Source of the DNA: Thermoplasmata archaeon
Lineage (GTDB): Archaea; Thermoplasmatota; Thermoplasmata; Lutacidiplasmatales; UBA184
NCBI GenBank assembly: GCA_028864975.1
Contig: JAGWLG010000001.1
Coordinates: 64,001 to 128,000, forward strand
Reading direction: 5' to 3'
Length of the DNA stretch: 64,000 nt
Shown: one piece after another, positions 1 through 64,000 of the stretch
How the letters are laid out: each line of letters opens with the position of its first letter
How positions within the stretch are numbered: the stretch's first letter is position 1
Program-made: the position numbers and the translations under genes
Notes under the pieces: generated by a model
Database searches by the model: none
Seen by the model: only the letters and a program-made list of their open reading frames with translations
What the model was told of the DNA's origin: nothing

Positions 1-495
1 GTCGAACGACCAGGACGCGCTGTAGGGAGTACTCCCTCCAGAGATGACGACCGAACAGCTGACCTGAAGTGAGTTCGTCGTGACGGGGGTGCACGAAGGA
101 GAGATCGAGAGGTACGAGTTGTACCCGCCGCCGCCACCGCTGTTGTACGACTGCTGGGATGACATCGAGATGACGGTGGGTAGGATGAAGAAGAGGAGGA
201 CGAACACCAGGACGAGCACCCCCGGCCACCGCTTCGGGGCCACGGGGGCGGAGTAGACCGCGTGAGAAGGAACGTTCCCTCCGGCGTACGGGTTGTACCA
301 CGAGGGCAACGCGGGCGCGGCGGCAATGATGGGACCGGGAGGGGGGGCCGGAGCCGGAGCGCGATAGGTGGTCCCGCAGTATGGGCAGGTCGCGGTCCCG
401 CCCGGTCGGACGGGCGGGAGCGGAGCCCCGCAGCTCGGGCACTTCTCGGAGATCAGCGCCGTCGGGTCGGGCTCAGGGGTCGGGGGATAGCTCAT
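1..495 (-). CDS. Membrane-anchored protein, partial (runs off left edge): N-terminal Zn-ribbon, Pro-rich linker, TM helix, start of PKD-like domain
   Basis: Hand translation from ATG at 495: MSYPPTPEPD..CPSCGAPLPPVRPGGTATCPYCGTT..WPGVLVLVFVLLFFILP..VVISGGSTPYSASWSFD. The GG-x-PY-x-x-x-W-x-F-D ending matches PKD domains elsewhere in the window. Not in the ORF track. Confidence 0.7.
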   Translation of the reverse strand, partial: MSYPPTPEPDPTALISEKCPSCGAPLPPVRPGGTATCPYCGTTYRAPAPAPPPGPIIAAAPALPSWYNPYAGGNVPSHAVYSAPVAPKRWPGVLVLVFVLLFFILPTVISMSSQQSYNSGGGGGYNSYLSISPSCTPVTTNSLQVSCSVVISGGSTPYSASWSFD

Positions 496-625
496 GTATC
501 GAAGGGGAACGAGGGGACATCCCCTCGGTCCGGGCCTCCCAGGGACGGGAAGGACATAATCCGAGCGGTCCCGCCTCCCCGAGAAGTGTGAAGAGCCGCG
601 GCGGAACGGAGGGGAGGAACCCCTC

Positions 626-1552
626 ATGCCCAAGGAGCGAGGCGCCAACTCCCCGAAGCCGCCGTTCCCCCTCGATCCACGAGGGATCCCCCACCTCGCG
701 CCGGAGGACGTGCACGAGCTGCTGGACCGCTGGTTCTCTTCGTTCCCCGCCACAACGCTGCAGGAGCTCCCCGCGGTTCCTCATGGACGGGCGCTGGTCT
801 TCGGCGACACTCACAGCGACTGGCCCACCGTCGAAGCGCTGTCCCGGGAGGCCATGACCCCTCAAGGACCCCTCACCCATCTGGTCGGACTGGGCGACTA
901 CGTCGACCGAACGCTCCCGGAGCTGCCGCACGGCTCGGTCGTGAACGCCCTGTTCTTGCTATCACTGCGTCTCTGTCACCCCGACCGCGTCGTGCTGCTT
1001 CGAGGGAACCACGAGACCCAGCACCTGATCCCCATCCTGCGCCCGGAGGCGGTCGACGAGTCCGATGAGCTCTGGGGGAGGGAGAGCGGGGTCGGACGAC
1101 GGATCGAGCAGGCGTTCGACCGTCTCCCCCTCATGGCCACCACGGAGAGCGGGGGGTACCTCGCCCACGCGGGGTTCCCGAGAGAGCGGAACCCGAAAGG
1201 CTGGAAGACCCACCTCGACGCCAGGTCCCTCAAGCTCCTCGAGGAAGTGGTATGGAACGACCTCGAGGTGTCCTCCTTCTCCGGAGGGCGAGGGCTCGAG
1301 ATCTCCCCCATCTCGCAGGCCGAGACCTTGGAGTTCCTCTCTCAAGCGGGATGCTCGGTCTTCCTGCGTGGACACGACCCGACGGAAGCGGGGAAGGCGC
1401 GCTACGACAACAGGGTCCTGACCCTCCACACCAGCCGGGTGTACGACTGGGCAGGTCTGCACGTCGCGGAGCTCCCGCTTGACGGCAGGGTACGCGATCT
1501 CCGCGACGTCCGCTGCCGCCGCATCGAGCCTCCTCCCATCCCTACTCCTTGA
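626..1552 (+). CDS. PPP-family Ser/Thr protein phosphatase (metallophosphoesterase)
   Basis: Motifs GDTHSD, GDYVDR, LRGNHE, AHAGFP, RGHD. Confidence 0.9.
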   Translation: MPKERGANSPKPPFPLDPRGIPHLAPEDVHELLDRWFSSFPATTLQELPAVPHGRALVFGDTHSDWPTVEALSREAMTPQGPLTHLVGLGDYVDRTLPELPHGSVVNALFLLSLRLCHPDRVVLLRGNHETQHLIPILRPEAVDESDELWGRESGVGRRIEQAFDRLPLMATTESGGYLAHAGFPRERNPKGWKTHLDARSLKLLEEVVWNDLEVSSFSGGRGLEISPISQAETLEFLSQAGCSVFLRGHDPTEAGKARYDNRVLTLHTSRVYDWAGLHVAELPLDGRVRDLRDVRCRRIEPPPIPTP

Positions 1553-1576
1553 GCTTCCACCGCCCGGGGGGGACCC

Positions 1577-2161
1577 TCAGCCGAAGTAGCGCCGTTCCGC
1601 ATCCAAGAGCTCGCCCAGGGTGGCGGCCCGAGCATACTCCTCGAGCGGTCCCTCGTTCAGGCGCAGGAACCCTCGTCCCCCGGGAAGGCGGTCGAAGAGC
1701 TCCTCCGCCACTTTTCGTCCGGCGGTCAGGAAGACCGCTGCGCCGACCGCCTCCGCGGTGTTGAGCTCGCCCAGACGTCCGTAGTGTTGGGGATTTGCGG
1801 CGAGAAGGTAGGGCAGCCTGCGGGCCACCTGGCGCCGTAGCCCCCGCGCGAGCGACGGGGGGAACTCCCCTCGCGCGCCGAGTTTGTTCCACGAGCAGTC
1901 GACCACGAGGATGCCCCTCGACGACGCCGTCGTGGCGTCCGCGTTGGATAGCGGCGTCTCCGCATGAGGGTCGAGCAGTAGGAGTCCCGAAGGGGGACGC
2001 CCCGCAGCTCCCAACTCCCGTGCGAGGGAGAGCCGGACCAGGTGTCGCCCCGTGCAGAGCCGAGGGGAGTCCTCGCACGCGAGGACGACCCAGAGCGAAG
2101 GGAGACCGGCGATCTCCGACGGGGGGCCCCCCGCGTCAGGGCGACGGTTGTGCGTGCTCAC
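1577..2161 (-). CDS. tsr3: rRNA aminocarboxypropyltransferase Tsr3 (DUF367); true start may be slightly downstream
   Basis: DSPRLCTGRHL, VVDCSWN, RRLPYLLAANPQHYGRLGELNTAEA. Confidence 0.9.
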   Translation of the reverse strand: MSTHNRRPDAGGPPSEIAGLPSLWVVLACEDSPRLCTGRHLVRLSLARELGAAGRPPSGLLLLDPHAETPLSNADATTASSRGILVVDCSWNKLGARGEFPPSLARGLRRQVARRLPYLLAANPQHYGRLGELNTAEAVGAAVFLTAGRKVAEELFDRLPGGRGFLRLNEGPLEEYARAATLGELLDAERRYFG

Positions 2162-3107
2162 GGAAGATCGCGTGCACCTTCTGGGTCATCTTGAGGGCCT
2201 CGTCGTAGTGCCGCTGCCAGAGGTTGCGGCCGAAGATGATCCCCGTCGCTCCCGCGGCCATCGAGGAACGGACTTTGGTGAGCATCTCGTCGTCGCTCAT
2301 CTTCTCTCCACCGGAGACGAGAACGAGTGTGCGTCCCGCGCACCGGACAACACGCTGGAACGCCTCCTCGTGGGACAGGTTCATCGTGTTGTAGGGCGGG
2401 GGCGAATCCTTGTCCTTCTCGGTCACGAGGGGGTAGTTCACTTTCACGATGTCCGCGCCCACTTCCTGGGCGACGCGGGCGGCGTACTCGATCGCGTACT
2501 GCGACTCCTTTCCGCCCTTCTTCGCGATGGCCTCGCCACGGGGGTAGGCCCAGATGATGAGGGGCATGCCGAAGCGGTCGCACTCCTGACGGACCCCGGA
2601 GAGCTGCAGGATGTCCCGGTCCTGGGCGGGAGAGCCCACGTACAGCGTGTACCCGACCGCGTCCGCCCCGAGCCTGACCGCATCCTCGACCGACGCGGTG
2701 AGCGGAGAGAACGCCTGAGCGTCGGAAGGGACGGTGGTCTTCCCGTTGATCTTGAGGATCAGCGGGACGCGGCCCGCGTAGCGGGTCATGAACTTCCTGG
2801 CGAGGCCAACGTGGAGCGCGATGGCCGAGAAGTTCCCCTCCAGGGCAAGCCGCCACTCGTACTCCGGGTCCATCGAGTCCGGGTTGGCGAAGAAATCCGC
2901 GGGCCCGTGCTCGAGCCCCTGGTCGATGGGGAGGATGAGAAGCGTCCCGCCCCCCGGGCCGTGCTCGTACATCATCCGGGTGAGGCGCGCGCGCTTTCCC
3001 GGGGAGAGCCCCAGTTCCTCGAAGGTGGGGCGGTGGACGGTGGGGGCCACCTTGGCTCTTGGGAGGCTCGACGAGGACGACAGCTTCGGCGCGGTCTCCG
3101 CGGGCAT
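2136..3107 (-). CDS. fba: Class I fructose-bisphosphate aldolase (DhnA family)
   Basis: LPIDQGLEHGP, LGADAVGYTLYVGS, WAYPRG, ADIVKVNYP (Schiff-base Lys), SGGEK, FGRNLWQR. Confidence 0.93.
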   Translation of the reverse strand: MPAETAPKLSSSSSLPRAKVAPTVHRPTFEELGLSPGKRARLTRMMYEHGPGGGTLLILPIDQGLEHGPADFFANPDSMDPEYEWRLALEGNFSAIALHVGLARKFMTRYAGRVPLILKINGKTTVPSDAQAFSPLTASVEDAVRLGADAVGYTLYVGSPAQDRDILQLSGVRQECDRFGMPLIIWAYPRGEAIAKKGGKESQYAIEYAARVAQEVGADIVKVNYPLVTEKDKDSPPPYNTMNLSHEEAFQRVVRCAGRTLVLVSGGEKMSDDEMLTKVRSSMAAGATGIIFGRNLWQRHYDEALKMTQKVHAIFREHAQPSP

Positions 3108-3235
3108 ACTGGACTACCTCGGTCCTCGCAGCGCCGGAGGACTATAGAAGTTTGGAAAGAGGTCGATAGGGGACCTGAAGGTCCCCCGCACCTCGACGGG
3201 TGGAAAGGGTTGAGCCGGGCCGCGGGGCCCAGGGC

Positions 3236-4324
3236 TCAGGCGTACTGCGCGCAGCCGTAGCAGTAGTAGCGGCTGTACTGCGGCACGAACGTCGTGGGCT
3301 TCCCGCACTTCTGGCAGTTCGGAGCTCCCGCTGGGGAGGCCGCGGGCGCAGGGGCAGCCGCCACCGCCGGGCTGTAGCTCGCGACCGGCGTCTGGTAGAC
3401 AGGGGGTTGGGCGGCCACCGGGGCCTGGTAGGCGGGGGGAGCCCCGTAGGCGGCGGGAGGGGACGCAGCGTACATCGGCGCCGGGGCAGTGGCCGCGGGC
3501 GGAGCCGCGTAGCCTCCGTAGGCGGGCTGAGGCGCAGCAATGATGACCTGCGTCGCAGGGACCCCGACGAACGTCGTCGGAACGAAGCCGCTCTTCAGCT
3601 TGCTCTCCACCTTCATGTACGTGATGAAGAGGAGGATAGCCGCGATGACGTTGAGCAGGGGGATGATGAGTAGGATGCCTCCGATCTTGAGCAGGCTCTC
3701 CTGGTAGCGCTCCGACGCCCGCATGTTGCCGATGATCTGCCCGATGACCCCGATGAGCGCGAGCAGGGCGCCTCCCGCCAAGAGCAGGAGCGCGGTTCCG
3801 ACCGCGGCCAGAAGGTCCGTAGCGCAGGTCGTGGATGTCGTGGTCGCGCAGCTGACGGCTGCGAGAAGGGCTAGGGCGATGAGAACGACGGCCCCGATGA
3901 GCATCCCGACGCCGATCAGACCGAGCAGGGTCAAGATGGCAGGAGTGCCGAATCGCGGTTCCACTTTCTTGAGCTTGCTGAACCCCAGGAAGACCAGCAG
4001 CGTGCCGATGATCAGGATGGCGGCACCCCCCGCGGCGATCCCGAGGTAGATGTACACCGCGGTCAACGAGGGAATGCCGAGCCCGAAGGGATTCGCGATG
4101 AAGTTCCCTCCAAAGAAGAGCGCGCTGCCGATCAGGCCCATGAGATAGGCGAGCTTCAGGGTCCCGGCCGCCTCAATGTCTGCACTGGAAGCGGCCTGAG
4201 CGGCCGCGGGGGCCGCAGGAGGTGCTCCGTAGGACGGGGGCTGGCTCCACGCTTGGGGCTGCTGACCGTACGCCGGAGGAGATGCGCCGTAAGGGCTCGT
4301 TCCTGGGGGTGGTTGGGCGGCCAT
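3236..4324 (-). CDS. Multi-pass membrane protein (DUF973/DUF996-like core) with Pro/Tyr/Ala-rich tails and C-terminal Zn-ribbon
   Basis: About 5 hydrophobic helices including KIGGILLIIPLLNVIAAILLF; C-terminus CQKCGKPTTFVPQYSRYYCYGCAQYA. Confidence 0.75.
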   Translation of the reverse strand: MAAQPPPGTSPYGASPPAYGQQPQAWSQPPSYGAPPAAPAAAQAASSADIEAAGTLKLAYLMGLIGSALFFGGNFIANPFGLGIPSLTAVYIYLGIAAGGAAILIIGTLLVFLGFSKLKKVEPRFGTPAILTLLGLIGVGMLIGAVVLIALALLAAVSCATTTSTTCATDLLAAVGTALLLLAGGALLALIGVIGQIIGNMRASERYQESLLKIGGILLIIPLLNVIAAILLFITYMKVESKLKSGFVPTTFVGVPATQVIIAAPQPAYGGYAAPPAATAPAPMYAASPPAAYGAPPAYQAPVAAQPPVYQTPVASYSPAVAAAPAPAASPAGAPNCQKCGKPTTFVPQYSRYYCYGCAQYA

Positions 4325-4427
4325 GGTTGAGGAGCGACACCCGGCCTAGGATAAATAACGCACGTTTTAGGTCGAGAGCAACGCGCACTCCTTCTTGGAA
4401 GGGGTGCGCGCAGGAACGGGCTGCGCC

Positions 4428-5285
4428 TCAGGCGTACTGGGAGCAGCTGTAGCAGTAGTACCGCCCGTACTGCGCGATCCAGGACGTGGGCTTCCCACAC
4501 GTTCGGCACGTGGGGGCGCCCGGAGTCGGGGCGGGGCTGCTCGAAGGCGGAGGGCTCGCACCAGGACTGTAGGTGGAAAAGGAAGGCGCAGGTGCGGGCG
4601 GAGCGTAGCTCGGAGGAGGCTGGGTGGCATAGGATGGCGCCTGCGGGGGAGGCGAATAGATGGGGGGCGCCGAATAGGAGGGAGGAGACGAGGGAGGAGG
4701 ACTGGCGGGGGGAGCGTAGGCGGGCGGAGCATAGGCGGGGGCAGGTGGCGCATAGGAGGGTGCCGCTGGCGGTTGGCCATAGACCGGTGCGGGCTGAACG
4801 ACCGGCGCCGCGGCGGCTCCGCCTTGGGCCTGCTGCCAGGTGATGAGCGGGTCCATCTTGAGGTGGAAGATTAGCAGCAGGATCCCGATGATCACTCCGC
4901 CGACGATGAACGTCAGGATCGCCCAGATCATCGACTTCTCCTTCGCGACCTGGTACTGCCCCTGTTCCAGGAGCCCGCGCAGCTGCGGCAGGAAGATGGC
5001 GTAGACGAGGAGGTCGAAAACCCCGAAGAGGACCAACGGGGCACCGAGGATGATCGCCCCGGTCTCGCATCCAATCAAGGCCTGGCAGAAGGGGTTCGCG
5101 GCAGCTGCGACGATCTCCCCAACACCGCCCAAGATCCACAGGATCCCGAAGATGAGGGCCAAGAGCTTCGTCAGGTCGAGGAACGAGCGGGCCGAGGACA
5201 GCTCAGGGGGGACGGCCATCGGGGCCGCTACCGGAGGCGCCCCGTAGAGGGGAGCGGGTTGCGGCGCGTAGGGACCGGCCTGCAT
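4428..5285 (-). CDS. Membrane protein with Pro/Tyr/Ser-rich tail and C-terminal Zn-ribbon homologous to that of the neighbouring gene
   Basis: 3-4 TM helices; C-terminus CRTCGKPTSWIAQYGRYYCYSCSQYA. Confidence 0.75.
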   Translation of the reverse strand: MQAGPYAPQPAPLYGAPPVAAPMAVPPELSSARSFLDLTKLLALIFGILWILGGVGEIVAAAANPFCQALIGCETGAIILGAPLVLFGVFDLLVYAIFLPQLRGLLEQGQYQVAKEKSMIWAILTFIVGGVIIGILLLIFHLKMDPLITWQQAQGGAAAAPVVQPAPVYGQPPAAPSYAPPAPAYAPPAYAPPASPPPSSPPSYSAPPIYSPPPQAPSYATQPPPSYAPPAPAPSFSTYSPGASPPPSSSPAPTPGAPTCRTCGKPTSWIAQYGRYYCYSCSQYA

Positions 5286-5319
5286 CTACCCTCGGAGCGG
5301 CGTTGCACCCCCGGCCGCC

Positions 5320-5325
5320 TATAAA
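5320..5325 (-). promoter_or_regulatory. Putative archaeal TATA box (TTTATA) for the gene starting at 5285
   Basis: TATAAA on + strand, 35 nt upstream of the ATG, in a GC-rich background. Confidence 0.4.
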
Positions 5326-5373
5326 GCCTGTCAAAAAGGGGCGACGCACCACCAGGCGGGGACCTAGTTACAT

Positions 5374-6489
5374 ATGGTCCGAGGGGCCATGGTCACTCCC
5401 GAAGCTTTCCACGGCCGAGCCCGTGTCGGGGCTGACGGGGGAGCGCGGACCGTGCGTACCAGCAATGTGGTCATCGCCACGCTGCTGCTGGACGGCCTCT
5501 TCTTTGGCGTGAACTTCGTGGTCTTCGCCCTCGGGGGGAGTCGGGCGGTGCTCTCCCAGGCCGTCGCGACGGTCACCGACCTGATCGGGAGCGTCATGAT
5601 CCTGTGGGGGCAGTGGGCGGGGGAGCTCCCCTCCAGCCCCAAACACCCGTTCGGTCGGGGAAAGGAGGCGTTCTTCTGGGCGTACAGCGCGGGGCTCATC
5701 ACGTTCTCCCTGGCCGGGGGTCTGGTCCTGTTCGAAGGTCTGGACCAGGCCTTGCACCCCCGTGCCGTGACCAACCTCAAGCTCGGTCTGTGGACCGTCG
5801 GGGGGACCTTGCTCTCAAGCCTGGGGAGCATGGTCGTTGTGCTCGCGGAGCTTCGCCGGGACCGGCGCAGCATCTCGGAGCTCCTCGCCTCGAGCCACCA
5901 GGGGGTCAAGACCATCTTCCTCCAGGATGTGGTGAGCGTCGTGGGGGCCTTGGTGGCCCTCGTGGGGATCAGCGTCGTCGAGCTCTCGCACCTGGCCTTC
6001 GTCGACGGGGTCTCGGCGTCCATCGTGGGTACGCTCCTGCTCGGGACGGGATTCGCGTTGGCGGCAGAAGGGCGCGAGTTCCTGGTCGGCCGAGCGCTCG
6101 AACCGGAGGAGGGTCACGCGGTCCTCGCCCTCGTGGAGCGCTACCCCTTCGTGCGCCAGGTCCTGGGGATGCAGAGCATGCTCGTAGGGCCTGAGGACAG
6201 CCTGGTGGTGCTCCGGGTCAACTTCATGGACGAGATGGACACCGACGACGTGGAGATGCACATCGACCAGCTCCGGCGTTTCGTCACGGGGGAGTTCCCC
6301 AGGGTGCGCCATCTCATCATCGAGCCGGTACGGGCGGCGGGCGAAGAGCTGGTCATGGACGACCGGCAGGGGATCTCCTCGGCACCGGGGGCTGTCGCGC
6401 CCTCCGTGCCGGTCACTCCGTCGCCGCCACGGCCTTCGGACCCGCGCGGGAGCGATGCTCGCGCGCGAGGCGGAGCACGGTCAGAGTGA
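5374..6489 (+). CDS. Cation diffusion facilitator (CDF) family transporter
   Basis: Six-TM pattern, HPFGRGKEAFFW motif, C-terminal dimerisation domain ending HLIIEP. Confidence 0.85.
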   Translation: MVRGAMVTPEAFHGRARVGADGGARTVRTSNVVIATLLLDGLFFGVNFVVFALGGSRAVLSQAVATVTDLIGSVMILWGQWAGELPSSPKHPFGRGKEAFFWAYSAGLITFSLAGGLVLFEGLDQALHPRAVTNLKLGLWTVGGTLLSSLGSMVVVLAELRRDRRSISELLASSHQGVKTIFLQDVVSVVGALVALVGISVVELSHLAFVDGVSASIVGTLLLGTGFALAAEGREFLVGRALEPEEGHAVLALVERYPFVRQVLGMQSMLVGPEDSLVVLRVNFMDEMDTDDVEMHIDQLRRFVTGEFPRVRHLIIEPVRAAGEELVMDDRQGISSAPGAVAPSVPVTPSPPRPSDPRGSDARARGGARSE

Positions 6490-7717
6490 TGAGGAAGGCC
6501 GCGACGATCCCGAAGAACACCGCGACCCCCCGGTTCCCCAAGAGGACGTAGAGCCCGCTCGACAGGAGCAGTCCCAGCGCCATCCCGATGGCGATCATCA
6601 TACTGTAGAGCGCCATCGTGGTCCCTCGCGTGATCCGCCGTGAGAGGTCGGTCAGCGCCGCCAGTGAGGACGGTCCGAAGGCGAGCGCGGCGACCGCCGA
6701 GACCACGATCCCGCCCAGCGCCACGAGGTCGAACCCCCGCACCGCGATCCATCCGCCGGCCGCCAGGACCCCGAGGAAGCCCAAGACGCCGATAGCCATG
6801 ACTGGGGTGCGGCCCCATCGGTCCGCGAGCTTCCCGTAGAAGGGCTGGGTCAGGAGGAGGATCGAGCCTCCGACGGCGATCACCCCCCCCAGCTCCCACA
6901 GGGGGACCTTGAGCGAGTCGGCGGCCGAGCCCAGGAAGGTGAAGAGGGCCCCCAGGAGCATGTAGATCGTGGCCCACGGGAGCACCACCAGGAGGATGTC
7001 CGGGTCGAGGATCGCCTCGCGCAGCCGCTCGCGGGAGAAGACCTCCGGGCGCCCGACCTCCCAAAGGCCCCGCGTCTCGTAGAAGACCAGGGCCAGGGCC
7101 ACCATGACCATGACCGCTCCTACGAGGAACGCGACGCGTAGGTGGTCCGGGAACTTCTGTCCCTGGACGGCGCTCACCGTGATGTAGCCGAAGGCGAAAC
7201 CGGCGATCCATCCGAAGAGGTTCGCGGCATCGAAGCGCCCCATCTCGAGCCCTCGCTCCCCCCGGCCGCTGGTGTCGCCGATGATGGCGAGCGAGGCCGC
7301 GAGGATCGCGCCGCTCGAGAGCCCGAAAAAGCCGTTCATCAGGGTCTGGAAGAGCGCCTCGCGGGTCATCGACATGAGTACCAGGAGACCGGCTCCCAGC
7401 AGCAACCCGCCCTGGAGCACGACGAACCGGCCGTAGCGGTCGCTGGCCATTCCCGAGAGGAGGACCGTCGAGAACTCGATCGCAGGGGCGGCCGCGGCGG
7501 CAAGCCCTACGGTCTCGACGTTCGACCCGAGGTAGAAGAAGAAGACACTGGTGGTGATCCCGAAACCGAAGCGGATGAAGAAGGTGGCCAGGAAGACCGT
7601 GGGGAGGAGACGGCGATGCCCGGGCATCGGGGCAAGACCGTCCCCTCCGACCGGAGGGACCTCGGTCCGCATCGGCCCCGCGGGGGCCGACCCCGCGTCG
7701 CCCGTCCTCGCCGTCAC
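6413..7717 (-). CDS. Major facilitator superfamily transporter
   Basis: Motif A GMASDRYGR and GKLADRWGRT; about 12 TM helices. Confidence 0.9.
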   Translation of the reverse strand: MTARTGDAGSAPAGPMRTEVPPVGGDGLAPMPGHRRLLPTVFLATFFIRFGFGITTSVFFFYLGSNVETVGLAAAAAPAIEFSTVLLSGMASDRYGRFVVLQGGLLLGAGLLVLMSMTREALFQTLMNGFFGLSSGAILAASLAIIGDTSGRGERGLEMGRFDAANLFGWIAGFAFGYITVSAVQGQKFPDHLRVAFLVGAVMVMVALALVFYETRGLWEVGRPEVFSRERLREAILDPDILLVVLPWATIYMLLGALFTFLGSAADSLKVPLWELGGVIAVGGSILLLTQPFYGKLADRWGRTPVMAIGVLGFLGVLAAGGWIAVRGFDLVALGGIVVSAVAALAFGPSSLAALTDLSRRITRGTTMALYSMMIAIGMALGLLLSSGLYVLLGNRGVAVFFGIVAAFLITLTVLRLAREHRSRAGPKAVAATE

Positions 7718-8112
7718 CGCTCCTTTTCGCCGGTCCCCCGCCGCTCCAGAAGCTCGATCCAGATCCCGTTCGGGTCGTGGACGAACGCGATGCGACCCGA
7801 ACCGCCCTGGAGCTGGTAGGGGGCTTTCGCGAGCTTCGCGCCGTGCAGCTCGAGGGCGCGGATCGCTTCCTCGAGGTCCGGGACCTCAAAGGCGAGATGG
7901 TCCAGCTGGTCACCCTCGGTGAGCTCCTTCTTGTCCTTCCACCAGGTGAGCTCGATCCTCATTCCCGAAGCGGGCTCCCGGACGAACGCGATCTCCGCGT
8001 GGTTCTCGGGGATCTCCCGTCGGCGTTCCATATCGAGCCCCAGGCCTTTCGTGTAGAACTTGAGGCTCTCGTCCATGTTCCGGACCGTGATCGAGGTGTG
8101 GGAGAACTTCAT
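7714..8112 (-). CDS. VOC/glyoxalase I (lactoylglutathione lyase-like) protein
   Basis: HTSITVRNMDESLKFYT, IELT, DHLAFEV, DPNGIWIELLE; ATGA-type overlap with the MFS gene. Confidence 0.88.
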   Translation of the reverse strand: MKFSHTSITVRNMDESLKFYTKGLGLDMERRREIPENHAEIAFVREPASGMRIELTWWKDKKELTEGDQLDHLAFEVPDLEEAIRALELHGAKLAKAPYQLQGGSGRIAFVHDPNGIWIELLERRGTGEKER

Positions 8113-8175
8113 GGCGCCACGACGCCTCCGTGTCCTAAAGTCTTCCCTCGCTGGCCTTGCGGGCGCGCAAGCCCC

Positions 8176-9951
8176 TCACGGGTGAGCGAAGATGAAACGA
8201 CGTGGTTGCTCGGGGTCCTCCGGTTGGGGGTCTGCACGGACGAACCCGAAGCGCTCGAACTGGAAGAGCTGCCCCTCACGGCTGGAGGAGAGCGAGGCCT
8301 CCCCCATCCCCAGGAGATGGGGGTCCTCCAAGGTGAAGACATCGATGTGGGTCGCGCCCTTGGCCGCGACCCACTGGATCCGCGGGAGGGGCTTGTTGGG
8401 ACGCGTGGTGAACGTCGCGATGACCTCCGCCCCCGCCTCCCCGTCCGCCTCGACCCCTTCGGAGGGAGGGACCTGCGGAGGGAGCTGGACGTTCAAGAGG
8501 TCCTTGAGCCGGATCTCCTTCCCGGCGTTCTTGAGGAGGTCCGCCTCGGGGAGGAAGAACGCGTCGGAGATCTCGACCTCCCGCTCGCCCATCTCGGGGC
8601 GCTCCGGATGGTTCGCGAGCCGGGCGACCCTGAGGTCCCCGGGCATGCCTTCGACACGTAGGCGTCGTGGACGAGGTACGAAGGCACGGCGGGGGGTGGT
8701 CGGGTCGAGCAGTCTTCGGTTCTCGGCGTACAGGGTCTCCGCGGGGACCTCGATGTCCGACTGGGAGAGCCCGAACGACAGGACAAAGTCGCGGATCGCC
8801 TGAGGCCGGATCCCTCTTCGGGACAAGGAGGAGAGGCTCCAGGTGCGGGGGTCGGCCCAGCCATCGTACGCCCCGCTCTTGACGTCCTGGTAGGACTTGC
8901 TCTTCGAGATCTTCGTCTCCCGGATCCGGAGCAGCCCCCAATGGAGGAAGGCGGGGCCACGCAGCCCGAGCGCGCGCCAGAGCGCCTCCTCCATCATGTC
9001 CTCGATGATGAGCTCCTTCCCACGGATCACGTGGGTGATGCCCAGCTCCACATCGTCGATGGCGAACGCGTACTCCAGCATCGGCCAGACCCGGTACCTC
9101 GTCCCCACCCGGGGGTGATGGAAGTCGCTGATCCGGAACAGGACCCGGTCGCGGAAGGCCGGGTTCGGGTGCCCCATGTCCGTCTTGATCCGGACGACGG
9201 CCTCGCCGGGGGCATACCGGCCTCCCAGCATCCCCGCCCACTGGTCCCTCTGCCATGGGGTCTCGCGGCTCCGCTCGGGACACGCGACCCCGGCCTCGCG
9301 GTTCTTGCGTAACAGCTCGGCCGGGCAGGTACAGACGTAGGCCGCCCCGAGGTCGAGGAGCCGAGGGAGGTCGCGGTAGTAGAGCTCGAGCCGGTCCGAC
9401 TTGTAGTAGATCGCGTCGGGCTGGATCCCCGCCGCGGCCATGTCCTGGAGGATCAGGTCGTAGCTCTCCGGGACCGGGCGTTTCTCCTCCGATCCCACGG
9501 TGTCGTCGAAGACGAGGAAGAACTTCCCGCGGTACCGCTGACGGTACTCCTGATTGACGAAGAGCCCCCGGGCGTTGCCGATGTGGAGCGACCCCGAAGG
9601 GAACGGGGCAAGCCGAAGCACGACCTTCCCCATCTCCGCTCCAGGGAGCGGTGGCAGCCCGTGCTCCTGCTCGTGCTTGGCCTCGGCCTCCTTCCGAGCC
9701 GAGGTGGTCGTGAGCGGACCTCCGAGCTCGGCGAGGCGGCTCTTGCGGTGCTCCGCGTCCAGGAGCGAGACCTCCGCGATGACGCTCTCCACCGTCCCTG
9801 AGAGCTCGCCGCGGTGCGGGCGCAACGCGGCATCGGAACCCAGGAGGGCTCCGAGCACGCTCTCGGGTCGCGGTGGCGCTCCGTGGCGCAACGCGTTCTC
9901 CAGCGCGAGCCGGAGCGCACGCTCCCGTACGGCTCCGGGTTCGAAGGTCAT
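8176..9951 (-). CDS. gltX: Glutamyl-tRNA synthetase (archaeal type)
   Basis: RLAPFPSGSLHIGNAR (HIGH), CTC..C Zn site, THVIRGKE, KISKS (KMSKS), C-terminal FQFERFGFVR. Confidence 0.97.
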   Translation of the reverse strand: MTFEPGAVRERALRLALENALRHGAPPRPESVLGALLGSDAALRPHRGELSGTVESVIAEVSLLDAEHRKSRLAELGGPLTTTSARKEAEAKHEQEHGLPPLPGAEMGKVVLRLAPFPSGSLHIGNARGLFVNQEYRQRYRGKFFLVFDDTVGSEEKRPVPESYDLILQDMAAAGIQPDAIYYKSDRLELYYRDLPRLLDLGAAYVCTCPAELLRKNREAGVACPERSRETPWQRDQWAGMLGGRYAPGEAVVRIKTDMGHPNPAFRDRVLFRISDFHHPRVGTRYRVWPMLEYAFAIDDVELGITHVIRGKELIIEDMMEEALWRALGLRGPAFLHWGLLRIRETKISKSKSYQDVKSGAYDGWADPRTWSLSSLSRRGIRPQAIRDFVLSFGLSQSDIEVPAETLYAENRRLLDPTTPRRAFVPRPRRLRVEGMPGDLRVARLANHPERPEMGEREVEISDAFFLPEADLLKNAGKEIRLKDLLNVQLPPQVPPSEGVEADGEAGAEVIATFTTRPNKPLPRIQWVAAKGATHIDVFTLEDPHLLGMGEASLSSSREGQLFQFERFGFVRADPQPEDPEQPRRFIFAHP

Positions 9952-10002
9952 CGCGTGGCCGATACGTCCCCGCGCAAAAGGATGTGCGCGGAGCGGAGGT
10001 CC

Positions 10003-10920
10003 CTACGCGCTGGGGGAACCCTCTCCCGGCCGGCGGCCCCTCCGCTTCCCGTGCGCGCCCGGCAGCTGCACCCCCAGGCGCAGTGCGGTCGACTTGAGCG
10101 CGTCGGACATCGAGAGCGTTCCCTCGAGCACGGCGGTCGCCTTCTCGCGGGGGATGGTGAAGAGCCCGCCGCTCATCTCTCGGCTGATCCGCTGGACATT
10201 GGCGATCTCCCCGGGGGTGATCTTGAGGTCCTCTTCCTCACGGACGGGCGACCCTGGTGTGGCGGCGATCGCCTTCGCGGCCAGGATGTCGTTCTGACGT
10301 CTTCCGGGGAGCGTGGTCCGCTCCTCGTTCGCGAGCTCGACCGGGGCCCCCAAAGGGAGCAGGGCGTTCACGATGCGCGAGCGACGGAGCTGGTCCCCGC
10401 TGCCGACGCGGAAGATCAGCTGCGACCGCGGGAAGCCGCGGGAGAGCTTTCGCCCGAGCGCGGCCACGGCCTCCGGGCTCTCGACGACCCCTTCGGCGAG
10501 GCAGGTCCCGCTCGGGCCCAGGACCGCGTACCCCGGACGCGGGCCAGGGTCAATCCCGACGACGAGGTCGCGGGGCGTCATCTCAAGGTCCATCGCCTCA
10601 CGCAGCGCGACGCCGAGCGCGCTCAGGTCTCCGGCCTGAGCGACGATCACGCGGGGAAAGTTCACCTTCTCCGCCTCTTCGCTCGAGGTCACGACGACCG
10701 AGACCCGGGCCGGGATCCTCTGTCCAGGGAGGAGGCTCACCGTGGGGATCTTCCTTTCACGAAGGTAGGACGCGACCTCTCCATAGAGGACGGGGTCGCG
10801 GGTGACCAACCCCACCCATCGCTCGCGCAACAGGGGCAAGAGGGGAGGGGAGAATTTGGGGCTTCCGTTCACCTGGCACCGGTTCCCGGCCGGGCCGCGG
10901 GGAGCTCTTGGAAGCGTCAT
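10003..10920 (-). CDS. Conserved archaeal hypothetical protein with RNase H-like (YqgF/RuvC-type) motif; start ATG 10920 or GTG 10872
   Basis: VVGIDPGPRPGYAVL strand-1/2 motif; the upstream part of track ORF 10003-11208 is antisense to another gene and likely spurious. Confidence 0.7.
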   Translation of the reverse strand: MTLPRAPRGPAGNRCQVNGSPKFSPPLLPLLRERWVGLVTRDPVLYGEVASYLRERKIPTVSLLPGQRIPARVSVVVTSSEEAEKVNFPRVIVAQAGDLSALGVALREAMDLEMTPRDLVVGIDPGPRPGYAVLGPSGTCLAEGVVESPEAVAALGRKLSRGFPRSQLIFRVGSGDQLRRSRIVNALLPLGAPVELANEERTTLPGRRQNDILAAKAIAATPGSPVREEEDLKITPGEIANVQRISREMSGGLFTIPREKATAVLEGTLSMSDALKSTALRLGVQLPGAHGKRRGRRPGEGSPSA

Positions 10921-10944
10921 GTGGGCGTCCCCCCTCCAGGGGCG

Positions 10945-11448
10945 ATGCCTCCGGTCTGCATCCACTGCGGGACGCCTCTGGAGGAGGGGGCGTTCTTCTG
11001 CCCGAAGTGCCTCCGCACCCAGGTCGCGATCCCGACGAACCCCGGCCTCCCTTTGGCCCCTGCCCCCTACGGGGGGACCCCCTCGGCCGCTCTCCCCCCG
11101 CCCACCTCGCCTCCGCCACCCATCCGGTACCTGACGGCACCGCCGCCTCCTCCCGGCACACCTCTTCCATCCGCCGCGGCGTGGGTCGCCGCGCCCTTTC
11201 CCCCGCATCCGCCCCCCCCTCCCGCACCGACACCCCCTGCCGAGGGTCTACCGGTGCCCCCCGGGACCGTGGGCCCCGCGCGAAGGTGCCCCACGTGCAA
11301 CAGTGTTATCTCGGCGGTCTCGGTCGCATGCCCCGTATGCGCGACCACCCTCCCGCCCGAGGGTCCGGCCGCCCCCCTCCCCTCGGCGCCTCCGCCCCCT
11401 CGCGCGACCGGCGACGCAGCGGCCGCCGGGGGCTCCGCACCTCGGTGA
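10945..11448 (+). CDS. Double zinc-ribbon, Pro-rich protein
   Basis: ATG 10945, in frame with track ORF 9814-11448: CIHC..CPKC, poly-Pro linker, CPTC..CPVC; stop overlaps the rnp4 start (TGATG). Confidence 0.65.
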   Translation: MPPVCIHCGTPLEEGAFFCPKCLRTQVAIPTNPGLPLAPAPYGGTPSAALPPPTSPPPPIRYLTAPPPPPGTPLPSAAAWVAAPFPPHPPPPPAPTPPAEGLPVPPGTVGPARRCPTCNSVISAVSVACPVCATTLPPEGPAAPLPSAPPPPRATGDAAAAGGSAPR

Positions 11449-11852
11449 TGGTCGCGGTCGCTCGAGAGCGTATCGAGATCCTGTTCCGCCAGGCCGAGTC
11501 CGCGAGCCGGGAGGGTGCGCTCGAGATCGCCGACCGGGATGTCCGTCTCGCCCGTCGGATCGGCACGCGCTACAACCTGCGGCTCCCTTCGGAGCTGCGC
11601 GCGCGATTCTGTCGTCGTTGCTTCCACTATCTGCAGGAGGGGGTCACGTCGCGGACCCGTCTGCGTCAGGGTCGTCGGGTCGTGACCTGCCTGTCGTGCG
11701 GACGTTCGTACCAGCGGCCCTACCGCGCCAAGCGCTCGCGTGCCACCTCGAGCCCCCCTCTGCCAGGTCCCTTGACCGAGCCCATCGCGGTCCCCGTGGA
11801 CGAGCTCGGGGAGGGTGAAGGCGAAGAGGGGGAGGAGCTCGACGAGGCATGA
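11448..11852 (+). CDS. rnp4: Ribonuclease P protein component 4 (Rpp21)
   Basis: ARERIEILF, RLARRIGTRYNLRLP, FCRRC..TCLSCG. Confidence 0.9.
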   Translation: MVAVARERIEILFRQAESASREGALEIADRDVRLARRIGTRYNLRLPSELRARFCRRCFHYLQEGVTSRTRLRQGRRVVTCLSCGRSYQRPYRAKRSRATSSPPLPGPLTEPIAVPVDELGEGEGEEGEELDEA

Positions 11853-11911
11853 AGGGCGTCGGGCAACCCCGCGATGCCCAGAAATAGGACGGGTCGGTCC
11901 CGCCCGCTCGA

Positions 11912-11996
11912 GCTGGCGTAGCAAAGTTTGGCCAAATGCGACGGACTCAAGATCCGTTCTCGCAGGAGTTCCCAGGTTCAAATCCTGGCGCCAGCA
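11912..11996 (+). tRNA. tRNA-Leu (CAA)
   Basis: Acceptor stem GCTGGCG/CGCCAGC+A, anticodon arm ACGGA-CTCAAGA-TCCGT, long variable arm, T-loop GGTTCAAATCC. Confidence 0.97.
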
Positions 11997-12157
11997 TCGT
12001 CTATCAGCTCCGATCCTATGCATCTGTCACCTCGAACAGGGGGAGAGGGGAGAGGCCCTCCGAAACCCCCCTCCAGCTCGTTCTTCGGGCCGGAGCGACG
12101 GAGGTCCCGCCCCCTCCTCCCTGGGCAGACGGTCCGAGGGCGAGTTCGATGGGTCCT

Positions 12158-12757
12158 TCACGGAGGCGCGGGCGCCTTGCGTTTGAGCTCGCGGAAGGCC
12201 ATGCGCATGTCCTCGAGACCTGGAGGTAGAGCTTGGTCGGCTCGAGTCGATGTGCCCTCTGGTTCGGAACGCGGCGCGGGGATCCCCGCCGACTCGAAGA
12301 TCTCCGCCATCTCTCCCACTTCGTCGGAGGACAAGTCGGCCCGTCGCAAGTGGTCCGGGACCTGCCCGGATCCCCCATCAAGGGTGAGCTGCCTAGGAGA
12401 CCGCCTGGAGCGTGAGAGCGGCAGGAGGGTGGAGGAGGGCTCCCGCATGCTCGATGCTGCGCTGGCCATGATCTCACTGCGTGGGTCGGGCCTGAGGCCC
12501 GGAGCCGGGCTCCTCGTGACGACCGCAGGGGTGGGGCCCAAGAGGTAGACGCGGACCAAGTTCCCCCGGCTCGGGTCGTACTGCTTGGTCGAAGGGACCT
12601 TGAGCGAGGCCAAGCCCCGTCCGAGTTTTCCCGAGGGCCTGCCGGCCGAGGTCTCGAACCCACTTCGACTCCCGGAGGGCATCGCGGCAAGGAGGTCCTC
12701 GCCGCCGACCTCCGTGCGACTTTCTCTCAACCGGGCGTCGATGGCGGCGCGAACCAC
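12158..12757 (-). CDS. Hypothetical protein or remnant, possibly a fragment from a mobile element
   Basis: Open frame immediately downstream of tRNA-Leu; segment GKLGRGLASLKVPSTKQYDPSRGNLVRVYLL loosely resembles a wHTH; weak. Confidence 0.3.
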   Translation of the reverse strand: MVRAAIDARLRESRTEVGGEDLLAAMPSGSRSGFETSAGRPSGKLGRGLASLKVPSTKQYDPSRGNLVRVYLLGPTPAVVTRSPAPGLRPDPRSEIMASAASSMREPSSTLLPLSRSRRSPRQLTLDGGSGQVPDHLRRADLSSDEVGEMAEIFESAGIPAPRSEPEGTSTRADQALPPGLEDMRMAFRELKRKAPAPP

Positions 12758-12959
12758 TTCTGACCCGCTGAGGCCGGTCGGCGCTGACGAAGCATGAACC
12801 CCGTCCCCGATGCGGGGCGAGGCTCCGCCATCGGCGGGCCTGGGGGGAGCTGCACGCGCATCCGCCTGGTTTGACGAACCCCCCTGCTGAGGTTCGTCCG
12901 ATCATGCTGGGGTCCCGAAGCCCGGGGGGGTTCACCCTTCATATACGCCCGAGGCATTC

Positions 12960-13361
12960 ATGACTATTGAAGCAAGGAATGGGACTATGGAGCTCGAGAA
13001 GGAACCCCTCGGATACCTCTTGAGGAGCGAGCCAGCCCTCGCCATTCTTGAAGCCATCCAGGACGGTCGCCCGCGCCCGCCCGTCGAGGTGCGCCGAGGC
13101 TTGGACTTGCATCCCCAGACCTTCAAGGAGGCCGTGGATCACCTGAACGACTTCGCGCTCCTCTCCCTCATGGTCCCGCCGGGGTCGAGGGCCCGGAGGA
13201 CGGCCCGGGGGATCGCCGTTCCGCTCGTAATCCGCATCACCGCGGAAGGGCAGGAGCTCCTGGAACTGGCCGAGGGGGTCCGGAAGTTCATCCGAGAGGA
13301 GGCCCACCGCAGAGAGCTGCACCTTCCGGCAGCCACGATCATTCGGTGGCTGCCGGCATGA
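12960..13361 (+). CDS. Winged helix-turn-helix protein (MarR/HxlR-like); alternative start 12987
   Basis: LLRSEPALAILEAI..RPPVEVRRGLDLHPQTFKEAVDHL..IRITAEGQELLEL. Confidence 0.7.
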   Translation: MTIEARNGTMELEKEPLGYLLRSEPALAILEAIQDGRPRPPVEVRRGLDLHPQTFKEAVDHLNDFALLSLMVPPGSRARRTARGIAVPLVIRITAEGQELLELAEGVRKFIREEAHRRELHLPAATIIRWLPA

Positions 13362-13987
13362 TCTCTCCCCCCGTCATCCTGGTCATCGGACCTTCTTGGT
13401 GGGCGAAGGGCTTCGACCCGCACCTACCGAAGGAGATCGACGAGGGGCTCCCGAAGTGGTGGACCCGGCGGGGTAAGGAGTTCCCCGCGCCGGTGGACGT
13501 GCGAGCCTATCTCGCGGACGTCCTCCGCCAAGAGCACCGCCCCGCGACGCTGATGGAGGCCGAGGGCCCCCGGAGGACCGAGGAGATGGAAACGAAGTTC
13601 TTCGTCGAGCTCATCGAGAAGCTCCCCGCCGCAGGGTTCGTCGCCTTCTGGCCGAAGGGGGCCAGCCCCGCCGGGCTCCTCTGGGAGCTCCCTCTCATCG
13701 TGGAGCGCGCAGGGAAGCCGCCCGTCTCCTCCGAGACGGTCCATCTCTTCCCTCAGGAGGGGGTCGGCAACTGGAACCCGGACTCCGGCTTCTTCGAGTT
13801 CCACGACAGGGCCTATCGGACGACCTACCACAAGGACATCACGCGCGCGGGATTCCAGATCTGGAAGTGGAGCGACTACCCTGGTCTCATCGAGAAGGTT
13901 CGGCGCGTCGCCCGCTCTCACCCGCCGAAGGTCAAGTCATCGAAGACCGGGAGCTCCGTCGTTCGTCCCCGACAAGTCGAGCGATGA
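13358..13987 (+). CDS. Hypothetical alpha/beta protein, putative nucleoside deoxyribosyltransferase-like/TIR-like fold
   Basis: ATGA overlap with the wHTH gene; pattern VILVIGP..RAYLADVLR..FVAFW..SPAGLLWEL..VHLFPQEG. Confidence 0.6.
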   Translation: MISPPVILVIGPSWWAKGFDPHLPKEIDEGLPKWWTRRGKEFPAPVDVRAYLADVLRQEHRPATLMEAEGPRRTEEMETKFFVELIEKLPAAGFVAFWPKGASPAGLLWELPLIVERAGKPPVSSETVHLFPQEGVGNWNPDSGFFEFHDRAYRTTYHKDITRAGFQIWKWSDYPGLIEKVRRVARSHPPKVKSSKTGSSVVRPRQVER

Positions 13988-13990
13988 ACG

Positions 13991-16550
13991 ATGCGATCTC
14001 GCACCCGTCAGCCCAACGCCACACGCCCAGCGACGACGTGCGCCGCCAAAGACAGCAAGACCAATAGGTGAAAGACCGACAGTGGAAGAAACCGAGAGAC
14101 ACGTAGCGAGGACCAAGGCCGAGCCGGCAACGGCTCGATTGAAGCAGGTCGACAATGGGGAAAGTCGGGCCTTCGGGCTCGGGGACCCCTACGCGAAGCC
14201 GCAGGCCCAATCGCAAGAAAACCCCCGTGGCAGTCGCCACAAGAATGTCGTCACTGGGCCCCTCCGAAAGGAGAGGCATGGGCGCGCCGAGCCTCTGTCG
14301 TCGAGGCGAAGGCAGCACCTTGGGCCGGAACTCGGGAATGAGGTCCAGGGGCGCCCCGGCGTTGCGGGGTGGGCATGTGGTGAAGGTCGGCTGGAAGAAG
14401 GCGGGAGATCCCGCGAGGCTTCGGGACGGGAGGCAAGGTCCACAGGTCCCGTGACCCGGAGCAGGACGGCCATAAGGGTAGGACCCGAAAGGTCGCCCGG
14501 TGCCTCGCGGGAAGTCGGAGAGGTCCGTAGTATCGGTGCGCCGCCTGTAATGGACGGGAAGGAGAAGGGACCTCACTTCGGTGCCGCGCCTGGAGGAGAA
14601 CGAGACCGCCCAAGTGACCGAGAGGTCTAGGACATGGGCAACAGTAAGGTCGGCGAGCTCCAAGAGGCGCTCTACCGAGCGGCAAAGGCGGACGTGGACC
14701 GAAGGTTCCACGCCCTACACGACAAACTCTGGCGTCCCGACGTTCTGCAGGAGGCCTGGGCGAAGGTCCGGGCCAACGGCGGAGCGGCGGGCGTCGACGG
14801 CAAGACCATCAGGGAAGTCGAAGACGAAAGTGTGCCCCGATTCTTGGAGGGGCTGGCGCGCGAACTCAAGGACCCGACGTATCGCCCGAGTCCACTGCGG
14901 CGGGTGTGGATACCAAAGCCCAACGGCAAGAAGCGCGGGCTGGGGATTCCCACCGTCAAGGACCGGGTGGCCCAGGCGGCGGTGAAGCTCTTGCTGGAGC
15001 CCATTTTCGAGGCGGACTTTGAGCCGTTCTCGTTCGGGTTCCGACCGGGGCGGTCCGCCCACGATGCGGTCGCGGAGGTCGTGAAGTACCTCAACTTTGG
15101 CTGCGAGCACGTGGTGGACGCCGACATCTCGGGATGCTTTGACAACATCCCGAAGGACCGCCTGTTGAGAGCAGTAGCGAGACGAGTCTCGGACGGAGCC
15201 TTGCTGAAGTTGATTCGGCAGTGGCTGGACTGTGGTTTGGTGGAAGGCGAGAGCTTTCAGAACCCGGACCGGGGGACCCCGCAGGGTTCCCCCCTGTCTC
15301 CACTGTTGGCCAACATCTACCTCGACAGGCTCGACAAGGGGTGGAGACGATGTGGTCTGGCCGCGCGAGAACGCGCGAACGCCCATCTGGTGAGGTACGC
15401 GGACGACTTCGTCATCCTGGCGAAGCGCGACATACAGGGGGTGAAGGTGACCCTGGACTCGATCATCCGGGAACTGGGGCTGACCCTGAGCCCAGAAAAG
15501 ACGCGGATTGTGGAAGCTGAGGAGGGATTCGACTTCCTCGGCTTCCATTTTCTTCGTCGCTTCAGCCAGGAAAAGGACAAACGCGTAACCTGGTGGTTTC
15601 CCTCCACGAAGTCGAAGCGCAGAATCCGAGAGAGGTTACATGCGCTTACCGGCACCGAGTGTCTTGCTCGGGGGACGTTCAGTGGCATCGTAGAAGAGGT
15701 CGCAGGAACCCTTCGGGGATGGGGAGAGTACTTCCGGCGCAGCAACGCGAGCTCGGCCATCGACCAAATCTGGTGGTACGCTTTCGAGCGCTTGGCCTGG
15801 CTGTACCGGAGGCAACGACCGAGAGGGCGGGTAAAACGAAGGCAGGTCGCATGGGCGGAGAAACGGCTTCGAGCCGTACGCCCGACCGTGCAGGCCTACA
15901 ACCTCCCGAGGCCCGCATGAACGCCGATAGCCGCAAGGTGAACACCGTCGGAGAGCGGAGTGCGGGAAATCCGCCTGCTCCGTTCGACGGGGGGGCAGTG
16001 GAGACGCAGCATGGGAGTCCCTCGGTCGCCGAGGACTCCCATGTCGGAGAACTACGCAACAACGCGAAGAACGCCGAGCGCGCCACTGCCCTACCCTACT
16101 GAACGCACGTCCGGCGACGAATCGTGGGTCGACCAAGAGGCCGACGAGGTCCAGGCCCTGCTCCGTGAGCACGGGCTCGACATGGAACTCTGTGTCTGGT
16201 ACGATCCGAGCACTGAGGTCATGCTCGGAATCGGTTTCGATGGAAGTCCAGCCAGATATTTCCGGTCTCTCGAGTCGGACACGGGAGCGAAGGGTCAGCC
16301 CGTCGCCGAGCCCGCGCTTGGCTGCCACCCGGGCGGCGGGAGCTCGACCTGCCCCCTCCGCTGGGTCCCCTCCCGCGGACCGGCGCAATCCATACCTCAC
16401 GCGCATCCAAGTAGGCGACGAGGAGTGCGTTCGACGTGGAGACCCCTGGGCAGGCCGTCTCGGGCTACCCGCGCCCGCTCGTTCCCCCGGAGGGATTTTT
16501 CCAGAAGGCCTTCGCTAGCGCCCCCGCGCCGGCCACCCCGTCCGACCTGA
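13991..16550 (+). CDS. Intron-interrupted hypothetical ORF, join(13991..14037,16100..16550), 165 aa after splicing
   Basis: ATG 13991 lies 3 nt after the upstream stop. Exon 1 ends in AC and exon 2 begins with T, giving an in-frame ACT: MRSRTRQPNATRPATT-ERTSGDESWVDQEADEVQALLREHGLDMELCVWYDP.. Confidence 0.45.
14254..14259 (+). other. Intron EBS2 (CTGGGC)
   Basis: Exact reverse complement of 5' exon 14025-14030 GCCCAG (IBS2). Confidence 0.85.
14297..14302 (+). other. Intron EBS1 (GTCGTC) in the loop of hairpin GCCTC/GAGGC
   Basis: Exact reverse complement of the last 6 exon nt 14032-14037 GACGAC (IBS1); displayed in stem-loop 14291-14307. Confidence 0.9.
14634..15920 (+). CDS. ltrA: Group II intron reverse transcriptase/maturase
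   Basis: RT0 AWAKVRANGGAAGVDG, RRVWIPKPNGKKRGLGIP, FGFRPGRS, DADISGCFD, GTPQGSPLSPLLANIYL, YADD, FDFLGF, thumb LRGWGEYF; 428 aa, no HNH domain. Confidence 0.97.
   Translation: MGNSKVGELQEALYRAAKADVDRRFHALHDKLWRPDVLQEAWAKVRANGGAAGVDGKTIREVEDESVPRFLEGLARELKDPTYRPSPLRRVWIPKPNGKKRGLGIPTVKDRVAQAAVKLLLEPIFEADFEPFSFGFRPGRSAHDAVAEVVKYLNFGCEHVVDADISGCFDNIPKDRLLRAVARRVSDGALLKLIRQWLDCGLVEGESFQNPDRGTPQGSPLSPLLANIYLDRLDKGWRRCGLAARERANAHLVRYADDFVILAKRDIQGVKVTLDSIIRELGLTLSPEKTRIVEAEEGFDFLGFHFLRRFSQEKDKRVTWWFPSTKSKRRIRERLHALTGTECLARGTFSGIVEEVAGTLRGWGEYFRRSNASSAIDQIWWYAFERLAWLYRRQRPRGRVKRRQVAWAEKRLRAVRPTVQAYNLPRPA
15953..16099 (+). ncRNA. Group II intron catalytic domain V and extended domain VI
   Basis: D5 GAGCGGAGTGCGGGAAATCCGCCTGCTCCGTTC with AGC triad; D6 stem 15989-16001 pairs with 16083-16096 leaving A16093 bulged; internal hairpin 16010-16043. 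Confidence 0.9.
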
Positions 16551-17269
16551 GAGCTCTCACTGCGCGCCTCGACCTCGGGGGATGCTCCAAGTTCTTCCTT
16601 GCGCAGCCGCGCGAGCTTGGCACGGCCCAGGACTCCCCTGTCTACTTCGTGCTGGACCTCCAGCGTCGCCGACGCCTGACGCTCGGGCGCGACCTGAATA
16701 GCGAGCAGAAGTTCGCGCGCGAGGCCGGCGCCCGCCCGGTCGCCAAGATCCGTTACGCGAACGGGATGCTTGTCGAGTACTTCGCTCGGGGCTACGTCCT
16801 CCACTCGGTCGGGCCAGGGGTGGACGACGCGATCGGCCTGGCCTTCACCTTCCTCGTCTCGTCCAACACGAAGTCGTACCACCCTACTCCTTGGGATTGT
16901 CTTTCCTTCGTCGACCACCAGGGCAGGACGTTCTTCTACGTCCCTGCCCGACCCGCGCTCGCTTCGGGCGACCCGGCGTCCACTTCGATCCGTGTCGATA
17001 TCCAACAATCCTACCTGACGGACGGTGCACCCCTCTTGCTCTGGGAGTACGACACTCGAACGAAGGATTGGCGTTTCCTTCGCCCCGACATGTCGATCGT
17101 GGCCGAATCCTCGGAGCTCCCGGACGATGGGGACCCGTCGATGAGGGTGGGTCGCGACCTGAAAATGGTCTCGAGCGACACACCGGCACTCCTCGTTCTC
17201 GCCCAGGCCCTCTTGATCCGTCAGCGCGTCGCGATGCTTCGCGGGGCGGGGACCGGCCCAGCCCGCTGA
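16436..17269 (+). CDS. Hypothetical protein, possibly LURP-one/tubby/scramblase-like fold
   Basis: Beta-rich body ending in a hydrophobic helix DTPALLVLAQALLI; GTG start. Confidence 0.55.
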   Translation: METPGQAVSGYPRPLVPPEGFFQKAFASAPAPATPSDLRALTARLDLGGCSKFFLAQPRELGTAQDSPVYFVLDLQRRRRLTLGRDLNSEQKFAREAGARPVAKIRYANGMLVEYFARGYVLHSVGPGVDDAIGLAFTFLVSSNTKSYHPTPWDCLSFVDHQGRTFFYVPARPALASGDPASTSIRVDIQQSYLTDGAPLLLWEYDTRTKDWRFLRPDMSIVAESSELPDDGDPSMRVGRDLKMVSSDTPALLVLAQALLIRQRVAMLRGAGTGPAR

Positions 17270-17382
17270 TGCTGTGTTGCCACCCTCAATCTCCCGAAGG
17301 GGATGCATGGTGACAATGCCAGGGGGACGCTGCATCCTCCCGGCCATGGCGCTGGCCGAGTTATCTGTAGCCCGCGTGTCAA

Positions 17383-17964
17383 GTGGACATGTCAGAAACG
17401 GCCTCGCCAGACCCGGCCTCGCTCCGAGCTGGCTCGAAGCCTCGGCGCTTCCGCCGAACCGACCACTTCGTGCTCGCATTGACGGGTTTCGCGCTGGGGC
17501 TCCTTGTCGGTCTCGCCCTGTACGGCTTTGCACCTCTCGAGCCGGGCACAGGTCCGACGAGGTCGAGCGTGGCTCCCAACCGCGGCACGGTCCTCGTGTC
17601 GCAGAACCTGACCAACTGGTCGTTTAGCACGGGCTCGGCGTGGTCCACCGTGAACTTCACAGCCCCCCCGTCCGGTTTCGCGTTCGACAACGTGAGCGTG
17701 TACTTTGTCATTCATGGCTGTGGGTTCCGGGGAGTGAGCTACTTCGCGCGGCTTCAGGCCCCGAGCCTCGGATCCCCTTGGGGTAATCCGGGCGGTGCGG
17801 TCGCCGAGGTCTATGGTACCGTCTGGGCTACGGGTGCCGGCCCCTGCTCCGGGTTCGGTTCGATCGACATCCCCACCGGCATGACGGAGCTTGTTTACGA
17901 CATCCTGAGCGTCGGGGCCGGCGCTTCGGCGTTGCCAACGACCGTCACCGTGACTGGCTATTGA
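17383..17964 (+). CDS. Membrane-anchored extracellular hypothetical glycoprotein
   Basis: N-terminal TM FVLALTGFALGLLVGLALYG; N-x-S/T sequons NLT, NWS, NFT, NVS; Ser/Thr/Gly-rich beta domain. Confidence 0.65.
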   Translation: MDMSETASPDPASLRAGSKPRRFRRTDHFVLALTGFALGLLVGLALYGFAPLEPGTGPTRSSVAPNRGTVLVSQNLTNWSFSTGSAWSTVNFTAPPSGFAFDNVSVYFVIHGCGFRGVSYFARLQAPSLGSPWGNPGGAVAEVYGTVWATGAGPCSGFGSIDIPTGMTELVYDILSVGAGASALPTTVTVTGY

Positions 17965-18089
17965 GGGGGCGCTTGGGCTGCACGTAGCCCACCGGCCGCG
18001 AGTCCGTCCTACCTCGCATCCCGCCAGCACCTCGTCCCCCGGCTGTTCCTCTTCCCTTCCCCGGGCCAACCGCGCCTCGTCAAGTCTAA

Positions 18090-18464
18090 GTGAGCGGTCC
18101 CTGTCGTCGGCACGTGCCGGATACCTCCACGGATCACCTGGCCAATGAGCGGACGTTCCTCGCTTGGATCCGCACCTCGATCACCATCATTGGGCTCGGC
18201 TTCGTGGTGGCGCGGTTCGGCCTCTTCCTCCGTGCGCTCAGGACCGGAAGTGCTGGAACGGCGTCACCTGTGAGCGAGTGGGTGGGGGTCGCGCTGGTCC
18301 TTTCGGGGAGCCTGCTGATGGCGGTGGCATGGTACCGCTTTCGTGTCGTACGCGAGGACCTGGTTCGGGGGTCCTACACCCCACGAGGGGGGTTGGAGCT
18401 CATCCTGACCGTCGTGCTGGTCTCGGTGGGCATCGCCCTCGCGATCTATCTCCTGGTGAGCTGA
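18090..18464 (+). CDS. DUF202/YidH family small membrane protein
   Basis: DHLANERTFLAWIRT signature; 3 TM helices. Confidence 0.9.
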   Translation: MSGPCRRHVPDTSTDHLANERTFLAWIRTSITIIGLGFVVARFGLFLRALRTGSAGTASPVSEWVGVALVLSGSLLMAVAWYRFRVVREDLVRGSYTPRGGLELILTVVLVSVGIALAIYLLVS

Positions 18465-18619
18465 ACCATCCCGCAAACACCCGTGCTTGGGCCTTCCTGA
18501 CCCCCAGGGTGTGAGCAGGGGGAGCCTTCCAGCTCGACCAGTCCTCCCCCCCACCGCGCGACTTCGAGTGGAGGTCATCCTTTAAGGAGGGGTTCCCCGC
18601 CTGAGGCTCTATCGCACAA

Positions 18620-20206
18620 GTGACGGCGAACGACCCTCTCCAAAACGACGCGGCCTGGGTGAGGTGCCCGTTCTGTCACGCTTCGCTCTCCGGAACCCCC
18701 CTCCATCAGCACATGGCGAGGAGCCACGCGGCCATGGCCCGCCCTTCTGCACCCCCTCCACCCCCGGACCTCTCCCCGACCCCGGAACCTTCCCATAGGG
18801 CGGACCCCGGGATGATCGAGGACCCGACGTCGCCCCTCACTCCGGCGGAACTCGCGATCTTGGAAGATGGGACCCGAGAACTGGCCTTGGCGAGGAGCTC
18901 GGCCCTCGCGCCGGTCGAGACTCCCGTGCCCCCCGCTGCCGCGGCGACCCCCGACCCCCTCCCGCTCCCGACGGGAGAGAGCCCTCTCCCCCAAGTGGGG
19001 GGGGAGCTCACCACCCTCCGCCACAGCTGGCAAGAGCTGGGAGAGCGGATGGCCCTCCTCCAGTCACGGCTCGCCTCCCGCGAGGCGGCGGCGCGGAGGG
19101 AGCTCACCCGGCTCGAAGAAGAACGGTCCCAGACGGAATCGCGGGTACGTGGTCTCGAAGAGGACCTTGAGCAGGAGCGGTCCTCCCGACAGCGGTCGGA
19201 AGAGTCGCTGCGGCAGGTGCAGGAAGGCCTCCGGGCCCGGGAACAAGAGCTCCAGACCGAGCGCTCCTCGCGCGAGCAGGTGGAGGGCCTGCTCGAACAT
19301 GCCCGAGCGGACGGGGCCGAGAGCGCCCGGCGCATCCAACAGGTCTCGGGGGAGCTCGCCTCCGTGGTCGAGGAGCGCGGGCGGCTCCAGCAGGCCCAGG
19401 CGGTGCTCGGACAGCGGCGTGGAGCTGAGGAGCGGCAGCTGCTCAAGGCCGCCAAGATGCTTCGAGAGGCCCACTCCGAGCTGCAGCAGCGCGATGAGAA
19501 CCTGAGGGTCCTTGAAGCGAAGCTCGAAGGAACGGAACACGAGCTTGGAGCGGCTCGCGCGAGGGCCGAGACCGGCGAGATGGAGTCTTCCAGGAGGATC
19601 GCGGAGGTGAGCTCTCAGCTCAGATCCGAGCGTGACCAACGCGCAGACATCGAGCATCGGCTCGCGGAGTCGAGCGCCAGGGTCGCGGCGTTGGAAAAGG
19701 AGGTCGCGGCGCTACGCTCGGCTCCGCCGCCCGGACCGGAGAAGACCGTCCGAGCCCTTCCACCCTCCGCAGGCCCCGTGCCTTGCGTTCCGGTGGGATT
19801 CCTCGGGCCTCGGAGCCCCTCGGTCGTGAAGGAGGCCTACTTCGCGCTCGGAAAGGGGGAGGCGCTCGAGCGGCTCCTCGAGACGACGCTACGTCGTTGG
19901 GGGTCGCTCCCCTATCCCATGGTCCCGACCGGCGGGCCGAACGAGCCGTTCTCGATAGTTCTCCGAGGCGACCCGCAGGGTCGATCGATCCGGGTCCTCC
20001 ACTCCGGGGCCTTCCTTCTGCGGCTCGGAGAGCAGGAGCTCTCCGAGGTCGGGGAGCTTCCGACACTGGTGCGAAGGCGGTCCACAGGGTCCCCCGTCCG
20101 TGCGACCTCACTCGCCTCCCGTTCCTGGCGCTCCTCTCCGGAAGCGCGCTCTGCTCCACCGAAGAAGGCCCCCGAAGGCGGGGCGGCGGCGCTAGTTCGC
20201 CCTTAA
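18620..20206 (+). CDS. C2H2-type Zn finger + long coiled-coil protein
   Basis: CPFC..HQHMARSH, Pro-rich linker, about 240 aa of E/R/L/Q heptads, globular C-terminus. Confidence 0.7.
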   Translation: MTANDPLQNDAAWVRCPFCHASLSGTPLHQHMARSHAAMARPSAPPPPPDLSPTPEPSHRADPGMIEDPTSPLTPAELAILEDGTRELALARSSALAPVETPVPPAAAATPDPLPLPTGESPLPQVGGELTTLRHSWQELGERMALLQSRLASREAAARRELTRLEEERSQTESRVRGLEEDLEQERSSRQRSEESLRQVQEGLRAREQELQTERSSREQVEGLLEHARADGAESARRIQQVSGELASVVEERGRLQQAQAVLGQRRGAEERQLLKAAKMLREAHSELQQRDENLRVLEAKLEGTEHELGAARARAETGEMESSRRIAEVSSQLRSERDQRADIEHRLAESSARVAALEKEVAALRSAPPPGPEKTVRALPPSAGPVPCVPVGFLGPRSPSVVKEAYFALGKGEALERLLETTLRRWGSLPYPMVPTGGPNEPFSIVLRGDPQGRSIRVLHSGAFLLRLGEQELSEVGELPTLVRRRSTGSPVRATSLASRSWRSSPEARSAPPKKAPEGGAAALVRP

Positions 20207-20228
20207 GGCCCCGCGGGTTCCCCCCGCC

Positions 20229-21155
20229 GTGCCCCCTTCCGAGTTCTCCTCCCTCGATCCCAAGATGCTGGCCGAAGCCGAGGAAGGGGTCGCGGGAGCC
20301 GGGCCCTTCCGTCCGGACCTGTTCAAGGACAAGGTCGTACTCATCACGGGAGGCGCGACAGGCCTCGGGCGAAGCCTAGCGATACGGCTTGCCCACCTTG
20401 GCGCGAAGATCGTAGTGGGCTCGAGGAACGAGGAGAACCTTCGGAAGCTCTGCGACGAGATCCGAGGGGCCGGGAGCGAGGCCACCTACAAGGTCACCAA
20501 CGTGCGCGACGCCGCCCAGTCGGCCTCGCTCGTCCAGGAGGCCTGGGACCGCTTCCGCAGCTTGGACGGGGTCGTCAACGATGCCGCGGGGAACTTCCTT
20601 GCCCGCACGGAGGACGTCTCCCCGAAGGGGTTCAACGCGGTCGTGGAGACCGTCCTCCACGGGACATTCTACGTTACGCAGGCCGCGGGGCAGAGGTGGA
20701 TCCGCGAGCACCGCGGGGGGGTGGTCCTCAACGTCGTCACCACCTACGCGTGGACGGGCTCGGCGTTCCTCATCCCTTCTGCGGCCGCCAAGGCCGGGGT
20801 CCTCGCCATGACCCGTTCCCTTGCTGTGGAGTGGGCGCGTCATGGGATCCGATTGAACGCGATCGCGCCGGGCCCGATCCCGACCGCGGGCGCATGGGGC
20901 CATCTCGTGCCCGGGGCCAACCTCGAGGAGATGGTGAAGGAGCACCTTCCCGTGGGACGGTTCGGCAGACACTCGGACTTCTGCGACCTCTCCACCTTCC
21001 TGCTGAGCGACGCCGCGTCGTTCATCACGGGCGAGTGCGTGGTCTCGGACGGTGGTGAGTGGCTCGTGGGGAACTCCTTCCAGATGCTCCGACAGCTTCC
21101 TCCCGAGTTCTGGGAGGAGATGGCCGGTGCTCGCCAGCGCGCGAAGACCCCGTGA
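20229..21155 (+). CDS. SDR oxidoreductase, 2,4-dienoyl-CoA reductase-like
   Basis: TGGATGLG, VNDAAGNF, SAAAKAGV (Tyr-less DECR type), NAIAPGPI, FITGE. Confidence 0.9.
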   Translation: MPPSEFSSLDPKMLAEAEEGVAGAGPFRPDLFKDKVVLITGGATGLGRSLAIRLAHLGAKIVVGSRNEENLRKLCDEIRGAGSEATYKVTNVRDAAQSASLVQEAWDRFRSLDGVVNDAAGNFLARTEDVSPKGFNAVVETVLHGTFYVTQAAGQRWIREHRGGVVLNVVTTYAWTGSAFLIPSAAAKAGVLAMTRSLAVEWARHGIRLNAIAPGPIPTAGAWGHLVPGANLEEMVKEHLPVGRFGRHSDFCDLSTFLLSDAASFITGECVVSDGGEWLVGNSFQMLRQLPPEFWEEMAGARQRAKTP

Positions 21156-21185
21156 GCGCGACCAGCGATGGGAGGACCGCCCCGG

Positions 21186-21356
21186 TCAGAGCCTGACCGT
21201 CGCACTGTTCGTCCCGGAGACCGTCACGGTCGCTTGAACGCGGCTCACCCCGGTCCCCGCGGCGATGACGAGCGGGTCGCCCGCGGCGATCGTGACCGGT
21301 AGCGTGGCGTTCAGGGCGGACCATCCGGCCGAGGTGAAGTAGGCGCCCTCCCCCTC
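21186..21356 (-). pseudogene. Start-less 56-codon fragment resembling the C-terminus of an archaeal pilin/surface protein
   Basis: Hand translation EGEGAYFTSAGWSALNATLPVTIAAGDPLVIAAGTGVSRVQATVTVSGTNSATVRL*, preceded directly by an in-frame TGA (21357-21359). Confidence 0.4.
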
Positions 21357-21410
21357 TCAAGTCTTCCGAGGGCCGCGATGGAAGTCGAATGGGCGGCTGA
21401 GCCCCGTAGA

Positions 21411-22484
21411 TTACAGAAGCTGGCCCAGGCTCGGTCGGTCCAGCTCGTCCATGTCCACGGCCCGGATCCCCAGCTCGACGGTCTCCGCGCTCATCGGGCT
21501 GGAAACCAGCCCCCGCAGCATCGCTCGAAGGTTGGCCCTTGCCAGAAGCTGAGCTCCCAGCTCGCGCAGTCTCTGTTCGACTACCTCCTGGAAACCTTCG
21601 CCTTTGAGCTGCTTCCAGGTCCACAGCGCTGAGGAGAGGAAATGGTCCCGTCTCACGACGTAGGCAAGATACCCTTCCAGGAGCTCGATCGCGCTCCCCT
21701 CCATCGAGGGAGGGTGGTCCAGCACCGAGAATACTCCCAAGGACCGCCCGCCCCCTCCTCCCTCCTGGAGCTCCAAGGCCTCGCAACCGGATCCTTGGGA
21801 ACGCACGGCCACGATTCCGACGCCGCGCTCTTGGTACATCGGAAGGAGCTCCAGCGGGTCCTGGGCGTCGGGGAGTGGGGCAGGCGGGAAGTCGTCGTCC
21901 GAGGGTCTCGGAGGGTGTCGGACGATCCGCGCGATGAGGTCGGCCGGGTCGGAGAGCCTCGAGGAACGAAGGGCCCGGCGCATGCTGCGACCCCACGCGT
22001 CGGCCGTCGTACCGGACCGGGGTGCCACATCCGGGGAGCGCAATTCTCCGCGCACCGCCTCGAGCTCCTCCTCCAAACCGACGGGCGACTCCTCGGGGCC
22101 GTCGTCAGTCCTCCACTCCTCCAGTCGACCGAGGTCGACCCCCGGGCAGGAGAGGACGACGCTGGCCTGTGCGCGATGGTTGAGGGCGACGTGCAGAGGG
22201 AATGCGCGGCAGGGGAACGGACGGGCCGGATGGCAACGGCACCTCGCCTCGCTCAAGAAATAGCAGGCACCTCCCCCCTCCCGCGACGCGATGTGGGAGG
22301 TCGCGTCCCCCCCTTTCACGACCGAGACTGGGGCTTCAGGGTCGATCTGCAGGAGGCGCTGCCGCTCCCCGGGAGCGACCGCAGGTGAGGTGAAGCAGCA
22401 GAGGCCACACTCCGGTTGGCAGCGGAAGGCGAAGCCTCGGAGCAGCGAGAGGTCCAGTGTCGGTGGGGCAGGGTCCCGGTGCAT
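21411..22484 (-). CDS. YkgJ/UPF0153 Cys-cluster (Zn/Fe-chelating) protein
   Basis: FRCQPECGLCC, CYFL..CRCHPARPFPCRAFP. Confidence 0.85.
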   Translation of the reverse strand: MHRDPAPPTLDLSLLRGFAFRCQPECGLCCFTSPAVAPGERQRLLQIDPEAPVSVVKGGDATSHIASREGGGACYFLSEARCRCHPARPFPCRAFPLHVALNHRAQASVVLSCPGVDLGRLEEWRTDDGPEESPVGLEEELEAVRGELRSPDVAPRSGTTADAWGRSMRRALRSSRLSDPADLIARIVRHPPRPSDDDFPPAPLPDAQDPLELLPMYQERGVGIVAVRSQGSGCEALELQEGGGGGRSLGVFSVLDHPPSMEGSAIELLEGYLAYVVRRDHFLSSALWTWKQLKGEGFQEVVEQRLRELGAQLLARANLRAMLRGLVSSPMSAETVELGIRAVDMDELDRPSLGQLL

Positions 22485-22509
22485 GATGCAGGGCTCCCGG
22501 GAGACGAGG

Positions 22510-23337
22510 TCAAGCCACGGTGTAGATGTGGCTCACATCGTCCGGCCGGAAGAGGACCTCGTCCATGTCGCGGTCGCGCAGCAGCGTGCCGGATAGGCGG
22601 TGCTCCCGCCCGCTCGAAGCCTCGTAGAGGACCTCGAGCTTGATCGTTCCCTCCATGCCGTGCCCATGAAGCGCCCCTCCGATCTGGACCGAACGGTCAG
22701 CCGCGATGTACGCCACGCGGTCCACCGGCTTGCCGTCCACAAGGATGCGGACATCGACCGCGAGGCCGGGACCGAAGTTGTGGATGTAGAGCTCCCGAAG
22801 CCCTGTCACGGTCTGCTTCTCCTGGCTCCCGGTCACCACCCGATGCTGCTTGACCCCCATCAGCCAAAGGTGGGGCGTCATGGACCCTTCGTCCGTCCGC
22901 TCGATCTGTCGCAAGTTCCGCCAGGTCTCGAACGCTGCGGCGGCCGTGGCGATCGCGGCGATGACGACCGGGAAGTCGTAGAGGAAGGTGTCCTGGGTAA
23001 GGCGGCCCAAGAGCAGGAGCGTGAGGTAGATCACGAACATGACGAAGAAGAGCACGACCAGGCCGATCTCTCCGGGGCAGAGCCCGATCCGGGGGTTCGT
23101 GGTCGCGAGCCAATCGATGACGGTCGCGCGGGTCTCGCCGAGGCCGGTAGCGGGCTTCACTGCCCCCGGGACATCGGACGGACGCCCGGGAGGGGGCGGA
23201 AGGGGAGGGGCACCCGACGCCGCCGGTGGAGGAGGGGGGAGGAGCGGAGCGGCCGCCACGTTCGAGGGATGGGGGAGACGCGCCTCTTGAAACTTGTCCC
23301 TGCCCGGGGCCGACGCGAGATCTCGGACCAAAGACAA
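22510..23337 (-). CDS. Hypothetical membrane protein (Pro-rich N-terminus, 2 TM, C-terminal beta-sandwich); start uncertain
   Basis: TM IGLVVLFFVMFVIYLTLLLLG; IHNFGPGLAVDVRI beta motif. Confidence 0.6.
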   Translation of the reverse strand: MSLVRDLASAPGRDKFQEARLPHPSNVAAAPLLPPPPPAASGAPPLPPPPGRPSDVPGAVKPATGLGETRATVIDWLATTNPRIGLCPGEIGLVVLFFVMFVIYLTLLLLGRLTQDTFLYDFPVVIAAIATAAAAFETWRNLRQIERTDEGSMTPHLWLMGVKQHRVVTGSQEKQTVTGLRELYIHNFGPGLAVDVRILVDGKPVDRVAYIAADRSVQIGGALHGHGMEGTIKLEVLYEASSGREHRLSGTLLRDRDMDEVLFRPDDVSHIYTVA

Positions 23338-23366
23338 TAAGTGCCACGAGCCTCCCGCTGCTTCGG

Positions 23367-24314
23367 ATGTCCCTTCAGGGCCGCGATGTGATCTCTATCC
23401 GGGACCTCTCCCGGACCGAGATCTTGGAGGTCCTCAACGCGGCCCGTCACCTGATCCCCGTCGCAGAAGGCAAGAAGCGCCTCACAACGCTCGAAGGGCG
23501 TCTCCTGGCGTTGGCCTTCTTCGAGCCTTCCACGCGGACCCGGCTCTCCTTTGAGGCCGCCATGCAACGGATGGGCGGGCAGACCATCACCATCGCCGAC
23601 CCCTCGGTAAGCTCGGTCTCGAAGGGGGAATCCCTCTCGGACACGATCCGGATGCTCTCCTGCTACGCGGACGCGGTCGTCCTTCGACACCCCTTCGAGG
23701 GGGCTTCTCGGCTCGCGGCGCAGCTCTCCGACAAGCCCGTCATCAACGCCGGGGACGGGGCCGGACAGCATCCGACCCAGACCCTCCTCGACCTCGCCAC
23801 GATGCTCGAGAGGTTCGACACCCTCTCGGGGCTCAAGGTCGTGCTCATGGGCGACCTCCGCTACGGCCGGACCGTCCACTCCCTCGCCCACGCGCTGGGG
23901 GTTTTCGGGGCCGAGCTCGTCCTCTCCTCCCCCGCCTCCTTACGGCTGCCCGAAGAGGTCCGTCGCGACCTTGACCAGATGGGGTCGAAGGTCCGGGAAG
24001 AGGAGCAGCTCGAACGCGCGATCAAGGACGCCGACGTGCTGTACGTCACCCGCATCCAGAAGGAGCGGTTCGGCGACCTTGCCGAGTACGCCCGGGTCTC
24101 GGGCTCCTATCGGTTCGACCCCGCGCTCCTCTCCAAGGTGAAGAGCACCTTCATCGTCATGCACCCGCTCCCTCGGGTCGCGGAGATCCCCCCCGAGGTG
24201 GACCGCACGCCCCACGCCGCCTACTTCCGCCAGGCCTTCCTCGCGGTCCCGGTCCGCATGGCCCTCCTTTCGTTGATCCTCGCCGGGAAGACCGGCGTTC
24301 GGGGAGGTGGCTGA
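23367..24314 (+). CDS. pyrB: Aspartate carbamoyltransferase catalytic subunit
   Basis: FFEPSTRTRLSF, KGESLSDT, HPTQTLLD, GDLRYGRTVHSL, YVTRIQKER, MHPLPR; ATG 23367. Confidence 0.97.
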   Translation: MSLQGRDVISIRDLSRTEILEVLNAARHLIPVAEGKKRLTTLEGRLLALAFFEPSTRTRLSFEAAMQRMGGQTITIADPSVSSVSKGESLSDTIRMLSCYADAVVLRHPFEGASRLAAQLSDKPVINAGDGAGQHPTQTLLDLATMLERFDTLSGLKVVLMGDLRYGRTVHSLAHALGVFGAELVLSSPASLRLPEEVRRDLDQMGSKVREEEQLERAIKDADVLYVTRIQKERFGDLAEYARVSGSYRFDPALLSKVKSTFIVMHPLPRVAEIPPEVDRTPHAAYFRQAFLAVPVRMALLSLILAGKTGVRGGG

Positions 24315-24807
24315 CCCCACCATGCCCGCAAACCTCCCGGCCCCGGGGAAGGAGCTCCGGATCACCCCGATCCGTAACGGTACGGTCGTCGACCACATTC
24401 CGAGCGGGCTCGCGCTCGAAGTGCTGAAGGTGCTCAAGGTGGAGAGCCTCGACCGGGATTCGACGGTCTCCGTCGCGCTCCATGTCCGCAGCCAACGAAT
24501 GGGATGGAAGGACATCGTGAAGGTCGAGAACATGGAGCTCTCGGCGCCGAAGTCTAACGCCATCGCACTCATCGCTCCAACAGCGACGATCTCGATCATC
24601 CGCGACTACAAGGTCCGGGAGAAGCACCCGGTCTCGCTCCCCGACCGGCTGGTGGGCGTCCTGACCTGTCCCAACCCCAACTGCATCACCAACCACGGTG
24701 AGCCGGTGGAGAGCGAGTTCGAGGTCGTGCGCCGCCGTCCGCTCGCCGTTCGTTGCGCCTACTGCGAACGGAGCATGGAGGAGTTCCTCCCCCACCTCGC
24801 CCGCTGA
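24307..24807 (+). CDS. pyrI: Aspartate carbamoyltransferase regulatory subunit
   Basis: IRNGTVVDHI, KDIVKVEN, CPNPNCIT, CAYCE. Confidence 0.96.
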   Translation: MADPTMPANLPAPGKELRITPIRNGTVVDHIPSGLALEVLKVLKVESLDRDSTVSVALHVRSQRMGWKDIVKVENMELSAPKSNAIALIAPTATISIIRDYKVREKHPVSLPDRLVGVLTCPNPNCITNHGEPVESEFEVVRRRPLAVRCAYCERSMEEFLPHLAR

Positions 24808-24812
24808 GGAGC

Positions 24813-25457
24813 GTGGGCCCTGTGGCGGGTGGCTTGGTCGTCGACTTCGCCACCGTCTTTGGGCTCATCTTCATTTTCGAGGTCTTCGACCGGACGAACT
24901 TCGCCGTCATCGGACTTTCGGGGAAGCACCGGCACACCATCGTCTGGGCCGGGGCGGCCGTGGCTTTCGTGGTCTCCACGGCCATCTCCGTGGCGATCGG
25001 GGAGGTCATCGTCTCCGCACTTCCCGCCTATCTTCCCTACGTGAAGATCCTGGGGGGGGCGATTCTCGTGGCGTTCGGGGTACGGGGTTTGCTGGGCCAC
25101 GAGGAAGAGAAGGGGACGGAGGCCGAGGAGAGGATCGAACGGGAGCTCGGGCCCCGAAAGGTCTGGCTCACCTCCTTCAGCGTGATCCTGTTCTTGGAAA
25201 TGGGGGACAACACCCAGATCCTGACGATCGTGCTCATCGGACAGATCCGGGATGCCCTTCTGGTGTTCGTGGCCGCTTCCCTTGCCCTGGTCTCGGTGGC
25301 CACGGTCGGGGCGACCAGCGGGAACTTCCTGAAGACGAGGGTCCCAGCGGAAAGGCTCGAGCGGGTCCTCTCGCTCATCTTGATCCTGGTAGGGGCAGCG
25401 ACGCTCACCTTGGGAGTGCTCGAGCTGGCCAAGGTCGCGTTACCCACCTGGCTCTGA
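24813..25457 (+). CDS. TMEM165/GDT1 (UPF0016) family Ca2+/Mn2+ transporter-like protein
   Basis: Two repeats of the E-x-G-D-x-T-like motif: EVFDRT and EMGDNT; GTG start 24813 or 24822. Confidence 0.8.
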   Translation: MGPVAGGLVVDFATVFGLIFIFEVFDRTNFAVIGLSGKHRHTIVWAGAAVAFVVSTAISVAIGEVIVSALPAYLPYVKILGGAILVAFGVRGLLGHEEEKGTEAEERIERELGPRKVWLTSFSVILFLEMGDNTQILTIVLIGQIRDALLVFVAASLALVSVATVGATSGNFLKTRVPAERLERVLSLILILVGAATLTLGVLELAKVALPTWL

Positions 25458-25597
25458 TCGAGCCCGGGGTGCCGTTCCCATCTGCCTGGCCCTCGTGCTT
25501 CCGTGGAACGGAAGCGAGGGGGGATCCGCATGGTCCGAGCGACTCGAGCGACCGAAAGCGGAATAATCCCCTCCCCGTCGGCTCGCCGGTGCCCCGA

Positions 25598-26644
25598 ATG
25601 GACCTGAAGGCCCGAAAGAGGATCCTCTCCACGCCGGTCATTCCCGTCGATGTCCGGTCCATCCATGGGGTCGGCGACTTGCTCGAATCGTTCCAGCGGA
25701 CCTCGGTCCAGGCGCGGAACCTGGGGCGCTGCTTCCAGGTCTGGAAGAACATGCTCACCGACCCGAAACGGCCGACGATCCTCCTCGGGCTCTCCGGCCC
25801 TCTGATCGCCGCGGGCCTTCGCTCCGTAATCCGAGAGATGGTCGAGCTCGGAATGGTGGATGTCGTCGTCTCCACCGGCGCGGTCCTCTATCAGGACCTC
25901 TACCAATCCCTAGGGTACCACCACTACATGGGAACCCCTTCCGCGGACGACGGGAAGCTCCGCGCCTTCGCGATCGACCGCATCTACGACACCTACGTCG
26001 ACGAGCTCAAGTTCGAGGAGACCGACCGGACCATCGGTCGCATCACCGAGGAGTTCCCTCCGCGACCCGCCTCCTCTCGCGAGTTCCTGCAGTTCCTCGG
26101 GGAGCGCTTCCCCGCGAAGGACTCGATCCTGGCCACCTGCGCCCGGAAAGGGGTCCCGGTCTTCTCTCCGGCCCTCATCGACAGCTCGATCGGGATCGGG
26201 CTCACGCTGCATTACGCGGCGAACCGGAAGAAGCCGAACCGATTCGCGCTCGACGCGGTCCGCGACAACTTCGAATTGGTCCAGATCCTCAACAGCTCCC
26301 CCCGCACGGGCGTCATCTACATCGGAGGCGGGACGCCGAAGAACTGGATCAACGACGGCATCGTGATGGCCAACTACGCCTTCGAACGGCAGGGCGAGGG
26401 CCACTACTACGCGCTGCAGATTACCACGGACGTCCCCCACTGGGGCGGCTTGTCCGGGAGCACTCTTGACGAGGCCATGAGCTGGGGGAAGGTCTCCACG
26501 AAGGCGACCAAGGCGATGGCGTTCATCGAAGCGTCCGTCGCCCTTCCGCTCCTCGTTGGCGCGCTCTGGGACCGTCGGGCGGAGTGGCGGAAGCGCCGCC
26601 GTCCGAGCTTCACTTGGAACGGGGACGTCTGCGCGAGGGCCTAG
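25598..26644 (+). CDS. Deoxyhypusine synthase / homospermidine synthase-like protein
   Basis: GLSGPLIAAG, STGA, DRIYD, PALIDSSIG, GGGTPKN, GGLSGSTLDEAMSWGK (catalytic Lys), EASVALPL. Confidence 0.92.
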   Translation: MDLKARKRILSTPVIPVDVRSIHGVGDLLESFQRTSVQARNLGRCFQVWKNMLTDPKRPTILLGLSGPLIAAGLRSVIREMVELGMVDVVVSTGAVLYQDLYQSLGYHHYMGTPSADDGKLRAFAIDRIYDTYVDELKFEETDRTIGRITEEFPPRPASSREFLQFLGERFPAKDSILATCARKGVPVFSPALIDSSIGIGLTLHYAANRKKPNRFALDAVRDNFELVQILNSSPRTGVIYIGGGTPKNWINDGIVMANYAFERQGEGHYYALQITTDVPHWGGLSGSTLDEAMSWGKVSTKATKAMAFIEASVALPLLVGALWDRRAEWRKRRRPSFTWNGDVCARA

Positions 26645-26660
26645 GCTGCGCCCCCTTGCC

Positions 26661-28079
26661 TCATCCCCCACCGCGCGCCTGCGGACCGGTCATCGGGCGG
26701 CATCCGTGGGCGACGATGTAGTCGTCGCCGTTCCACTCCGCGGCCCCGTGGTCCTCGTAGAGATCGGTCTCGTAGACCGTCACGTCGTTGATGGGGTCGT
26801 AGAAGACCGTGTAGCCGGTCTGATTGTCGTACCAGAAGACCACGGACGGGCCGAGGAGGTAGTGGAGGCTCGCGAGCTGGCTCTTGGGGATGCTCGCGTT
26901 GTCGTGTCCGCACGAAAGCGAGGACGCGGTCAGGCTTCCGACCCCCACCGCCGGCGCGGGAGGGGTCGCGGCAAAGGCGTACCCCAGGAGGATCAGGCCA
27001 AGCGTCGAGGCCAGGACCCCCTCGGAGAAGCCCCAACGAGCTCGGTTCCGCTGGGACCCCAACCTCAGGAGCGAACGGGACCGCGCCCCTTTCGAGCGGG
27101 CGGCGGACGACTTCGCTTCGGTCGTGTCCGACCTGGGGCGTCGGAGCAGGATTCCGAAGAGGTTGCCGATCGCCAAGGCGATCAGGAGGCTGAAGGGTCC
27201 TATCGTCGTCTGGGCCCCCAAGGCCGGGACCGTGATGGTGAGAAGGGCCGCGACGGCCCCGACGATGCCCCCGTAGAGGGGCCACGCGTGCGGAGCGGAT
27301 GGCGCGGTCCTCGGTTCGACGACCATGAAGAGGGCGAAGAATAGCGTCGCCGGGTCGACGACCTCGTTCAGGAGGATGGGAAGGGTGAAGCCTTGTCCCA
27401 TCACGGCGAACGACAGTGCGCGTTGCACGGTGACCCCCGCAGCATAGGTCGCGAAGAACGCGGCCGGGAGGGTCCATCTTCGCCAGGTCCGGGCATTCAC
27501 CAGGATACCTCCCACCACGAAGACCGGAAAGAAGGTCCCGGGGGAGAGCTGCGGCCCGATCGTGCCCCACCACGCGGGGGCGAGGCCTAGGACTGCCCCC
27601 CCCAGCAGCATCGCCGACGCCGCAGGATTCAGAATTGGGTGGGAGCGCCAACGAAGGACGTGCTTTCCCAAGATCGCGATCACGGAAAGGATCGCCCCAT
27701 CGAGTAGCAACGGGGCGCCGGGTCCGATGCCACTGCCCTGGGGTGGAAGCACGAGCGCGACGAAGAGGCCGGTCGCCATCCCGTTCCAAGGAACGCGCCA
27801 GGCCCCCCACCGGTATCGGGCGATGATCACGTCGGCGCCCCCGGAGGCGAGCGGAAAGAGCCCGAGCTGGGCGAGGGCCAGTCCTGGCCCGGTAGGTCCC
27901 ATGAAGAATGCGGCCTGGACGCCCGCAGCACCGAGAACCAGAACGAGGAGGCGGACCTGGCTCAGCCAGGGGGGCCAAGACGGCCACCAAGTGGGCAGCC
28001 CACGCCAGGCTTTCCCGCGCGGGCGGGTGGGGCCGGACCGGTCCGTGGCCCCCTCCGAGGCTTCGCCCTCCGAACCCAT
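26661..28079 (-). CDS. Stand-alone RnfD/NqrB-like membrane protein with extra C-terminal extracellular domain
   Basis: TGLFVALVLP, KHVLRWRSHPILNPAA, WWG, FFALFMVVEPRTAP. Confidence 0.8.
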   Translation of the reverse strand: MGSEGEASEGATDRSGPTRPRGKAWRGLPTWWPSWPPWLSQVRLLVLVLGAAGVQAAFFMGPTGPGLALAQLGLFPLASGGADVIIARYRWGAWRVPWNGMATGLFVALVLPPQGSGIGPGAPLLLDGAILSVIAILGKHVLRWRSHPILNPAASAMLLGGAVLGLAPAWWGTIGPQLSPGTFFPVFVVGGILVNARTWRRWTLPAAFFATYAAGVTVQRALSFAVMGQGFTLPILLNEVVDPATLFFALFMVVEPRTAPSAPHAWPLYGGIVGAVAALLTITVPALGAQTTIGPFSLLIALAIGNLFGILLRRPRSDTTEAKSSAARSKGARSRSLLRLGSQRNRARWGFSEGVLASTLGLILLGYAFAATPPAPAVGVGSLTASSLSCGHDNASIPKSQLASLHYLLGPSVVFWYDNQTGYTVFYDPINDVTVYETDLYEDHGAAEWNGDDYIVAHGCRPMTGPQARGGG

Positions 28080-28149
28080 TCGAAGAGCCCAAGGGGACGA
28101 GGCTCGATAAGCCTCCCTGGCGCTGGCTTCGTGGTCGGGGGTCTCGCTC

Positions 28150-28893
28150 TTACTTCGGGGCGGGCTCTTGGTCCGCGGCCGTGTTGGGCGGGCTCTGCCC
28201 CCTTAGCAGCCGCAGCCCATAGGCGATCGCCCACACGATCACGGGCGCCACGATCATGCGCTCGAAGAACCCGGAGATGCCGAGACCTATCCCGAAGAGG
28301 GGGATGGAGACCAGATCGACGACGCCGCCCAGAGAGGTCAGCAGCGAGAACGTGGGCCCCTCTCCCGTCTTGCGGAACCCCCGCCCCAGGGCGATGAGGC
28401 CCAAGCCACCGAAAACGAAGGCGACCAGTGCGAAGAACCCGTGCCAGAAGTGAGTGTACTCGGGGAAGATGCCCACGCCCATCGCTCCGCCCCCCGCGAG
28501 CATCAGTAGGACGACGCCTATGCGGAGGGACCGCCGACGCGGAAGGAGCTGCCAGAGAAGGAGCGCCGCCACCAGGGCCGCCACACCGATCACGAAGACC
28601 GAGATGTCGAATGCGATCCCGTAGCCCAAGGCGCAGTATCCGCCCAGGTCGCTGATCGCGTTCTCGAGGGGATTGTACGGGTAGCTGCAGCCTGAGTAGT
28701 GTGCCCCCACAGGCCAGCTGTGGGGCCAAAGCGCCTCCTCGACGGCCATCTCGACCACGAATTGAGCGCCCCCCACGAGCAGGACCAGTCCGGCGACCAG
28801 GCTGAGAAGATCGCGGGACCGGGGGGCCGAAGGGCCCGGAACCTCCTCGCGAGAGCTCTTCGGCTCGGCCCCCGCGTCTGTACCCTCGGGCAT
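28150..28893 (-). CDS. DUF998 family membrane protein
   Basis: YNPLENAISDLG, GVGIFPE..WHGFFALVAF, GFFERM; ATG 28893. Confidence 0.8.
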   Translation of the reverse strand: MPEGTDAGAEPKSSREEVPGPSAPRSRDLLSLVAGLVLLVGGAQFVVEMAVEEALWPHSWPVGAHYSGCSYPYNPLENAISDLGGYCALGYGIAFDISVFVIGVAALVAALLLWQLLPRRRSLRIGVVLLMLAGGGAMGVGIFPEYTHFWHGFFALVAFVFGGLGLIALGRGFRKTGEGPTFSLLTSLGGVVDLVSIPLFGIGLGISGFFERMIVAPVIVWAIAYGLRLLRGQSPPNTAADQEPAPK

Positions 28894-28940
28894 CCCGCCG
28901 TGCAGGGGCTCGAGCGGATTAGGATGACGCCGAGGAGCTC

Positions 28941-29300
28941 TCAGCTTCCCTCGACATAGCCTTCGGTCGGTCCCAAGAAGCTCCGCATCTTCCAGTAGGT
29001 CTGAAGGAACTCGTACCCTCTCCGCGTGAGACGCCACGAGGAGACCTCGCCCGCCTCTTTCGAAGCCAACCCCAGCCGGACCAGGACCGCAAGGGCGATC
29101 CGGGTGCGATCCACCGGCATCCCGACCGCATAGGACAGCCTCGTCACGCGCGTCGGTCCTCCGCTCCGACGCAGGACCTCGAGGACCTCCGCATAGAGGT
29201 CGACCGGAGATCGCCGCGGACCGAAAGGTCCCGATCTCGCGTTCCCGTAGGGGGACGGCGGCGGGGGCTCCTGCGGGGGCTCCGCGGAGGCCGGGGGCAT
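28941..29300 (-). CDS. Archaeal winged-helix transcriptional regulator (COG3432-like)
   Basis: RRSPVDLYAEVLEVL..TRLSYAVGM..LVRLGL..WRLTRRGYEFL. Confidence 0.8.
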   Translation of the reverse strand: MPPASAEPPQEPPPPSPYGNARSGPFGPRRSPVDLYAEVLEVLRRSGGPTRVTRLSYAVGMPVDRTRIALAVLVRLGLASKEAGEVSSWRLTRRGYEFLQTYWKMRSFLGPTEGYVEGS

Positions 29301-29309
29301 CGGGGCGTC

Positions 29310-30467
29310 CTACAGAGGGGCGTTCGGGAGCTGGGCGACCTTCTGCGGTGGGCTCGCGAGTCGGGCGTCGGCGTCGACGTTCAGGCGGCCGGTGTACTGC
29401 ACCACCCCATCGACCCGGGCCTTCCGACCGATGTCCACGTCGCGGGCGTAGATGTTCCGGACGACGGTCTTGCGCTCGAGCCGGACCTCCTCTCCCCAGA
29501 TGTCCTCCGCCTCGGCCTCGTCATCGAGGGTGACAGTTCCACCGATCAAAGGCCCCCGCACTCGGGAGTCTTCGCCGACGTCGATGCGGGGGGCCTTGAG
29601 CCCGCCCCGAGTCTCGATGCTCCCGCCGACATCCACGCGCTCCTTCGCAACACCGTGGTCCGCCGTGAGCTTGCCCCCGACCTCCAAGCGGGTGGCCAGG
29701 ATCTCCTTCGTCACCTCGAGCTTGCCTCCGACCTCGATATCTCCACACTCCAGGGCATCGCTCCGCAGCAGTCCTCCTACCTCGATCTGCGGGCATCGGA
29801 GACGGCCCTTCACGCTCCCCATGCCCCCCACCTCAAGGGACCGGGAGAGCGTCAGGTCGCCGCCCGCGTCCAGGGCCCCTCCGACCTCAAGACGGTCGCC
29901 TTGCGCCGAACCCTGCAGGGAGATCTTCCCTCCAGCTTCGAGGCTCCCGAAGGTGAGGGGCCCCCGGACCTCGAGGATCCCCCCGACCTCGACCTGCAGC
30001 TGGACCTTGCCCCCCATGAGGACGATACGGCCTCCGACCTCGATGCTCTCCGCTTCCAGGGGCCCGCGCAGGTCGATCGAACCTCCCGCCTCCAGCGTCC
30101 GGACCGTGGTCGCTCCGTTCACCTCGAGGCGTCCCCCGAGCTCGGCGCGGTCGGCCTGCAGATTCCCTCCCACCACGAGCGAGCGTCCGACCTCGACCTC
30201 CCGGGCCGATAGGTTGCGCGCGACCCGGATCGACCCGTGGGACGACTCTACTCGGCCAGAGGCCGTCAGGTCCCCTTGGACCTGAAGGGCACCGCGCCGC
30301 AGCATGAGCGAGGCGCAGGAGAGGCTCCCCTCGACCGCGGCATCTCCTTCGAAGGCCACCTCGCCGCTGACCTGGATCCCCTCGGGCCCCTCTGGAACGA
30401 GGACATCTCCGTGCTCGACCTTCAGGTCCCCGGCGACCTTCCCCACTCGAATCGTTCTGCCCCGCAT
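29310..30467 (-). CDS. Bactofilin-like (polymer-forming cytoskeletal) beta-helix protein, long form
   Basis: About 13 repeats of about 17 aa centred on [ED][VAL]GG; C-terminus AEDIWGEEVRL..ARDVDIG..VQYTG. Confidence 0.75.
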   Translation of the reverse strand: MRGRTIRVGKVAGDLKVEHGDVLVPEGPEGIQVSGEVAFEGDAAVEGSLSCASLMLRRGALQVQGDLTASGRVESSHGSIRVARNLSAREVEVGRSLVVGGNLQADRAELGGRLEVNGATTVRTLEAGGSIDLRGPLEAESIEVGGRIVLMGGKVQLQVEVGGILEVRGPLTFGSLEAGGKISLQGSAQGDRLEVGGALDAGGDLTLSRSLEVGGMGSVKGRLRCPQIEVGGLLRSDALECGDIEVGGKLEVTKEILATRLEVGGKLTADHGVAKERVDVGGSIETRGGLKAPRIDVGEDSRVRGPLIGGTVTLDDEAEAEDIWGEEVRLERKTVVRNIYARDVDIGRKARVDGVVQYTGRLNVDADARLASPPQKVAQLPNAPL

Positions 30468-30606
30468 TTTCGGCGCTCCTCCTCGTCTCCTCGATCGGGG
30501 GACGGGTTCCGTCCCTTAACTACCCCGCTCACGAGGCGAACTAACAACCGGTGTGTAGCGGCCTTGAGCATGAGCTAAGAATGCCCAACTCTTCGGACAC
30601 TCTGCC

Positions 30607-31581
30607 ATGAGGAATGGAGGGGGCGAAGCGGTCCTCGAGGCACGGGACCTGACGAAGGTCTATGCCCCGCGTCGCGGGCAGCCCCCGGTCCACGCGAACC
30701 GGGGGATCTCCCTGACGGTCCACAAGGGCGAGGTGGTCGCGGTCCTCGGCCCCAACGGCGCAGGGAAGAGCACCTTCCTCCGGCAGGTCGCCGGCCAGCT
30801 GCTTCCGACCTCGGGAACGGTCCGCGTCTGCGGTATCGATGTGATCGCATCGCCGCTCGCCGCGAAGCGCTGCATGTCCGTCATTCCCCAGGAGTGTTCT
30901 CCTTACGACTCGCTCACCGTCGAAGAGCACGTCCGCTACTTCGGGATCATCAAAGGGATGGACCCGCGCACCGCCCCGGGGGAGACGTCCCGACTGCTTT
31001 CGGAGGTCGGCCTGACCGAACACCGGACCAAGCTCATTCGCGAGCTCTCCGGAGGGCTCAAGCGCCGAGTGTTGATCGCGCTCGCCCTGGCCGGCCCCGG
31101 CAACCAGCTCCTCCTCTTGGATGAGCCGACCACGGGGCTCGACCCCGCCTCCCGCCGGACGGTCTGGAAGGTCATCGAGTCCCTGGCGGGGAAGGGGCGG
31201 GGGGTGCTGCTCACCACCCACTACATCGACGAAGCGGAGTACCTGGCGGACCGGATCGTGATCATCGCCCAGGGACGGATCTTGGCCGAGGGGAGCCCCC
31301 TCGAGATCCAGTCTCGCTCGGCGTCCAAGGGCCGCCTGGACATCTACGATGTGGACCTTCTGAGCGCGGCCGCGAAGGCGGAGCTCGACTCGCTCAAAGG
31401 CGTGTGGCCTGTGAGCTTCGCCCGGGAGGACCACCTGCGCCTCGCCGTTCCGGACCCGTTCTCCCCTGAGGCGGTCGCGCGTCTCCAAGGACTCTCGGGT
31501 CTCGGCGTGAAGGCGACGCTCGCTCCCGCGTCGCTCGAGGACGCCTACCTCACCATCGCGGGGGAGATGCCCGAGACATGA
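30607..31581 (+). CDS. ABC-2 type exporter ATP-binding subunit
   Basis: Walker A GPNGAGKS, signature LSGGLKRR, Walker B LLLLDEPT, TTHY. Confidence 0.95.
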   Translation: MRNGGGEAVLEARDLTKVYAPRRGQPPVHANRGISLTVHKGEVVAVLGPNGAGKSTFLRQVAGQLLPTSGTVRVCGIDVIASPLAAKRCMSVIPQECSPYDSLTVEEHVRYFGIIKGMDPRTAPGETSRLLSEVGLTEHRTKLIRELSGGLKRRVLIALALAGPGNQLLLLDEPTTGLDPASRRTVWKVIESLAGKGRGVLLTTHYIDEAEYLADRIVIIAQGRILAEGSPLEIQSRSASKGRLDIYDVDLLSAAAKAELDSLKGVWPVSFAREDHLRLAVPDPFSPEAVARLQGLSGLGVKATLAPASLEDAYLTIAGEMPET

Positions 31582-32312
31582 ACGGCGTGTTCACCCAGCT
31601 GCGCGCCTGCATGACGCAGTTCTTCAAGTCCGCGCAGCGAGAGCTCGGCCTCATCCTGGCCTTCTTCCTGCTCTTCCCGCTGGGATTCCTCTTCTTCCTG
31701 TCGATCCTGGTCCAGCCAAGCTTCCGCCCCCAGATCCTGGTGGGTTCGATCATGATGGAGGTGGCGCTCATCAACATCAACGTCCTCGCTCAGTCGGTCG
31801 CCCAGGACAAACAGAGCCACTTCTTCGACCTCTGGGTCTCGTTCCCCGTGAGCCCGCTCGTCTACGTCCTCGGGAACGCGCTTCCGTGGCTCCCCGTCTC
31901 GCTCCTCACCGCCGGGGTCACGCTGGCCATGGGGATCTACCTCTTCGGCATTTCCGTGGCCGTCGCCCCCCTCCTCCTGCTCGTCGCCCTGGTCCTGATC
32001 TGGAGCTCGACGACCGGCATCGGGTATCTCGTGGCCGTCTACGGGGGGAACCCCCGCCAGGTGAACATGCTCGCCCAGTTCGTGGGTATCGTGATGACCT
32101 TCTTCGCGCCAATCTACTACCCTGTCACCGCCTTGCCCCTCGCGGCCCAGTACGTGGCCTACGCCTGGCCCCTCACGTGGGGGGCCATCCTCCTGAAGGC
32201 CCTCTTCGCTTCGAACCTCACCCAGGCCGCGATCGCGATCCTCGTGCTCTCGCTCTACACCGCGGCAGGGTATGCCCTGATCGCGCTCGGGCTGCGCTGG
32301 CGCGCCAAGTGA
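31578..32312 (+). CDS. ABC-2 type exporter permease
   Basis: Six TM helices, FFAPIYYPVTALP..YAWPLTW; ATGA overlap with the ATPase. Confidence 0.9.
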   Translation: MNGVFTQLRACMTQFFKSAQRELGLILAFFLLFPLGFLFFLSILVQPSFRPQILVGSIMMEVALININVLAQSVAQDKQSHFFDLWVSFPVSPLVYVLGNALPWLPVSLLTAGVTLAMGIYLFGISVAVAPLLLLVALVLIWSSTTGIGYLVAVYGGNPRQVNMLAQFVGIVMTFFAPIYYPVTALPLAAQYVAYAWPLTWGAILLKALFASNLTQAAIAILVLSLYTAAGYALIALGLRWRAK

Positions 32313-32330
32313 GCGTACTGGGGGACTCCG

Positions 32331-33008
32331 CTAAAGGAGGGGTCCGCTCACGCTGACCGTGTAGGGGATCTTCGAGCCGCTCTGGTACCCGCTCAGGATG
32401 GCGCCGACGACCGAGTAGGTCCCAGTAGTCGTAGTGGTGAAGGTGCAGCTTCCCGAGGCGGCCCCGGTGCTCGCCGCGGGGCTCGAGCAGGTGATGTTCG
32501 AGTAGGTCTGCAGGTCGTGATAGCAGCTCCCCAGGAGGGTACACGCGCCCTGGATCACCACGATGCCCCCCATGGCGGTCGAGGGAGTGGTGCTCCAAGA
32601 GATGACCACCGAGCCCGAGGCGCTCAGGTTGAACTGGCTCTCACCGATCCCCTGTCCGCTCTGGCCGTTGGAGAACGTGTACACGGTGCCGGACGTGGAG
32701 CCCCGGCCCAACGGGACCAGGAAGAGTACCAGGAGCGCGACGACCGCCACCACGGCGACGACCACGACCGCGGCGATCTTCTTTCGGCTCTTCTTAGGAG
32801 GCGGTTGCCCCATGGGGGGGTACCCGGGGTAGCCCTGCGGTGGGTACCCCTGGGGGGGATACCCGTAGTCCTGTCCTCCGTACTGCGGGCCGGGGCCATA
32901 GGCGGGCGCGTAGCCCTGGCCACCGGACGGGTCGTAGTAGCCCGGCGGCGCGTAGGGGTCCCCCGTCGGGGGATCGCCGGCCAATTCAGCGCCCTCCGCC
33001 CAGGGCAT
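32331..33008 (-). CDS. Bitopic membrane protein with Tyr/Pro/Gly/Gln-rich cytoplasmic N-terminus and Cys-containing extracellular domain
   Basis: YPPQGYPPQGYPGYPP, KKSRKK followed by TM IAAVVVVAVVAVVALLVLFLV, Ser/Thr-rich beta domain with 4 Cys. Confidence 0.7.
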   Translation of the reverse strand: MPWAEGAELAGDPPTGDPYAPPGYYDPSGGQGYAPAYGPGPQYGGQDYGYPPQGYPPQGYPGYPPMGQPPPKKSRKKIAAVVVVAVVAVVALLVLFLVPLGRGSTSGTVYTFSNGQSGQGIGESQFNLSASGSVVISWSTTPSTAMGGIVVIQGACTLLGSCYHDLQTYSNITCSSPAASTGAASGSCTFTTTTTGTYSVVGAILSGYQSGSKIPYTVSVSGPLL

Positions 33009-33408
33009 CCTTCTGCTCGAACTCCGCCTTGCGGAAGAAGGAACGGGAGAACCCCAGGAGCATGACCCCGACGCTGATCAGGATCACTCCGTAGCCGATC
33101 ATGTCGAAGATCCCCTGGAGGGCGCTCTGGCTGCAGCTGTTGCTGGTGTAGGCGCACCCCATGTACTGGAGCCAGAAGGTCCCCTCGAGGATGCCGCCCA
33201 CCCCGGCAATCACCGACCCCAGGAGGCCGAAGAGGAAGGCGAGCATCGCCTTCTTCCCCCGTCCGGACCCGGGCGAGGCATAGGCGGCAGCGGGTGCGGC
33301 GTAGGGGGCCCGGGCGGGCCATCCCTGCGCCCCCCCTCCGTAACCGGGTTGTTGGGCGTAGCCTCCTTGCGTGGCGTACGCTTCCTGGGGGTATTGCGCT
33401 GCGGCCAT
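32986..33408 (-). CDS. Small 2-TM protein with Tyr/Ala/Gly/Gln-rich N-terminus
   Basis: ATG 33408: MAAAQYPQEAYATQGGYAQQPGY..; TM-CAYTSNSC-TM. Confidence 0.65.
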   Translation of the reverse strand: MAAAQYPQEAYATQGGYAQQPGYGGGAQGWPARAPYAAPAAAYASPGSGRGKKAMLAFLFGLLGSVIAGVGGILEGTFWLQYMGCAYTSNSCSQSALQGIFDMIGYGVILISVGVMLLGFSRSFFRKAEFEQKDALGGGR

Positions 33409-33579
33409 TACTCCGATCCTCATCGAACGCACGGTTCTCACGCTATTTGAATCGATTCCAGCATCGGCGAGGGGTCCGGTGCCATCGGAGTTTCGCTTGG
33501 TCTGCGCCGGCGAACGACGGCCTTGCGCGGCTTCACGAACCCGTGGAGGGGACGGTGGCAAGGGTAGATATGTATATGT

Positions 33580-33595
33580 ATATTCATATGAATAT
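33580..33595. promoter_or_regulatory. Perfect 16-bp palindrome ATATTCATATGAATAT, putative vapBC autoregulatory operator
   Basis: Self-complementary, 9 nt upstream of the antitoxin ATG, within an AT-rich promoter. Confidence 0.65.
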
Positions 33596-33604
33596 CGCAC
33601 CACT

Positions 33605-33826
33605 ATGACCTCCAAGACCCTGATGATCCGACGGCCGGTCTACGACGCCCTCCGAGAAGAGAAGCGGAAGGGGGAGAGCTTCTCGAAGGTGATCGAGCGG
33701 CTTCTCTCGCGGCGCCACGCTCTGGAGTCGCTCTTCGGGATCTGGGGGGTCGGCCGCCGCCGAGGACCCCGCTCTGGTGCGGCGAAGGCGTCGGCCCGAA
33801 GGCGGGCCGCGGGAGGGCGGCTGTGA
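33605..33826 (+). CDS. vapB: VapB-type antitoxin (DUF217/UPF0330-like)
   Basis: MTSKTLMIRRPVYDALREEKRKGESFSKVIERLL matches KTIxI..VY..L...K..GESFSxVI.RL. Confidence 0.8.
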   Translation: MTSKTLMIRRPVYDALREEKRKGESFSKVIERLLSRRHALESLFGIWGVGRRRGPRSGAAKASARRRAAGGRL

Positions 33827-34269
33827 AGTGCCTGGACACTCCCCTGCTCGAGGACCTGTTGATGGGCCGTCCGTCCTCGAGAAGGTGGATGGGCGCCCTC
33901 AAAGGGAGCGCCGAGCTCGCGACGACCGAGGTCAACCTGTTCGAGCTGACCCTTGTGGCGTTGAGGGGCCCTCGTCGGACGTGGACCCCCCGGCTCCGCT
34001 CTCTCGAGGAGGTGCGCAGGGCGCTCACCCTCCTCCCCCTCGATGCCGAGGCTTCCCGGAGGGCTGCCGGTATCCTTCAGCGGGGTCGAGGTGCTGCCGG
34101 GGGTCTCCTCCCCCTGGTCGTAGGGGTCTGCCTTGCCCATGGGGTGGGGGAGCTCTATACGACCCGGCAGCGGAAGGTGCCGAGAAATGTGGCCCCGCTC
34201 AGGATCGTCCATGTCGGACATTCGAACCCCGTTTCCCCGACAAAGAGGGCCCGTACTGCTGACCTGTGA
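33823..34269 (+). CDS. vapC: PIN-domain VapC-like toxin, active site partly degenerate
   Basis: CLDT, TTEVNLFEL, LLPLDAEASRRAA; GTGA overlap with the antitoxin. Confidence 0.7.
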   Translation: MKCLDTPLLEDLLMGRPSSRRWMGALKGSAELATTEVNLFELTLVALRGPRRTWTPRLRSLEEVRRALTLLPLDAEASRRAAGILQRGRGAAGGLLPLVVGVCLAHGVGELYTTRQRKVPRNVAPLRIVHVGHSNPVSPTKRARTADL

Positions 34270-34279
34270 CCCCCCTCTG

Positions 34280-34700
34280 AGGGCCATTTGTCATACATTC
34301 TATCTTCAGTAAAGCATGTATCGTTACTATATGTCTGTGGAAAGCATTCGCTGTAGTTCTTAGGGGTCCAATTGCCGTATAACTGCTGTTATACGGACCC
34401 TCGAGGGGGGCGTGAAGAAAGGGGGGTTTGGCCCTTGGGAGGCTCCTGCCTACGTGCGACCGCCCGTTCGGGGCTGGGAGGGGCCTTTCTGTCGTTCCTC
34501 CTCGAGGATCCTCTCATTGAGTTACGGTCAATGCTTGTCTGTATCTCACTGTAGCGGTCCATACGTTTCTCAGGAGCGTATTTTCCGTGCATGTGAGCAG
34601 ATCAGGGTTCCGGGCCGGGAAAAGTATTTTTGTGATATATTGTTGCCTTCTAATAATATAAATCAATAAAACAAAAACGGCAACTCGTTGACGCGTGAAC
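34280..34700. other. AT-rich non-coding island with inverted repeats
   Basis: 34621-34680 has 13 G+C in 60 nt; IR CCGTATAAC-4-GTTATACGG at 34375-34396; GTTGCC/GGCAAC flanking a 31-nt A/T tract. Confidence 0.7.
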
Positions 34701-34842
34701 GAATTCGACCGGACGTCGCCCACCGCCCCTCCTACCCACCTCTTCGTCCCGGTTCACCCGGGGCGGGGTCGAGCAATTGCATTCAAATCCGTGCGAGCGC
34801 TCGGACCCGCGTGCGGTACGAGGCGGTCGTGCGCACGCTCCG

Positions 34843-35793
34843 ATGACGCGGCGTGTGCTCTTTGTCCGGGACTCGACCCCGGTCTCGCCGGCCCACTACC
34901 TGCATCGGGCCCTCGAGGACGAGGGGGCGGACGTCTATCCGATCTACATCGACCGGTTCCGATGGAGCTACCAGTACGGCAATCGGCTTCCCGGACTTCG
35001 CTCTCAGTGGCCGGACCTCTACTATCAACCCTCTTTGGGGCCGCTACGACGCTGGGGCCGATTCGACCTGGTCCTGGTCTCGGACTGGCTCCGAGTGCCG
35101 GAGAAGGTGCTGCGCCTCGGGAAGCTCTCCGCTTTCTGGGCCTTCGACCCCGAGCTGAGGCCGGACAGCGCGTTCTACGACGGCCGCCATCGATACCGGG
35201 ACCTGCCTCCGTTCGACCTGATCTTCAACTCGCAGCCGACGCTCGGTGCGTGGCTCAAGGACGACTATCCCTCCTCGAAGGTGTACACGCTGCCTTTCGC
35301 GGCCCCCCGTCACCTCTACGCCGGCCTCCACGGAGCGAGGAGCCGCCCCAGCGGCTTCGTCGGGACCTTGAAGGCCGGGAAGCGCCTCTCGTTCCTCCGT
35401 GAGCTTGAGCGAAAGGTCCCTGGGTTCTACCTTCCCGAGGACCGGCTCTTCACCCCTTGGGAGTACGCGACGGAGATGTCGACCCTACGCGCCTCCGTCA
35501 ACCTCTCCGAGAACCACGAGGTTGCCATCCGCGCCTTCGAGGCGGTGGCGGCAGGCTGCATCCTGGTCCAGGACCAGGTCGCCGACCTCGAGACCTTGCT
35601 GGGGGACGAGCTCTACCGCATCGGGGTCGTAACGTTCCAGGAGCAGGACCGGGCCCCCGAAGCCATCAGGACCGCTGTGGGGCGGAGTGCGTCCGACCCG
35701 ACCGTGCATGACCGCATCCGAGCGCTCGCGCTCCGGGACCACTCCTACCACGCCCGCGCTAGGGAGATCCTTCGTCGCTCGGGACTTTCGTAG
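34843..35793 (+). CDS. Glycosyltransferase (CgeB/YkvP-like, Glyco_trans_1_2)
   Basis: DLIFNSQ, YTLPFAAP..Y, GFVGT..R, SVNLS..IRAFEAVAAGC. Confidence 0.75.
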   Translation: MTRRVLFVRDSTPVSPAHYLHRALEDEGADVYPIYIDRFRWSYQYGNRLPGLRSQWPDLYYQPSLGPLRRWGRFDLVLVSDWLRVPEKVLRLGKLSAFWAFDPELRPDSAFYDGRHRYRDLPPFDLIFNSQPTLGAWLKDDYPSSKVYTLPFAAPRHLYAGLHGARSRPSGFVGTLKAGKRLSFLRELERKVPGFYLPEDRLFTPWEYATEMSTLRASVNLSENHEVAIRAFEAVAAGCILVQDQVADLETLLGDELYRIGVVTFQEQDRAPEAIRTAVGRSASDPTVHDRIRALALRDHSYHARAREILRRSGLS

Positions 35794-35798
35794 CGAGC

Positions 35799-36842
35799 TT
35801 ATCCGAGCTTCCGGTAGAGGCCGGAGAGCTCCCTCCCCACGAACTCGTCCGAGTACGGGCGGAGCACCTCCGGGCTCGGGGTGAAGTCCCCCTCGGAGAG
35901 GGCGCTCTCGATGGCGCCAGCGAGCCGCTCGACCATTTTGGGATCCTCTCCCCCCTCGAGCACCCTGCGGCAGTCGTACCGATAGTAGTGGACCCCGTTG
36001 GCATGCCCGTAGTCCTTGGTGAAGTTGAGCACCTCGGGCACGACGATCCGCGTCCCTCGTGCATAGGCGTCGAACACGGCGATCGGGAACCCCTCGTAAT
36101 AGCTCGAGTTCACGAACGCGTGGCTCGAACGGTAGAGCTCGTCCAGGCGCGCGAAGGGGACGGGGTACTCCGGCAGGTCCAGGTCATGGAGCCGACGTAC
36201 CTCCCGGAGCCAGCGGTCGATCTTGGAGTTCTCCTCGGTGTATTCGGGTTGACGATGCAACAGGAAGCAGACCTTTCGTCGTCCGGGGACCTTCAGGAGG
36301 GCCTCGAGGAACTTGGCGGGGCCTTTTCGAGGGTGGTTCCCTCCGACCCACAGAAGGTCGTAGGCCCGCTCCTTGCGACCGGCGGACGGAGCTTGAAGTG
36401 GCAGACGGATCAGGTGGGTCTTGCGATGGGCCCCCTCGCCCAGGAGCTCCCGGATCTCCTCCTGGATGGCCGGGTTGATGGCCACGATCGCCCGGGCCCT
36501 GGCCGCGGCACGGCGGTACCTCCAGGAGGTCCAGAGCCGGTCCATCGACCGTTGCGTCCGGTCGTAGAACGGGAAGAGGATGTGGTAGGTGACGACGTCA
36601 GCCCCACGGAATGCGACCTCGGGCTCCACGGCGTGGTAGAGATGATCCCGGTCGTAGGAGCGCGTCAGGAACTGGAATGCCGGCTTGACCCGCCCGCCCA
36701 GCCGCGCACCGTACCGCAGCCCGACCGGGAAGGTCTCCGCCTTCTCGCCCTGCGTGGCCAGCGCTCGTTGGTAGTACTTCGCGGCGTTGCTCATGCTGCT
36801 CGGATGCGTCCGCTCGAGGAAGGCGTAGCGGACCGTCCTCAC
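35799..36842 (-). CDS. GT4-like glycosyltransferase
   Basis: GTG 36842 overlapping the upstream stop; LWVGGNHPRKG, FVNSSYYEGFPIAVFDAYARG. Confidence 0.85.
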   Translation of the reverse strand: MRTVRYAFLERTHPSSMSNAAKYYQRALATQGEKAETFPVGLRYGARLGGRVKPAFQFLTRSYDRDHLYHAVEPEVAFRGADVVTYHILFPFYDRTQRSMDRLWTSWRYRRAAARARAIVAINPAIQEEIRELLGEGAHRKTHLIRLPLQAPSAGRKERAYDLLWVGGNHPRKGPAKFLEALLKVPGRRKVCFLLHRQPEYTEENSKIDRWLREVRRLHDLDLPEYPVPFARLDELYRSSHAFVNSSYYEGFPIAVFDAYARGTRIVVPEVLNFTKDYGHANGVHYYRYDCRRVLEGGEDPKMVERLAGAIESALSEGDFTPSPEVLRPYSDEFVGRELSGLYRKLG

Positions 36843-38026
36843 GGGGCCTCCCCTCCACGACCGCCGGCGCGCGTGGGGCTGTGGACACGCTCGAGCGCCT
36901 TCGCCAGGACCCGCCGAAGCTCGTGGGCCTGGGCCTCCCATGTCCACTGGGCAAAGGCGGCGTGCCCACTCTCCCCGACGCGCCGCATCCGTCCGGGATC
37001 GTGAGCGAGCTCGACGAGGACATCGGCGAGGGCCTTGGCATCGCCCGTGGGGACCTCGAGGAGGTCCCTTCCGCGGGTCCCTAGGTCCACGGAGACGTCC
37101 GGCGTGGTCACGATGGGAAGTCCTAGGGCGGCCGCTTCGGGGATCGGAAGAGGTGAGCCCTCGTAACGGGTCGGGAAGACGAAGGCATCCGAGGCGGCGA
37201 GCATCCTTCGCTTCTCTTTCCCGTCGATGAAACCGAAGCCGATCTCCTCCTCGGTGGTGTCCTTCGTGCTCCCAGCCTGCAGGATCCTCCAAGGGGCCCC
37301 TCGCGCGCGAGCGAGATGGACGGAGTCTCGCAGCACGTCCAGTCCCTTGCGCTTCCAGTCGACGCCGACGAACGACGCATAGAACGTACCCTCAGGCAAG
37401 CCGAGATCGGACCGTGCTTGACGACGTTCCTCGGGGGAGATGGGCGGGACCGGGTCGAACCCGTTCGGCAGTACCGCGATCTTCTCCTCCGGGATGCCGT
37501 ACAGGGCTCGCAGATCGCGACGGTTCATCGAGGAACAGGCGATGATGAGGTCCGCCTTGCGTACGTTCCTCTTCTCGAACCAAGGGATGATCCAGCGTTC
37601 GAAACCCAACCCCAGCTGATCTCGGGGCCGGGTACGCTCCCCGAAGCCAAGGAAGCGGGGGCCCACTCCCTGGAACCAGTCGACGCCCAGGATCCCCAGC
37701 CTATGTGCGCGGTTGAAGAGCCACCCCGCCCCGGAGTCGGCGGTGGAGATGATCACATCGAAGGAGCGGTCCAGCTCTCCTCGGACCCGCAGGGGTACCT
37801 CCCAACTGGGCAGCCGCGTGCGCCCTCCCGAGCTCCAGCTGCGGACGGGGGCAGCTTGGATCCCCTCCCAAGAAGGGGCACCACGAGGACGGCCATCGCG
37901 CGTTGGGTAGAAGGCGACCACCTCGTCCCCTTCGGCGACAAGGACCCGGCCGACGGCGCGGAGGAAGCGGGTGTGGCTCCAGATGCTCTCAGCCGGGTGG
38001 GCGTGGAAAACGATCCCGATCTTCAT
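36839..38026 (-). CDS. GT4 glycosyltransferase
   Basis: MKIGIVFH, VLPNGFD, FVGVDWKRKG, FVFPTRYEGSPLPIPEAAALG. Confidence 0.9.
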   Translation of the reverse strand: MKIGIVFHAHPAESIWSHTRFLRAVGRVLVAEGDEVVAFYPTRDGRPRGAPSWEGIQAAPVRSWSSGGRTRLPSWEVPLRVRGELDRSFDVIISTADSGAGWLFNRAHRLGILGVDWFQGVGPRFLGFGERTRPRDQLGLGFERWIIPWFEKRNVRKADLIIACSSMNRRDLRALYGIPEEKIAVLPNGFDPVPPISPEERRQARSDLGLPEGTFYASFVGVDWKRKGLDVLRDSVHLARARGAPWRILQAGSTKDTTEEEIGFGFIDGKEKRRMLAASDAFVFPTRYEGSPLPIPEAAALGLPIVTTPDVSVDLGTRGRDLLEVPTGDAKALADVLVELAHDPGRMRRVGESGHAAFAQWTWEAQAHELRRVLAKALERVHSPTRAGGRGGEAP

Positions 38027-38274
38027 CGCCACGACCACGCGCCCACCGTCCTACGGCCACCATTATATCGAAGCTTCCGGGTGGCCGCCCCCAAGGTTGT
38101 CGGAGCGCGGGCCCCTTCGTCCGGGTGCGAGCCGTCCGCGTGGGGCCTTCCATCGCTTGCGCTTCAGGTGGAGCTCGCCGGAGTTGCTGTCAAACCTGCT
38201 TGACCGCCGGTTATAGACCCCGAGCCCGCGTAGAACGGAGTGTCCAGGGTCATGCGGTCGCCCCGGAAGGGTCT

Positions 38275-39309
38275 ATGTCGTGGGGGAGCGTCGCTCGCGC
38301 CCTATCGGGTGCGCTCGGGGCAACTTTCGTCCTCCTCCTCTTGCTCGGAGGAGCGGTCTCCTCGGCGTCGGCGGCGCCTAGCAGGTCGGAGGGCGGGGTA
38401 CCGGACCCTCCGGCTTTCGATGTCGAGATCGCGGCCACCCCTCAGACCGGTCCGCCACCTTTGGACGTGAGCTTCGCGGCAGCGGTGGCGGGGGCCGTTG
38501 GGTCGGTCAACATCACCTGGCAGTTCGGAGATGGCGGCACGTCCCGAGGAGTGGACGCGACCCACCTCTACAAGGTTCCCGGGACCTACACGGCGAAGGC
38601 GATCGCGGTCGACAGCACGGGTAGCTCGGCGTCCGCCGAGATGAACATCTCGGTGGGGGCCGCGGCGGTGGCGAGCTCGGGGGATTGGAACTTCTTCGGG
38701 CTCTCCCTCGGTGAACTCCTGATCCTGGCCGCGATCGTGGCAGGAGCCGCGCTCTTGGTAGGACCGGTCCTTCGGCTCGCTCACCTGGAGCGGTTCGTCA
38801 TGGAGCGGGGAAGGCGCCCCGTCCGTGGTGTAGCGGCCCCCTCGGGGGGCCCGGACCTCCTTCCCGGTGGGCGGCCGGTTCCCATGGCTTTCGTTCCCTT
38901 TTCGCTGGGACTTCGGTCCGTGGCGCGAACCATTCATCGACGGCCAGGAGGGGACGTGAGCTCCCTGCCCGAGGTGAAGGTGGCTCCATGGCCCGCTCCT
39001 TCCCCTCCCCGGTCCAGCTCCCGCACGCGGATCACCCGACGAGGCGACCCCCAGGTCCCGGGGGTCATCTGGGTCCGCTCTCCCGGGGCGGCTTGGGAGA
39101 GGGTGGGCACGCTCCCCTGGGCGAAGGCCAGCTTTCCATGGCTCGAGGCGTACCGGCGGACCAACGGTCTCACGGCCGAGACCTGGGTCTGGGTGCTGCC
39201 GAAGGGATCACGGCCGACCTCGGCTCCCTCCCGGGTGGGGAACGCGCCGACGAGCGCTCCTCCGCGCGGGCCCGCCCCCCTCGGGCGAGCTTCGCTCCGG
39301 CGAGTATAA
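38275..39309 (+). CDS. PKD-domain membrane protein with cytoplasmic C-terminal extension
   Basis: Signal/TM, PKD (TGPPPLDVSF..WQFGDGG..HLYKVPGTYT), second TM, Trp-rich C-terminal segment. Confidence 0.75.
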   Translation: MSWGSVARALSGALGATFVLLLLLGGAVSSASAAPSRSEGGVPDPPAFDVEIAATPQTGPPPLDVSFAAAVAGAVGSVNITWQFGDGGTSRGVDATHLYKVPGTYTAKAIAVDSTGSSASAEMNISVGAAAVASSGDWNFFGLSLGELLILAAIVAGAALLVGPVLRLAHLERFVMERGRRPVRGVAAPSGGPDLLPGGRPVPMAFVPFSLGLRSVARTIHRRPGGDVSSLPEVKVAPWPAPSPPRSSSRTRITRRGDPQVPGVIWVRSPGAAWERVGTLPWAKASFPWLEAYRRTNGLTAETWVWVLPKGSRPTSAPSRVGNAPTSAPPRGPAPLGRASLRRV

Positions 39310-39363
39310 GGAAGAGCAACTCTCCTCCCCTCCCCGGCGGGACACCCGGGAGGGCATCGGAGC

Positions 39364-40479
39364 ATGACCAAGGTCCTGGTCACGGGAGGGGCGGGGTTCA
39401 TCGGAGGGCATCTCGTCGACGCGCTCGTGGCCCACGGGGACCAGGTCCACGTTATCGATCCCCTTCTGCCGCAGGTGCATCCCTCCCCACCCGACTACCT
39501 GAACCCCAAGGCCAAGTATCACAAGAGCGACGTGGCGGAGGCCCGGGTCCTCTCGAAGCTGCTACCGGGGGCCGAGGTTATCTTCCATCTCGGTGCCGCC
39601 GTGGGGACCGCGCAGAGCATGTACCAGGTCGACGGGTACGTTCGTGAGAACTCCCTCGGGACCGCGAAGCTCCTCCAGGCGCTCATCGACCGGAAGCTTC
39701 GACCCCGAAGGCTCGTGGTCGCTTCGTCGAACACGATCTACGGGGAGGGCCGGTACCGCTGCGCCAAGTGCGGGCCCATCGCTCCGGGGCTCAGGAGCGA
39801 GGAGCAGCTCCTCAAGCACGACTGGGCGGTCCACTGCCCCATCTGTGGGGCTCCTGCGCAACCGGCTCCGACGGAGGAGGGGAAGCCGCTCGACCCGAGC
39901 ACCGTCTACGCCATGACGAAGTACGACGAGGAGAAGCTCTCCCTCATGATCGGGGAGGCCTACGGGATCCCCACCGTCGCGTGCCGCTTCTTCAACACCT
40001 ACGGGCCCCGCCAGCAGCTCCACAATCCCTACACGGGGCTCACCGCCATCTTCCTCAACCAGATCCGCAACGGCCACGCCCCGATCGTCTACGAGGACGG
40101 CTTCCAGACCCGGGACTTCGTGAACGTGCACGACATCGTGCGGGGTCTCCTCCTGGCGATGGAGCGCCGCGAGGCGGTGGGACACGCCATCAACCTTGGG
40201 ACCGGGAAGGGGACTTCGGTGCGAGAGGTCGCCCGGCTGCTGATGGACCTTGAGGCACGGGAGTTGCCGCTCAACACCCCGAACAAGTATCGCCCCGGGG
40301 ACGTGCGACATTGTACGGCGGACATTTCTCTCGCGCGCAAGCTCCTGGGCTACGAGCCCAAGATCGACCTCAGGACCGGTTTGGCGGAGCTCCACGCCTG
40401 GAGCCGCGAACGACGCACGGAGGACAAGGTCCGAGCCGCGAACCAGGAGCTCGTGGACCGGGGCATCCTCAAGGGCTGA
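39364..40479 (+). CDS. NAD-dependent nucleotide-sugar epimerase/dehydratase with Zn-binding insertion
   Basis: TGGAGFIG, ASS, YAMTK, RFFNTYGP, CAKC..CPIC insertion. Confidence 0.93.
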   Translation: MTKVLVTGGAGFIGGHLVDALVAHGDQVHVIDPLLPQVHPSPPDYLNPKAKYHKSDVAEARVLSKLLPGAEVIFHLGAAVGTAQSMYQVDGYVRENSLGTAKLLQALIDRKLRPRRLVVASSNTIYGEGRYRCAKCGPIAPGLRSEEQLLKHDWAVHCPICGAPAQPAPTEEGKPLDPSTVYAMTKYDEEKLSLMIGEAYGIPTVACRFFNTYGPRQQLHNPYTGLTAIFLNQIRNGHAPIVYEDGFQTRDFVNVHDIVRGLLLAMERREAVGHAINLGTGKGTSVREVARLLMDLEARELPLNTPNKYRPGDVRHCTADISLARKLLGYEPKIDLRTGLAELHAWSRERRTEDKVRAANQELVDRGILKG

Positions 40480-41705
40480 TGGTCAGAGGAGGTCGCGCGC
40501 CAACGATGGTCCCCCCCGCTCGCACGGACCGACCCCGCCTCACGGTGGTCCGAGGCACCCAGGTCGCGAACCTCTCCGAGCTGCAGATCTACGCCCATCT
40601 CAAGGACCACGGCTTCGACCCCGAACTGCTGGGGGCCCGGAGGACCAACTACAAGGATAGTGACGTTCCGATGCCGGTTCGTCGGCTCGCCACGCCGCCC
40701 ATCGCTGGACGGATCAGCCGGACGGCCGCCGGCGGGTACCTGATCGGCCAGGTCTCCCCCTACCGCTACTTCCACGAGTACCTGGTCGGGTTCGACCGTG
40801 CAGTGCAGGATTCCGACATCCTCTTCCCCGTCGACTTCGGGCACCCGACGAGCTTCCAGTGCCTGAAGCACCGCCCTCGGGCGAAGGTCGTCGTCCAGGT
40901 CTGGGAGAACATCCCGTTCAACTGGCCGGAGGACCGGCCGCTCTCCCAGCACTACCGGGCCGTGTTGGAGAAGGCCGACTTCTTCGTGCCCTTCACGCGC
41001 AGCGCAGACCGCGCCCTCCGACGCATGGGGGTCGCCTCGGAGCGCCGCTCGCTGGTCTACTGTGGTGTCGACACGTCCGCCTTCCGCCCGCCCTCCAGCC
41101 AAGAGCGCGCGTCGGCACGGGCCCACCTCGGCGTCGGGGCGAACGACGTGGTGGTGACGTTCGTGGGTCGCCTGGGCTTCTTCAAGGGCATCTACACGCT
41201 GCTGGAGTCGCTCACGGAGGTGGACCGTCGGGTCCGTCTCCAGCTGGTGGGCGCGGGAGAAGAGCGGAAGGCCTCACGCCGAGCCAGGGACCTGGGCGTT
41301 GCCGACCGGGTCAAGTTCTGGGGGTGGGTGCCCCACGCGGAGCTCGGTCCCAAGATCCTCTGGGGGAGCGACCTCGTCGTGGCCCCCTCCGTCCCGACCG
41401 AGCAATGGCGGGAACAGTTCGACCAGTTCGTCGTGGAGAGCATGGCGGCAGCCCTCCCTGCCGTGGGGTCGAGGACCGGCGGGCTTCCCGAAGTCATCGA
41501 CCAGGGACGGACGGGCCTCCTCGTGACCCCGGATGATCCCGAGGAGCTCGCTCAGGGGTTGAACGTTCTGGCCACGGACGCGGCGCTTCGCTCGAAGATG
41601 GGGGAAGCCGCTCGGAAGCGGGTCGAGTCCATGTTCGACGCGAGGAAGAACGCCGCGACCCTGGGTGAGGTCCTCCGCTCCAAGGTCTTGGGACTCCCCG
41701 ACTGA
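40479..41705 (+). CDS. GT4 glycosyltransferase
   Basis: ATG overlapping the epimerase stop; CGVDT..F, FVGRLGFFKG, EQFDQFVVESMAAALP. Confidence 0.9.
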   Translation: MVRGGRAPTMVPPARTDRPRLTVVRGTQVANLSELQIYAHLKDHGFDPELLGARRTNYKDSDVPMPVRRLATPPIAGRISRTAAGGYLIGQVSPYRYFHEYLVGFDRAVQDSDILFPVDFGHPTSFQCLKHRPRAKVVVQVWENIPFNWPEDRPLSQHYRAVLEKADFFVPFTRSADRALRRMGVASERRSLVYCGVDTSAFRPPSSQERASARAHLGVGANDVVVTFVGRLGFFKGIYTLLESLTEVDRRVRLQLVGAGEERKASRRARDLGVADRVKFWGWVPHAELGPKILWGSDLVVAPSVPTEQWREQFDQFVVESMAAALPAVGSRTGGLPEVIDQGRTGLLVTPDDPEELAQGLNVLATDAALRSKMGEAARKRVESMFDARKNAATLGEVLRSKVLGLPD

Positions 41706-41755
41706 GGCGAGAGCGCGCGTCGGGATCACGCGGCGGCTCGCCCGTCGACCCCGTC

Positions 41756-42985
41756 CTACTTCCCCGGTCCGTCGAGGACCCGATGGTAGGCGTCGAGCAG
41801 CCCCCGAACGTGGGCCGCGGGTCGGAAGAGCGCGACGTAGCGTTCCCGCCCCCGCCTCCCCCACTCCTCCATCCGCTTTCGGTCCGCGAAGGACTCGACG
41901 ATCGCCTCCGACCAGGCCGCCACGTCGCCCGGCGGGAGCAACCGCCCCTGCTTCCCGTCTTCCAACCAGTCCGGGATGCCTCCCAGGTGGCTGCCCAGGG
42001 CGGGGCGACCGCGCACGAAGGCCTCGAGCCCGACCAGGCCAAAGTTCTCGTAGCCATCCGAGGGGACCGCGAGCAGGTGGATCCTCCGGAAGAAGCGCTC
42101 CTTCTCTTCGCCGTTGACCCATCCAGGGAACTCCACGGCCTGGGCGGTCTCAGGCCCCAGAGCTCGGGCCCGGGCGCGAAGGGCGGGCTCGGCGGACCCT
42201 CTCCCGGCCAGGATGAGACGAAGCCCCGGGACCCGCGCACGAGCCTTGGCGAACGCCTCGAGCAGGGAGAAAGGGCCCTTGTACGTCTCCAGGCGCCCCA
42301 GGAAGCCGATCGTCGGCTCCCCGTTCGGGAGCGCGGGAGGCGCGGTCTCGACCGAGGAGGGTGCGTCGATGAACGGGGCAAGGACCTGCGTCGGACCAAA
42401 GCCGTGGCGCTCCAGGAACTGGGCGGCCGCCCGACTGGGGGCGATGAAGAGCTTCACCCGGGGAGCGACCCGCCGGCGGAAGACCCGGTCCTGAGCCAGC
42501 TTGTAGGGGATCCCCAGGCCGACGTGGCAGCCCGTGAACTGGCAACGGGGCAAGATCCTGCCTTCGCAGAGCCGCCCGTCGGGGAGGACCAGCGTCGCGA
42601 TAGGACAAACGAGCTTCGCGTCGTGGGCGGTCAGGACGGTCGGGACGGAGAGCTTGGAGAGGAGGCGGGCGAGCGGGACGAACCAGCTGTCGAAGTGGTG
42701 AACGTGGACGAGGTCGGGGTGGAACTCCTCGACCACACGGCGGAGCCGGAGCAGCCCGGGGGGCTCTGCCCCAAGGTCCTCGGCGAGGCGCCCGGGTCCC
42801 ATCCGAGCGAGCGGGAGAACCTCCTCCCACGGCTCCGGGCGGTACTCCGAGACCGAGGGGGCGTCCGTGATGCTGACGGTCTTCTGGGGGTGGCCCTCGG
42901 CCTCGAGCGCACGACCGACGGACCGCAGGTAGGACTCGGTCCCTCCCGGGGGCCCTGTCCAGTCGTTGATCCGCAGGACGCGCAT
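41756..42985 (-). CDS. GT4 glycosyltransferase
   Basis: GGTESY, DLVHVHH, FLGRLETYKG, VPSDGYENFGLVGLEAF. Confidence 0.92.
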   Translation of the reverse strand: MRVLRINDWTGPPGGTESYLRSVGRALEAEGHPQKTVSITDAPSVSEYRPEPWEEVLPLARMGPGRLAEDLGAEPPGLLRLRRVVEEFHPDLVHVHHFDSWFVPLARLLSKLSVPTVLTAHDAKLVCPIATLVLPDGRLCEGRILPRCQFTGCHVGLGIPYKLAQDRVFRRRVAPRVKLFIAPSRAAAQFLERHGFGPTQVLAPFIDAPSSVETAPPALPNGEPTIGFLGRLETYKGPFSLLEAFAKARARVPGLRLILAGRGSAEPALRARARALGPETAQAVEFPGWVNGEEKERFFRRIHLLAVPSDGYENFGLVGLEAFVRGRPALGSHLGGIPDWLEDGKQGRLLPPGDVAAWSEAIVESFADRKRMEEWGRRGRERYVALFRPAAHVRGLLDAYHRVLDGPGK

Positions 42986-43068
42986 GGTCCCCGAGGCCCT
43001 CTCTCGAGGATGGCCGCACCGCCTATATCATACGGGAGCTCGGGAGGGCGGAGCAGTGGGGTGCGAAG

Positions 43069-44469
43069 ATGCCGGCCGTGGTCGTGCTGGGGCTCGATTC
43101 GGTCCCGCCGGAGCTCCTCTTCCAGCGGTTCCTCCCTCACATGCCGAACGTCCGGGGATTGCTCGCGCGCGCGCTCTACGGGCCGCTGCGGACCTGCGAG
43201 CCCCCGATCACGGTACCGGCCTGGGCGGTCTTCTTCAGCGGGGTCGACCCCGGGACGCTCGGCGTGTATGGGTTCCGTCATCGGCGGGCCGGGACCTACT
43301 TCGACCAGTACACCCCCACCCCGTCAACGCTGCAGACCGCGCCCATCTGGGACCTGCTCTCTCGCAAGGGCCGACGTGTGGCGGTCCTCGGGATGCCCCC
43401 CGGGTACCCCCCTCCCGCCGTCAACGGGGTCTACGTCTCGGACTTCCTGACACCTGACAACGCCCCCGACAGCATCTACCCCTCCTCGCTGCGACCGGAG
43501 CTCGAGCGGGTCGCAGGCGGGCCCCTGGTCTTCGACGTCGAGTTCCGCCACGACGCTCGGGAGAAGCTCTTCGAGGAACTGCTCGCGATGACCCGTCAGC
43601 GGTGGGCGATCGCTCGGGAGGTCTACGCGCGCGGTCCGTGGGACCTCTTCGCGCTGCACGACATCGGCCCTGACCGCTTCCATCATGCCTTTTGGAAGTA
43701 CTTCGACCCGACGCACCCGCGCCACGACAAGGCTGGACCTTTCCTCGACATCGGGGAACGCTACTACGCGGAGCTCGACAAGGAGATCGGCGGGTTCCTT
43801 CGACAGGTTGGGCCCGAGAGCATCGTGCTCGTGGCGAGCGACCATGGCTCGAAGGCCATGGACGGATGCTTCTGCATCAATGAGTGGTTGATGCAGCAAG
43901 GGCTGCTTCGGCTCAAGGGGAATGCGCCACCCGCCGGTTCGCCCTTGGAAAAATGCGAGATCAACTGGAAGAAGACCTCGGTTTGGGGCGCGGGCGGATA
44001 CTACGCTCGCCTCTTCTTCAACGTCAAGGGTCGCGAGCCGGAGGGGTCCCTGAAGGGCTCGGAGGTGGCCAAGATGACGCAACGCCTTGAGCAAGAGCTC
44101 TCTCGAGTCAAGCGCCCGGATGGCCAACCCCTGGGAGTTCGTGTCGTCCGACCGGAGACCTCGTACCGCCAGGTCCGGGGAGACCCGCCCGACCTCATGG
44201 TCTACTTCGGCGACCTCGCATGGAGGTCCGCGGGGACCGTGGGCCACGGGAAGCTCTTCCTGGAGGAGAACGACACGGGGCCGGATGACGCGGTCCATGG
44301 CTGGGACGGTCTCTATGCCCTGGTCGATCCCCGAAGGAGCCCAGCTGCGGGTCAGGGAGGCGCCCGGGAGGACATTCTGAACGTCGCCCCGACCCTCCTC
44401 CGTCTCCTGGGGGAGACCCCGCCGAGCTATATGCAGGGTCAGCCCATCGCTCGCTGGATCCCCGAATGA
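43069..44469 (+). CDS. Alkaline phosphatase superfamily protein (COG3379-like nucleotide pyrophosphatase/phosphodiesterase)
   Basis: GLDS, PPITVPAW (Thr nucleophile), DRFHH, ASDHG, AVHGWDG. Confidence 0.88.
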   Translation: MPAVVVLGLDSVPPELLFQRFLPHMPNVRGLLARALYGPLRTCEPPITVPAWAVFFSGVDPGTLGVYGFRHRRAGTYFDQYTPTPSTLQTAPIWDLLSRKGRRVAVLGMPPGYPPPAVNGVYVSDFLTPDNAPDSIYPSSLRPELERVAGGPLVFDVEFRHDAREKLFEELLAMTRQRWAIAREVYARGPWDLFALHDIGPDRFHHAFWKYFDPTHPRHDKAGPFLDIGERYYAELDKEIGGFLRQVGPESIVLVASDHGSKAMDGCFCINEWLMQQGLLRLKGNAPPAGSPLEKCEINWKKTSVWGAGGYYARLFFNVKGREPEGSLKGSEVAKMTQRLEQELSRVKRPDGQPLGVRVVRPETSYRQVRGDPPDLMVYFGDLAWRSAGTVGHGKLFLEENDTGPDDAVHGWDGLYALVDPRRSPAAGQGGAREDILNVAPTLLRLLGETPPSYMQGQPIARWIPE

Positions 44470-45077
44470 CGACGCCCCACCCGGCCCTGCAGCACGTCGC
44501 GAAGACCACTGGACCCCCTCCCATCCATCTCGCCAAGAAGCACGGTCGGCCCGGGTTCGTTCTGTGGATGGAGGGTCTCTCCGGCTCCGGGAAGTCGACC
44601 CTCTCGAAGACCCTCGCGGCCAAGCTCCACGCCGACGGTTGGAACGTCGAGATCCTGGACGGCGACGAGGTTCGTCAGGGCCTCTCACCCGACCTCGGAT
44701 TTTCCCGAAAGGACCGAGAGACCCATGCCCACCGTGTGAGCTACGTCGCTCGCGTGCTCTCGCGCAACGGGGTGGCGGTCCTCGTGGCCCTCATCACCCC
44801 CTACGAGAGCTCCCGCAAGGCCGCGCGGACCTCCGTCGGCGAGCGCTTCACCGAAGTGTACATCAAGGCCCCTCTGGACATCTGCCAGAAACGCGACGTC
44901 AAAGGACTTTACAAGAAGACCCAGTCAGGCCACGTGACCCAGATGACCGGGGTGGACGACCCGTTCGAGGAACCCGCGAACCCTGACCTCGTGGTCGATA
45001 CCTCGAGCGACTCCGTGGAGACCTGCGCAGGCGTGATCTTGGGCCACCTCAAGGCCAAAGGCTTCCTCCCGAATTAG
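44466..45077 (+). CDS. cysC: Adenylyl-sulfate (APS) kinase
   Basis: GLSGSGKST, LDGDEVR, LGFSRKDR, CQKRDVKGLY, TGVDDPFEEP; ATGA overlap with the AlkP gene. Confidence 0.96.
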   Translation: MTTPHPALQHVAKTTGPPPIHLAKKHGRPGFVLWMEGLSGSGKSTLSKTLAAKLHADGWNVEILDGDEVRQGLSPDLGFSRKDRETHAHRVSYVARVLSRNGVAVLVALITPYESSRKAARTSVGERFTEVYIKAPLDICQKRDVKGLYKKTQSGHVTQMTGVDDPFEEPANPDLVVDTSSDSVETCAGVILGHLKAKGFLPN

Positions 45078-45271
45078 GGCTCGCCGAGTCCCCTCCACGA
45101 GACGGGCCTCTCGTCGATAGGCCGACCGGATCTCATCGGGCGAGGCCCGCGCGCGACCTCGACGATCCGGTAGAGATTCTGGCTCACCATTCACCGAGGG
45201 GCGATGCCCTGTTGCCCGAGGGCCTACTTGGGGCATCTTGGTTCCGCCGCACTCGCCCCTGGATCGGAGGC

Positions 45272-45433
45272 CTAAGCGTACTTCCAGCGGAGGATCTCCA
45301 CGACGAAAGCGGCGATGAGCCCCATCGCCACCACGACCTCGGGGGGGATCTTGACCGACTTGGTCTCCTCCATGTCGTAGTACTGGATGAGACCGGCCGC
45401 GGATTGAAAACCGCGGTTCTTCTGCTCGGCCAT
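45272..45433 (-). CDS. secG: Preprotein translocase subunit Sec61beta
   Basis: Hand translation MAEQKNRGFQSAAGLIQYYDMEETKSVKIPPEVVVAMGLIAAFVVEILRWKYA* (53 aa; below the track cutoff). Confidence 0.92.
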   Translation of the reverse strand: MAEQKNRGFQSAAGLIQYYDMEETKSVKIPPEVVVAMGLIAAFVVEILRWKYA

Positions 45434-45487
45434 GCGCCGGGAAAGGGCCCCTCAGGGTAGAAAAGGGTGTCGTTCCCCCCTCGGCTC

Positions 45488-45841
45488 CTAAGGGGAGCGT
45501 CTCCGCCGAGCCACCCGTACCTGACGGAGTCGATGGACGGCGGGGGCTGCGCTCAAGAACGCGCGGAACTCCTGCAGGACCGCCACCACCCGGGGGTCCT
45601 TCTCCACCCGTGCCTGGTCCCGCAGGTAGGCCTTCGTCGAGGCGTATTCCACAACTTCGTGGAAGAGCCCCGGTTCGTCCAAGCTTTCGAAGAGGCGCAT
45701 CGTGACCCCCCGAGGCTCTTCGTAGACGTCGAAGGCCCTGCGGAGGAACAAGAGGAACGACCGTCGCCTTCGGGCGGGGACCCGGTAGGTCAGAGTGACC
45801 GAGGCCGCCGGGCTCAGGGCCCTTCGATGCGCTAGCGCCAT
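45488..45841 (-). CDS. Small ferredoxin-like dimeric alpha+beta barrel protein (ABM/NIPSNAP-like)
   Basis: ATG 45841, 2 nt after the argH stop; VTLTYRVP..FESLDEPGLFHEVVEYAS. Confidence 0.6.
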   Translation of the reverse strand: MALAHRRALSPAASVTLTYRVPARRRRSFLLFLRRAFDVYEEPRGVTMRLFESLDEPGLFHEVVEYASTKAYLRDQARVEKDPRVVAVLQEFRAFLSAAPAVHRLRQVRVARRRRSP

Positions 45842-45843
45842 CT

Positions 45844-47343
45844 TCAGCGACCGGTGCGCAGCCGCGGGGAAGCCACGCCCACGACCGGGTCCGTCTCCAG
45901 CCGTCGCTCGAGGTCGTGGATAGCCTCCGTTTCCATACGGAGCGCAGATCGATGGCGAAGCAAGGCTCGCTCGAGCAGTAGACGGTCGTGAGCAACCTCG
46001 CCCCAGGCGCTCCCCCCGAAGGTCCTCCTCCGCTCGGGCTCCTGGTGCGGCGCGGGGGGGATCCAAGCGCTCGCCTTGAGCTCGGGGAAGCTGCGGTACC
46101 ATTCGTCCATCGTGAGCTCGCCCCAAGAGCGGTGGGCATGCTCGAGGTCCACGAGGAACCGTGCGACGCGCCGGTGCGCCTCCCGGAACGGGACCCCGTT
46201 CCGCGTGAGCTCGTCCGCGAGCTCGACGCTCGCCGTCGGGGAGGCCACACCGTGCGGTGAGGGGGAGGTGTGGAAGCGAGCGGTCCGGGCCATGGGGGCG
46301 AGGACCCGCAGGGAGCGCTCGGCCCTTCGAACGCCCTCGAACAAGAGGGGCTTCAGCGTCTGGAGGTCTCGGTTGTACGAGAGGGGTAGCCCCTTGAGGG
46401 TGATGAGGTGGGCCGCGCCGAGCCCGATGAGCGGGCCGGCCTCGCCGCGGAGCAGCTCGGCCATGTCCGGGTTCCTCTTGTGCGGCATCAGGCTGGACGT
46501 GGTGACGAAGGCATCGTCCAGGTGGATCCTCGCGACCTGGGGCGTCGACCAGAGGACCCACTCCTCGGCGAGCGAGGACAGGTGGACCCCCAGGATCGCG
46601 AGCGAACCCAAGGTCTCGCTCGCCGAGTCCCGGTCCGAAACGGCGTCCATGGCGTTCGGATGGGGCTCGCGGAAGCCAAGGGACCGGGCGGTGAGGTGTC
46701 GGTCGAGCGGCAGCGAGCTTCCCGCGACGGCCCCTGCGCCCAGGGGGCTGTAGACCATCGACTCTCGGATCCGCTTCAGGCGCGTGGCGTCGCGGGAGAG
46801 CCTTCGCGCGTGGACCTGGAGGATCTGCGCCAGGTAGACCCGCTGGGCGTCCTGCAAGTGGGTCGTCGCCGGGACCACGTAGCGCCCCTGCGGCCCCGCC
46901 GCCTGGTCGAGGAGCGCCTGCGCCGTGTCCAGGATGAGCCCTTCGAGCCGAAGGAGGGCGTCCCGCAGGTAGAGGGCGAGGTCCGTCGCGACCTGGTCGT
47001 TACGGCTGCGTCCCGTCGGCAGCCGCGCGCCCACGTCCCCCAGACGGGCCGTGAGCGCGGATTCCACGTTCATGTGGACGTCCTCGAGCTCGGGGTCGAG
47101 CCGGAAGGTCCCTGCCTCCGCCTCTCGGCGGAGCCGGACCAGTTCCCGCACGAGCGCGCGGCCCGCCGGGAGGGGGATGAGCCCCTGCCGCGTCAGCATC
47201 CGGGCGTGCGCGAGGCTCCCCAGGAGGTCGAACGGGAGGAGGACCGTGTCCTCCTTCACCGAGGCGCCGAACTCGGCCGCCTCAGGGTGGGGTGGGTGGC
47301 GAAACCTTTCCCGAAGCAGGGAGGGCCTCGCGCTCCTCGGCAT
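45844..47343 (-). CDS. argH: Argininosuccinate lyase
   Basis: EDVHMNVE, GRSRNDQ, THLQ, SSLMPHKRNPD, LPLSYNRDLQ, GVPFREAH. Confidence 0.95.
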   Translation of the reverse strand: MPRSARPSLLRERFRHPPHPEAAEFGASVKEDTVLLPFDLLGSLAHARMLTRQGLIPLPAGRALVRELVRLRREAEAGTFRLDPELEDVHMNVESALTARLGDVGARLPTGRSRNDQVATDLALYLRDALLRLEGLILDTAQALLDQAAGPQGRYVVPATTHLQDAQRVYLAQILQVHARRLSRDATRLKRIRESMVYSPLGAGAVAGSSLPLDRHLTARSLGFREPHPNAMDAVSDRDSASETLGSLAILGVHLSSLAEEWVLWSTPQVARIHLDDAFVTTSSLMPHKRNPDMAELLRGEAGPLIGLGAAHLITLKGLPLSYNRDLQTLKPLLFEGVRRAERSLRVLAPMARTARFHTSPSPHGVASPTASVELADELTRNGVPFREAHRRVARFLVDLEHAHRSWGELTMDEWYRSFPELKASAWIPPAPHQEPERRRTFGGSAWGEVAHDRLLLERALLRHRSALRMETEAIHDLERRLETDPVVGVASPRLRTGR

Positions 47344-48574
47344 CCGTGAGGGCCTCCCTCCGACGCGCATAAGCCAAGCGGTTCGCGAGCCCGAAGAGGT
47401 GGATGAACCCCTCGGCCGCCTCCTGACGGAACGTGGAGGTCCGGTCGTACGTCGCGAGCTCGTGGCTGAGCAGCGAGAAGGGAGAGCGGCGTCCGACGAC
47501 CCGGGAGGTCCCCTGGAAGAGACGGAGCGTCACCTGCCCCGTGACCGTCTCCTGAGTGCTCGCAACGAAGGAGCTGAGGGACTCGCGGAGCGGACTGTAC
47601 CACATGCCCTCGTACACCGTGTCGGCGAACCGGCGGTCCACCAGGCCCTTGAAGGAAAGGAGGTCGCGCGGGAGGACGAGGGCCTCCAGCGCCTGGTGCG
47701 CCTGCACGAGCGCGATCGCAGCGGGGCACTCGTACGTCTCGCGCGACTTGATCCCGACGACCCGGTCCTCGACGTGGTCGATCCGACCGATGCCGTGGGC
47801 GCCCGCCTTCTGGTTCAGGGTCTGGATGAGGTCCACCGGCTCGAGCGACCGGCCGTTCAGGCTGATCGGGGCGCCGCGCGAGAACCCTACGACCACGTCC
47901 TCGGGGACCTTTGGCCACTTCTCGGGGTGGCTCGTCCACTGGAAGACCTCCTCCGGTGGGGCGGAGCCGGGGTCCTCAAGACGTCCGCCCTCGACCGAGC
48001 GTCCCCACAGGTTCTCGTCGACGGAGTAGGGCGACTCGGGCTTGACGTGGATCTTGAGCCCGTGCTCCCGCGCGTAGGCGATCTCGTCCTGGCGGTTCAT
48101 GTTCCACTCCCGGACGGGCGCGATGATCGACAGGTGGGGGGCGAGGGTCTGGACGCCCACGTCGAAGCGGACCTGGTCGTTCCCCTTCCCCGTGCACCCG
48201 TGCGCGACGGCGTCGGCGCCCAGCCGCAGGGCGGCGGAGACCAGATGGCGGACGATGAGCGGGCGGGCTAGGGAGGTGGAGAGCGGGTAGACCCCCTGGT
48301 AGAGGCAGTTCGCCTGGAGGGCGGGAAAGAGGAACTCCTCGGCGAAGGTCACCTTCGCATCCTCGAGAAAGGCCTCGCGGGCCCCGTTGATGGGCGCGCG
48401 CTCCACGGCGTCCTCAAGCTCCCCTTCCTGGCCCACGTCGACGGTGAGGGTGGTCACCTCGGCGCCGTAGTGTTCCTTGATCCAGGGGATGGCGACCGAC
48501 GTGTCGAGTCCTCCGGAGTAGGCGAGCACCACGTGTTTGAGCTTCCCGGCCATGTTCTTCCTCTTGGGTTTCAC
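47282..48574 (-). CDS. argG: Argininosuccinate synthase (start GTG 48574 or ATG 48553)
   Basis: LAYSGGLDTS, HGCTGKGNDQVRF, YSVDENLWG, GIKSRETYE. Confidence 0.97.
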   Translation of the reverse strand: MKPKRKNMAGKLKHVVLAYSGGLDTSVAIPWIKEHYGAEVTTLTVDVGQEGELEDAVERAPINGAREAFLEDAKVTFAEEFLFPALQANCLYQGVYPLSTSLARPLIVRHLVSAALRLGADAVAHGCTGKGNDQVRFDVGVQTLAPHLSIIAPVREWNMNRQDEIAYAREHGLKIHVKPESPYSVDENLWGRSVEGGRLEDPGSAPPEEVFQWTSHPEKWPKVPEDVVVGFSRGAPISLNGRSLEPVDLIQTLNQKAGAHGIGRIDHVEDRVVGIKSRETYECPAAIALVQAHQALEALVLPRDLLSFKGLVDRRFADTVYEGMWYSPLRESLSSFVASTQETVTGQVTLRLFQGTSRVVGRRSPFSLLSHELATYDRTSTFRQEAAEGFIHLFGLANRLAYARRREALTDAEEREALPASGKVSPPTPP

Positions 48575-49446
48575 ACTGCTCCCGGTCCCGCAGGGATAGG
48601 GAGCAGAGGAAGGGAGGTCGCGGCCGATGAGCGGGGAGGGGCTTGACGCGGCTCGGGAACGACCCAGGTGCCGCCGCGAGGGGTCCCTTCCGAAGGGACG
48701 AGGTCCAGGGTACCGATCCAGACCCCCCGAGCCCCCTCGGACAGCATGCGAAGCGCCCCCTCTAGCTTGGGGATCATTCCACCGTGGACCGTCCCATTCT
48801 CGATGAGGGCTCTCGCCTTGGACGGCGTGAGCCGCTCGATCGGTGCTCCATCCGTGCCCCGGACCCCCGGGACGTCGGTTACAAGCAGGAGATCGCCCCC
48901 GACGGCCCCGGCGATCCCTGCCGCGAAGAGGTCGGCGTTGACATTGAGAACGCCCCCTTTCCCGTCGGAAGCGAGCGGGGCCAGGACCGGCACGGACCCC
49001 AATTGGAACAACGCGAGGAGCAGCGTGGGATCGACACGCGCGGGTTCGCCCACGGCACCTAGCCGCCCCTCCTGGACGTCACGGGCGAGCAGAAGGTCCG
49101 CCGAGACCCCCGAGAGCCCGACGGCCCGCAGGCCCGCCTCATTGAGCGCCGAGACCAGGCGGAGGTTCACCGTCCCCGCGAGCACCCCTTCGACGAGCGG
49201 GAGGACTTCCGGAGGCGTGACGCGCTGTCCATCGACCTTCTCGACGGGGAGGTGGAGACGGGCGGAGAGCTCCGAGACCTCCTCGCCTCCGCCATGGACC
49301 AGGACGAGCGGCCCGCTGCGCCGCGCCTCGGCGACGACCCAACGGACCAGCTGGTCGAGGGCCGGACCGGGGCGGACCTCCCGTCCTCCGACCTTGACCA
49401 CACGCGGGACCCCCGTCAGGGGTCCCACCGCCTTCGCGAGCCGCAT
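48571..49446 (-). CDS. argB: Acetylglutamate kinase
   Basis: VVKVGG, VHGGG, GQRVT, NVNAD, TDVPGV, GGMIPKL. Confidence 0.93.
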   Translation of the reverse strand: MRLAKAVGPLTGVPRVVKVGGREVRPGPALDQLVRWVVAEARRSGPLVLVHGGGEEVSELSARLHLPVEKVDGQRVTPPEVLPLVEGVLAGTVNLRLVSALNEAGLRAVGLSGVSADLLLARDVQEGRLGAVGEPARVDPTLLLALFQLGSVPVLAPLASDGKGGVLNVNADLFAAGIAGAVGGDLLLVTDVPGVRGTDGAPIERLTPSKARALIENGTVHGGMIPKLEGALRMLSEGARGVWIGTLDLVPSEGTPRGGTWVVPEPRQAPPRSSAATSLPLLPIPAGPGAV

Positions 49447-49471
49447 CGCTCTCGTTCCCAAGTCCTCGCCC

Positions 49472-50731
49472 CTAGGTCCGGTACTGGGCGTTGATCTGCA
49501 CGTAGCCGTAGGAAAGGTCGCAGCCCCAGGCGGTCGCCCGCGCCGGTCCGTTCCCCAGCTGGACGTCGAGGACGACCTCTTCCAGCCGCTGGAGGACGTT
49601 GTGGAGGCGGTGGCCCTGGCCGTTGTCCAGCCCCGGGGCCGGGGTGCCGTGAAGGATGAGCGGCCAGTTCTTCGGCCCGTCGACGAGCCGAACGTCCAGG
49701 TCCTGGGTCTCGAAGGTCGCGCCGGAGTATCCCAGCGCACAGGCGATGCGCCCGACGTTCGGGTCGGCGCCGAAGAGCGCCGTCTTCACGAGGAGGGAGC
49801 TCGCGACCGAGCGGGCCGCCTGACGTGCCTCGTGAGCGTCCGCCGCCCCGTGGACGTTCACGGTGAGGAGCTTGGTCGCCCCTTCCCCATCGCGGGCGAC
49901 GGAACGGGCCAGGCGCTCGAGGACGTAGGCGACCCCCCGGGCGAGCGCGGGGTCATCGTCGGCGAGGGCTCCCCCCGCCTCGCCGTTGGCGAAAGCGAGC
50001 ACGGTGTCGTTCGTCGAGGTGTCCCCGTCGACGCTGATCATGTTGAACGTGCGGTCCGCCTCCCGCGTGAGGAGGCCCTGCCACCCCGGCGTGCTGACCC
50101 GCGCGTCGGTGGTCAGGAAGGCGAGGGTGGTGGCGTGAGGAGGTCCCACCGAGGGGGCGATCATGCCGCTCCCCTTGGCCATTCCGCCCAGGCGGGCACG
50201 GGTGCCGTCCGCAAGGCGGACCGAGACCGCGGCCTCCTTCGTGCGGGTGTCCGTGGTCAGGATCGCCGTCGCGGCGCGCGTCGAGGCGGGACGATCGGAG
50301 GCCAGCGCGTGCACCGCCTGGGGCAAGTGCGATTCGACGCGCTCGACCGGGATGCGCGGGCCGATCACGCCGGTGGCCGCGTGGTAGACCGAGCCCTGGG
50401 GAAGCTTCAGCGCCCCTTCTGCGAGCTCGATGACGCGGCGCGAGTCGGCGAGCCCCTCGGGGCCGGTCAGCGCGTTTGCGACGCCGCTCACGACGACGAG
50501 GCCGCGGGCCTCCCCGGGGTGCTCCCGCAGGAGCCCTTCGCAGATCTCGACGGGCGCCGCACGCACGCGATTCGTTGTGAAGAGGCCGGCCACCGTGGCC
50601 GGTCTCTCGCTCACCAGCAGCGCGAGGTCAGGGCGGAGCGACCGCTTGATTCCGCAGGCGAGTCCGCTGGCCCGGTAGCCCTTCGGGAAGGTGATGCCGT
50701 GGTCCGAGACGGAGAACTCCCCGAGGCTCAT
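49472..50731 (-). CDS. argJ: Ornithine acetyltransferase / N-acetylglutamate synthase
   Basis: GIK..PDL, FTTNRVRAAP, TGVIG, ILTTDT..K, KGSGMIAP..AT, DGDTSTND, DGEGATK, WGCDLSYGYV..N. Confidence 0.96.
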   Translation of the reverse strand: MSLGEFSVSDHGITFPKGYRASGLACGIKRSLRPDLALLVSERPATVAGLFTTNRVRAAPVEICEGLLREHPGEARGLVVVSGVANALTGPEGLADSRRVIELAEGALKLPQGSVYHAATGVIGPRIPVERVESHLPQAVHALASDRPASTRAATAILTTDTRTKEAAVSVRLADGTRARLGGMAKGSGMIAPSVGPPHATTLAFLTTDARVSTPGWQGLLTREADRTFNMISVDGDTSTNDTVLAFANGEAGGALADDDPALARGVAYVLERLARSVARDGEGATKLLTVNVHGAADAHEARQAARSVASSLLVKTALFGADPNVGRIACALGYSGATFETQDLDVRLVDGPKNWPLILHGTPAPGLDNGQGHRLHNVLQRLEEVVLDVQLGNGPARATAWGCDLSYGYVQINAQYRT

Positions 50732-51759
50732 GGCCCGAGCCCTCCTGCGGGTAGCCCATCCGTCTCGGGAACGCCCAGCATCAGGTTCGCGTTCTGGATG
50801 GCCTGCCCCGCGCCCCCCTTCACCAGATTGTCGAGAGCGCTGTAGAGGACCCCCGACGGAGGCGCGGCCTCCGTCGCCAGGTAGCAACGGTTCGACCCCA
50901 CGGCCCAAGGCAGGCGTGGGATGCCGCCCACGCGGACGAAGGGCTCGCTGGCATAGGCGGCCTCGAGCGTGGGGTTCCACGAGGAGAACGAGGAGGACTC
51001 GACCCCAGGGGCGTAGATCGAGCAGAGGAGCCCACGGACCACGGGAACCAGGTGCGGGACGAACGTGAGCTGCGGGCCCTCGCCCGAGGCGACCCCGGAG
51101 AGCTCGCTCAGCGCCTGGCGGATCTCCGGCACGTGGCGGTGGTTCCCTCCTCCGTAGGGGTTGACGGAGGCCCCCGCGAGCGGGTGATGCGTGGCGGGGG
51201 TCGGCGAAGCGCCCGCGCCCGAGCTCCCGCTCTTCGCATCGACGACGATGTGCGAGGGGAGGAGCCTCTTCTTCGCGAGAGGCAGGAGGGCCAGGAGCGT
51301 CGCGGTCGGGTAGCAGCCCGGGTTCGCGAGGAGCTTCGCTCCTCTGACCGCGTCGCGGTCGATCTCGGGGAGCCCGTAGACGGCTTGGGCGAGCCCGTCA
51401 GGGTCCGAGTGTGGCCGTCCGTAGGTCGCCTCGTAGGCCGCGGGGTCCTTCAGCCGATAATCGGGACCGAGGTCGACGACGCGGATGCCGCGGGAGCGGA
51501 GCGAAGGGGCAGTGCGCAGCGCCTCGCCTTGGGGGAGGGCGAGGAAGGCCAGGTCCACATCGAGCGACGAAGCGTCCGGCTCCAACTTGAGCGCGTGGCC
51601 GTCCGCCAGCCAGGGGCAGATGCGGTCGAGGGTCTCTCCGGCGTGGGATTGCGAGACGGCCTGCTTGAGGAGGAGCGAGGGGTGCGAGGAGAGGAGCCTC
51701 AGAAGCTCTCCGCCCAAGTACCCGCTCGCCCCAACGACCCCAACCGTACGTGTTGTCAT
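50728..51759 (-). CDS. argC: N-acetyl-gamma-glutamyl-phosphate reductase
   Basis: GASGYLG, YGLPE, NPGCY, SGSSGAG, HRHVPEI, DNLVKGGAGQA. Confidence 0.96.
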   Translation of the reverse strand: MTTRTVGVVGASGYLGGELLRLLSSHPSLLLKQAVSQSHAGETLDRICPWLADGHALKLEPDASSLDVDLAFLALPQGEALRTAPSLRSRGIRVVDLGPDYRLKDPAAYEATYGRPHSDPDGLAQAVYGLPEIDRDAVRGAKLLANPGCYPTATLLALLPLAKKRLLPSHIVVDAKSGSSGAGASPTPATHHPLAGASVNPYGGGNHRHVPEIRQALSELSGVASGEGPQLTFVPHLVPVVRGLLCSIYAPGVESSSFSSWNPTLEAAYASEPFVRVGGIPRLPWAVGSNRCYLATEAAPPSGVLYSALDNLVKGGAGQAIQNANLMLGVPETDGLPAGGLGP

Positions 51760-51917
51760 GAGAGGTGGGCGGTGGTGGGGGACTCCTTGGAGGAAGAGAG
51801 ACGCGCCGTCGAACTTCCCCTTCGCGTCGCGAGAGTGACCGCGCGGCGCCTCGACGCTCCGTGGGACCGTCAGCGGTCGCTCGAGGGACGTCGTGGGTCG
51901 CGGCTGTTCCGTGGGGA

Positions 51918-52646
51918 TTACGGATGTCCCGAGGGCGACTCGCGCCGCAGGGGCTCGTCGCCGCCTTGCGGATGTGGGTGGACCAGGTCGCCCAGCACCT
52001 GGAAGGCCCCGAGCAGGTCCTTCTCCTCGAGGACGAACGTGCTGTCGGTGTGCGAGCTCACGATCTCGAGGCAGTTGATCCCGCGTCGCGCGAGCGCGTT
52101 CGCGAGGAAGGCCAGCACGCCTGGGGTGCGCACGATCGAAGAGGGCGAGCGGACCGTAAGGGCGGCCAGTCCCCGGAAGATGTCGATGACGTAGCCCTTG
52201 CCGAGGCTGGGGACCACGCTCGTGAGCAGGTCGTCCTCGAGCAGGATCGTGAGCGCGCCAGGGCCCTGCAGGAGCTGGAGCAGGTGCCGTCGGTCCTTGA
52301 GGAGCTCCCCCGCGGCCTCGTCGACCCGGAGCAGGACCTCCCAATCGTTGCGGGCCGCAATGATCGCGACCCTGGTGCGGACCTCGATCCGGGAGCCGTG
52401 GATGACCTGGAGGATCCGCTCGTCCTGGGCGACCTCCTGCTGCATCTGCCGCTGGTAGCGGCGGCAGGCGACGGTGACCGCCTCCTCGTTCTTCAGACCC
52501 TTCTCCTCGAGGATCCTACGGGCGAGCGCGGTGAAGTTCACGACGTCCCAGGCGAGGCAGTCGCGGATGGAGGGGTGCTCATCGATGTACCTTCGGGTGA
52601 TGTCCGCCGCGGTCGGGCCTTCCGGCTTCGGCGGGATACGAGGCAT
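51918..52646 (-). CDS. Archaeal HTH-like + ACT-domain protein, putative amino-acid-responsive regulator
   Basis: TRRYIDEHPSIRDCL..NFTALAR N-terminus; ACT-like C-terminus TPGVLAFLANALARRGINCLEIVSSHTD. Confidence 0.8.
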   Translation of the reverse strand: MPRIPPKPEGPTAADITRRYIDEHPSIRDCLAWDVVNFTALARRILEEKGLKNEEAVTVACRRYQRQMQQEVAQDERILQVIHGSRIEVRTRVAIIAARNDWEVLLRVDEAAGELLKDRRHLLQLLQGPGALTILLEDDLLTSVVPSLGKGYVIDIFRGLAALTVRSPSSIVRTPGVLAFLANALARRGINCLEIVSSHTDSTFVLEEKDLLGAFQVLGDLVHPHPQGGDEPLRRESPSGHP

Positions 52647-52837
52647 GGCCCGGCGGGATGAACGTTCCTCCCCTTGAAGCTGACCAATGGGCCGTGAGGC
52701 AGCAGCCCGCCGGGTGATCGTTGTTCCGGGAGCAGAGAACCCTTCTCGACTTCACCCAGGTTCAAGAATGCCGAACACGATGCCTTGAACCAGACTGAGC
52801 ATTCCCCCGGACAATAGGCAAGCCTCAGGAGCCGCTC

Positions 52838-55800
52838 TTGAGAAACCATCCCCTGGACGCTTCCCTCCCCAGGCCGGATGGGCCACGTGCCCCGCATGGC
52901 GGGAACCCGCCAGCCCGACGGGTCCTTGGGCGTGGAGTTCGGGAGCTCCGCATCTTGTTCCCGCTGCTGGTCTTCCTCCTCGTCCTCACGCCGTCCTTGG
53001 GAGGCGGGGCGGGGACGGGCCAGGAGATTCTCCACCGCTCGCAAGCTGTAGCAGGGGCTATCTCCGCTCCCGGGTCCACCTCGGTGACACCCTCTCCGCC
53101 AGGGCCCCTCCTTTGGTCCTACTCGGACGGCGGTTCCCCCGACCCGATCCGATCCCAGGCTGGAGTGGCGAGCTTCTCGCTTGGTTCGATCGGCTATGTT
53201 GATGTCATCGGGGGTTCGGGTCCCTGCGGCCTCTACTGCAACGACGATTGGGAAGTGAACCTCAATGCTCTTGCGTACCCAACTTGGTTCCATGAGCCCC
53301 CGCCCACGAACGTCGGACGGAAAGGGCCGAGCTTGGCCTTCGACCCCGCCTCCAACGAGCTCGTGCTATTCGGGGGACTGAACGGTACCCTTGGAGCGCT
53401 CAACGATACCTGGACGCGCGTCCTCTTGGTTCGAGGATGGGCGCCCGTCGCGGGGGCTGCGCCGCCGCCCCGGTGGGATGCTGCGTTCGCCTACGACCCG
53501 GCCCTCGGGGGAGTGGTCCTGTTCGGGGGCCTCGGGCCGGGAGGACAGCCGCTCGGGGACACCTGGCTGTTCCGTGGCGACCGGTGGACGCCCATCGTAT
53601 CCTTGGTGTCCCCTGCAGCCCGGTCTGGCAGCTCACTAGTATGGCAGGGCGACGAGGAGAGGATGACCCTTTTCGGGGGAAACGGGAGTGCTGGCCCCCT
53701 CTCGGACACCTGGGGACTCGCCTCAGGCGGGTGGTACCCTTTGTCGCCGACCCTCACGCCCTCGCCCCGCACCCTGGCGGCCGTGGGTTCGGACGGGGCG
53801 GGGGACCCGGTGATCTTCGGTGGATGGGGAACACCCGGATACCTCAACGACACGTGGATCCTCTACGGCGACAACTGGAGCGAGCCGACCGTTGAGACCG
53901 TAGCAAGGCCCGCCGCAGCTGAGGGCGCGATCCTGGTCCCTGACGCTGGTGCCACCCCCAACGACCTCCTACTGTACTGGGGAAAGGGTGAGGGCGGATA
54001 CTCGATTATCACGTGGGGGCTCCGGGTCCAGAACGGTGGGAGCCCTTCGTCCCCCCCTCCTCTTAGGGTGGCGGCGCAGGCCTCAGGATCGAACGGAACG
54101 AGCCCGTTCGCAGCATCCTTCGAAGCATTGGGGAGCGGGGGGGTGCCCCCCTACGGCGAGGTGTGGGGCTTCGGGGACGGCACACCACCTTCCATCAACC
54201 CGTATCCTCGGCACGTCTTCGCCTCTCCGGGCAATTATCTCGCCCACCTTCTCCTGCAGGACACCGCTTCTCCCCCGGCGACCGCGAGCGCCGACCTGGC
54301 GGTCCACGTCCATGCCCCTAACGGATCGTTCGCGGTCAACGTCTCGGCGACGGAGCGGTCGGGCCCACCTCCGCTCACGACGACCCTATTTGCCACCCCG
54401 TCGGGGGGTATGGGCCCGTACAGCTACCGCTGGCTCTTCGGAGATGGCACACCATCCTCTCGAGCACCCTCCCCGACACACATCTACAACGCTTCAGGGA
54501 CGTTCGTCGCGCGGTTGTTCCTCAACGACAGCCGTGGAGCGAGCGCCAACTTCTCCTACACGATGCGTGTCGTGGCCTCGGGACTTGCGGTCGCCTTCAC
54601 CGCCTCGCCGTCGCAGGGCCATCCCCCCATCACGGTGGCCTTCCACGCGAGCGCCCAGGGCGGAGACCCCCCGTACCATTACTTCTGGAGCTTTGGCGAC
54701 GGGAACTCGTCGTACGGTGGGAACGCAAACGCCACCAACCTCTACGGGAGGGCCGGGACGTTCGAGATCCGGGTCACGGTCCTCGACGCACAGGGAAGTA
54801 ACGCGACTGCAAGCGAGGCCATCCTCGTAACGCCCCCACCCCCGTTCGTCCCTCCCCCCCCCACGCTCTTGGAGAAGGTGGCGCGCCTCCTCGCCCCGGT
54901 GGTTCGAGGGCTGTCAAATCCCTGGGTCCTCGGTTCGCTAGTCCTGGTGATCGGCGGCACCGTGACGCTTCGCTGGGGACTCCCGACCGTCCGGCTCCGA
55001 AGTTCCGTTCGCCGGGGGAAGTCCTCCCTCAATCATGAAGCGACCTGGGGGGTCGCGGAGGTGGAGGTCGTGGTACACGGATTTCGCCACGGAGCCCAAC
55101 TCTCCGACCTCCTCGGCAGGCTTCGCCCACTTGTAGAGAGGGACGCCCGCCGGCTCGCTTCCCACCTCACCTGGCATCCCGGTTCAGCTGCCACTTGGTT
55201 GGCCCGTCGTGCGTTGCTTCTCGTACCCCAACTGCTCATTGCGGCCACGGTCTTGTTCATTGGGCTGAGGGCCCTGCCGGGGCTGGTCGTAGGCCCACCG
55301 ACCTTCCCCGGAATCCCGTTCGGCCCCCTGGGGTTCCTGCAGGCATGGTGGAGCTACGTCTCGGAGCTCCTGGGCGGGGGGCTCTCCGACCCCTATCTTG
55401 CTGCGAACCTCCCCTACACGCTGCAGTTCATGGGAGTGATCGTGCTCCTGAGCGCAATCATTTCCTACCCCTTGGGCGTTCTCGCGGGCTGGAAACAGGG
55501 TGGGGTCGTCGATCAGTCCACGAGGTTCGCGGGAGTCCTAGCGAACTCGTTCCAGATCTTCGTCGTCGCGCTCCTGACCCTGGTGGGAGCATGGCTGTGG
55601 TACTACCAGACCACGAACGGGGACTTCCTCGTCTCGAGCCTGCCTTCCATCCTCTGGGACGACCAGAACATGGGAGGGATCCCTCCTTGGGTGTCGGTCT
55701 TGCAGGCGACGTCTCCCACGGGCTTCCCGCTCGTCGACGCGCCCCTTCACGGCGCGTGGGCGTTCGAGCAGGTGATGTTGCTGAAGATCCTTGTCCAGGC

Positions 55801-56236
55801 TCTGCCCATCGCCGGAGTCTACTCGGCGATCTTCCTCCGGTATGCGAGGCTGGCAACCCTGGAAGCCGCTCAAGCCTTCAGCAACACCGGGGGGAGAGCG
55901 AAAGGGCTGGCTGAGAGGACCCTGCTTTGGCGGCACACCGCACGGCGCATTCAACCCACCTACGCTGAGATCTTCGGCGCAACCTTCCCGGTCCTCCTCT
56001 CGCTCCAGGTCGTGGCGGAGTGGTTCTACGACGACCAGGGCGTCGGGAGCCTCTTCGTCGTCCAGCTGCCCTGTCTCTCCTCGCTGGTGAACTGCACGCC
56101 TATCCAGGAGGCGATGACCTCGCTCACGATCGGGCGACTCGCCTTTCTGCTTCTCCTTCTCACCTTCGTCGCGAACCTCGTGGGGGATGCGGTCTCCAGG
56201 GCACTTGACCCGGTGGGGAGGGTCGCATCAAGATGA
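52838..56236 (+). CDS. Fusion protein: signal/TM - Kelch beta-propeller - 3 PKD domains - TM - DppB/OppB-type ABC permease
   Basis: About 6 repeats of R..A.AYD....VLFGG....NDTW; three GG.PPY...W.FGDG PKD units; WLARRALLLVPQLL..LPG; RAKGLAE..LWRH EAA-like loop; TTG start inferred. Confidence 0.85.
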   Translation: MRNHPLDASLPRPDGPRAPHGGNPPARRVLGRGVRELRILFPLLVFLLVLTPSLGGGAGTGQEILHRSQAVAGAISAPGSTSVTPSPPGPLLWSYSDGGSPDPIRSQAGVASFSLGSIGYVDVIGGSGPCGLYCNDDWEVNLNALAYPTWFHEPPPTNVGRKGPSLAFDPASNELVLFGGLNGTLGALNDTWTRVLLVRGWAPVAGAAPPPRWDAAFAYDPALGGVVLFGGLGPGGQPLGDTWLFRGDRWTPIVSLVSPAARSGSSLVWQGDEERMTLFGGNGSAGPLSDTWGLASGGWYPLSPTLTPSPRTLAAVGSDGAGDPVIFGGWGTPGYLNDTWILYGDNWSEPTVETVARPAAAEGAILVPDAGATPNDLLLYWGKGEGGYSIITWGLRVQNGGSPSSPPPLRVAAQASGSNGTSPFAASFEALGSGGVPPYGEVWGFGDGTPPSINPYPRHVFASPGNYLAHLLLQDTASPPATASADLAVHVHAPNGSFAVNVSATERSGPPPLTTTLFATPSGGMGPYSYRWLFGDGTPSSRAPSPTHIYNASGTFVARLFLNDSRGASANFSYTMRVVASGLAVAFTASPSQGHPPITVAFHASAQGGDPPYHYFWSFGDGNSSYGGNANATNLYGRAGTFEIRVTVLDAQGSNATASEAILVTPPPPFVPPPPTLLEKVARLLAPVVRGLSNPWVLGSLVLVIGGTVTLRWGLPTVRLRSSVRRGKSSLNHEATWGVAEVEVVVHGFRHGAQLSDLLGRLRPLVERDARRLASHLTWHPGSAATWLARRALLLVPQLLIAATVLFIGLRALPGLVVGPPTFPGIPFGPLGFLQAWWSYVSELLGGGLSDPYLAANLPYTLQFMGVIVLLSAIISYPLGVLAGWKQGGVVDQSTRFAGVLANSFQIFVVALLTLVGAWLWYYQTTNGDFLVSSLPSILWDDQNMGGIPPWVSVLQATSPTGFPLVDAPLHGAWAFEQVMLLKILVQALPIAGVYSAIFLRYARLATLEAAQAFSNTGGRAKGLAERTLLWRHTARRIQPTYAEIFGATFPVLLSLQVVAEWFYDDQGVGSLFVVQLPCLSSLVNCTPIQEAMTSLTIGRLAFLLLLLTFVANLVGDAVSRALDPVGRVASR

Positions 56237-57549
56237 CCAGGGCGAGCGAGCGTCAAACACGAAGCGAAGGTGAGGTGAAGGAACACGTAGCCGCCCCAGA
56301 CCAGCGTCCTGGGAGCGAGACGCCCCATGGGCAGAGCGTGACCTCTCCTCCGGCCAGGAGGGCGGAGAGGCACGAGACGGCTCCCACCGGTGGTGACCCC
56401 CATCCGGCCTCCCCACGGTCCCTGAGACCTCCTTCGAGTACCGTTGGAGGCGCGTCCGAGACGCACCGTAGGTCGCGCCGCAGCTCCCGAAAGGCCCGCG
56501 GGTTGCGCGCCCGGTGGCGAAGATTCCGTCGGGGGGTCTTGCGGCCTAGGGCCCGCGCCTGGGCCAGGTTGTGGGGCAACCTGCCTTTGGTGACAGGACT
56601 GCTGCTACTCGCGTTCTTTGTCGCCGCGGGACTGGTGGCCCCCCTCCTCTACCCGGGCAGCGGAGGTTCGCTCGCCGTGGACCACGGGGTCTTCGACAAC
56701 TGTTCAGCTCCTTCCCCACCGACCGCTCAGCTCGCACCCTTCGGGGGGGGCCCACATCCTCTGGGGCAGACCGCCCATCTCGGGCTCGACGTGGCCCAAG
56801 GGCTGTTGCTGGGAACCCGGTGGGACCTTCTCTTGATCGCCTTCCTCGTCGGAGCCTCGGCGCTGGTGGGAGCCCTCCTAGGGGCTATCGCCGGGGCGAT
56901 GGGGGGACGGGTCGAGAGCATCCTTTCACCGATCCTGGATGGCACCCTGGCCTTTCCTCCCTTGATGGTCATGGTCACGGTCCTTGCGGTGACCTACTCG
57001 GGCCCCCTCGAGGGATCCCGAATGGTTGTGTTCCTCTTCGGCATGCTCGCCGTGCTCTGGGCCCCCTTCGCCCAAGGGGTTAGGGCTCAGGCGCGTTCCA
57101 CCGCACACCAAGCGTTCGTGGAGGCGGCCAAGGCCTCTGGGGCGAGATGGCCGAGGATCCTCCTCCGCCACATTCTGCCCAACTGCTCTGCGCCGGTCCT
57201 GGCCCAGGTTCCAAGCTCGGTCTTCAGCGTCTTCTTCGTCCTGGGATTCTTCCAGTACTTGGGTCTCGTTGCCGAGAGCAGCGTGGTTCCGAACTGTGGT
57301 ACGGTTAGGGTCGGGCTTGGGGTGGTACACAGCATTCCCTCGGGCCTGTTCCTGATCGTCCCTTCGGTACGGTTTCCCGAGTGGACCTGGACGTTGGCGA
57401 ACGGGCTCTCTGGGTTCACCGTCGGATCGATCCTACCGGAGTGGTGGGGCTACCTACTGCCAACTGCCTGGATTGCGCTCTTCCTTCTGGCCGTCACCCT
57501 CTTCTGCGACGGGCTCGCCGCGCACCTCTCGCCGTTCCGTGGCCGATAG
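56233..57549 (+). CDS. DppC/OppC-type ABC permease with long basic N-terminal extension
   Basis: HPLGQT..GLDV..G.RWDL, FVEAAKASGA..ILLRHILPN; ATGA overlap with the fusion gene. Confidence 0.9.
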   Translation: MTRASERQTRSEGEVKEHVAAPDQRPGSETPHGQSVTSPPARRAERHETAPTGGDPHPASPRSLRPPSSTVGGASETHRRSRRSSRKARGLRARWRRFRRGVLRPRARAWARLWGNLPLVTGLLLLAFFVAAGLVAPLLYPGSGGSLAVDHGVFDNCSAPSPPTAQLAPFGGGPHPLGQTAHLGLDVAQGLLLGTRWDLLLIAFLVGASALVGALLGAIAGAMGGRVESILSPILDGTLAFPPLMVMVTVLAVTYSGPLEGSRMVVFLFGMLAVLWAPFAQGVRAQARSTAHQAFVEAAKASGARWPRILLRHILPNCSAPVLAQVPSSVFSVFFVLGFFQYLGLVAESSVVPNCGTVRVGLGVVHSIPSGLFLIVPSVRFPEWTWTLANGLSGFTVGSILPEWWGYLLPTAWIALFLLAVTLFCDGLAAHLSPFRGR

Positions 57550-57665
57550 GCGATCCCCGCGAGCGACCCCAACTGTCGCAAGGTCGAGCTCGCGGTTGCG
57601 CATCATGCCCACCCGTTCGACGGGCCGTTGTCGGACCTTAAGCCCGGCACGCGCTCGGGTCCCGT

Positions 57666-58193
57666 ATGGCGAGCGCCTCCGAGCTCACGTTCCGAGTGGC
57701 CACCGAGGCGGACCTGGCCGTGGTCCTCGGGCTCTTGACGGAGGCGGCCGAGTGGGCCCACGAGCGCGGGATCGAACGGTGGTGGCCCGCGCCGTTCCCG
57801 GAATCCTGGGTCCTGCCCTCCATCGAACGGCGCGAGGTGGTCGTCGCCTCGTGGCGGGGAGAGGTCGTTGGCAGGCTCACCCTGACGAGAGAGGACCCCC
57901 GGATGTGGGGGGAGCGACCTCCCGAGGCAGGCTATGTCCATCGCCTGGCGGTCCGACGGGAGCTCGCGCATCGTGAGCTGGGAGGCGCGCTCCTCTCCTA
58001 CGCCGAGAACGAGGTGCGCCGATGGGGTCGGTCGAAGCTCCGTCTGGACGTCAGTGCCACGAACCTCGACCTGATCCGGTACTACTTACGGAAGGGTTTT
58101 CACGAAGTGGGTCGGGTGACCGGGGGTGCCCCGGCGGGTATCTTCGCCTCCTTGCTGATGGAGAAGGAGATCGAGGGCACGTCCCGGCGCTAA
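57666..58193 (+). CDS. GNAT family N-acetyltransferase
   Basis: YVHRLAVRR..HRELGGALL, LRLDV..N..LIRYYLRKGF. Confidence 0.88.
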   Translation: MASASELTFRVATEADLAVVLGLLTEAAEWAHERGIERWWPAPFPESWVLPSIERREVVVASWRGEVVGRLTLTREDPRMWGERPPEAGYVHRLAVRRELAHRELGGALLSYAENEVRRWGRSKLRLDVSATNLDLIRYYLRKGFHEVGRVTGGAPAGIFASLLMEKEIEGTSRR

Positions 58194-58990
58194 CGGTAGC
58201 GCCGTCCGTAGAGAAGGACGTCCTCGATCGCGTCCTGGACCGAGGTCCGGATCCCTTGGGAGAGCCCGAACCCGAGGGAAGCGACCGGTCCCCCGGCGAG
58301 CCGCTCGAAGAACGGCTTGGGAGGGGAGAGCTCGACCGTCCGTTTCGCCGGGACGCCGGCCGAGTGCGCGAGGTCCTCGAGGGCCTTCTCCCGGTCGCCG
58401 AGGGCGTCGATGAGCCCCATCGCGAGCGCCTGCTTGCCGCTCCAGAACTCTCCGGTGGCGAGCTTCAGGATCTCCTCCCGGGGTCGCCGCCGCTCTCTCG
58501 CGACCACGTCCACGAAGGAGTTGTAGCTCACTTCCCCGACCTTGAGGAGCTTCTCCCGCTCCTCCGGGGTCAGAGAGCGCAGGCCCTGGTAGGCGTCCTT
58601 GTGACGCCCATGGTGGAGGAGCTCCACCTCGACCCCGATCTTCTCGAGCAGCCGTTGCGCGGCAAAGTGCGGCATGATGACCCCGATGGAACCGACCTCC
58701 GACTCCTCGTAGGCGTAGATCCGGTGAGCTCCTAGGGCCGCCATGTACGCGCCCGAGGCGGCGATGGCCCCGACGGCGGCGACCACCGGCTTCACCTTCG
58801 AGACCCGCTTGACCGCCAGGTAGAGGTCCGTCGAGGCGATGTCCTCACCTCCGCCGCTGCTGATGTCCAGGAGGAGCCCGCGGAACTTGGACTTCTCGCG
58901 CACGAAACGCAGGATTCTGAGGTAGGGCTCGACCGATCGCTCCCGGATCGTGCCCCGGAACTTCACCTTGGCGAGGATCGGTCCTACCAT
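58190..58990 (-). CDS. sppA: Signal peptide peptidase SppA (S49)
   Basis: ISSGGG, AASGAY (catalytic Ser), VGSIGV, GRHKDA, GLID.LG. Confidence 0.92.
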   Translation of the reverse strand: MVGPILAKVKFRGTIRERSVEPYLRILRFVREKSKFRGLLLDISSGGGEDIASTDLYLAVKRVSKVKPVVAAVGAIAASGAYMAALGAHRIYAYEESEVGSIGVIMPHFAAQRLLEKIGVEVELLHHGRHKDAYQGLRSLTPEEREKLLKVGEVSYNSFVDVVARERRRPREEILKLATGEFWSGKQALAMGLIDALGDREKALEDLAHSAGVPAKRTVELSPPKPFFERLAGGPVASLGFGLSQGIRTSVQDAIEDVLLYGRRYR

Positions 58991-59107
58991 ACCACCGGGA
59001 ACTCCACCGGCCGGTATATGATGACGCGGTGGAGCGCTGGCGGCTCGCGCCCGGCGCGGCCGATGGACGGACCCGTCCGGGTGGAGCCGCGCGAGCGAAA
59101 CGGCTCC

Positions 59108-59785
59108 TCAGGTCACGGTGATCGTCCCGGACATGAACCCTGGCTGCCCCATCGACCAGCCGTCGCAGGGGGCCTGGCATTCCCAAAGGACCGGGCCGGT
59201 CGTGTTGAAGTAAAGGGCGAAGGTGGTCGACCAGCCGCTCGGCCCATCGGACTCGTGGAGCGGTACGTTCCAACCCGAAGTCGTGCTCTGCGGCAGCGCG
59301 CTGAACGTATGGGAGACATCCCCCAAGGGGATCTCGCTCGCCGCGGTGCCCCAGCTGGAGGGGAGGCTTGCCCCCACGTGCTCCACTCCCCCCACGACCC
59401 CCGAAACCTGGGCGACGGGGGTGGCGACCGGGTTCTGGCCGTTGTCGAAGTTCGTGATGGTGAAGATGATCTCCGTGTGATCAGGGACGGTGAAATTCGC
59501 GGGGGTGAACTGGTCGCTCCCGTTGAACGGGGAGGCACACCACGCGCATCCTCCTTTGATCGCCAGGTACACGTAATCGGGCGCCGGGGGCGGCGGAGGG
59601 GTCGGCTTGGGGGTGGGCGCGGCCTCGGCGGCATGGGGCCCCAGGCCCCAGACGACCCAGGAGAGGGAGATCACCAGGGCAACGACGAAGATCTCCGCGA
59701 AGAGGCGGTTCCACGACGAGGACCCGAAACCGAGGGAGCTGGGCTTTCCACGGGGCTTCGCGACGAGGCTCGAGGTCGACTTCAT
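59108..59785 (-). CDS. Membrane-anchored cupredoxin-fold protein with atypical metal site
   Basis: N-terminal TM, Pro linker, FTPANFTVP..IIFTITNFD, SHTF, WECQAPCDGWSMGQPGFMSGTITV; ATG 59785. Confidence 0.75.
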   Translation of the reverse strand: MKSTSSLVAKPRGKPSSLGFGSSSWNRLFAEIFVVALVISLSWVVWGLGPHAAEAAPTPKPTPPPPPAPDYVYLAIKGGCAWCASPFNGSDQFTPANFTVPDHTEIIFTITNFDNGQNPVATPVAQVSGVVGGVEHVGASLPSSWGTAASEIPLGDVSHTFSALPQSTTSGWNVPLHESDGPSGWSTTFALYFNTTGPVLWECQAPCDGWSMGQPGFMSGTITVT

Positions 59786-59935
59786 GCGCAGTGGGTCCCG
59801 GGGCGGGTAGTAAAGGAGGAAGTGCAGTCGGATTGAGCAACCCGAGGCCGTTCGACCGCGAGCTCCGGTGTCGGCCACCGCCCGCGTCAAGACACTTATA
59901 CGCGGGTGACCCGAGGCCCCCCACGGAGGGCGAGC

Positions 59936-60946
59936 GTGGCGGAACCGAGGCAGGGAGAGATCTGGATCGAGAAGTATCGACCCCGATCGCTCTCGGAGAT
60001 GGTGGGCCAGACGAAGATCGTCCCGCTCCTCCAAGCCTACGTGAAGAAACGGACCCTGCCCCATCTGCTCTTCGCGGGCCCTCCTGGGACCGGGAAGACC
60101 ACGGCCGCGCTCTGCCTCGCGAGGGACCTCTACGGCGAGGATTGGCGAAGCTCGTTCCTCGAGCTCAACGCGTCCGACGAGCGCGGGATCGATACCGTGC
60201 GCGGGACGATCAAGAACTACGCGCGGAGCGCCCCCTTGGGTGAGGTCAACTTCAAGATTCTGTTCCTGGATGAGGGGGACAATTTGACTTCTGAGGCCCA
60301 GGCAAGTCTCCGGCGCACGATGGAGCGGTACTCCTCGATCTGCCGGTTCATCTTGTCCTGCAACTACTCCTCACGGGTCATCGAACCGATCCAGTCCCGC
60401 TGCGGGGTCTTCCGCTTCAAGGTGCTCCAGCCTGAGGAGATCCGCGCTTACCTGGAACGGATCGCGAAAGCGGAGGGCAAGACCGTCGTGCCCGAAGCGT
60501 ACGATGCGATCCTGAAGCTCTCGGAGGGCGACATGCGAAGGGCGGTCAATCTCCTGCAGCTCTCGGCGACGTTCTCGGACAAGGTGGACCCGGACACGGT
60601 CTACGAGAGCGCGGCCACGCCCCTCCCCCGCGAGGTCGAGGGGATGGTCAATGCCGCCATCGGCGGCGACTTCCAGGGGGCCCGCGACAAGCTCTTCACG
60701 CTCTTCACCGAGCGCGGGGCGAGCGGAGAGGACGTGGTGAAGGCGATTCACAGCTACCTCGCGACGCTTCCCATCCCCGATATCGAAAGGGTGAGGATGG
60801 TCGACGCGCTCGCCGAGGTCGAGTATCGGATCGTCGAGGGGGCCTCCGAGCGGATCCAGCTCGAGGCGTTCCTGACCCGGCTCATCTTGCTACGTTCCGC
60901 CGTGACCACGGGCGCCGGGACCAAGAGCGCCGCTCCCGGGCGATGA
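59936..60946 (+). CDS. rfcS: Replication factor C small subunit
   Basis: WIEKYRP, GPPGTGKT, LELNASDERG, LDEGD, LRRTME, IQSRC; no intein. Confidence 0.97.
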   Translation: MAEPRQGEIWIEKYRPRSLSEMVGQTKIVPLLQAYVKKRTLPHLLFAGPPGTGKTTAALCLARDLYGEDWRSSFLELNASDERGIDTVRGTIKNYARSAPLGEVNFKILFLDEGDNLTSEAQASLRRTMERYSSICRFILSCNYSSRVIEPIQSRCGVFRFKVLQPEEIRAYLERIAKAEGKTVVPEAYDAILKLSEGDMRRAVNLLQLSATFSDKVDPDTVYESAATPLPREVEGMVNAAIGGDFQGARDKLFTLFTERGASGEDVVKAIHSYLATLPIPDIERVRMVDALAEVEYRIVEGASERIQLEAFLTRLILLRSAVTTGAGTKSAAPGR

Positions 60947-61446
60947 AGCGAACGTATTCCCGGCACCAGGGGGCCCGCCGCCCTGGTGGGGGCTCGACCG
61001 GCCAGCGCAGCATCACCGCGAAGCCCCTAGTCTACCGCAGGGCCGTCGTGGAGGGCGAGATCGCCCTCTCGGGCCGAGCGCGGGTGGCGATGGCCGAGGG
61101 GACCGTGGAGAAGGGCGACCCCCGTGCCGCCGCCGCCTTGGCTGGTATGTCCGCGATGAAGCGGACCGCAGAGCTGATCCCTCACTGCCACATCGTCCCG
61201 CTCACGTGGAGCCGGGTCGATCTGGAGCTGACGGAGCGGGGCGTTCGGGTCCGCGCGGAGGCCGAGGCACGGTGGTCCACGGGTGTGGAGATGGAGGCGC
61301 TCGTCGGGGCGACGGTCGCCCTGCTCACCGTGTGGGACATGGTGAAATACCTCGAGAAGGATTCTCGCGGACAGTACCCCGAGACGGTCCTGGGTCCGGT
61401 CCGTGTGACGGAGAAGGTCAAGGGCCGTTCGGGGGGACCGAGGTAG
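60943..61446 (+). CDS. moaC: Cyclic pyranopterin monophosphate synthase
   Basis: KRTAELIPHCH, TGVEMEAL, WDMVKYLEKD. Confidence 0.93.
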   Translation: MKRTYSRHQGARRPGGGSTGQRSITAKPLVYRRAVVEGEIALSGRARVAMAEGTVEKGDPRAAAALAGMSAMKRTAELIPHCHIVPLTWSRVDLELTERGVRVRAEAEARWSTGVEMEALVGATVALLTVWDMVKYLEKDSRGQYPETVLGPVRVTEKVKGRSGGPR

Positions 61447-61447
61447 C

Positions 61448-62050
61448 ATGACGTCCCCTGGCTCGAACTACGCGCCGACCTCGCACGCGGGAGCCGTGTC
61501 GGCTCCCCGAGCGGCCACGCCACCATCGCCGTCCCACGGCGGCGCCGAAGCCGCCTCTCGCCACCATCTGGGCGCGACGCGCGCCCTGGTCTTCGGCGTC
61601 CTCACCACGTCGGACACGCACACCGAGGACGACGACGAGTCCGGGAGCGCCGTGAAGCAGATCCTCACGGAGGCCGGGCACAAGGTCGGCCACTACGGCC
61701 TGGTCGCCAACTCGGTCGCGGACATCCGCGAGGCCGTCGGCAAGTGGCTGGACGACCCGAACCTCGAAGCGGTCGTCACGATCGGCGGGACCGGGGTGAG
61801 CTCACGCGATGTGACCGTCGAAGCGCTCGCCGGGATGGGGGGGAAGCCGCTCGAAGGGTTCGGCGACCTCTACCGCATGCTGAGCTACCAGGAGGTAGGC
61901 CCGCTCGCCGTGCTTTCGCGGGCGAGCCTGTTCGCGATCCAGAACCGACCGGTCTTCGCGATCCCCGGCTCCGAGAGGGCCTGTCGCCTCGCTCTGAGCA
62001 AGCTGGTCGTCCCGACCGCCGAGCACTTGGTCGACGAGCTCGCGCGTTGA
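61448..62050 (+). CDS. moaB: Molybdopterin adenylyltransferase MoaB/Mog family
   Basis: TTSDT, DESG, TIGGTGVSSRDVT, GFGDLYR, LSRA, AIPGS. Confidence 0.92.
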   Translation: MTSPGSNYAPTSHAGAVSAPRAATPPSPSHGGAEAASRHHLGATRALVFGVLTTSDTHTEDDDESGSAVKQILTEAGHKVGHYGLVANSVADIREAVGKWLDDPNLEAVVTIGGTGVSSRDVTVEALAGMGGKPLEGFGDLYRMLSYQEVGPLAVLSRASLFAIQNRPVFAIPGSERACRLALSKLVVPTAEHLVDELAR

Positions 62051-62131
62051 GCGTGTCGCTCCTCGAGCGAGGAGCGGTCGACCATGGGCGACGCAAAGGG
62101 GTTTATCTCGAAACACGTTGGGGACGGGTAG

Positions 62132-62458
62132 GTGAACGTCATGGGTGTCAAGGACCTCGATGCTGCGAGCTTTACGAAGTTCCCTCAGGAGAACTCGGTC
62201 GCTCTCGTCGATGTGTGGGCTCCGTGGTGCGGGCCCTGTCGCATGGTCTCTCCCATCGTCGAGCGGCTGTCGAAGCGATACGAGGGGAAGGTCGGGTTCG
62301 GCAAGCTCAACTCGGACGACAACTCCGAGACGGCGCAGCAGCTGGGCGTGATGAGCATCCCCACGCTCCTGTTCTACAAGAGCGGAAAGCTCGTCGATCG
62401 CATCGTCGGGGCGTACCCCGAGGATGTCATCGAGGAGCATCTCAAGAAGCTCCTCTGA
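62132..62458 (+). CDS. trxA: Thioredoxin (start GTG 62132 or ATG 62141)
   Basis: WAPWCGPC, VMSIPTL. Confidence 0.96.
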   Translation: MNVMGVKDLDAASFTKFPQENSVALVDVWAPWCGPCRMVSPIVERLSKRYEGKVGFGKLNSDDNSETAQQLGVMSIPTLLFYKSGKLVDRIVGAYPEDVIEEHLKKLL

Positions 62459-62507
62459 TCGGAGGGCCGTGTCGAGCCCCCCGTGAGGTGGGGGCGAACG
62501 GGTCAGG

Positions 62508-63467
62508 TCAGCTCGTGGAGGCCAGGTCGCGGGTCCACGTCTCGGTTCTCGCGATCATGCTCAACGAGAGCTCTGCCTGAAGGCCAGGCGAGAGGGCTTG
62601 CCCTTCCTCCGTGATGAGGAACGTGCGGGACGCTCCATGGTCCCTTGAGCGCTCCAGGGCCCCTCGGACGAGAGTTGCTAACGTGGCCTCCGGTGCGGTG
62701 GAGCTCGAGCCCTCCGCCATCGGGACAACCAGCACGTAGGCGTTGGGGCTGTCCGGACGTGTCCAGATCCGTGCCAGGAGCCCTCTCGGGCCCTGGCCCG
62801 CGACTAGCTCATCCCTCGACCAACCTTGCGCAGAGAGGGCGAGCTCGACCGGCAACATCCAGCGGCCCCGGAGCGGGAGCGTGGTCGCGCGCGCCTGGAC
62901 GGACCGGGCGGTGGCGACCTCTTCCTTCGTCGCTTCTCGGAGCTCGGAGGACCTCTCGAGCTTCGTCGCCCCACGAGGTGGCCCAGAAGCTTCCCCCTTC
63001 GACCATACCCACCTCTTCCGGAAGACCCAGCCATGCCGTCGGTAGAGGGCGATGGCGGTGGCGTTCGTCGAATCGACATCGAGCGCCATCCTCCGCCTTC
63101 CTCGCTCGAGGCTCCAGCGCTGCGCGGTCCGCACCAGCTCGGCGCCCACCCCCTTCCCGCGCTCCGAAGGCAGGACCCCGACGGCCGCGACGTAGCTCCA
63201 TCCGTGCTGGAAGAGGAGGAGCGTCGTTCCGATGAGCTTCCCATCCCGCTCGGCGGCGAGGAACCGAACGGGGGTCCTGTGGAGGACCCGTAGCAGGGCC
63301 AGGAGCGACCAGGTCGGCCCCTGGAGGACCGGGCGGAAGTCCCGTTCGGTGAGGTCGAGCAGTCCTGAGCGGCGGTCGAACTCTCCAGCTTCGCTCACGA
63401 CGATCTGTTGGTAGATGCGCCGCTCCCCCTTCCGAAGGTCGCGCACGAAGCAGGGGGGGTTGGTCAC
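62508..63467 (-). CDS. GNAT family N-acetyltransferase with C-terminal extension
   Basis: VAAVGVLPSERGKGVGAEL, LDVDSTNATAIALYRRHGW. Confidence 0.85.
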   Translation of the reverse strand: MTNPPCFVRDLRKGERRIYQQIVVSEAGEFDRRSGLLDLTERDFRPVLQGPTWSLLALLRVLHRTPVRFLAAERDGKLIGTTLLLFQHGWSYVAAVGVLPSERGKGVGAELVRTAQRWSLERGRRRMALDVDSTNATAIALYRRHGWVFRKRWVWSKGEASGPPRGATKLERSSELREATKEEVATARSVQARATTLPLRGRWMLPVELALSAQGWSRDELVAGQGPRGLLARIWTRPDSPNAYVLVVPMAEGSSSTAPEATLATLVRGALERSRDHGASRTFLITEEGQALSPGLQAELSLSMIARTETWTRDLASTS

Positions 63468-63588
63468 AGGGTTCCTCAGCGGACCCGTAGCGGCGACGGG
63501 CTTGAACTCTCGGAGGCAGAGCGCACGCCCCCGTGGGGCTTTATCACAGGATCTGGTGGTGAGGGTTCGCCACCCCTGGGATGCCGGT

Positions 63589-63663
63589 GCGCCGGTGGCT
63601 CAGCCTGGATAGAGCGTTCGGTTCCTAACCGAAACGTCGTGGGTCCGAATCCCACCCGGCGCG
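63589..63663 (+). tRNA. tRNA-Arg (CCT)
   Basis: Acceptor stem GCGCCGG/CCGGCGC+G, anticodon arm TTCGG-TTCCTAA-CCGAA, T-arm GTGGG-TCCGAAT-CCCAC. Confidence 0.96.
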
Positions 63664-64000
63664 TAGGCTCCTCTGAGAGGGGGCCGGGAGGGCCCTGGGC
63701 ATGCCGAGAGGTCGAGAGCGGAAGAACGGGCGACAGGGAGAGGGCGACCGCGCTTCCTATCGGGGTCCCCGACGCTTCCTCTCCGCCGGTCGATACGAGG
63801 TGGAGCGCGAATGGCGCCGTCTCGAAGGGACCCCCCAACGCGACCTGCTGAGGACCCTTCGAGAGCGGTTCCTGCGTCGGAGCTTCCCGACCCCGCTTCC
63901 CGAGGGTCGATGGGCGGTCGAGGTCGGACCGGGCCCCGGGCGGTTCACCCCGGTGCTAGCGGAGACCTCCGCGCAGCTGCTCTTGGTGGACCTCTCGCGC

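Follow-up and report, generated by a model that had tools for sequence, protein, structure and literature searches.

A predicted mobile group II intron without endonuclease domain in a small cassette gene of a non-methanogenic Thermoplasmata archaeon

The analysed DNA (64,000 nucleotides on contig C32 of a Thermoplasmata metagenome-assembled genome (MAG), henceforth called the window) carries on its forward strand a complete group II intron of 2062 nt (14038-16099), inserted in a small gene downstream of the wHTH-like and 213-aa genes of a multi-copy cassette (Table 1). The intron starts with GTGCG (GUGCG in the RNA; 14038-14042) and ends with ...CCCTAC (CUAC) at 16099, and GUGCGCC at the intron start is kept in 12 relatives. 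The Rfam covariance model Intron_gpII (RF00029), representing domains V and VI (D5/D6), matched 15951-16099 with 43.4 bits, i.e., above the gathering score of 40 (E-value 3e-5 for the whole window), and the D1 model RF02003 (D1D4-4) matched with 46.7 bits. The ribozyme comprises 775 nt without the open reading frame (ORF), and about 675 nt if the D6 insert is also left out. The earlier note on this DNA had described an intact group II intron with GTGCG/AC ends, an AGC-triad D5, a D6 with bulged A16093, a full reverse transcriptase (RT)/maturase with YADD and no endonuclease domain, and perfect EBS1/IBS1 and EBS2/IBS2 pairing with the actual flanks. All of these features were recovered, and, judged by its sequence, the intron is real and intact and is probably active in splicing and mobility. 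Hence, we consider it very likely that this is a functional mobile group II intron (ribozyme plus RT/maturase) of a non-methanogenic Thermoplasmata archaeon.

Table 1. Coordinates of the intron, its domains and pairing elements, and the interrupted cassette (window positions)
Feature	Position	Strand	Description
wHTH-like gene	12960-13361	+	133 aa; upstream gene of multi-copy cassette
213-aa gene	13346-13987	+	213 aa; upstream gene of multi-copy cassette
5' exon coding part of small gene	13991-14037	+	MRSRTRQPNATRPAT plus AC of a split Thr codon
IBS2 GCCCAG	14025-14030	+	in 5' exon; complementary to EBS2 (14254-14259)
IBS1 GACGAC	14032-14037	+	last 6 nt of 5' exon; 6 bp with EBS1
Domain I	14043-14404	+	closing pair CCGCC/GGCGG; RNAalifold on alignment A2
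alpha CCGAG	14092-14096	+	in loop of hairpin 14081-14103; pairs with alpha' CUCGG (14331-14335)
EBS2 CUGGGC	14254-14259	+	single-stranded, directly 3' of helix 14245-14250/14357-14362
EBS1 GUCGUC	14297-14302	+	7-nt terminal loop of hairpin 14286-14313
alpha' CUCGG	14331-14335	+	terminal loop of DId3 stem-loop 14318-14350
Candidate EBS3 G	14364	+	pairs with first 3'-exon base (G-U here)
Domain II	14405-14516	+	RNAalifold on alignment A2
Domain III	14517-14577	+	RNAalifold on alignment A2
Intron-encoded protein (domain IV)	14634-15920	+	428 aa; RT (fingers/palm, YADD) and X/maturase, no D/En
Domain V	15953-15985	+	AGC triad, 9 bp, 2-nt CU bulge, 4-bp distal helix, 5-nt GAAAU loop
Domain VI	15989-16096	+	about 108 nt, extended by 15-bp distal hairpin; branch-point A16093 bulged
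IBS3 T	16100	+	opening base of 3' exon; U in this copy, C in two others
3' exon coding part of small gene	16100-16550	+	core WVD..ADEVQALL..HGL.MEL..YDP..GFDG.PARYFRSLE

Joined from 14037 to 16100, the exons read ...RPATT|ERTSGDESWVDQ..., and uninterrupted paralogues read RPATTDR (contig C8) and RPATTEP (C71). Intron removal restores a small ORF of roughly 90-165 aa, which matches the uninterrupted paralogues on contigs C8, C44, C66, and C71 at the protein level and, across the junction, at the DNA level. The empty sites for which the earlier note had proposed a search thus exist: nine uninterrupted small-gene paralogues were found in the host genome with tblastn, and an intron-less copy is present in a related genome (G045). 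Given the agreement of the ligated ORF with these copies, the predicted intron boundaries are exact. At the position of IBS2 the empty paralogues differ (C71 GCCCCG, C8 ACCCGC, G045 GCCCTG). The stop codon of the small gene may precede 16550, since the tail is of low complexity and the paralogues are of about 90-110 aa. The wHTH-like and 213-aa genes have five to nine paralogues each in the host genome, adjoining small-gene copies; searches of the cassette against Pfam, PHROG, PADLOC, and NCBIfam gave no match that would point to its function. No hairpin of note abuts the insertion site in the window (5'-exon fold z-score -2.0). An integrated element with a tRNA-Leu att-type repeat was considered and dismissed, as only a weak 21-nt repeat (12055-12075 vs. 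18685-18705) was found.

The intron-encoded protein (IEP) matched RVT_1 (4e-42) and GIIM (7.5e-8) as well as, over its full length, TIGR04416 (387 bits; cut-off 300), whereas models for retron, Drt, and Abi RTs reached 15-59 bits against cut-offs of 200-600. This identifies an intron-type RT rather than a non-intron RT, the latter having been named beforehand as an outcome that would speak against the intron. No HNH domain was matched in the IEP, which ends 25 aa past GIIM (domain X). The best solved-structure relatives were the GsI-IIC RT (2e-58), the E.r. IIC RT (2.5e-54), and the TeI4h RT; a class assignment from this ranking, with IIC RTs first, was rejected, since RTs of classes E and F are absent from the PDB and the ranking is thus uninformative on class.

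For D1-D3 and the D4 stem, an alignment of the 5' 600 nt with 11 relatives yielded 146 consensus pairs, and compensatory changes were seen in 81 of these. The D5/D6 fold had a z-score of -8.35, with equally good folds in none of 200 shuffles, and the bulged A16093 is the seventh base from the intron 3' end. EBS1 and EBS2 each pair 6/6 with the flanks of the window intron. Among 11 related introns, EBS1 pairs with the respective own exon at 6/6 positions in eight (2.8% of non-own intron/exon combinations) and EBS2 at 5/5 positions in seven (9.4% of non-own pairs), so that the EBS/IBS pairing exceeds chance. The EBS1 loop covaries with the last six exon bases (IBS1) at nine independent insertion sites. 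Covariation was likewise observed between EBS2 and the exon (L016 GAUUAA/UUAAUC, L036 UGCACG/CGUGCA, L017 GCAUA/UAUGC, L019 GCCUU/GAGGC) and, in alignment A2, between alpha and alpha' (L018 AUCGCA/UGCGGU, L017 AUCGGA/UCCGGU, L016 ACCGAA/UUCGGU). The candidate EBS3 lies in alignment column 336, which holds G in most rows, U in L015 (3' exon starting with A), and A in L017 (starting with U); only two of 699 columns fit such a pattern with the 3' exon. GTCGTC occurs twice in the intron, i.e., in the hairpin loop that constitutes the real EBS1 and at 14247-14252. The latter was rejected as a second EBS1 (13-nt antisense to the exon), because GUCGU does not vary among relatives whose targets are unrelated and because it overlaps a conserved helix strand (AUGUCG 14245-14250 paired with CGGCGU 14357-14362), for which a compensatory change was seen (column 218/331, GC in six and AU in six). 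All clade members (see below) have the 33-nt D5 architecture, as do the class E anchor and those bacterial relatives that group with F/unclassified anchors; class D and CL1A anchors have 5 bp plus a tetraloop at this place. The GAAAT loop of D5, previously noted as non-canonical, is therefore ordinary for such introns: a 5-nt loop is a described class E/F feature (PMC3753933), and it is kept throughout the clade and in neighbouring bacterial introns. The D6 extension is present in L009-L012 and missing in L014-L019 of the same clade, where D6 is short; a long D6 is thus not diagnostic for the clade.

At least three copies of the intron, 100% identical to each other, break the assembly, and all fragments lie at contig ends. 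An identical 5' end was found on contig C97 and identical 3' ends on C93 and C17, the identity covering every overlapping base (ends of 133, 128, and 118 nt) at different flanks. The C97 target reads GGCCCAGCGACGAA|GTGCG and splits a paralogous gene at the same codon phase, with IBS2 again GCCCAG and with an A at -1 that is mismatched to the EBS1 G; the C17 3' exon is a paralogue of the small gene, also in the same phase. Only one 5' junction beyond that of the window was recovered, so that a known 5' exon is paired with one of the three 3' junctions. Identical contig-end fragments in a MAG could in principle stem from a strain mixture instead of one cell, but the 3' flanks are of three different kinds, which speaks for separate sites. 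The identical copies and the empty paralogous sites support the recent retrohoming proposed in the earlier note, the other half of that proposal, a recent import from a bacterial-type lineage, being at odds with the RT phylogeny described below. The same genome also contains a class D group II intron on contig C92.

Extrapolating from established group II biology, the cassette transcript would fold and the maturase, bound at D4, would aid splicing through A16093, joining 14037 to 16100 and restoring the small ORF. The lariat ribonucleoprotein would then find DNA of the form GCCCAG-N-GACGA(C/A)|(U/C) by EBS2/EBS1/EBS3 pairing and reverse-splice into it. Without an endonuclease, copying would start from a host-derived primer, as for RmInt1 at replication forks. 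Splicing, branching, and priming mode are in this respect predictions, with the conserved ORF that intron removal restores and the empty paralogous sites as indirect support for splicing. Their outcome would be the identical copies, of which there are three or more, two or more of them inserted in paralogues of a single small gene.

Structurally, the window intron is small and IIB-like, of the class E/F type, as it combines EBS1/2/3, a terminal-loop alpha' in DId3, a 33-nt pentaloop D5, and a long D6; the 5-nt D5 loop and terminal-loop alpha' are IIE/IIF hallmarks, and a long structured D6 is a IIF tendency (Nagy 2013, PMC3753933). Class F traits of the window intron are its RT plus X protein, its small IIB-like ribozyme with EBS2, and its 5-nt D5 loop. 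In the RT trees, the Thermoplasmata clade nests in an assemblage that also contains Ni.ha.I1, the single class F anchor (g3), and Rh.sp.I1, an endonuclease-less intron of bacteria listed as unclassified; support for this joint group is moderate (UFboot 84, SH-aLRT 91), and class F itself is poorly supported and not a robust clade (PMC3552965). This group (43 rows) lies apart from C, D, E, g1, and CL1A, in class trees without anchors for B, ML, CL2, g2 (B.th.I3 on pBMB67), g4-g6, UA.I4, Ge.ur.I1, Pe.th.I2, and So.us.I2; the class A anchor (E. coli) was left out because its copy is broken by IS3. The class column of Table S3 of Miura was checked against known cases (RmInt1, class D, 1.88 kb; pO157 intron, CL1A). 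RF02003 is common to the window intron and the bacterial relatives grouping with F/unclassified anchors, and C, D, E, and CL1A anchors match other D1D4 models. Class E was rejected, since the E anchors score 147-185 bits on RF02005 and the window intron shows a partial match of 36.5 bits; in the trees, these anchors (K. pneumoniae pKP13f, S. meliloti pSymA) join class D and not the Thermoplasmata clade.

The host genome (3.6 Mb, G+C 67%, estimated contamination 1.9%) contains an archaeal SSU (16S) rRNA, and the window itself encodes an RFC small subunit (450 bits; cut-off 303) and an archaeal-type GluRS (TIGR00463, 449 bits). McrA was not found in the MAG at 89.6% completeness, methanogen controls being positive, and the assignment in the earlier note to a non-methanogen Thermoplasmatota host is borne out. 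The window RT falls in a Thermoplasmata-only clade of 17 rows (UFboot 97, SH-aLRT 94) in a tree that also includes the bacterial RTs found to be closest when 185,579 species were scanned. The clade spans several families at 45-83% identity (relatives at 83, 75, 71, 57, 56, 53, and 45%), and every one of the nearest introns comes from a Thermoplasmata MAG, with titles from independent studies. The best bacterial RTs found in the scan are 47-48% identical. A clade restricted to Thermoplasmata and bacterial relatives of at most 48% identity argue for a resident archaeal lineage without recent bacterial import, and an ancient transfer of the intron lineage from bacteria is compatible with these trees. 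The premise of the earlier note that archaeal group II introns are rare and described mainly from Methanosarcina is dated: such introns occur in 15% of complete Thermoplasmatota genomes (Miura 2022, PMC8919778) and in all archaeal supergroups (Mattick 2024, bioRxiv 10.1101/2024.12.10.627823), and a group II RT is carried by 23 of the 301 Thermoplasmata-class genomes in our sample.

Several other readings were weighed against these results. An immobile or splicing-dead relic with surviving motifs only, in which case the small host gene would simply be inactivated, could be read from the -1 mismatch at the C97 site, from the degenerate look of the host ORF tail past its conserved core, and from the fact that some related class E introns only hydrolyse in vitro (PMC3753933). 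A relic is nonetheless quite improbable, as relic copies would have gathered differences, whereas the copies at different flanks are identical over all overlaps, the IEP ORF is uninterrupted, and all ribozyme pairings tested are intact. Membership in class C (IIC), to which the catalogued intron of the Thermoplasmatota methanogen ISO4-H5 belongs, would account for the IIC RTs at the top of the structure matches, for the IIC-like size of the IEP (about 430 aa), and for relatives L010-L012, which directly follow a 13-bp hairpin, a IIC habit; the 3' exons of the latter gave no tblastn match as small-gene homologues, and the only noted feature of their context is a hairpin plus ATG. We regard class C as very improbable, given the covarying EBS2, an element which the earlier note had likewise taken to exclude this class, the 6-bp EBS1, and the D1 match to RF02003, as opposed to RF02001/RF01998 in the C anchors (ISO4-H5, G199, and the S. 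meliloti C intron). Moreover, the three C anchors form their own clade apart from the window RT (UFboot 100, SH-aLRT 96), the ISO4-H5 IEP is only 39% identical, and the window insertion lies inside coding sequence with no abutting hairpin.

A recent horizontal arrival, i.e., a bacterial endonuclease-less intron that only just entered this archaeon, would fit the overwhelming share of group II introns held by bacteria and the bacterial make-up of the wider assemblage (Streptomyces, Rhodococcus, Enterococcus, Leptospira, and Nitrobacter plasmids; 41-46% identity). It is improbable in view of the single clade of relatives in Thermoplasmata genomes of several families and of the closest relative (L009), whose host, a different Thermoplasmata MAG, carries it in the same target gene. 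That the contig is instead a mis-binned bacterial sequence and the intron not archaeal has next to no probability: the source is a MAG with some estimated contamination, and its size and G+C content are high for the class, but the RFC small-subunit and archaeal-type GluRS genes lie in the same 64 kb as the intron, the contig is 219 kb long, three additional contigs, one of them 150 kb in length, carry copies, and the close relatives are all titled as Thermoplasmata. A bacterial origin of the contig was therefore tested and rejected on all of this evidence.

The resident, mobile intron favoured here resembles bacterial class F/unclassified introns (Ni.ha.I1, Rh.sp.I1, Pe.th.I2, Ge.ur.I1) in its RT-X protein of about 430 aa without D/En, its length of about 2.0 kb (1.9-2.2 kb in Toro 2013 Table S2, PMC3552965), its IIB-like D1 with EBS1, EBS2, and DId3 terminal-loop alpha' (Simon 2008; PMC3552965; PMC3753933), its 5-nt D5 loop, and its long structured D6. 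It differs from them by its separate Thermoplasmata-only clade, with at most 48% identity to any bacterial RT found, by C instead of A as first D5 bulge base, and by its long D6 being a recent addition within the clade. UA.I4 (Zimmerly database; uncultured archaeon fosmid GZfos14B8), listed as "Unclassified" in Toro 2013 Table S2 (PMC3552965) and placed with the F/unclassified varieties that have no endonuclease, likewise has an archaeal host, and its RT-X protein and intron are similar in size (430 aa and 2064 nt vs. 428 aa and 2062 nt); these matching sizes offer a lead towards kinship, although its host is represented by an ANME-type methanotroph fosmid and not by Thermoplasmata. Catalogued archaeal introns belong to CL1A/CL1B and class D in Methanosarcina and to class C in ISO4-H5 (Miura 2022, PMC8919778). 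The window intron shares with them an archaeal host, IEP clades separate from those of bacteria, a low copy number (2-10), and residence in mobile or repeated DNA, but its RT falls in none of the clades aC, aD, aCL1A, and aCL1B (PMC8919778); unlike ISO4-H5, whose IEP groups with class C, its host is without detected McrA. RmInt1 (S. meliloti, class D, IIB3) is also endonuclease-less, multi-copy, EBS1/2/3-directed, and sited in a repeated element, and is by analogy a likely model for endonuclease-independent priming, yet it has an RT of 35% identity in the D+E clade, a 34-nt D5 with tetraloop, and D1D4 family RF01999.

Group II introns in Thermoplasmatota and across archaea have already been published and are not new, and knowledge of how these introns work is unchanged by this one. 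What is added is a boundary-defined, apparently active endonuclease-less IIF-like intron from a non-methanogenic archaeon, of a lineage that forms its own clade and extends over several Thermoplasmata families, which is useful for archaeal retroelement catalogues and for the debate on the length of group II residence in archaea. The EBS1/2/3 rules, together with the occupied and empty paralogues and their IBS2 differences, provide a ready specificity table for testing and retargeting. Tentatively, and as a conjunction that is unlikely to hold in every part, the Thermoplasmata clade may have diversified inside Thermoplasmata as a distinct IIF-like class, i.e., a fifth archaeal lineage beside aC, aD, aCL1A, and aCL1B, and in the present genome it may have become a specialist for a single site, located in gene three of the multi-copy wHTH/213-aa/small-protein cassette. 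If so, expression of the small gene would depend on splicing, and the intron would act as a splicing-gated switch, beyond mere parasitism.

The Rfam D5/D6 model matched the 3' end of the intron at 43.4 bits (gathering score 40; E-value 3e-5 over the whole window), and an Rfam search in E-value mode placed the D1 model RF02003 in its 5' part at 46.7 bits, with a partial RF02005 match covering the EBS1 region. The D5/D6 fold had a z-score of -8.35, and 0/200 shuffles folded as well. The intron-encoded reverse transcriptase (RT)/maturase (IEP) scored 387 bits against the NCBIfam group II RT/maturase equivalog (cut-off 300), and the NCBIfam retron, Drt and Abi models all stayed far under their cut-offs. 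Motif reading, Rfam, fold and domain search thus found each item in the earlier note's description of an intact intron to be accurate, the covariance-model match it had proposed to look for included.

Features of the intron and its surroundings (window coordinates unless a contig is named)
Feature	Position	Strand	Description
Intron	14038-16099	+	starts GTGCGCCGCC, ends CCCTACCCTAC
RF02003 match	14062-14216		D1 model
alpha	14092-14096		CCGAG
EBS2	14254-14259		covaries with IBS2
EBS1 loop	14296-14302		7 nt
alpha'	14331-14335		CUCGG, in terminal loop
EBS3 column	14364		G, in D1
IEP ORF	14634-15920	+	428 aa; RVT_1 and GIIM; nothing beyond domain X
D5/D6 model match	15951-16099		Rfam
D5	15953-15985	+	9 bp, CU bulge, 4 bp, GAAAU loop
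D6	15989-16096	+	long stem; sole unpaired base A16093, 7 nt before intron end
Cassette	12960-16550		small gene third
tRNA-Leu(CAA)	11912-11996		
Imperfect direct repeat	12055-12075; 18685-18705		21 nt, 19/21 bases
Second intron	C92:48600-50470		RT 49173-50315; D5/D6 50390-50465 (57 bits)

Joining the exons at 14037/16100 yields an ORF from the ATG at 13991 that reads MRSRTRQPNATRPATT up to the junction and ERTSGDESWVDQEADEVQALL after it; the expected spliced junction is GCGACGAC joined to TGAACGCA. This small gene has nine further copies in the host genome, and those on contigs C8, C44, C66 and C71 run uninterrupted through the junction as protein (RPATTDR, RPATTEP) and as DNA. An empty site of the kind sought in related genomes was found in G045, a genome of the same family without a detectable group II RT, where one of six small-gene copies reads GCCCTGCGACGAC followed by A at the site; the gene was absent from the other 299 sampled genomes. 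At the level of sequence, restoration of the ORF by intron removal is confirmed. The small gene follows a wHTH-like 133-aa gene and a 213-aa gene in a cassette that is itself multi-copy; Pfam, PHROGs, PADLOC and NCBIfam matched none of its genes. The host carries about 8–10 diverged cassette copies (small gene 90–110 aa), several of them on very short contigs; besides the window, contigs C8, C35, C53, C68, C71, C88, C92, C97 and C98 bear them. Elsewhere, the cassette occurs in one other genome among 300 sampled (G045, 6 copies) and in the MAG of the related locus L009. The direct repeat flanking cassette and intron begins 60 nt past the tRNA gene and possibly marks the ends of a 6.6-kb island, for which no integrase was recognised.

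Relatives were taken from a 185,579-species genome collection (L009, 83% amino acid identity; L010–L012, 75%; all titled Thermoplasmata archaeon) and from 301 sampled genomes of the host's class (L014–L037). On twelve 5' segments, aligned from the common GUGCGCC start, RNAalifold found 146 pairs (81 showing compensatory changes) and resolved D1, D2, D3 and the D4 stem. The EBS1 loop covaries with the final six 5'-exon bases: all six positions pair in 8/11 of the introns' own intron/exon combinations vs 2.8% of non-own ones. EBS2 likewise covaries with its target (GAUUAA/UUAAUC in L016, UGCACG/CGUGCA in L036, GCAUA/UAUGC in L017), with 5/5 pairing in 7/11 own pairs vs 9.4% of non-own pairs. G14364 fits EBS3, being U in L015 (3' exon A...) and A in L017 (exon U...). 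The GTCGTC copy at 14247-14252 was considered as a second EBS1 and rejected: its GUCGU stays unchanged in introns whose targets are unrelated, and bases 14245-14250 form a helix with 14357-14362 that includes a compensatory column.

EBS1 and IBS1 sequences of the intron and its relatives
Intron	EBS1	IBS1
Window intron	GUCGUC	GACGAC
L010–L012	CAUCGC	GCGAUG
L015	UCGUGG	CUACGA
L016	AGUUAG	CUGACU
L017	AUGUCC	GGACAU
L018	UACUUC	GAAGUA
L036	UACUUU	AAGGUA
L037	UGCUGU	ACAGCA

Parts of the intron recur at 100% identity on three further contig ends of the host genome: its 5' 133 nt on C97, preceded by GGCCCAGCGACGAA (a paralogue in the same codon phase); its 3' 118 nt on C17, running into the 3' exon of a paralogue, again in this phase; and its 3' 128 nt on C93, followed by an unrelated flank. 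As these identical parts have differing flanks, there are at least three intron copies, identical at every comparable base. The IBS2 is GCCCAG at occupied sites; at empty sites it is GCCCCG, ACCCGC or GCCCTG, or else the IBS1 has diverged (C44, C66). This pattern is consistent with EBS2-guided homing, the function of EBS2 that Nagy et al. (PMC3753933) put forward for classes IIE/IIF. The window intron is real, intact and very probably active. In L010–L012, the intron directly follows a 13-bp hairpin and ATG (region 2340–2400 of each locus), CATCGCYCGTTCC...GGAACGAGCGATG and then GTGCG; the sequence of the hairpin's 5' arm is also that of their EBS1 (CAUCGC), and no EBS2 pairing was found in the usual zone. 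Judged from these sites, this would be IIC-like targeting behaviour by an IIF-like intron.

Classes IIE/IIF differ from other IIB-like introns by an alpha' at the tip of the DId3 stem-loop, a 5-nt D5 loop, a length of 450–700 nt without the IEP and, for IIF, a long structured D6 (PMC3753933), and all four hallmarks are present here. Alpha pairs with alpha' and covaries among relatives (AUCGCA/UGCGGU, AUCGGA/UCCGGU, ACCGAA/UUCGGU). The D5 that had appeared non-canonical to the earlier note is therefore typical of its kind (PMC3753933): the pentaloop is common to the whole Thermoplasmata clade, its bacterial neighbours and a class E anchor, whereas class D and CL1A anchors have a standard D5. 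Class labels for the anchors came from Table S3 of Miura 2022 and Table S2 of Toro 2013, and their sequences from a plasmid collection: RmInt1 (class D), S. meliloti and K. pneumoniae introns (class E), an S. meliloti intron and the ISO4-H5 intron (class C), the pO157 intron (CL1A), Rh.js.I1 and Sr.me.I2 (g1), Ni.ha.I1 (g3/F) and Rh.sp.I1 (unclassified). Rfam D1 models separate the anchors by class (C, RF02001/RF01998; D, RF01999; E, strongly RF02005; CL1A, RF02012). RF02003 is matched by the window intron, L009–L011, the sampled genome G078 and the introns of the closest bacterial RTs listed (Streptomyces, Leptospira, Microvirga, E. faecalis and E. coli plasmids); G078 and these bacterial RTs group with the F/unclassified anchors in the 55-row tree. 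The intron is best described as IIF-like; the formal class F label is withheld because membership was weighed on one F anchor, Ni.ha.I1, and support for class F itself is weak (PMC3552965). Going by the sizes in the table of Toro 2013 (2064 nt, with a 430-aa IEP), the "unclassified" archaeal intron UA.I4 may be its kin.

The archaeal SSU rRNA of the host genome, together with the RFC small subunit and archaeal-type GluRS encoded in the window (both above curated cut-offs), in practice rules out that the contig is bacterial and mis-binned. McrA was not found in this genome (89.6% completeness), with methanogen controls positive. The host genome, a MAG of 3.6 Mb and 67.4% G+C, is far larger than the other listed class members (1.4–2.5 Mb); it appears to be repeat-rich, judging by the repeated cassettes and by the introns at the ends of contigs. 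It also holds a second, unrelated group II intron, of class D, on C92 (locus L041, about 940–2793), whose D1 matches RF01999 and whose RT groups with RmInt1 (100% support). The RT phylogeny called for in the earlier note placed the window RT among group II introns, as claimed, and spoke against recent arrival from a bacterial lineage. The ML tree of 55 rows joins 17 Thermoplasmata sequences in a single clade (UFboot 97, SH-aLRT 94), and 12 of them make up an inner clade (UFboot 100, SH-aLRT 99). The clade of 17 belongs to a 43-row group including Ni.ha.I1 and Rh.sp.I1 (UFboot 84, SH-aLRT 91) and is separate from class C (UFboot 100, SH-aLRT 96), D+E, g1 and CL1A; the best bacterial RT identity in the species-wide scan was 47–48% among the matches listed. 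Other RTs of the host's class fall elsewhere: L024 (G078) with Ni.ha.I1, L030 (G199) and L031 (G138, which by its coordinates is the ISO4-H5 genome) with class C, and L032 (G039) with the pO157 CL1A intron.

Archaeal group II introns have been known since 2003. The rarity assumed in the earlier note is outdated: introns were reported in 15% of complete Thermoplasmatota genomes (Miura 2022, PMC8919778; the listed case being the class C intron of the methanogen ISO4-H5) and across all archaeal supergroups (Mattick 2024, bioRxiv 10.1101/2024.12.10.627823), and we detected group II RTs in 23/301 sampled genomes of the host class, in at least five lineages. The IEP ORF itself would already be named correctly by annotation pipelines. 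What this adds is modest, namely a Thermoplasmata-specific IIF-like clade beyond Miura's four archaeal IEP clades and, within it, a well-documented, very probably active member with a defined target.

Follow-up and report, generated by a model that had tools for sequence, protein, structure and literature searches.

The window, by which we mean the whole stretch of 64,000 nucleotides that was analysed, encodes a pair of permease subunits, B′ and C′, the first of which carries a large ectodomain on the same polypeptide. Judging by the conservation of its sequence, this fusion is real, selected, and conserved. The best explanation is that B′C′ is a tethered-receptor module of a type I ABC importer, in which a β-propeller would replace the free binding protein and OppDF would be shared in trans; we give this reading about an even chance (roughly 0.5).

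Domain Organization of B′

B′ is read from a single frame without an internal stop codon in the ORF listing, and the features of the pair are collected in Table 1. The predicted start is a TTG, the sole in-frame start ahead of the hydrophobic helix, and residues 1–34 include six Lys or Arg residues. In the AlphaFold2 model, this helix spans residues 35–50 and is followed by β-strands from residue 91 to residue 397 with a pLDDT of about 90. Pfam matched Kelch families at residues 211–364, and Foldseek matches of the propeller to Kelch domains reached E-values down to 1e-15. Taken together, Pfam, the model, and Foldseek place this domain in the Kelch superfamily, with six blades closing into a propeller. 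N-D-T-W sequons and C130/C134 are conserved in it. The stalk contains three stretches matched by the Pfam families PKD and PKD_4, extending to about residue 660, and residues 410–664 are modeled as three β-sandwiches. The next helix (residues 677–727) comprises the extra transmembrane helix, TM0, and its continuation. Since TM0 crosses back through the membrane, the permease core starts in the cytoplasm, as usual. This core has six transmembrane helices from residue 783 onward, and both of its termini are predicted to be cytoplasmic from the model and the positive-inside pattern. Indeed, the predicted outside loops contain no Lys or Arg, against 11 in the linker, and 14 of the 15 N-x-S/T sequons of B′ are located in the ectodomain. 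The first-pass annotation had described an uninterrupted fusion of 1132 residues with about six Kelch repeats, three PKD domains, an extra transmembrane helix, a linker, and a permease, in a topology that the extra helix makes self-consistent. The open frame, Pfam, and the model agree with this description, and the modeled helices and the charge distribution agree with the topology.

Table 1. Positions of the B′ and C′ features in the window.
Feature	Position	Strand	Basis
Fused gene B′ (1132 aa, ectodomain + OppB/DppB-type permease)	52838–56236	+	Open frame, Pfam, same-architecture homologues
N-terminal hydrophobic helix (aa 35–55), signal peptide or membrane anchor	52940–53002	+	Basic N-region before it
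Six-blade Kelch β-propeller (aa 90–400), predicted extracellular	53105–54037	+	Pfam, model, Foldseek
Stalk of three PKD (Ig-like) domains (aa 408–665)	54059–54832	+	Pfam PKD and PKD_4, model
Extra transmembrane helix TM0 (aa 691–714), outside to inside	54908–54979	+	Model, hydrophobic stretch then basic linker
Basic linker, predicted cytoplasmic (aa 715–782; 11 Lys + Arg)	54980–55183	+	Linker helices in model
OppB/DppB-type permease core, six TM (aa 783–1125)	55184–56212	+	BPD_transp_1, profile matches, model
Short Pro/Gly connector in place of scoop motif (aa 819–829)	55292–55324	+	Alignments, motif count
EAA/coupling-helix region of B′ (aa 1009–1040)	55862–55957	+	E-AAQAFSNTGG-RAKGL-AERTLLWRHTARRIQP
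OppC/DppC-type partner permease C′ (438 aa)	56233–57549	+	BPD_transp_1, weak OppC_N
Arg-rich low-complexity N-terminal tail of C′ (about 112 aa), predicted cytoplasmic	56233–56568	+	
EAA/coupling helix of C′ (aa 293–318), canonical	57109–57186	+	Alignment of partners

The permease domain of B′ is matched by BPD_transp_1 at residues 877–1125 with 26.4 bits, which is exactly the Pfam cut-off, and C′ scores 50 bits for the same family. NCBIfam models describe B′ as OppB/NikB-like and C′ as OppC/NikC-like, both far under the equivalog cut-offs. The B′ family profile matches DppB of Escherichia coli (8z1v_A, E-value 1.6e-24), DppB of Mycobacterium tuberculosis (8wd9_B), and OppB of E. coli (8z21_A). 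No match to a substrate-binding protein family was found in the Kelch and PKD ectodomain by Pfam, the family scan, or Foldseek. A complex prediction of the propeller (residues 88–405) with the membrane domains of B′ and C′, run without controls, gave a score of 0.00, which speaks neither for nor against docking.

Conservation and Distribution of the Fusion

Fifteen full-length homologues share the architecture of B′ at 35–61% identity. The permease clade comprises about 51 clusters (50% identity) at E < 1e-30, mostly of 850–1300 residues with the permease at the C-terminus, and a wide gap separates it from ordinary DppB (about E 1e-7). BPD_transp_1 is present in all 46 scanned members (best E-value 1e-39); Kelch is found in 21 of them, PKD in 19–20, and a PQQ-like propeller with CarboxypepD_reg in 23–24. 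The Kelch and PQQ types separate across one branch of the permease tree with a support of 99/100. The linker is long in the Kelch clade, about 20 residues in the PQQ clade, and poorly conserved, with an identity of only 19.6%. Mean pairwise identities are 38.7% for the propeller and 40.9% for the permease. The fused architecture occurs twice in the genome of the window, and comparison between paralogues gives 63% identity for the propeller and 55% for the permease, so that the propeller is not the more divergent part. Two other genomes (G301 and G302) have at least four fused pairs each and one OppBCDF operon. As the first-pass annotation had argued, the fusion is not accidental: the same architecture recurs in no fewer than 46 different proteins, which come from many independent assemblies.

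The 23 related loci compared below were gathered with a nine-sequence alignment, and the named loci are all from uncultured Thermoplasmata metagenome-assembled genomes (MAGs). When 300 genomes of the phylum were searched with the profile, ordinary OppB was matched as well (90–220 bits), and the tally of this search does not represent the distribution of the family; the true members scored above about 370 bits (the genome of the window, G067, and G206). Three frames of 767–815 residues (G028, G231, and G249), considered as ectodomain fusions, are ordinary B–C fused permeases in a full operon. No description of a Kelch, PKD, or propeller domain joined to an ABC permease in archaea was found in the literature, and the paper on Lutacidiplasmatales goes no further than naming a "peptide/nickel ABC transport system". 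The design is conserved and apparently unstudied.

Partner Permease and Coupling Helices

The B′ and C′ genes overlap by four bases (ATGA) at 56233–56236, and a C-type gene directly follows the fused gene in 23 of 23 related loci, in agreement with the earlier proposal that B′ is coupled to a DppC-type partner. Single chains of Kelch, PKD, B, and C also occur naturally (P0023 and L033). Because of this conserved adjacency with gene overlap and the natural B–C fusions, B′ and C′ should form a heterodimeric channel. The long N-terminal tail of C′ is found only in the closest relatives, namely the partner of the same-genome paralogue and that of locus L019; the remaining partners have 330–360 residues.

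The EAA loop of B′ had been described as altered, which overstates the difference. Its length is that of its relatives, the R-A-K-G and W-R-H core is kept (the family consensus is ARARGV-ERTLLWRH), and each of R1020, G1023, L1030, W1031, H1033, R1036, and P1040 is either invariant across the family or conserved to at least 90%. The loop is thus a lineage variant rather than a degenerate one. The loop of C′ is canonical, as had been stated. Residues V296, E297, A301, G303, H313, and P316 are invariant over 24 partners and canonical OppC sequences, and the partner motif FVEAARASGA...RHILPNS is nearly equal to that of canonical OppC. Given the conservation of the two coupling helices, the pair is expected to engage an ATPase. 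The coupling region of B′ also holds family-specific residues absent from canonical OppB, such as the invariant W1031, so that a different ATPase partner for B′ is possible.

Loss of the Scoop Segment

In E. coli DppB, a scoop (α1–loop–α2) between TM1 and α3 inserts into DppA, and DppBCDF without DppA is inactive (PMC12136057). The fused family was compared by alignment with canonical Thermoplasmata OppB, by HMM alignment with E. coli DppB, and by a motif count. Its members have only a Pro/Gly connector of 11–15 residues between TM1 and α3 and no scoop. A long TM1–α3 loop with GL[DN]xP is found in four of five canonical Thermoplasmata OppBs versus 1 of 43 members of the fused family, and this sole case sits at a different position.

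Gene Neighborhood and ATPases

No gene for a binding protein or an ABC ATPase adjoins the pair in the window. An arginine-biosynthesis cluster lies upstream on the opposite strand, and GNAT, SppA, RFC, MoaC, and MoaB genes lie downstream. Likewise, no OppD/F or binding-protein gene is present in the fetched flanks of the 23 related loci, and the neighbors of the fused pair vary from locus to locus; the orthologues therefore do not regularly sit with a normal dppA and ATPases. The canonical Opp operons of the relatives keep the binding protein, B, C, D, and F together. One related locus adjoins an S53 peptidase carrying PKD domains, and the same-genome paralogue is located near a penicillin amidase.

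The claim that binding protein and ATPase are missing holds for the locus and its 23 relatives but not for the genome. A single OppD/F pair (oligo_HPY) is encoded in a canonical Opp operon on contig C104, and one PKD+SBP_bac_5 protein of 1348 residues lies beside it; PKD domains are also found on binding proteins elsewhere in Thermoplasmatota. The genome is a MAG of 124 contigs with a completeness of 89.6%, and further ATPase or binding-protein genes may be unassembled. It contains three B/C pairs for one OppD/F pair, and G301 and G302 contain at least five for one, with only weak SBP_bac_5 matches. OppD/F is present in 8/8 checked genomes with a fused pair, against a base rate of 91/301 in the phylum. 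This co-occurrence is weak evidence because, in the archaeal family to which the source genome belongs, 5/5 sampled genomes encode OppD/F with or without a fused pair, and genomes of relatives do not count as independent cases.

Proposed Mechanism

B′C′ would be the membrane half of a peptide/nickel-type (Opp/Dpp, PepT family) type I ABC importer. Following the hydrophobic helix, the chain would display the six-blade propeller outside on the three-PKD stalk, and TM0 would return it to the cytoplasm before the permease core. Because both coupling helices are kept, the pair is most likely powered by ATPases encoded elsewhere. The best candidates are OppD and OppF of C104, which would then serve the canonical pair as well as both propeller-capped ones. 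Since B′ has no scoop and no binding-protein gene is linked to it, we infer that the propeller on its stalk may stand in for a free family-5 binding protein, with substrate capture and hand-over, or gating, as its role. The usual cargo of Opp/Dpp-type transporters in archaea is peptides or oligosaccharides. Some observations speak against this explanation. With three PKD domains in between, the propeller could be kept at a considerable distance from the mouth of the channel, an arrangement better suited to remote capture than to docking like that of a binding protein. Moreover, between paralogues the propeller is no more divergent than the permease, whereas binding proteins diverge as their specificities diversify. 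A wider generalization, that these systems are binding-protein-independent importers with a Kelch or PQQ-like propeller as the receptor and several modules time-sharing one OppDF pair, is more tentative; it would be the inverse of the bacterial design, in which many binding proteins serve one channel.

Comparison with Known Transporters and Kelch Domains

The DppABCDF and OppABCDF systems of E. coli and the DppABCD and OppABCD systems of M. tuberculosis (8z1v, 8z21, 8wd9, and 8j5q) have six-TM B/C cores homologous to B′C′, a heterodimeric arrangement, and EAA helices. The PTGF-x-L-x-D loop before TM4 is common to B′ and DppB/OppB. Indeed, the TM3–TM4 outside loop PTGFPLVDA-LHGAW was considered as a hallmark of the fused family and rejected, since the alignments with canonical OppB of Thermoplasmata and with DppB of E. 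coli revealed a core motif shared by DppB/OppB in general. Yet B′ is very divergent (about 25% identity), adds an N-terminal ectodomain of 690 residues, an extra transmembrane helix, and a linker, and has neither a scoop nor a linked binding protein or ATPases.

GlnPQ and OpuA, in which an extracytoplasmic capture domain is covalently tethered to the permease, provide a working analogy (PMC8025302, PMC11065425). However, these transporters are members of other ABC families, and the domains fused to them adopt the periplasmic-binding-protein fold and are joined by short linkers, whereas the putative receptor head of B′ is a Kelch (or, in relatives, PQQ-like) propeller on an Ig-like stalk. MalF of MalFGK2 likewise has an Ig-like extracytoplasmic domain, P2, within a type I importer permease, where it contacts the receptor; P2 is an inserted loop of ~180 residues that binds a free binding protein (PMC6906923). 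The ectodomain of B′, in contrast, is N-terminal, four times larger, and includes a propeller. Sharing of an ATPase encoded elsewhere is known from MsiK of Streptomyces and MsmK of streptococci, each of which powers several ATPase-less permease pairs. These systems transport sugars (CUT1), rely on a homodimeric ATPase, and retain their binding proteins, whereas the fused pairs would share a heterodimeric OppDF.

The closest solved folds to the propeller are the Kelch domains of KLHDC2, KLHDC3, KLHDC10, and LZTR1, with target-normalised TM-scores of 0.67–0.79 and rmsd values of 3.0–3.7 Å. Each of them recognizes peptide termini or proteins through its top face. They share only 14–19% identity with the B′ propeller and are eukaryotic cytosolic ubiquitin-ligase adaptors (C-degron receptors in the case of KLHDC); the analogy to peptide binding is only a lead.

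Alternative Explanations

B′C′ could instead be an ordinary binding-protein-dependent importer, fed by the free PKD+SBP_bac_5 protein and driven by the canonical OppDF, with the ectodomain as a mere accessory that serves as a surface-layer spacer, adheres to polymeric substrate, or docks secreted peptidases. The membrane-anchored PKD+SBP_bac_5 protein next to OppBCDF, the PKD domains on other binding proteins of the phylum, the S53 peptidase and penicillin amidase at two loci, and a long stalk suited to action at a distance are all in line with such a system. Nevertheless, we consider it rather unlikely: the entire family lacks the segment that engages a binding protein, G301 and G302 combine at least four fused pairs with nothing better than weak SBP_bac_5 matches, and the neighbors differ among loci.

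Much less probable is an ATP-driven mechanotransmitter similar to MacB or FtsEX, in which ATPase cycles would move the ectodomain for work outside the cell. Although a large ectodomain conserved as much as the membrane part, intact coupling helices, and the missing binding protein would suit this role, the membrane domain is BPD_transp_1 and its nearest structures are DppB and OppB, not the four-TM fold of FtsX/MacB; a MacB-like system was rejected on this ground. In addition, a separate TM0 followed by a long, variable linker would be a poor force transmitter, and we know of no mechanotransmission by the type I importer fold. An ATPase-independent role for the pair, be it scaffolding in the membrane, sensing, or passive passage through a channel, is similarly doubtful. 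It would account for the ATPase-free flanks of the 23 loci and for the divergence of the B′ permease (26.4 bits), but the EAA helices are among the best conserved parts of both subunits, which is hard to explain without ATPase docking, and OppD/F is present in every checked carrier genome. The scaffold or signaling unit of the first-pass annotation is accordingly less likely than ATP-driven transport. Finally, a read-through artefact joining a surface-protein gene to a permease gene, conceivable in a fragmented MAG whose high G+C can give long spurious open frames, is refuted by the conservation of the fusion, with two copies in this genome alone, by codon-position G+C that is coding-like along the whole frame, and by TM0 and the positive-inside pattern, which suit a designed topology; a pseudogene was also rejected.

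Biological Implications

In the accepted view, a type I ABC importer needs a binding protein from a single fold class, and this protein both delivers the substrate and switches on the ATPase. The present clade at once has no loop to engage a binding protein, no linked binding protein or ATPase, a propeller and stalk on the channel, and four or more copies in some small genomes. If it imports substrate, it would reveal a second mode of feeding and gating for type I importers, and it would offer a naturally occurring example of a shared ATPase among peptide-family transporters. The host archaea, which are uncultured heterotrophs, are abundant in soils, sediments, and springs, and the module may be central to the uptake of peptides or glycans by these Thermoplasmata.

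Architecture of the Fused Gene Pair

The gene for B′, in which a Kelch propeller, a PKD stalk, an additional transmembrane helix (TM0), and an OppB/DppB-type permease are fused, is followed by that for an OppC/DppC-type partner permease, C′ (see table). G+C is about 67% across the window, whose genes are archaeal (the RFC small subunit and others), and both genes show coding-like G+C at the three codon positions over their whole length. In Pfam, B′ matches Kelch families, three PKD domains, and, weakly, BPD_transp_1 (26.4 bits, which equals the cut-off), and C′ matches BPD_transp_1 and, weakly, OppC_N. The top NCBIfam models are of the OppB/NikB type for B′ and the OppC/NikC type for C′, both far under their equivalog cut-offs. 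The domain limits of B′ were taken from an AlphaFold2 model built from 21 homologues (mean pLDDT 73, about 90 in the propeller). The predicted outside loops of B′ contain no Lys or Arg, the linker contains 11, and 14 of the 15 N-x-S/T sequons lie within the ectodomain. By all these measures, the anatomy proposed in the first-pass annotation is correct almost to the base.

Coordinates of the fused gene pair and of associated features
Feature	Position	Strand	Description
Arginine-biosynthesis cluster upstream of B′	window 45844-52646	-	argC, argJ, argB, argG, argH
B′ ORF	window 52838-56236	+	1132 codons, stop-free
N-terminal helix of B′	aa 35-50		AlphaFold2 model
Beta-propeller of B′	aa 91-397		AlphaFold2 model
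Three beta sandwiches of B′	aa 410-664		AlphaFold2 model
Long helix of B′	aa 677-727		AlphaFold2 model; hydrophobic stretch 691-714 inside
Two linker helices, then six-TM core of B′	core from aa 783		AlphaFold2 model
C′ ORF	window 56233-57549	+	438 codons; start inside B′ stop (ATGA)
Free-standing Kelch/PKD homologue	L026:2820-6217	-	related locus
Free-standing Kelch/PKD homologue	L027:2816-6219	-	related locus
Free-standing Kelch/PKD homologue	L030:2669-6465	-	related locus
Free-standing Kelch/PKD homologue	L038:2317-3882		related locus

The first propeller blade carries the motif C-G-x-Y-C-N-D-T-W (window 53222-53240, aa 129-135 of B′), whose two cysteines, C130 and C134, are retained by 90% or more of the Kelch-clade members. 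The blades repeatedly show N-D-T-W sequons, a pattern that suggests N-glycosylation. The closest solved folds are the peptide- or protein-binding Kelch domains of KLHDC2/3/10 and LZTR1, a likeness that provides only a lead on function. The N-terminal tail of C′ (window 56233-56568) comprises about 112 Arg/Ser/Pro-rich residues and is found in the closest relatives only, namely the partner of the same-genome paralogue and locus L019.

Partner Gene and Absence of Linked Components

Upstream of the pair, the arginine cluster encodes an argH-like lyase, argininosuccinate synthase, an amino-acid kinase, ArgJ, and a semialdehyde dehydrogenase; a DUF7523+ACT-domain gene, divergent with respect to B′, stands at its head. 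On the downstream side, the neighbours encode a GNAT acetyltransferase, SppA peptidase, RFC, MoaC, MoaB, and thioredoxin. No gene for a binding protein or ABC ATPase is linked to the pair in the window, as had been claimed, and this proved to be a conserved trait. At 23 of 23 loci from other genomes, including some with two tandem pairs, the fused gene is followed by a C-type gene, and tblastn with own-genome sequences detected no OppD, OppF, or binding protein in the fetched flanks; the single exception there is an unrelated exporter-type ABC gene at L003. The relatives’ canonical Opp loci, fetched likewise, have the binding protein, B, C, D, and F adjoining (L012-L018 and L040).

Single-chain Kelch-PKD-B-C fusions of 1180-1320 aa with both permease halves also occur (P0023, P0038, P0039, and L033:64-3600). 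The fusion is recognized by Pfam in P0023 and L033, which confirm the joint working of B′ and C′, and is judged from length and two matched stretches in P0038 and P0039. At L038:7605-11997 (Thermoplasmata MAG DBS1-1.bin134), one B′ gene precedes three tandem C-type genes (330, 382, and 362 aa). The free-standing Kelch/PKD ectodomain homologues at L026, L027, L030, and L038 are found directly upstream of fused pairs, in the opposite orientation; those at the first three loci comprise two match regions in tandem, and L027 and L030 each hold two tandem B′C′ pairs.

Loss of the Binding-Protein Scoop

In Escherichia coli DppB, the scoop, a periplasmic alpha1-loop-alpha2 segment (residues 32-62) between TM1 and alpha3, enters the cleft of the binding protein DppA, without which DppBCDF is inactive (PMC12136057). 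Canonical Thermoplasmata OppBs have a long loop at this site, usually with a G-L-[DN]-x-P signature, whereas B′ has a Pro/Gly connector of 11-15 residues and its PQQ-type homologues a Cys-rich loop. The signature is present in four of five canonical sequences but in only one of 43 members of the fused family, and there elsewhere in the sequence. At the sequence level, this loss provides the strongest indication that the pair departs from the customary engagement of a family-5 binding protein. That a free binding protein is still used, the ectodomain being merely accessory, is accordingly an unlikely reading, yet the best placed of the alternatives.

In the PQQ/CarboxypepD_reg clade, the scoop is replaced by a conserved four-cysteine loop, C-x-L-x3-4-C-x2-4-C-x-W-S-x3-C (columns ~170-200 of the family alignment), which may form disulfides or bind a metal on the outer side.

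Coupling Helices and Candidate ATPase

The EAA consensus of the fused family, E-P-x-V-x-A-A-R-A-R-G-V-x-E-R-T-L-L-W-R-H, is canonical for the Opp type. B′ departs from it by substitutions only, keeping R-A-K-G-L and L-L-W-R-H, and the EAA loop of C′ hardly differs from the one in its own genome’s canonical OppC. Such conservation of the coupling helices is a strong argument for ATPase docking at these sites, so a scaffold or sensor working without any ATPase is improbable. ATP-driven mechanical work outside the cell, which would draw on such docking, is given the same low weight.

The search for dppA, dppD, and dppF elsewhere in the genome revealed exactly one OppD/F-type ATPase pair (with oligo_HPY domain), in a canonical operon on contig C104, where it adjoins OppB, OppC, and the divergently oriented gene of a 1348-aa PKD+SBP_bac_5 protein. 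OppD/F occur in all eight searchable genomes with a fused pair versus 91 of 301 genomes of the phylum sample, a weak test since related genomes are non-independent and all five sampled genomes of the window’s family have OppD/F. Two genomes (G301 and G302) contain at least four fused pairs versus a single OppBCDF operon, with only weak SBP_bac_5 matches.

The C104 operon (L007:2115-13915) has oversize parts besides its binding protein: OppC (640 aa) carries an ectodomain of roughly 130 residues between an N-terminal and a second TM, OppD has 529 aa, and OppF (749 aa) extends about 360 aa beyond the oligo_HPY domain with no Pfam match. An ordinary Opp operon from another family of the phylum (L040:1888-8580, genome G028) encodes a 774-aa 2xPKD+SBP_bac_5 binding protein, a B-C fused permease of 808 aa, and then OppD and OppF; thus neither PKD decoration of binding proteins nor B-C fusion is confined to the propeller family in this phylum.

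Conservation and Distribution of the Family

A word-based search yielded 15 long homologues with permease parts 35-61% identical; 14 of these carry a propeller ectodomain N-terminal to BPD_transp_1 (11 Kelch and 3 PQQ). When the permease part was searched exhaustively by itself, 51 clusters scored E<1e-30. Most have 850-1300 aa and match C-terminally, and the next matches, ordinary DppB-like permeases, fall off steeply to E values near 1e-7. The same architecture in so many homologues upholds the earlier view that the fusion is not accidental, and an artefact is scarcely credible.

All 46 members scanned contain BPD_transp_1; Kelch was detected in 21 and PKD in 19-20, and a PQQ/BamB-like propeller with CarboxypepD_reg domains in 23-24. 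A maximum-likelihood tree based on the permease part sets the PQQ type apart by a single branch (support 99/100), indicating that the head-and-stalk unit was exchanged once and that both forms persisted. Within the Kelch clade, the propeller matches the permease in conservation (mean pairwise identity 38.7% and 40.9%, respectively), unlike the TM0-linker region (19.6%). The record titles of all 21 loci from species-representative genomes denote uncultured Thermoplasmata MAGs; Candidatus Lutacidiplasmatales is named in two.

The fused pair is present twice in its own genome (3.6 Mb in 124 contigs, 89.6% complete): the other copy, on contig C13, consists of a 1196-aa frame and a 401-aa partner. 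This pair is flanked by a penicillin-amidase-family gene (888 aa; L006:2001-4667, minus strand) and by a 767-aa gene that weakly matches DUF1214 (L006:11349-13652, plus strand), and a 183-aa ORF without a family match stops 19 bp upstream of the paralogue.

Comparison with Known Systems and Proposed Mechanism

Literature searches found no published description of the propeller-capped design; one public source gives such a protein no more than a name, ‘ABC-type dipeptide/oligopeptide/nickel transport system permease component/outer membrane protein...’. By homology, B′ and C′ are PepT-family permeases, but a complete PepT-family system has a scoop, a linked binding protein, and linked ATPases, all three of which the pair lacks. 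The MsiK/MsmK systems resemble it in having no ATPase gene of their own. Nearest in the proposed working mode are the binding-domain-fused importers GlnPQ and OpuA, although their fused domain differs in fold from that of B′.

The pair may be a tethered-receptor importer module. Established are the architecture and its conservation, the partner, the logic of the topology, the conserved coupling helices, the loss of the scoop, and the consistent lack of linked components; which ATPase serves the pair, import as its function, and a receptor role for the head are inferred. B′ and C′ would form the channel, an ABC ATPase encoded in trans, OppDF or another, would supply power, and the propeller, predicted to be glycosylated and held on its stalk, would capture the substrate and/or give the gating signal normally provided by the binding protein.
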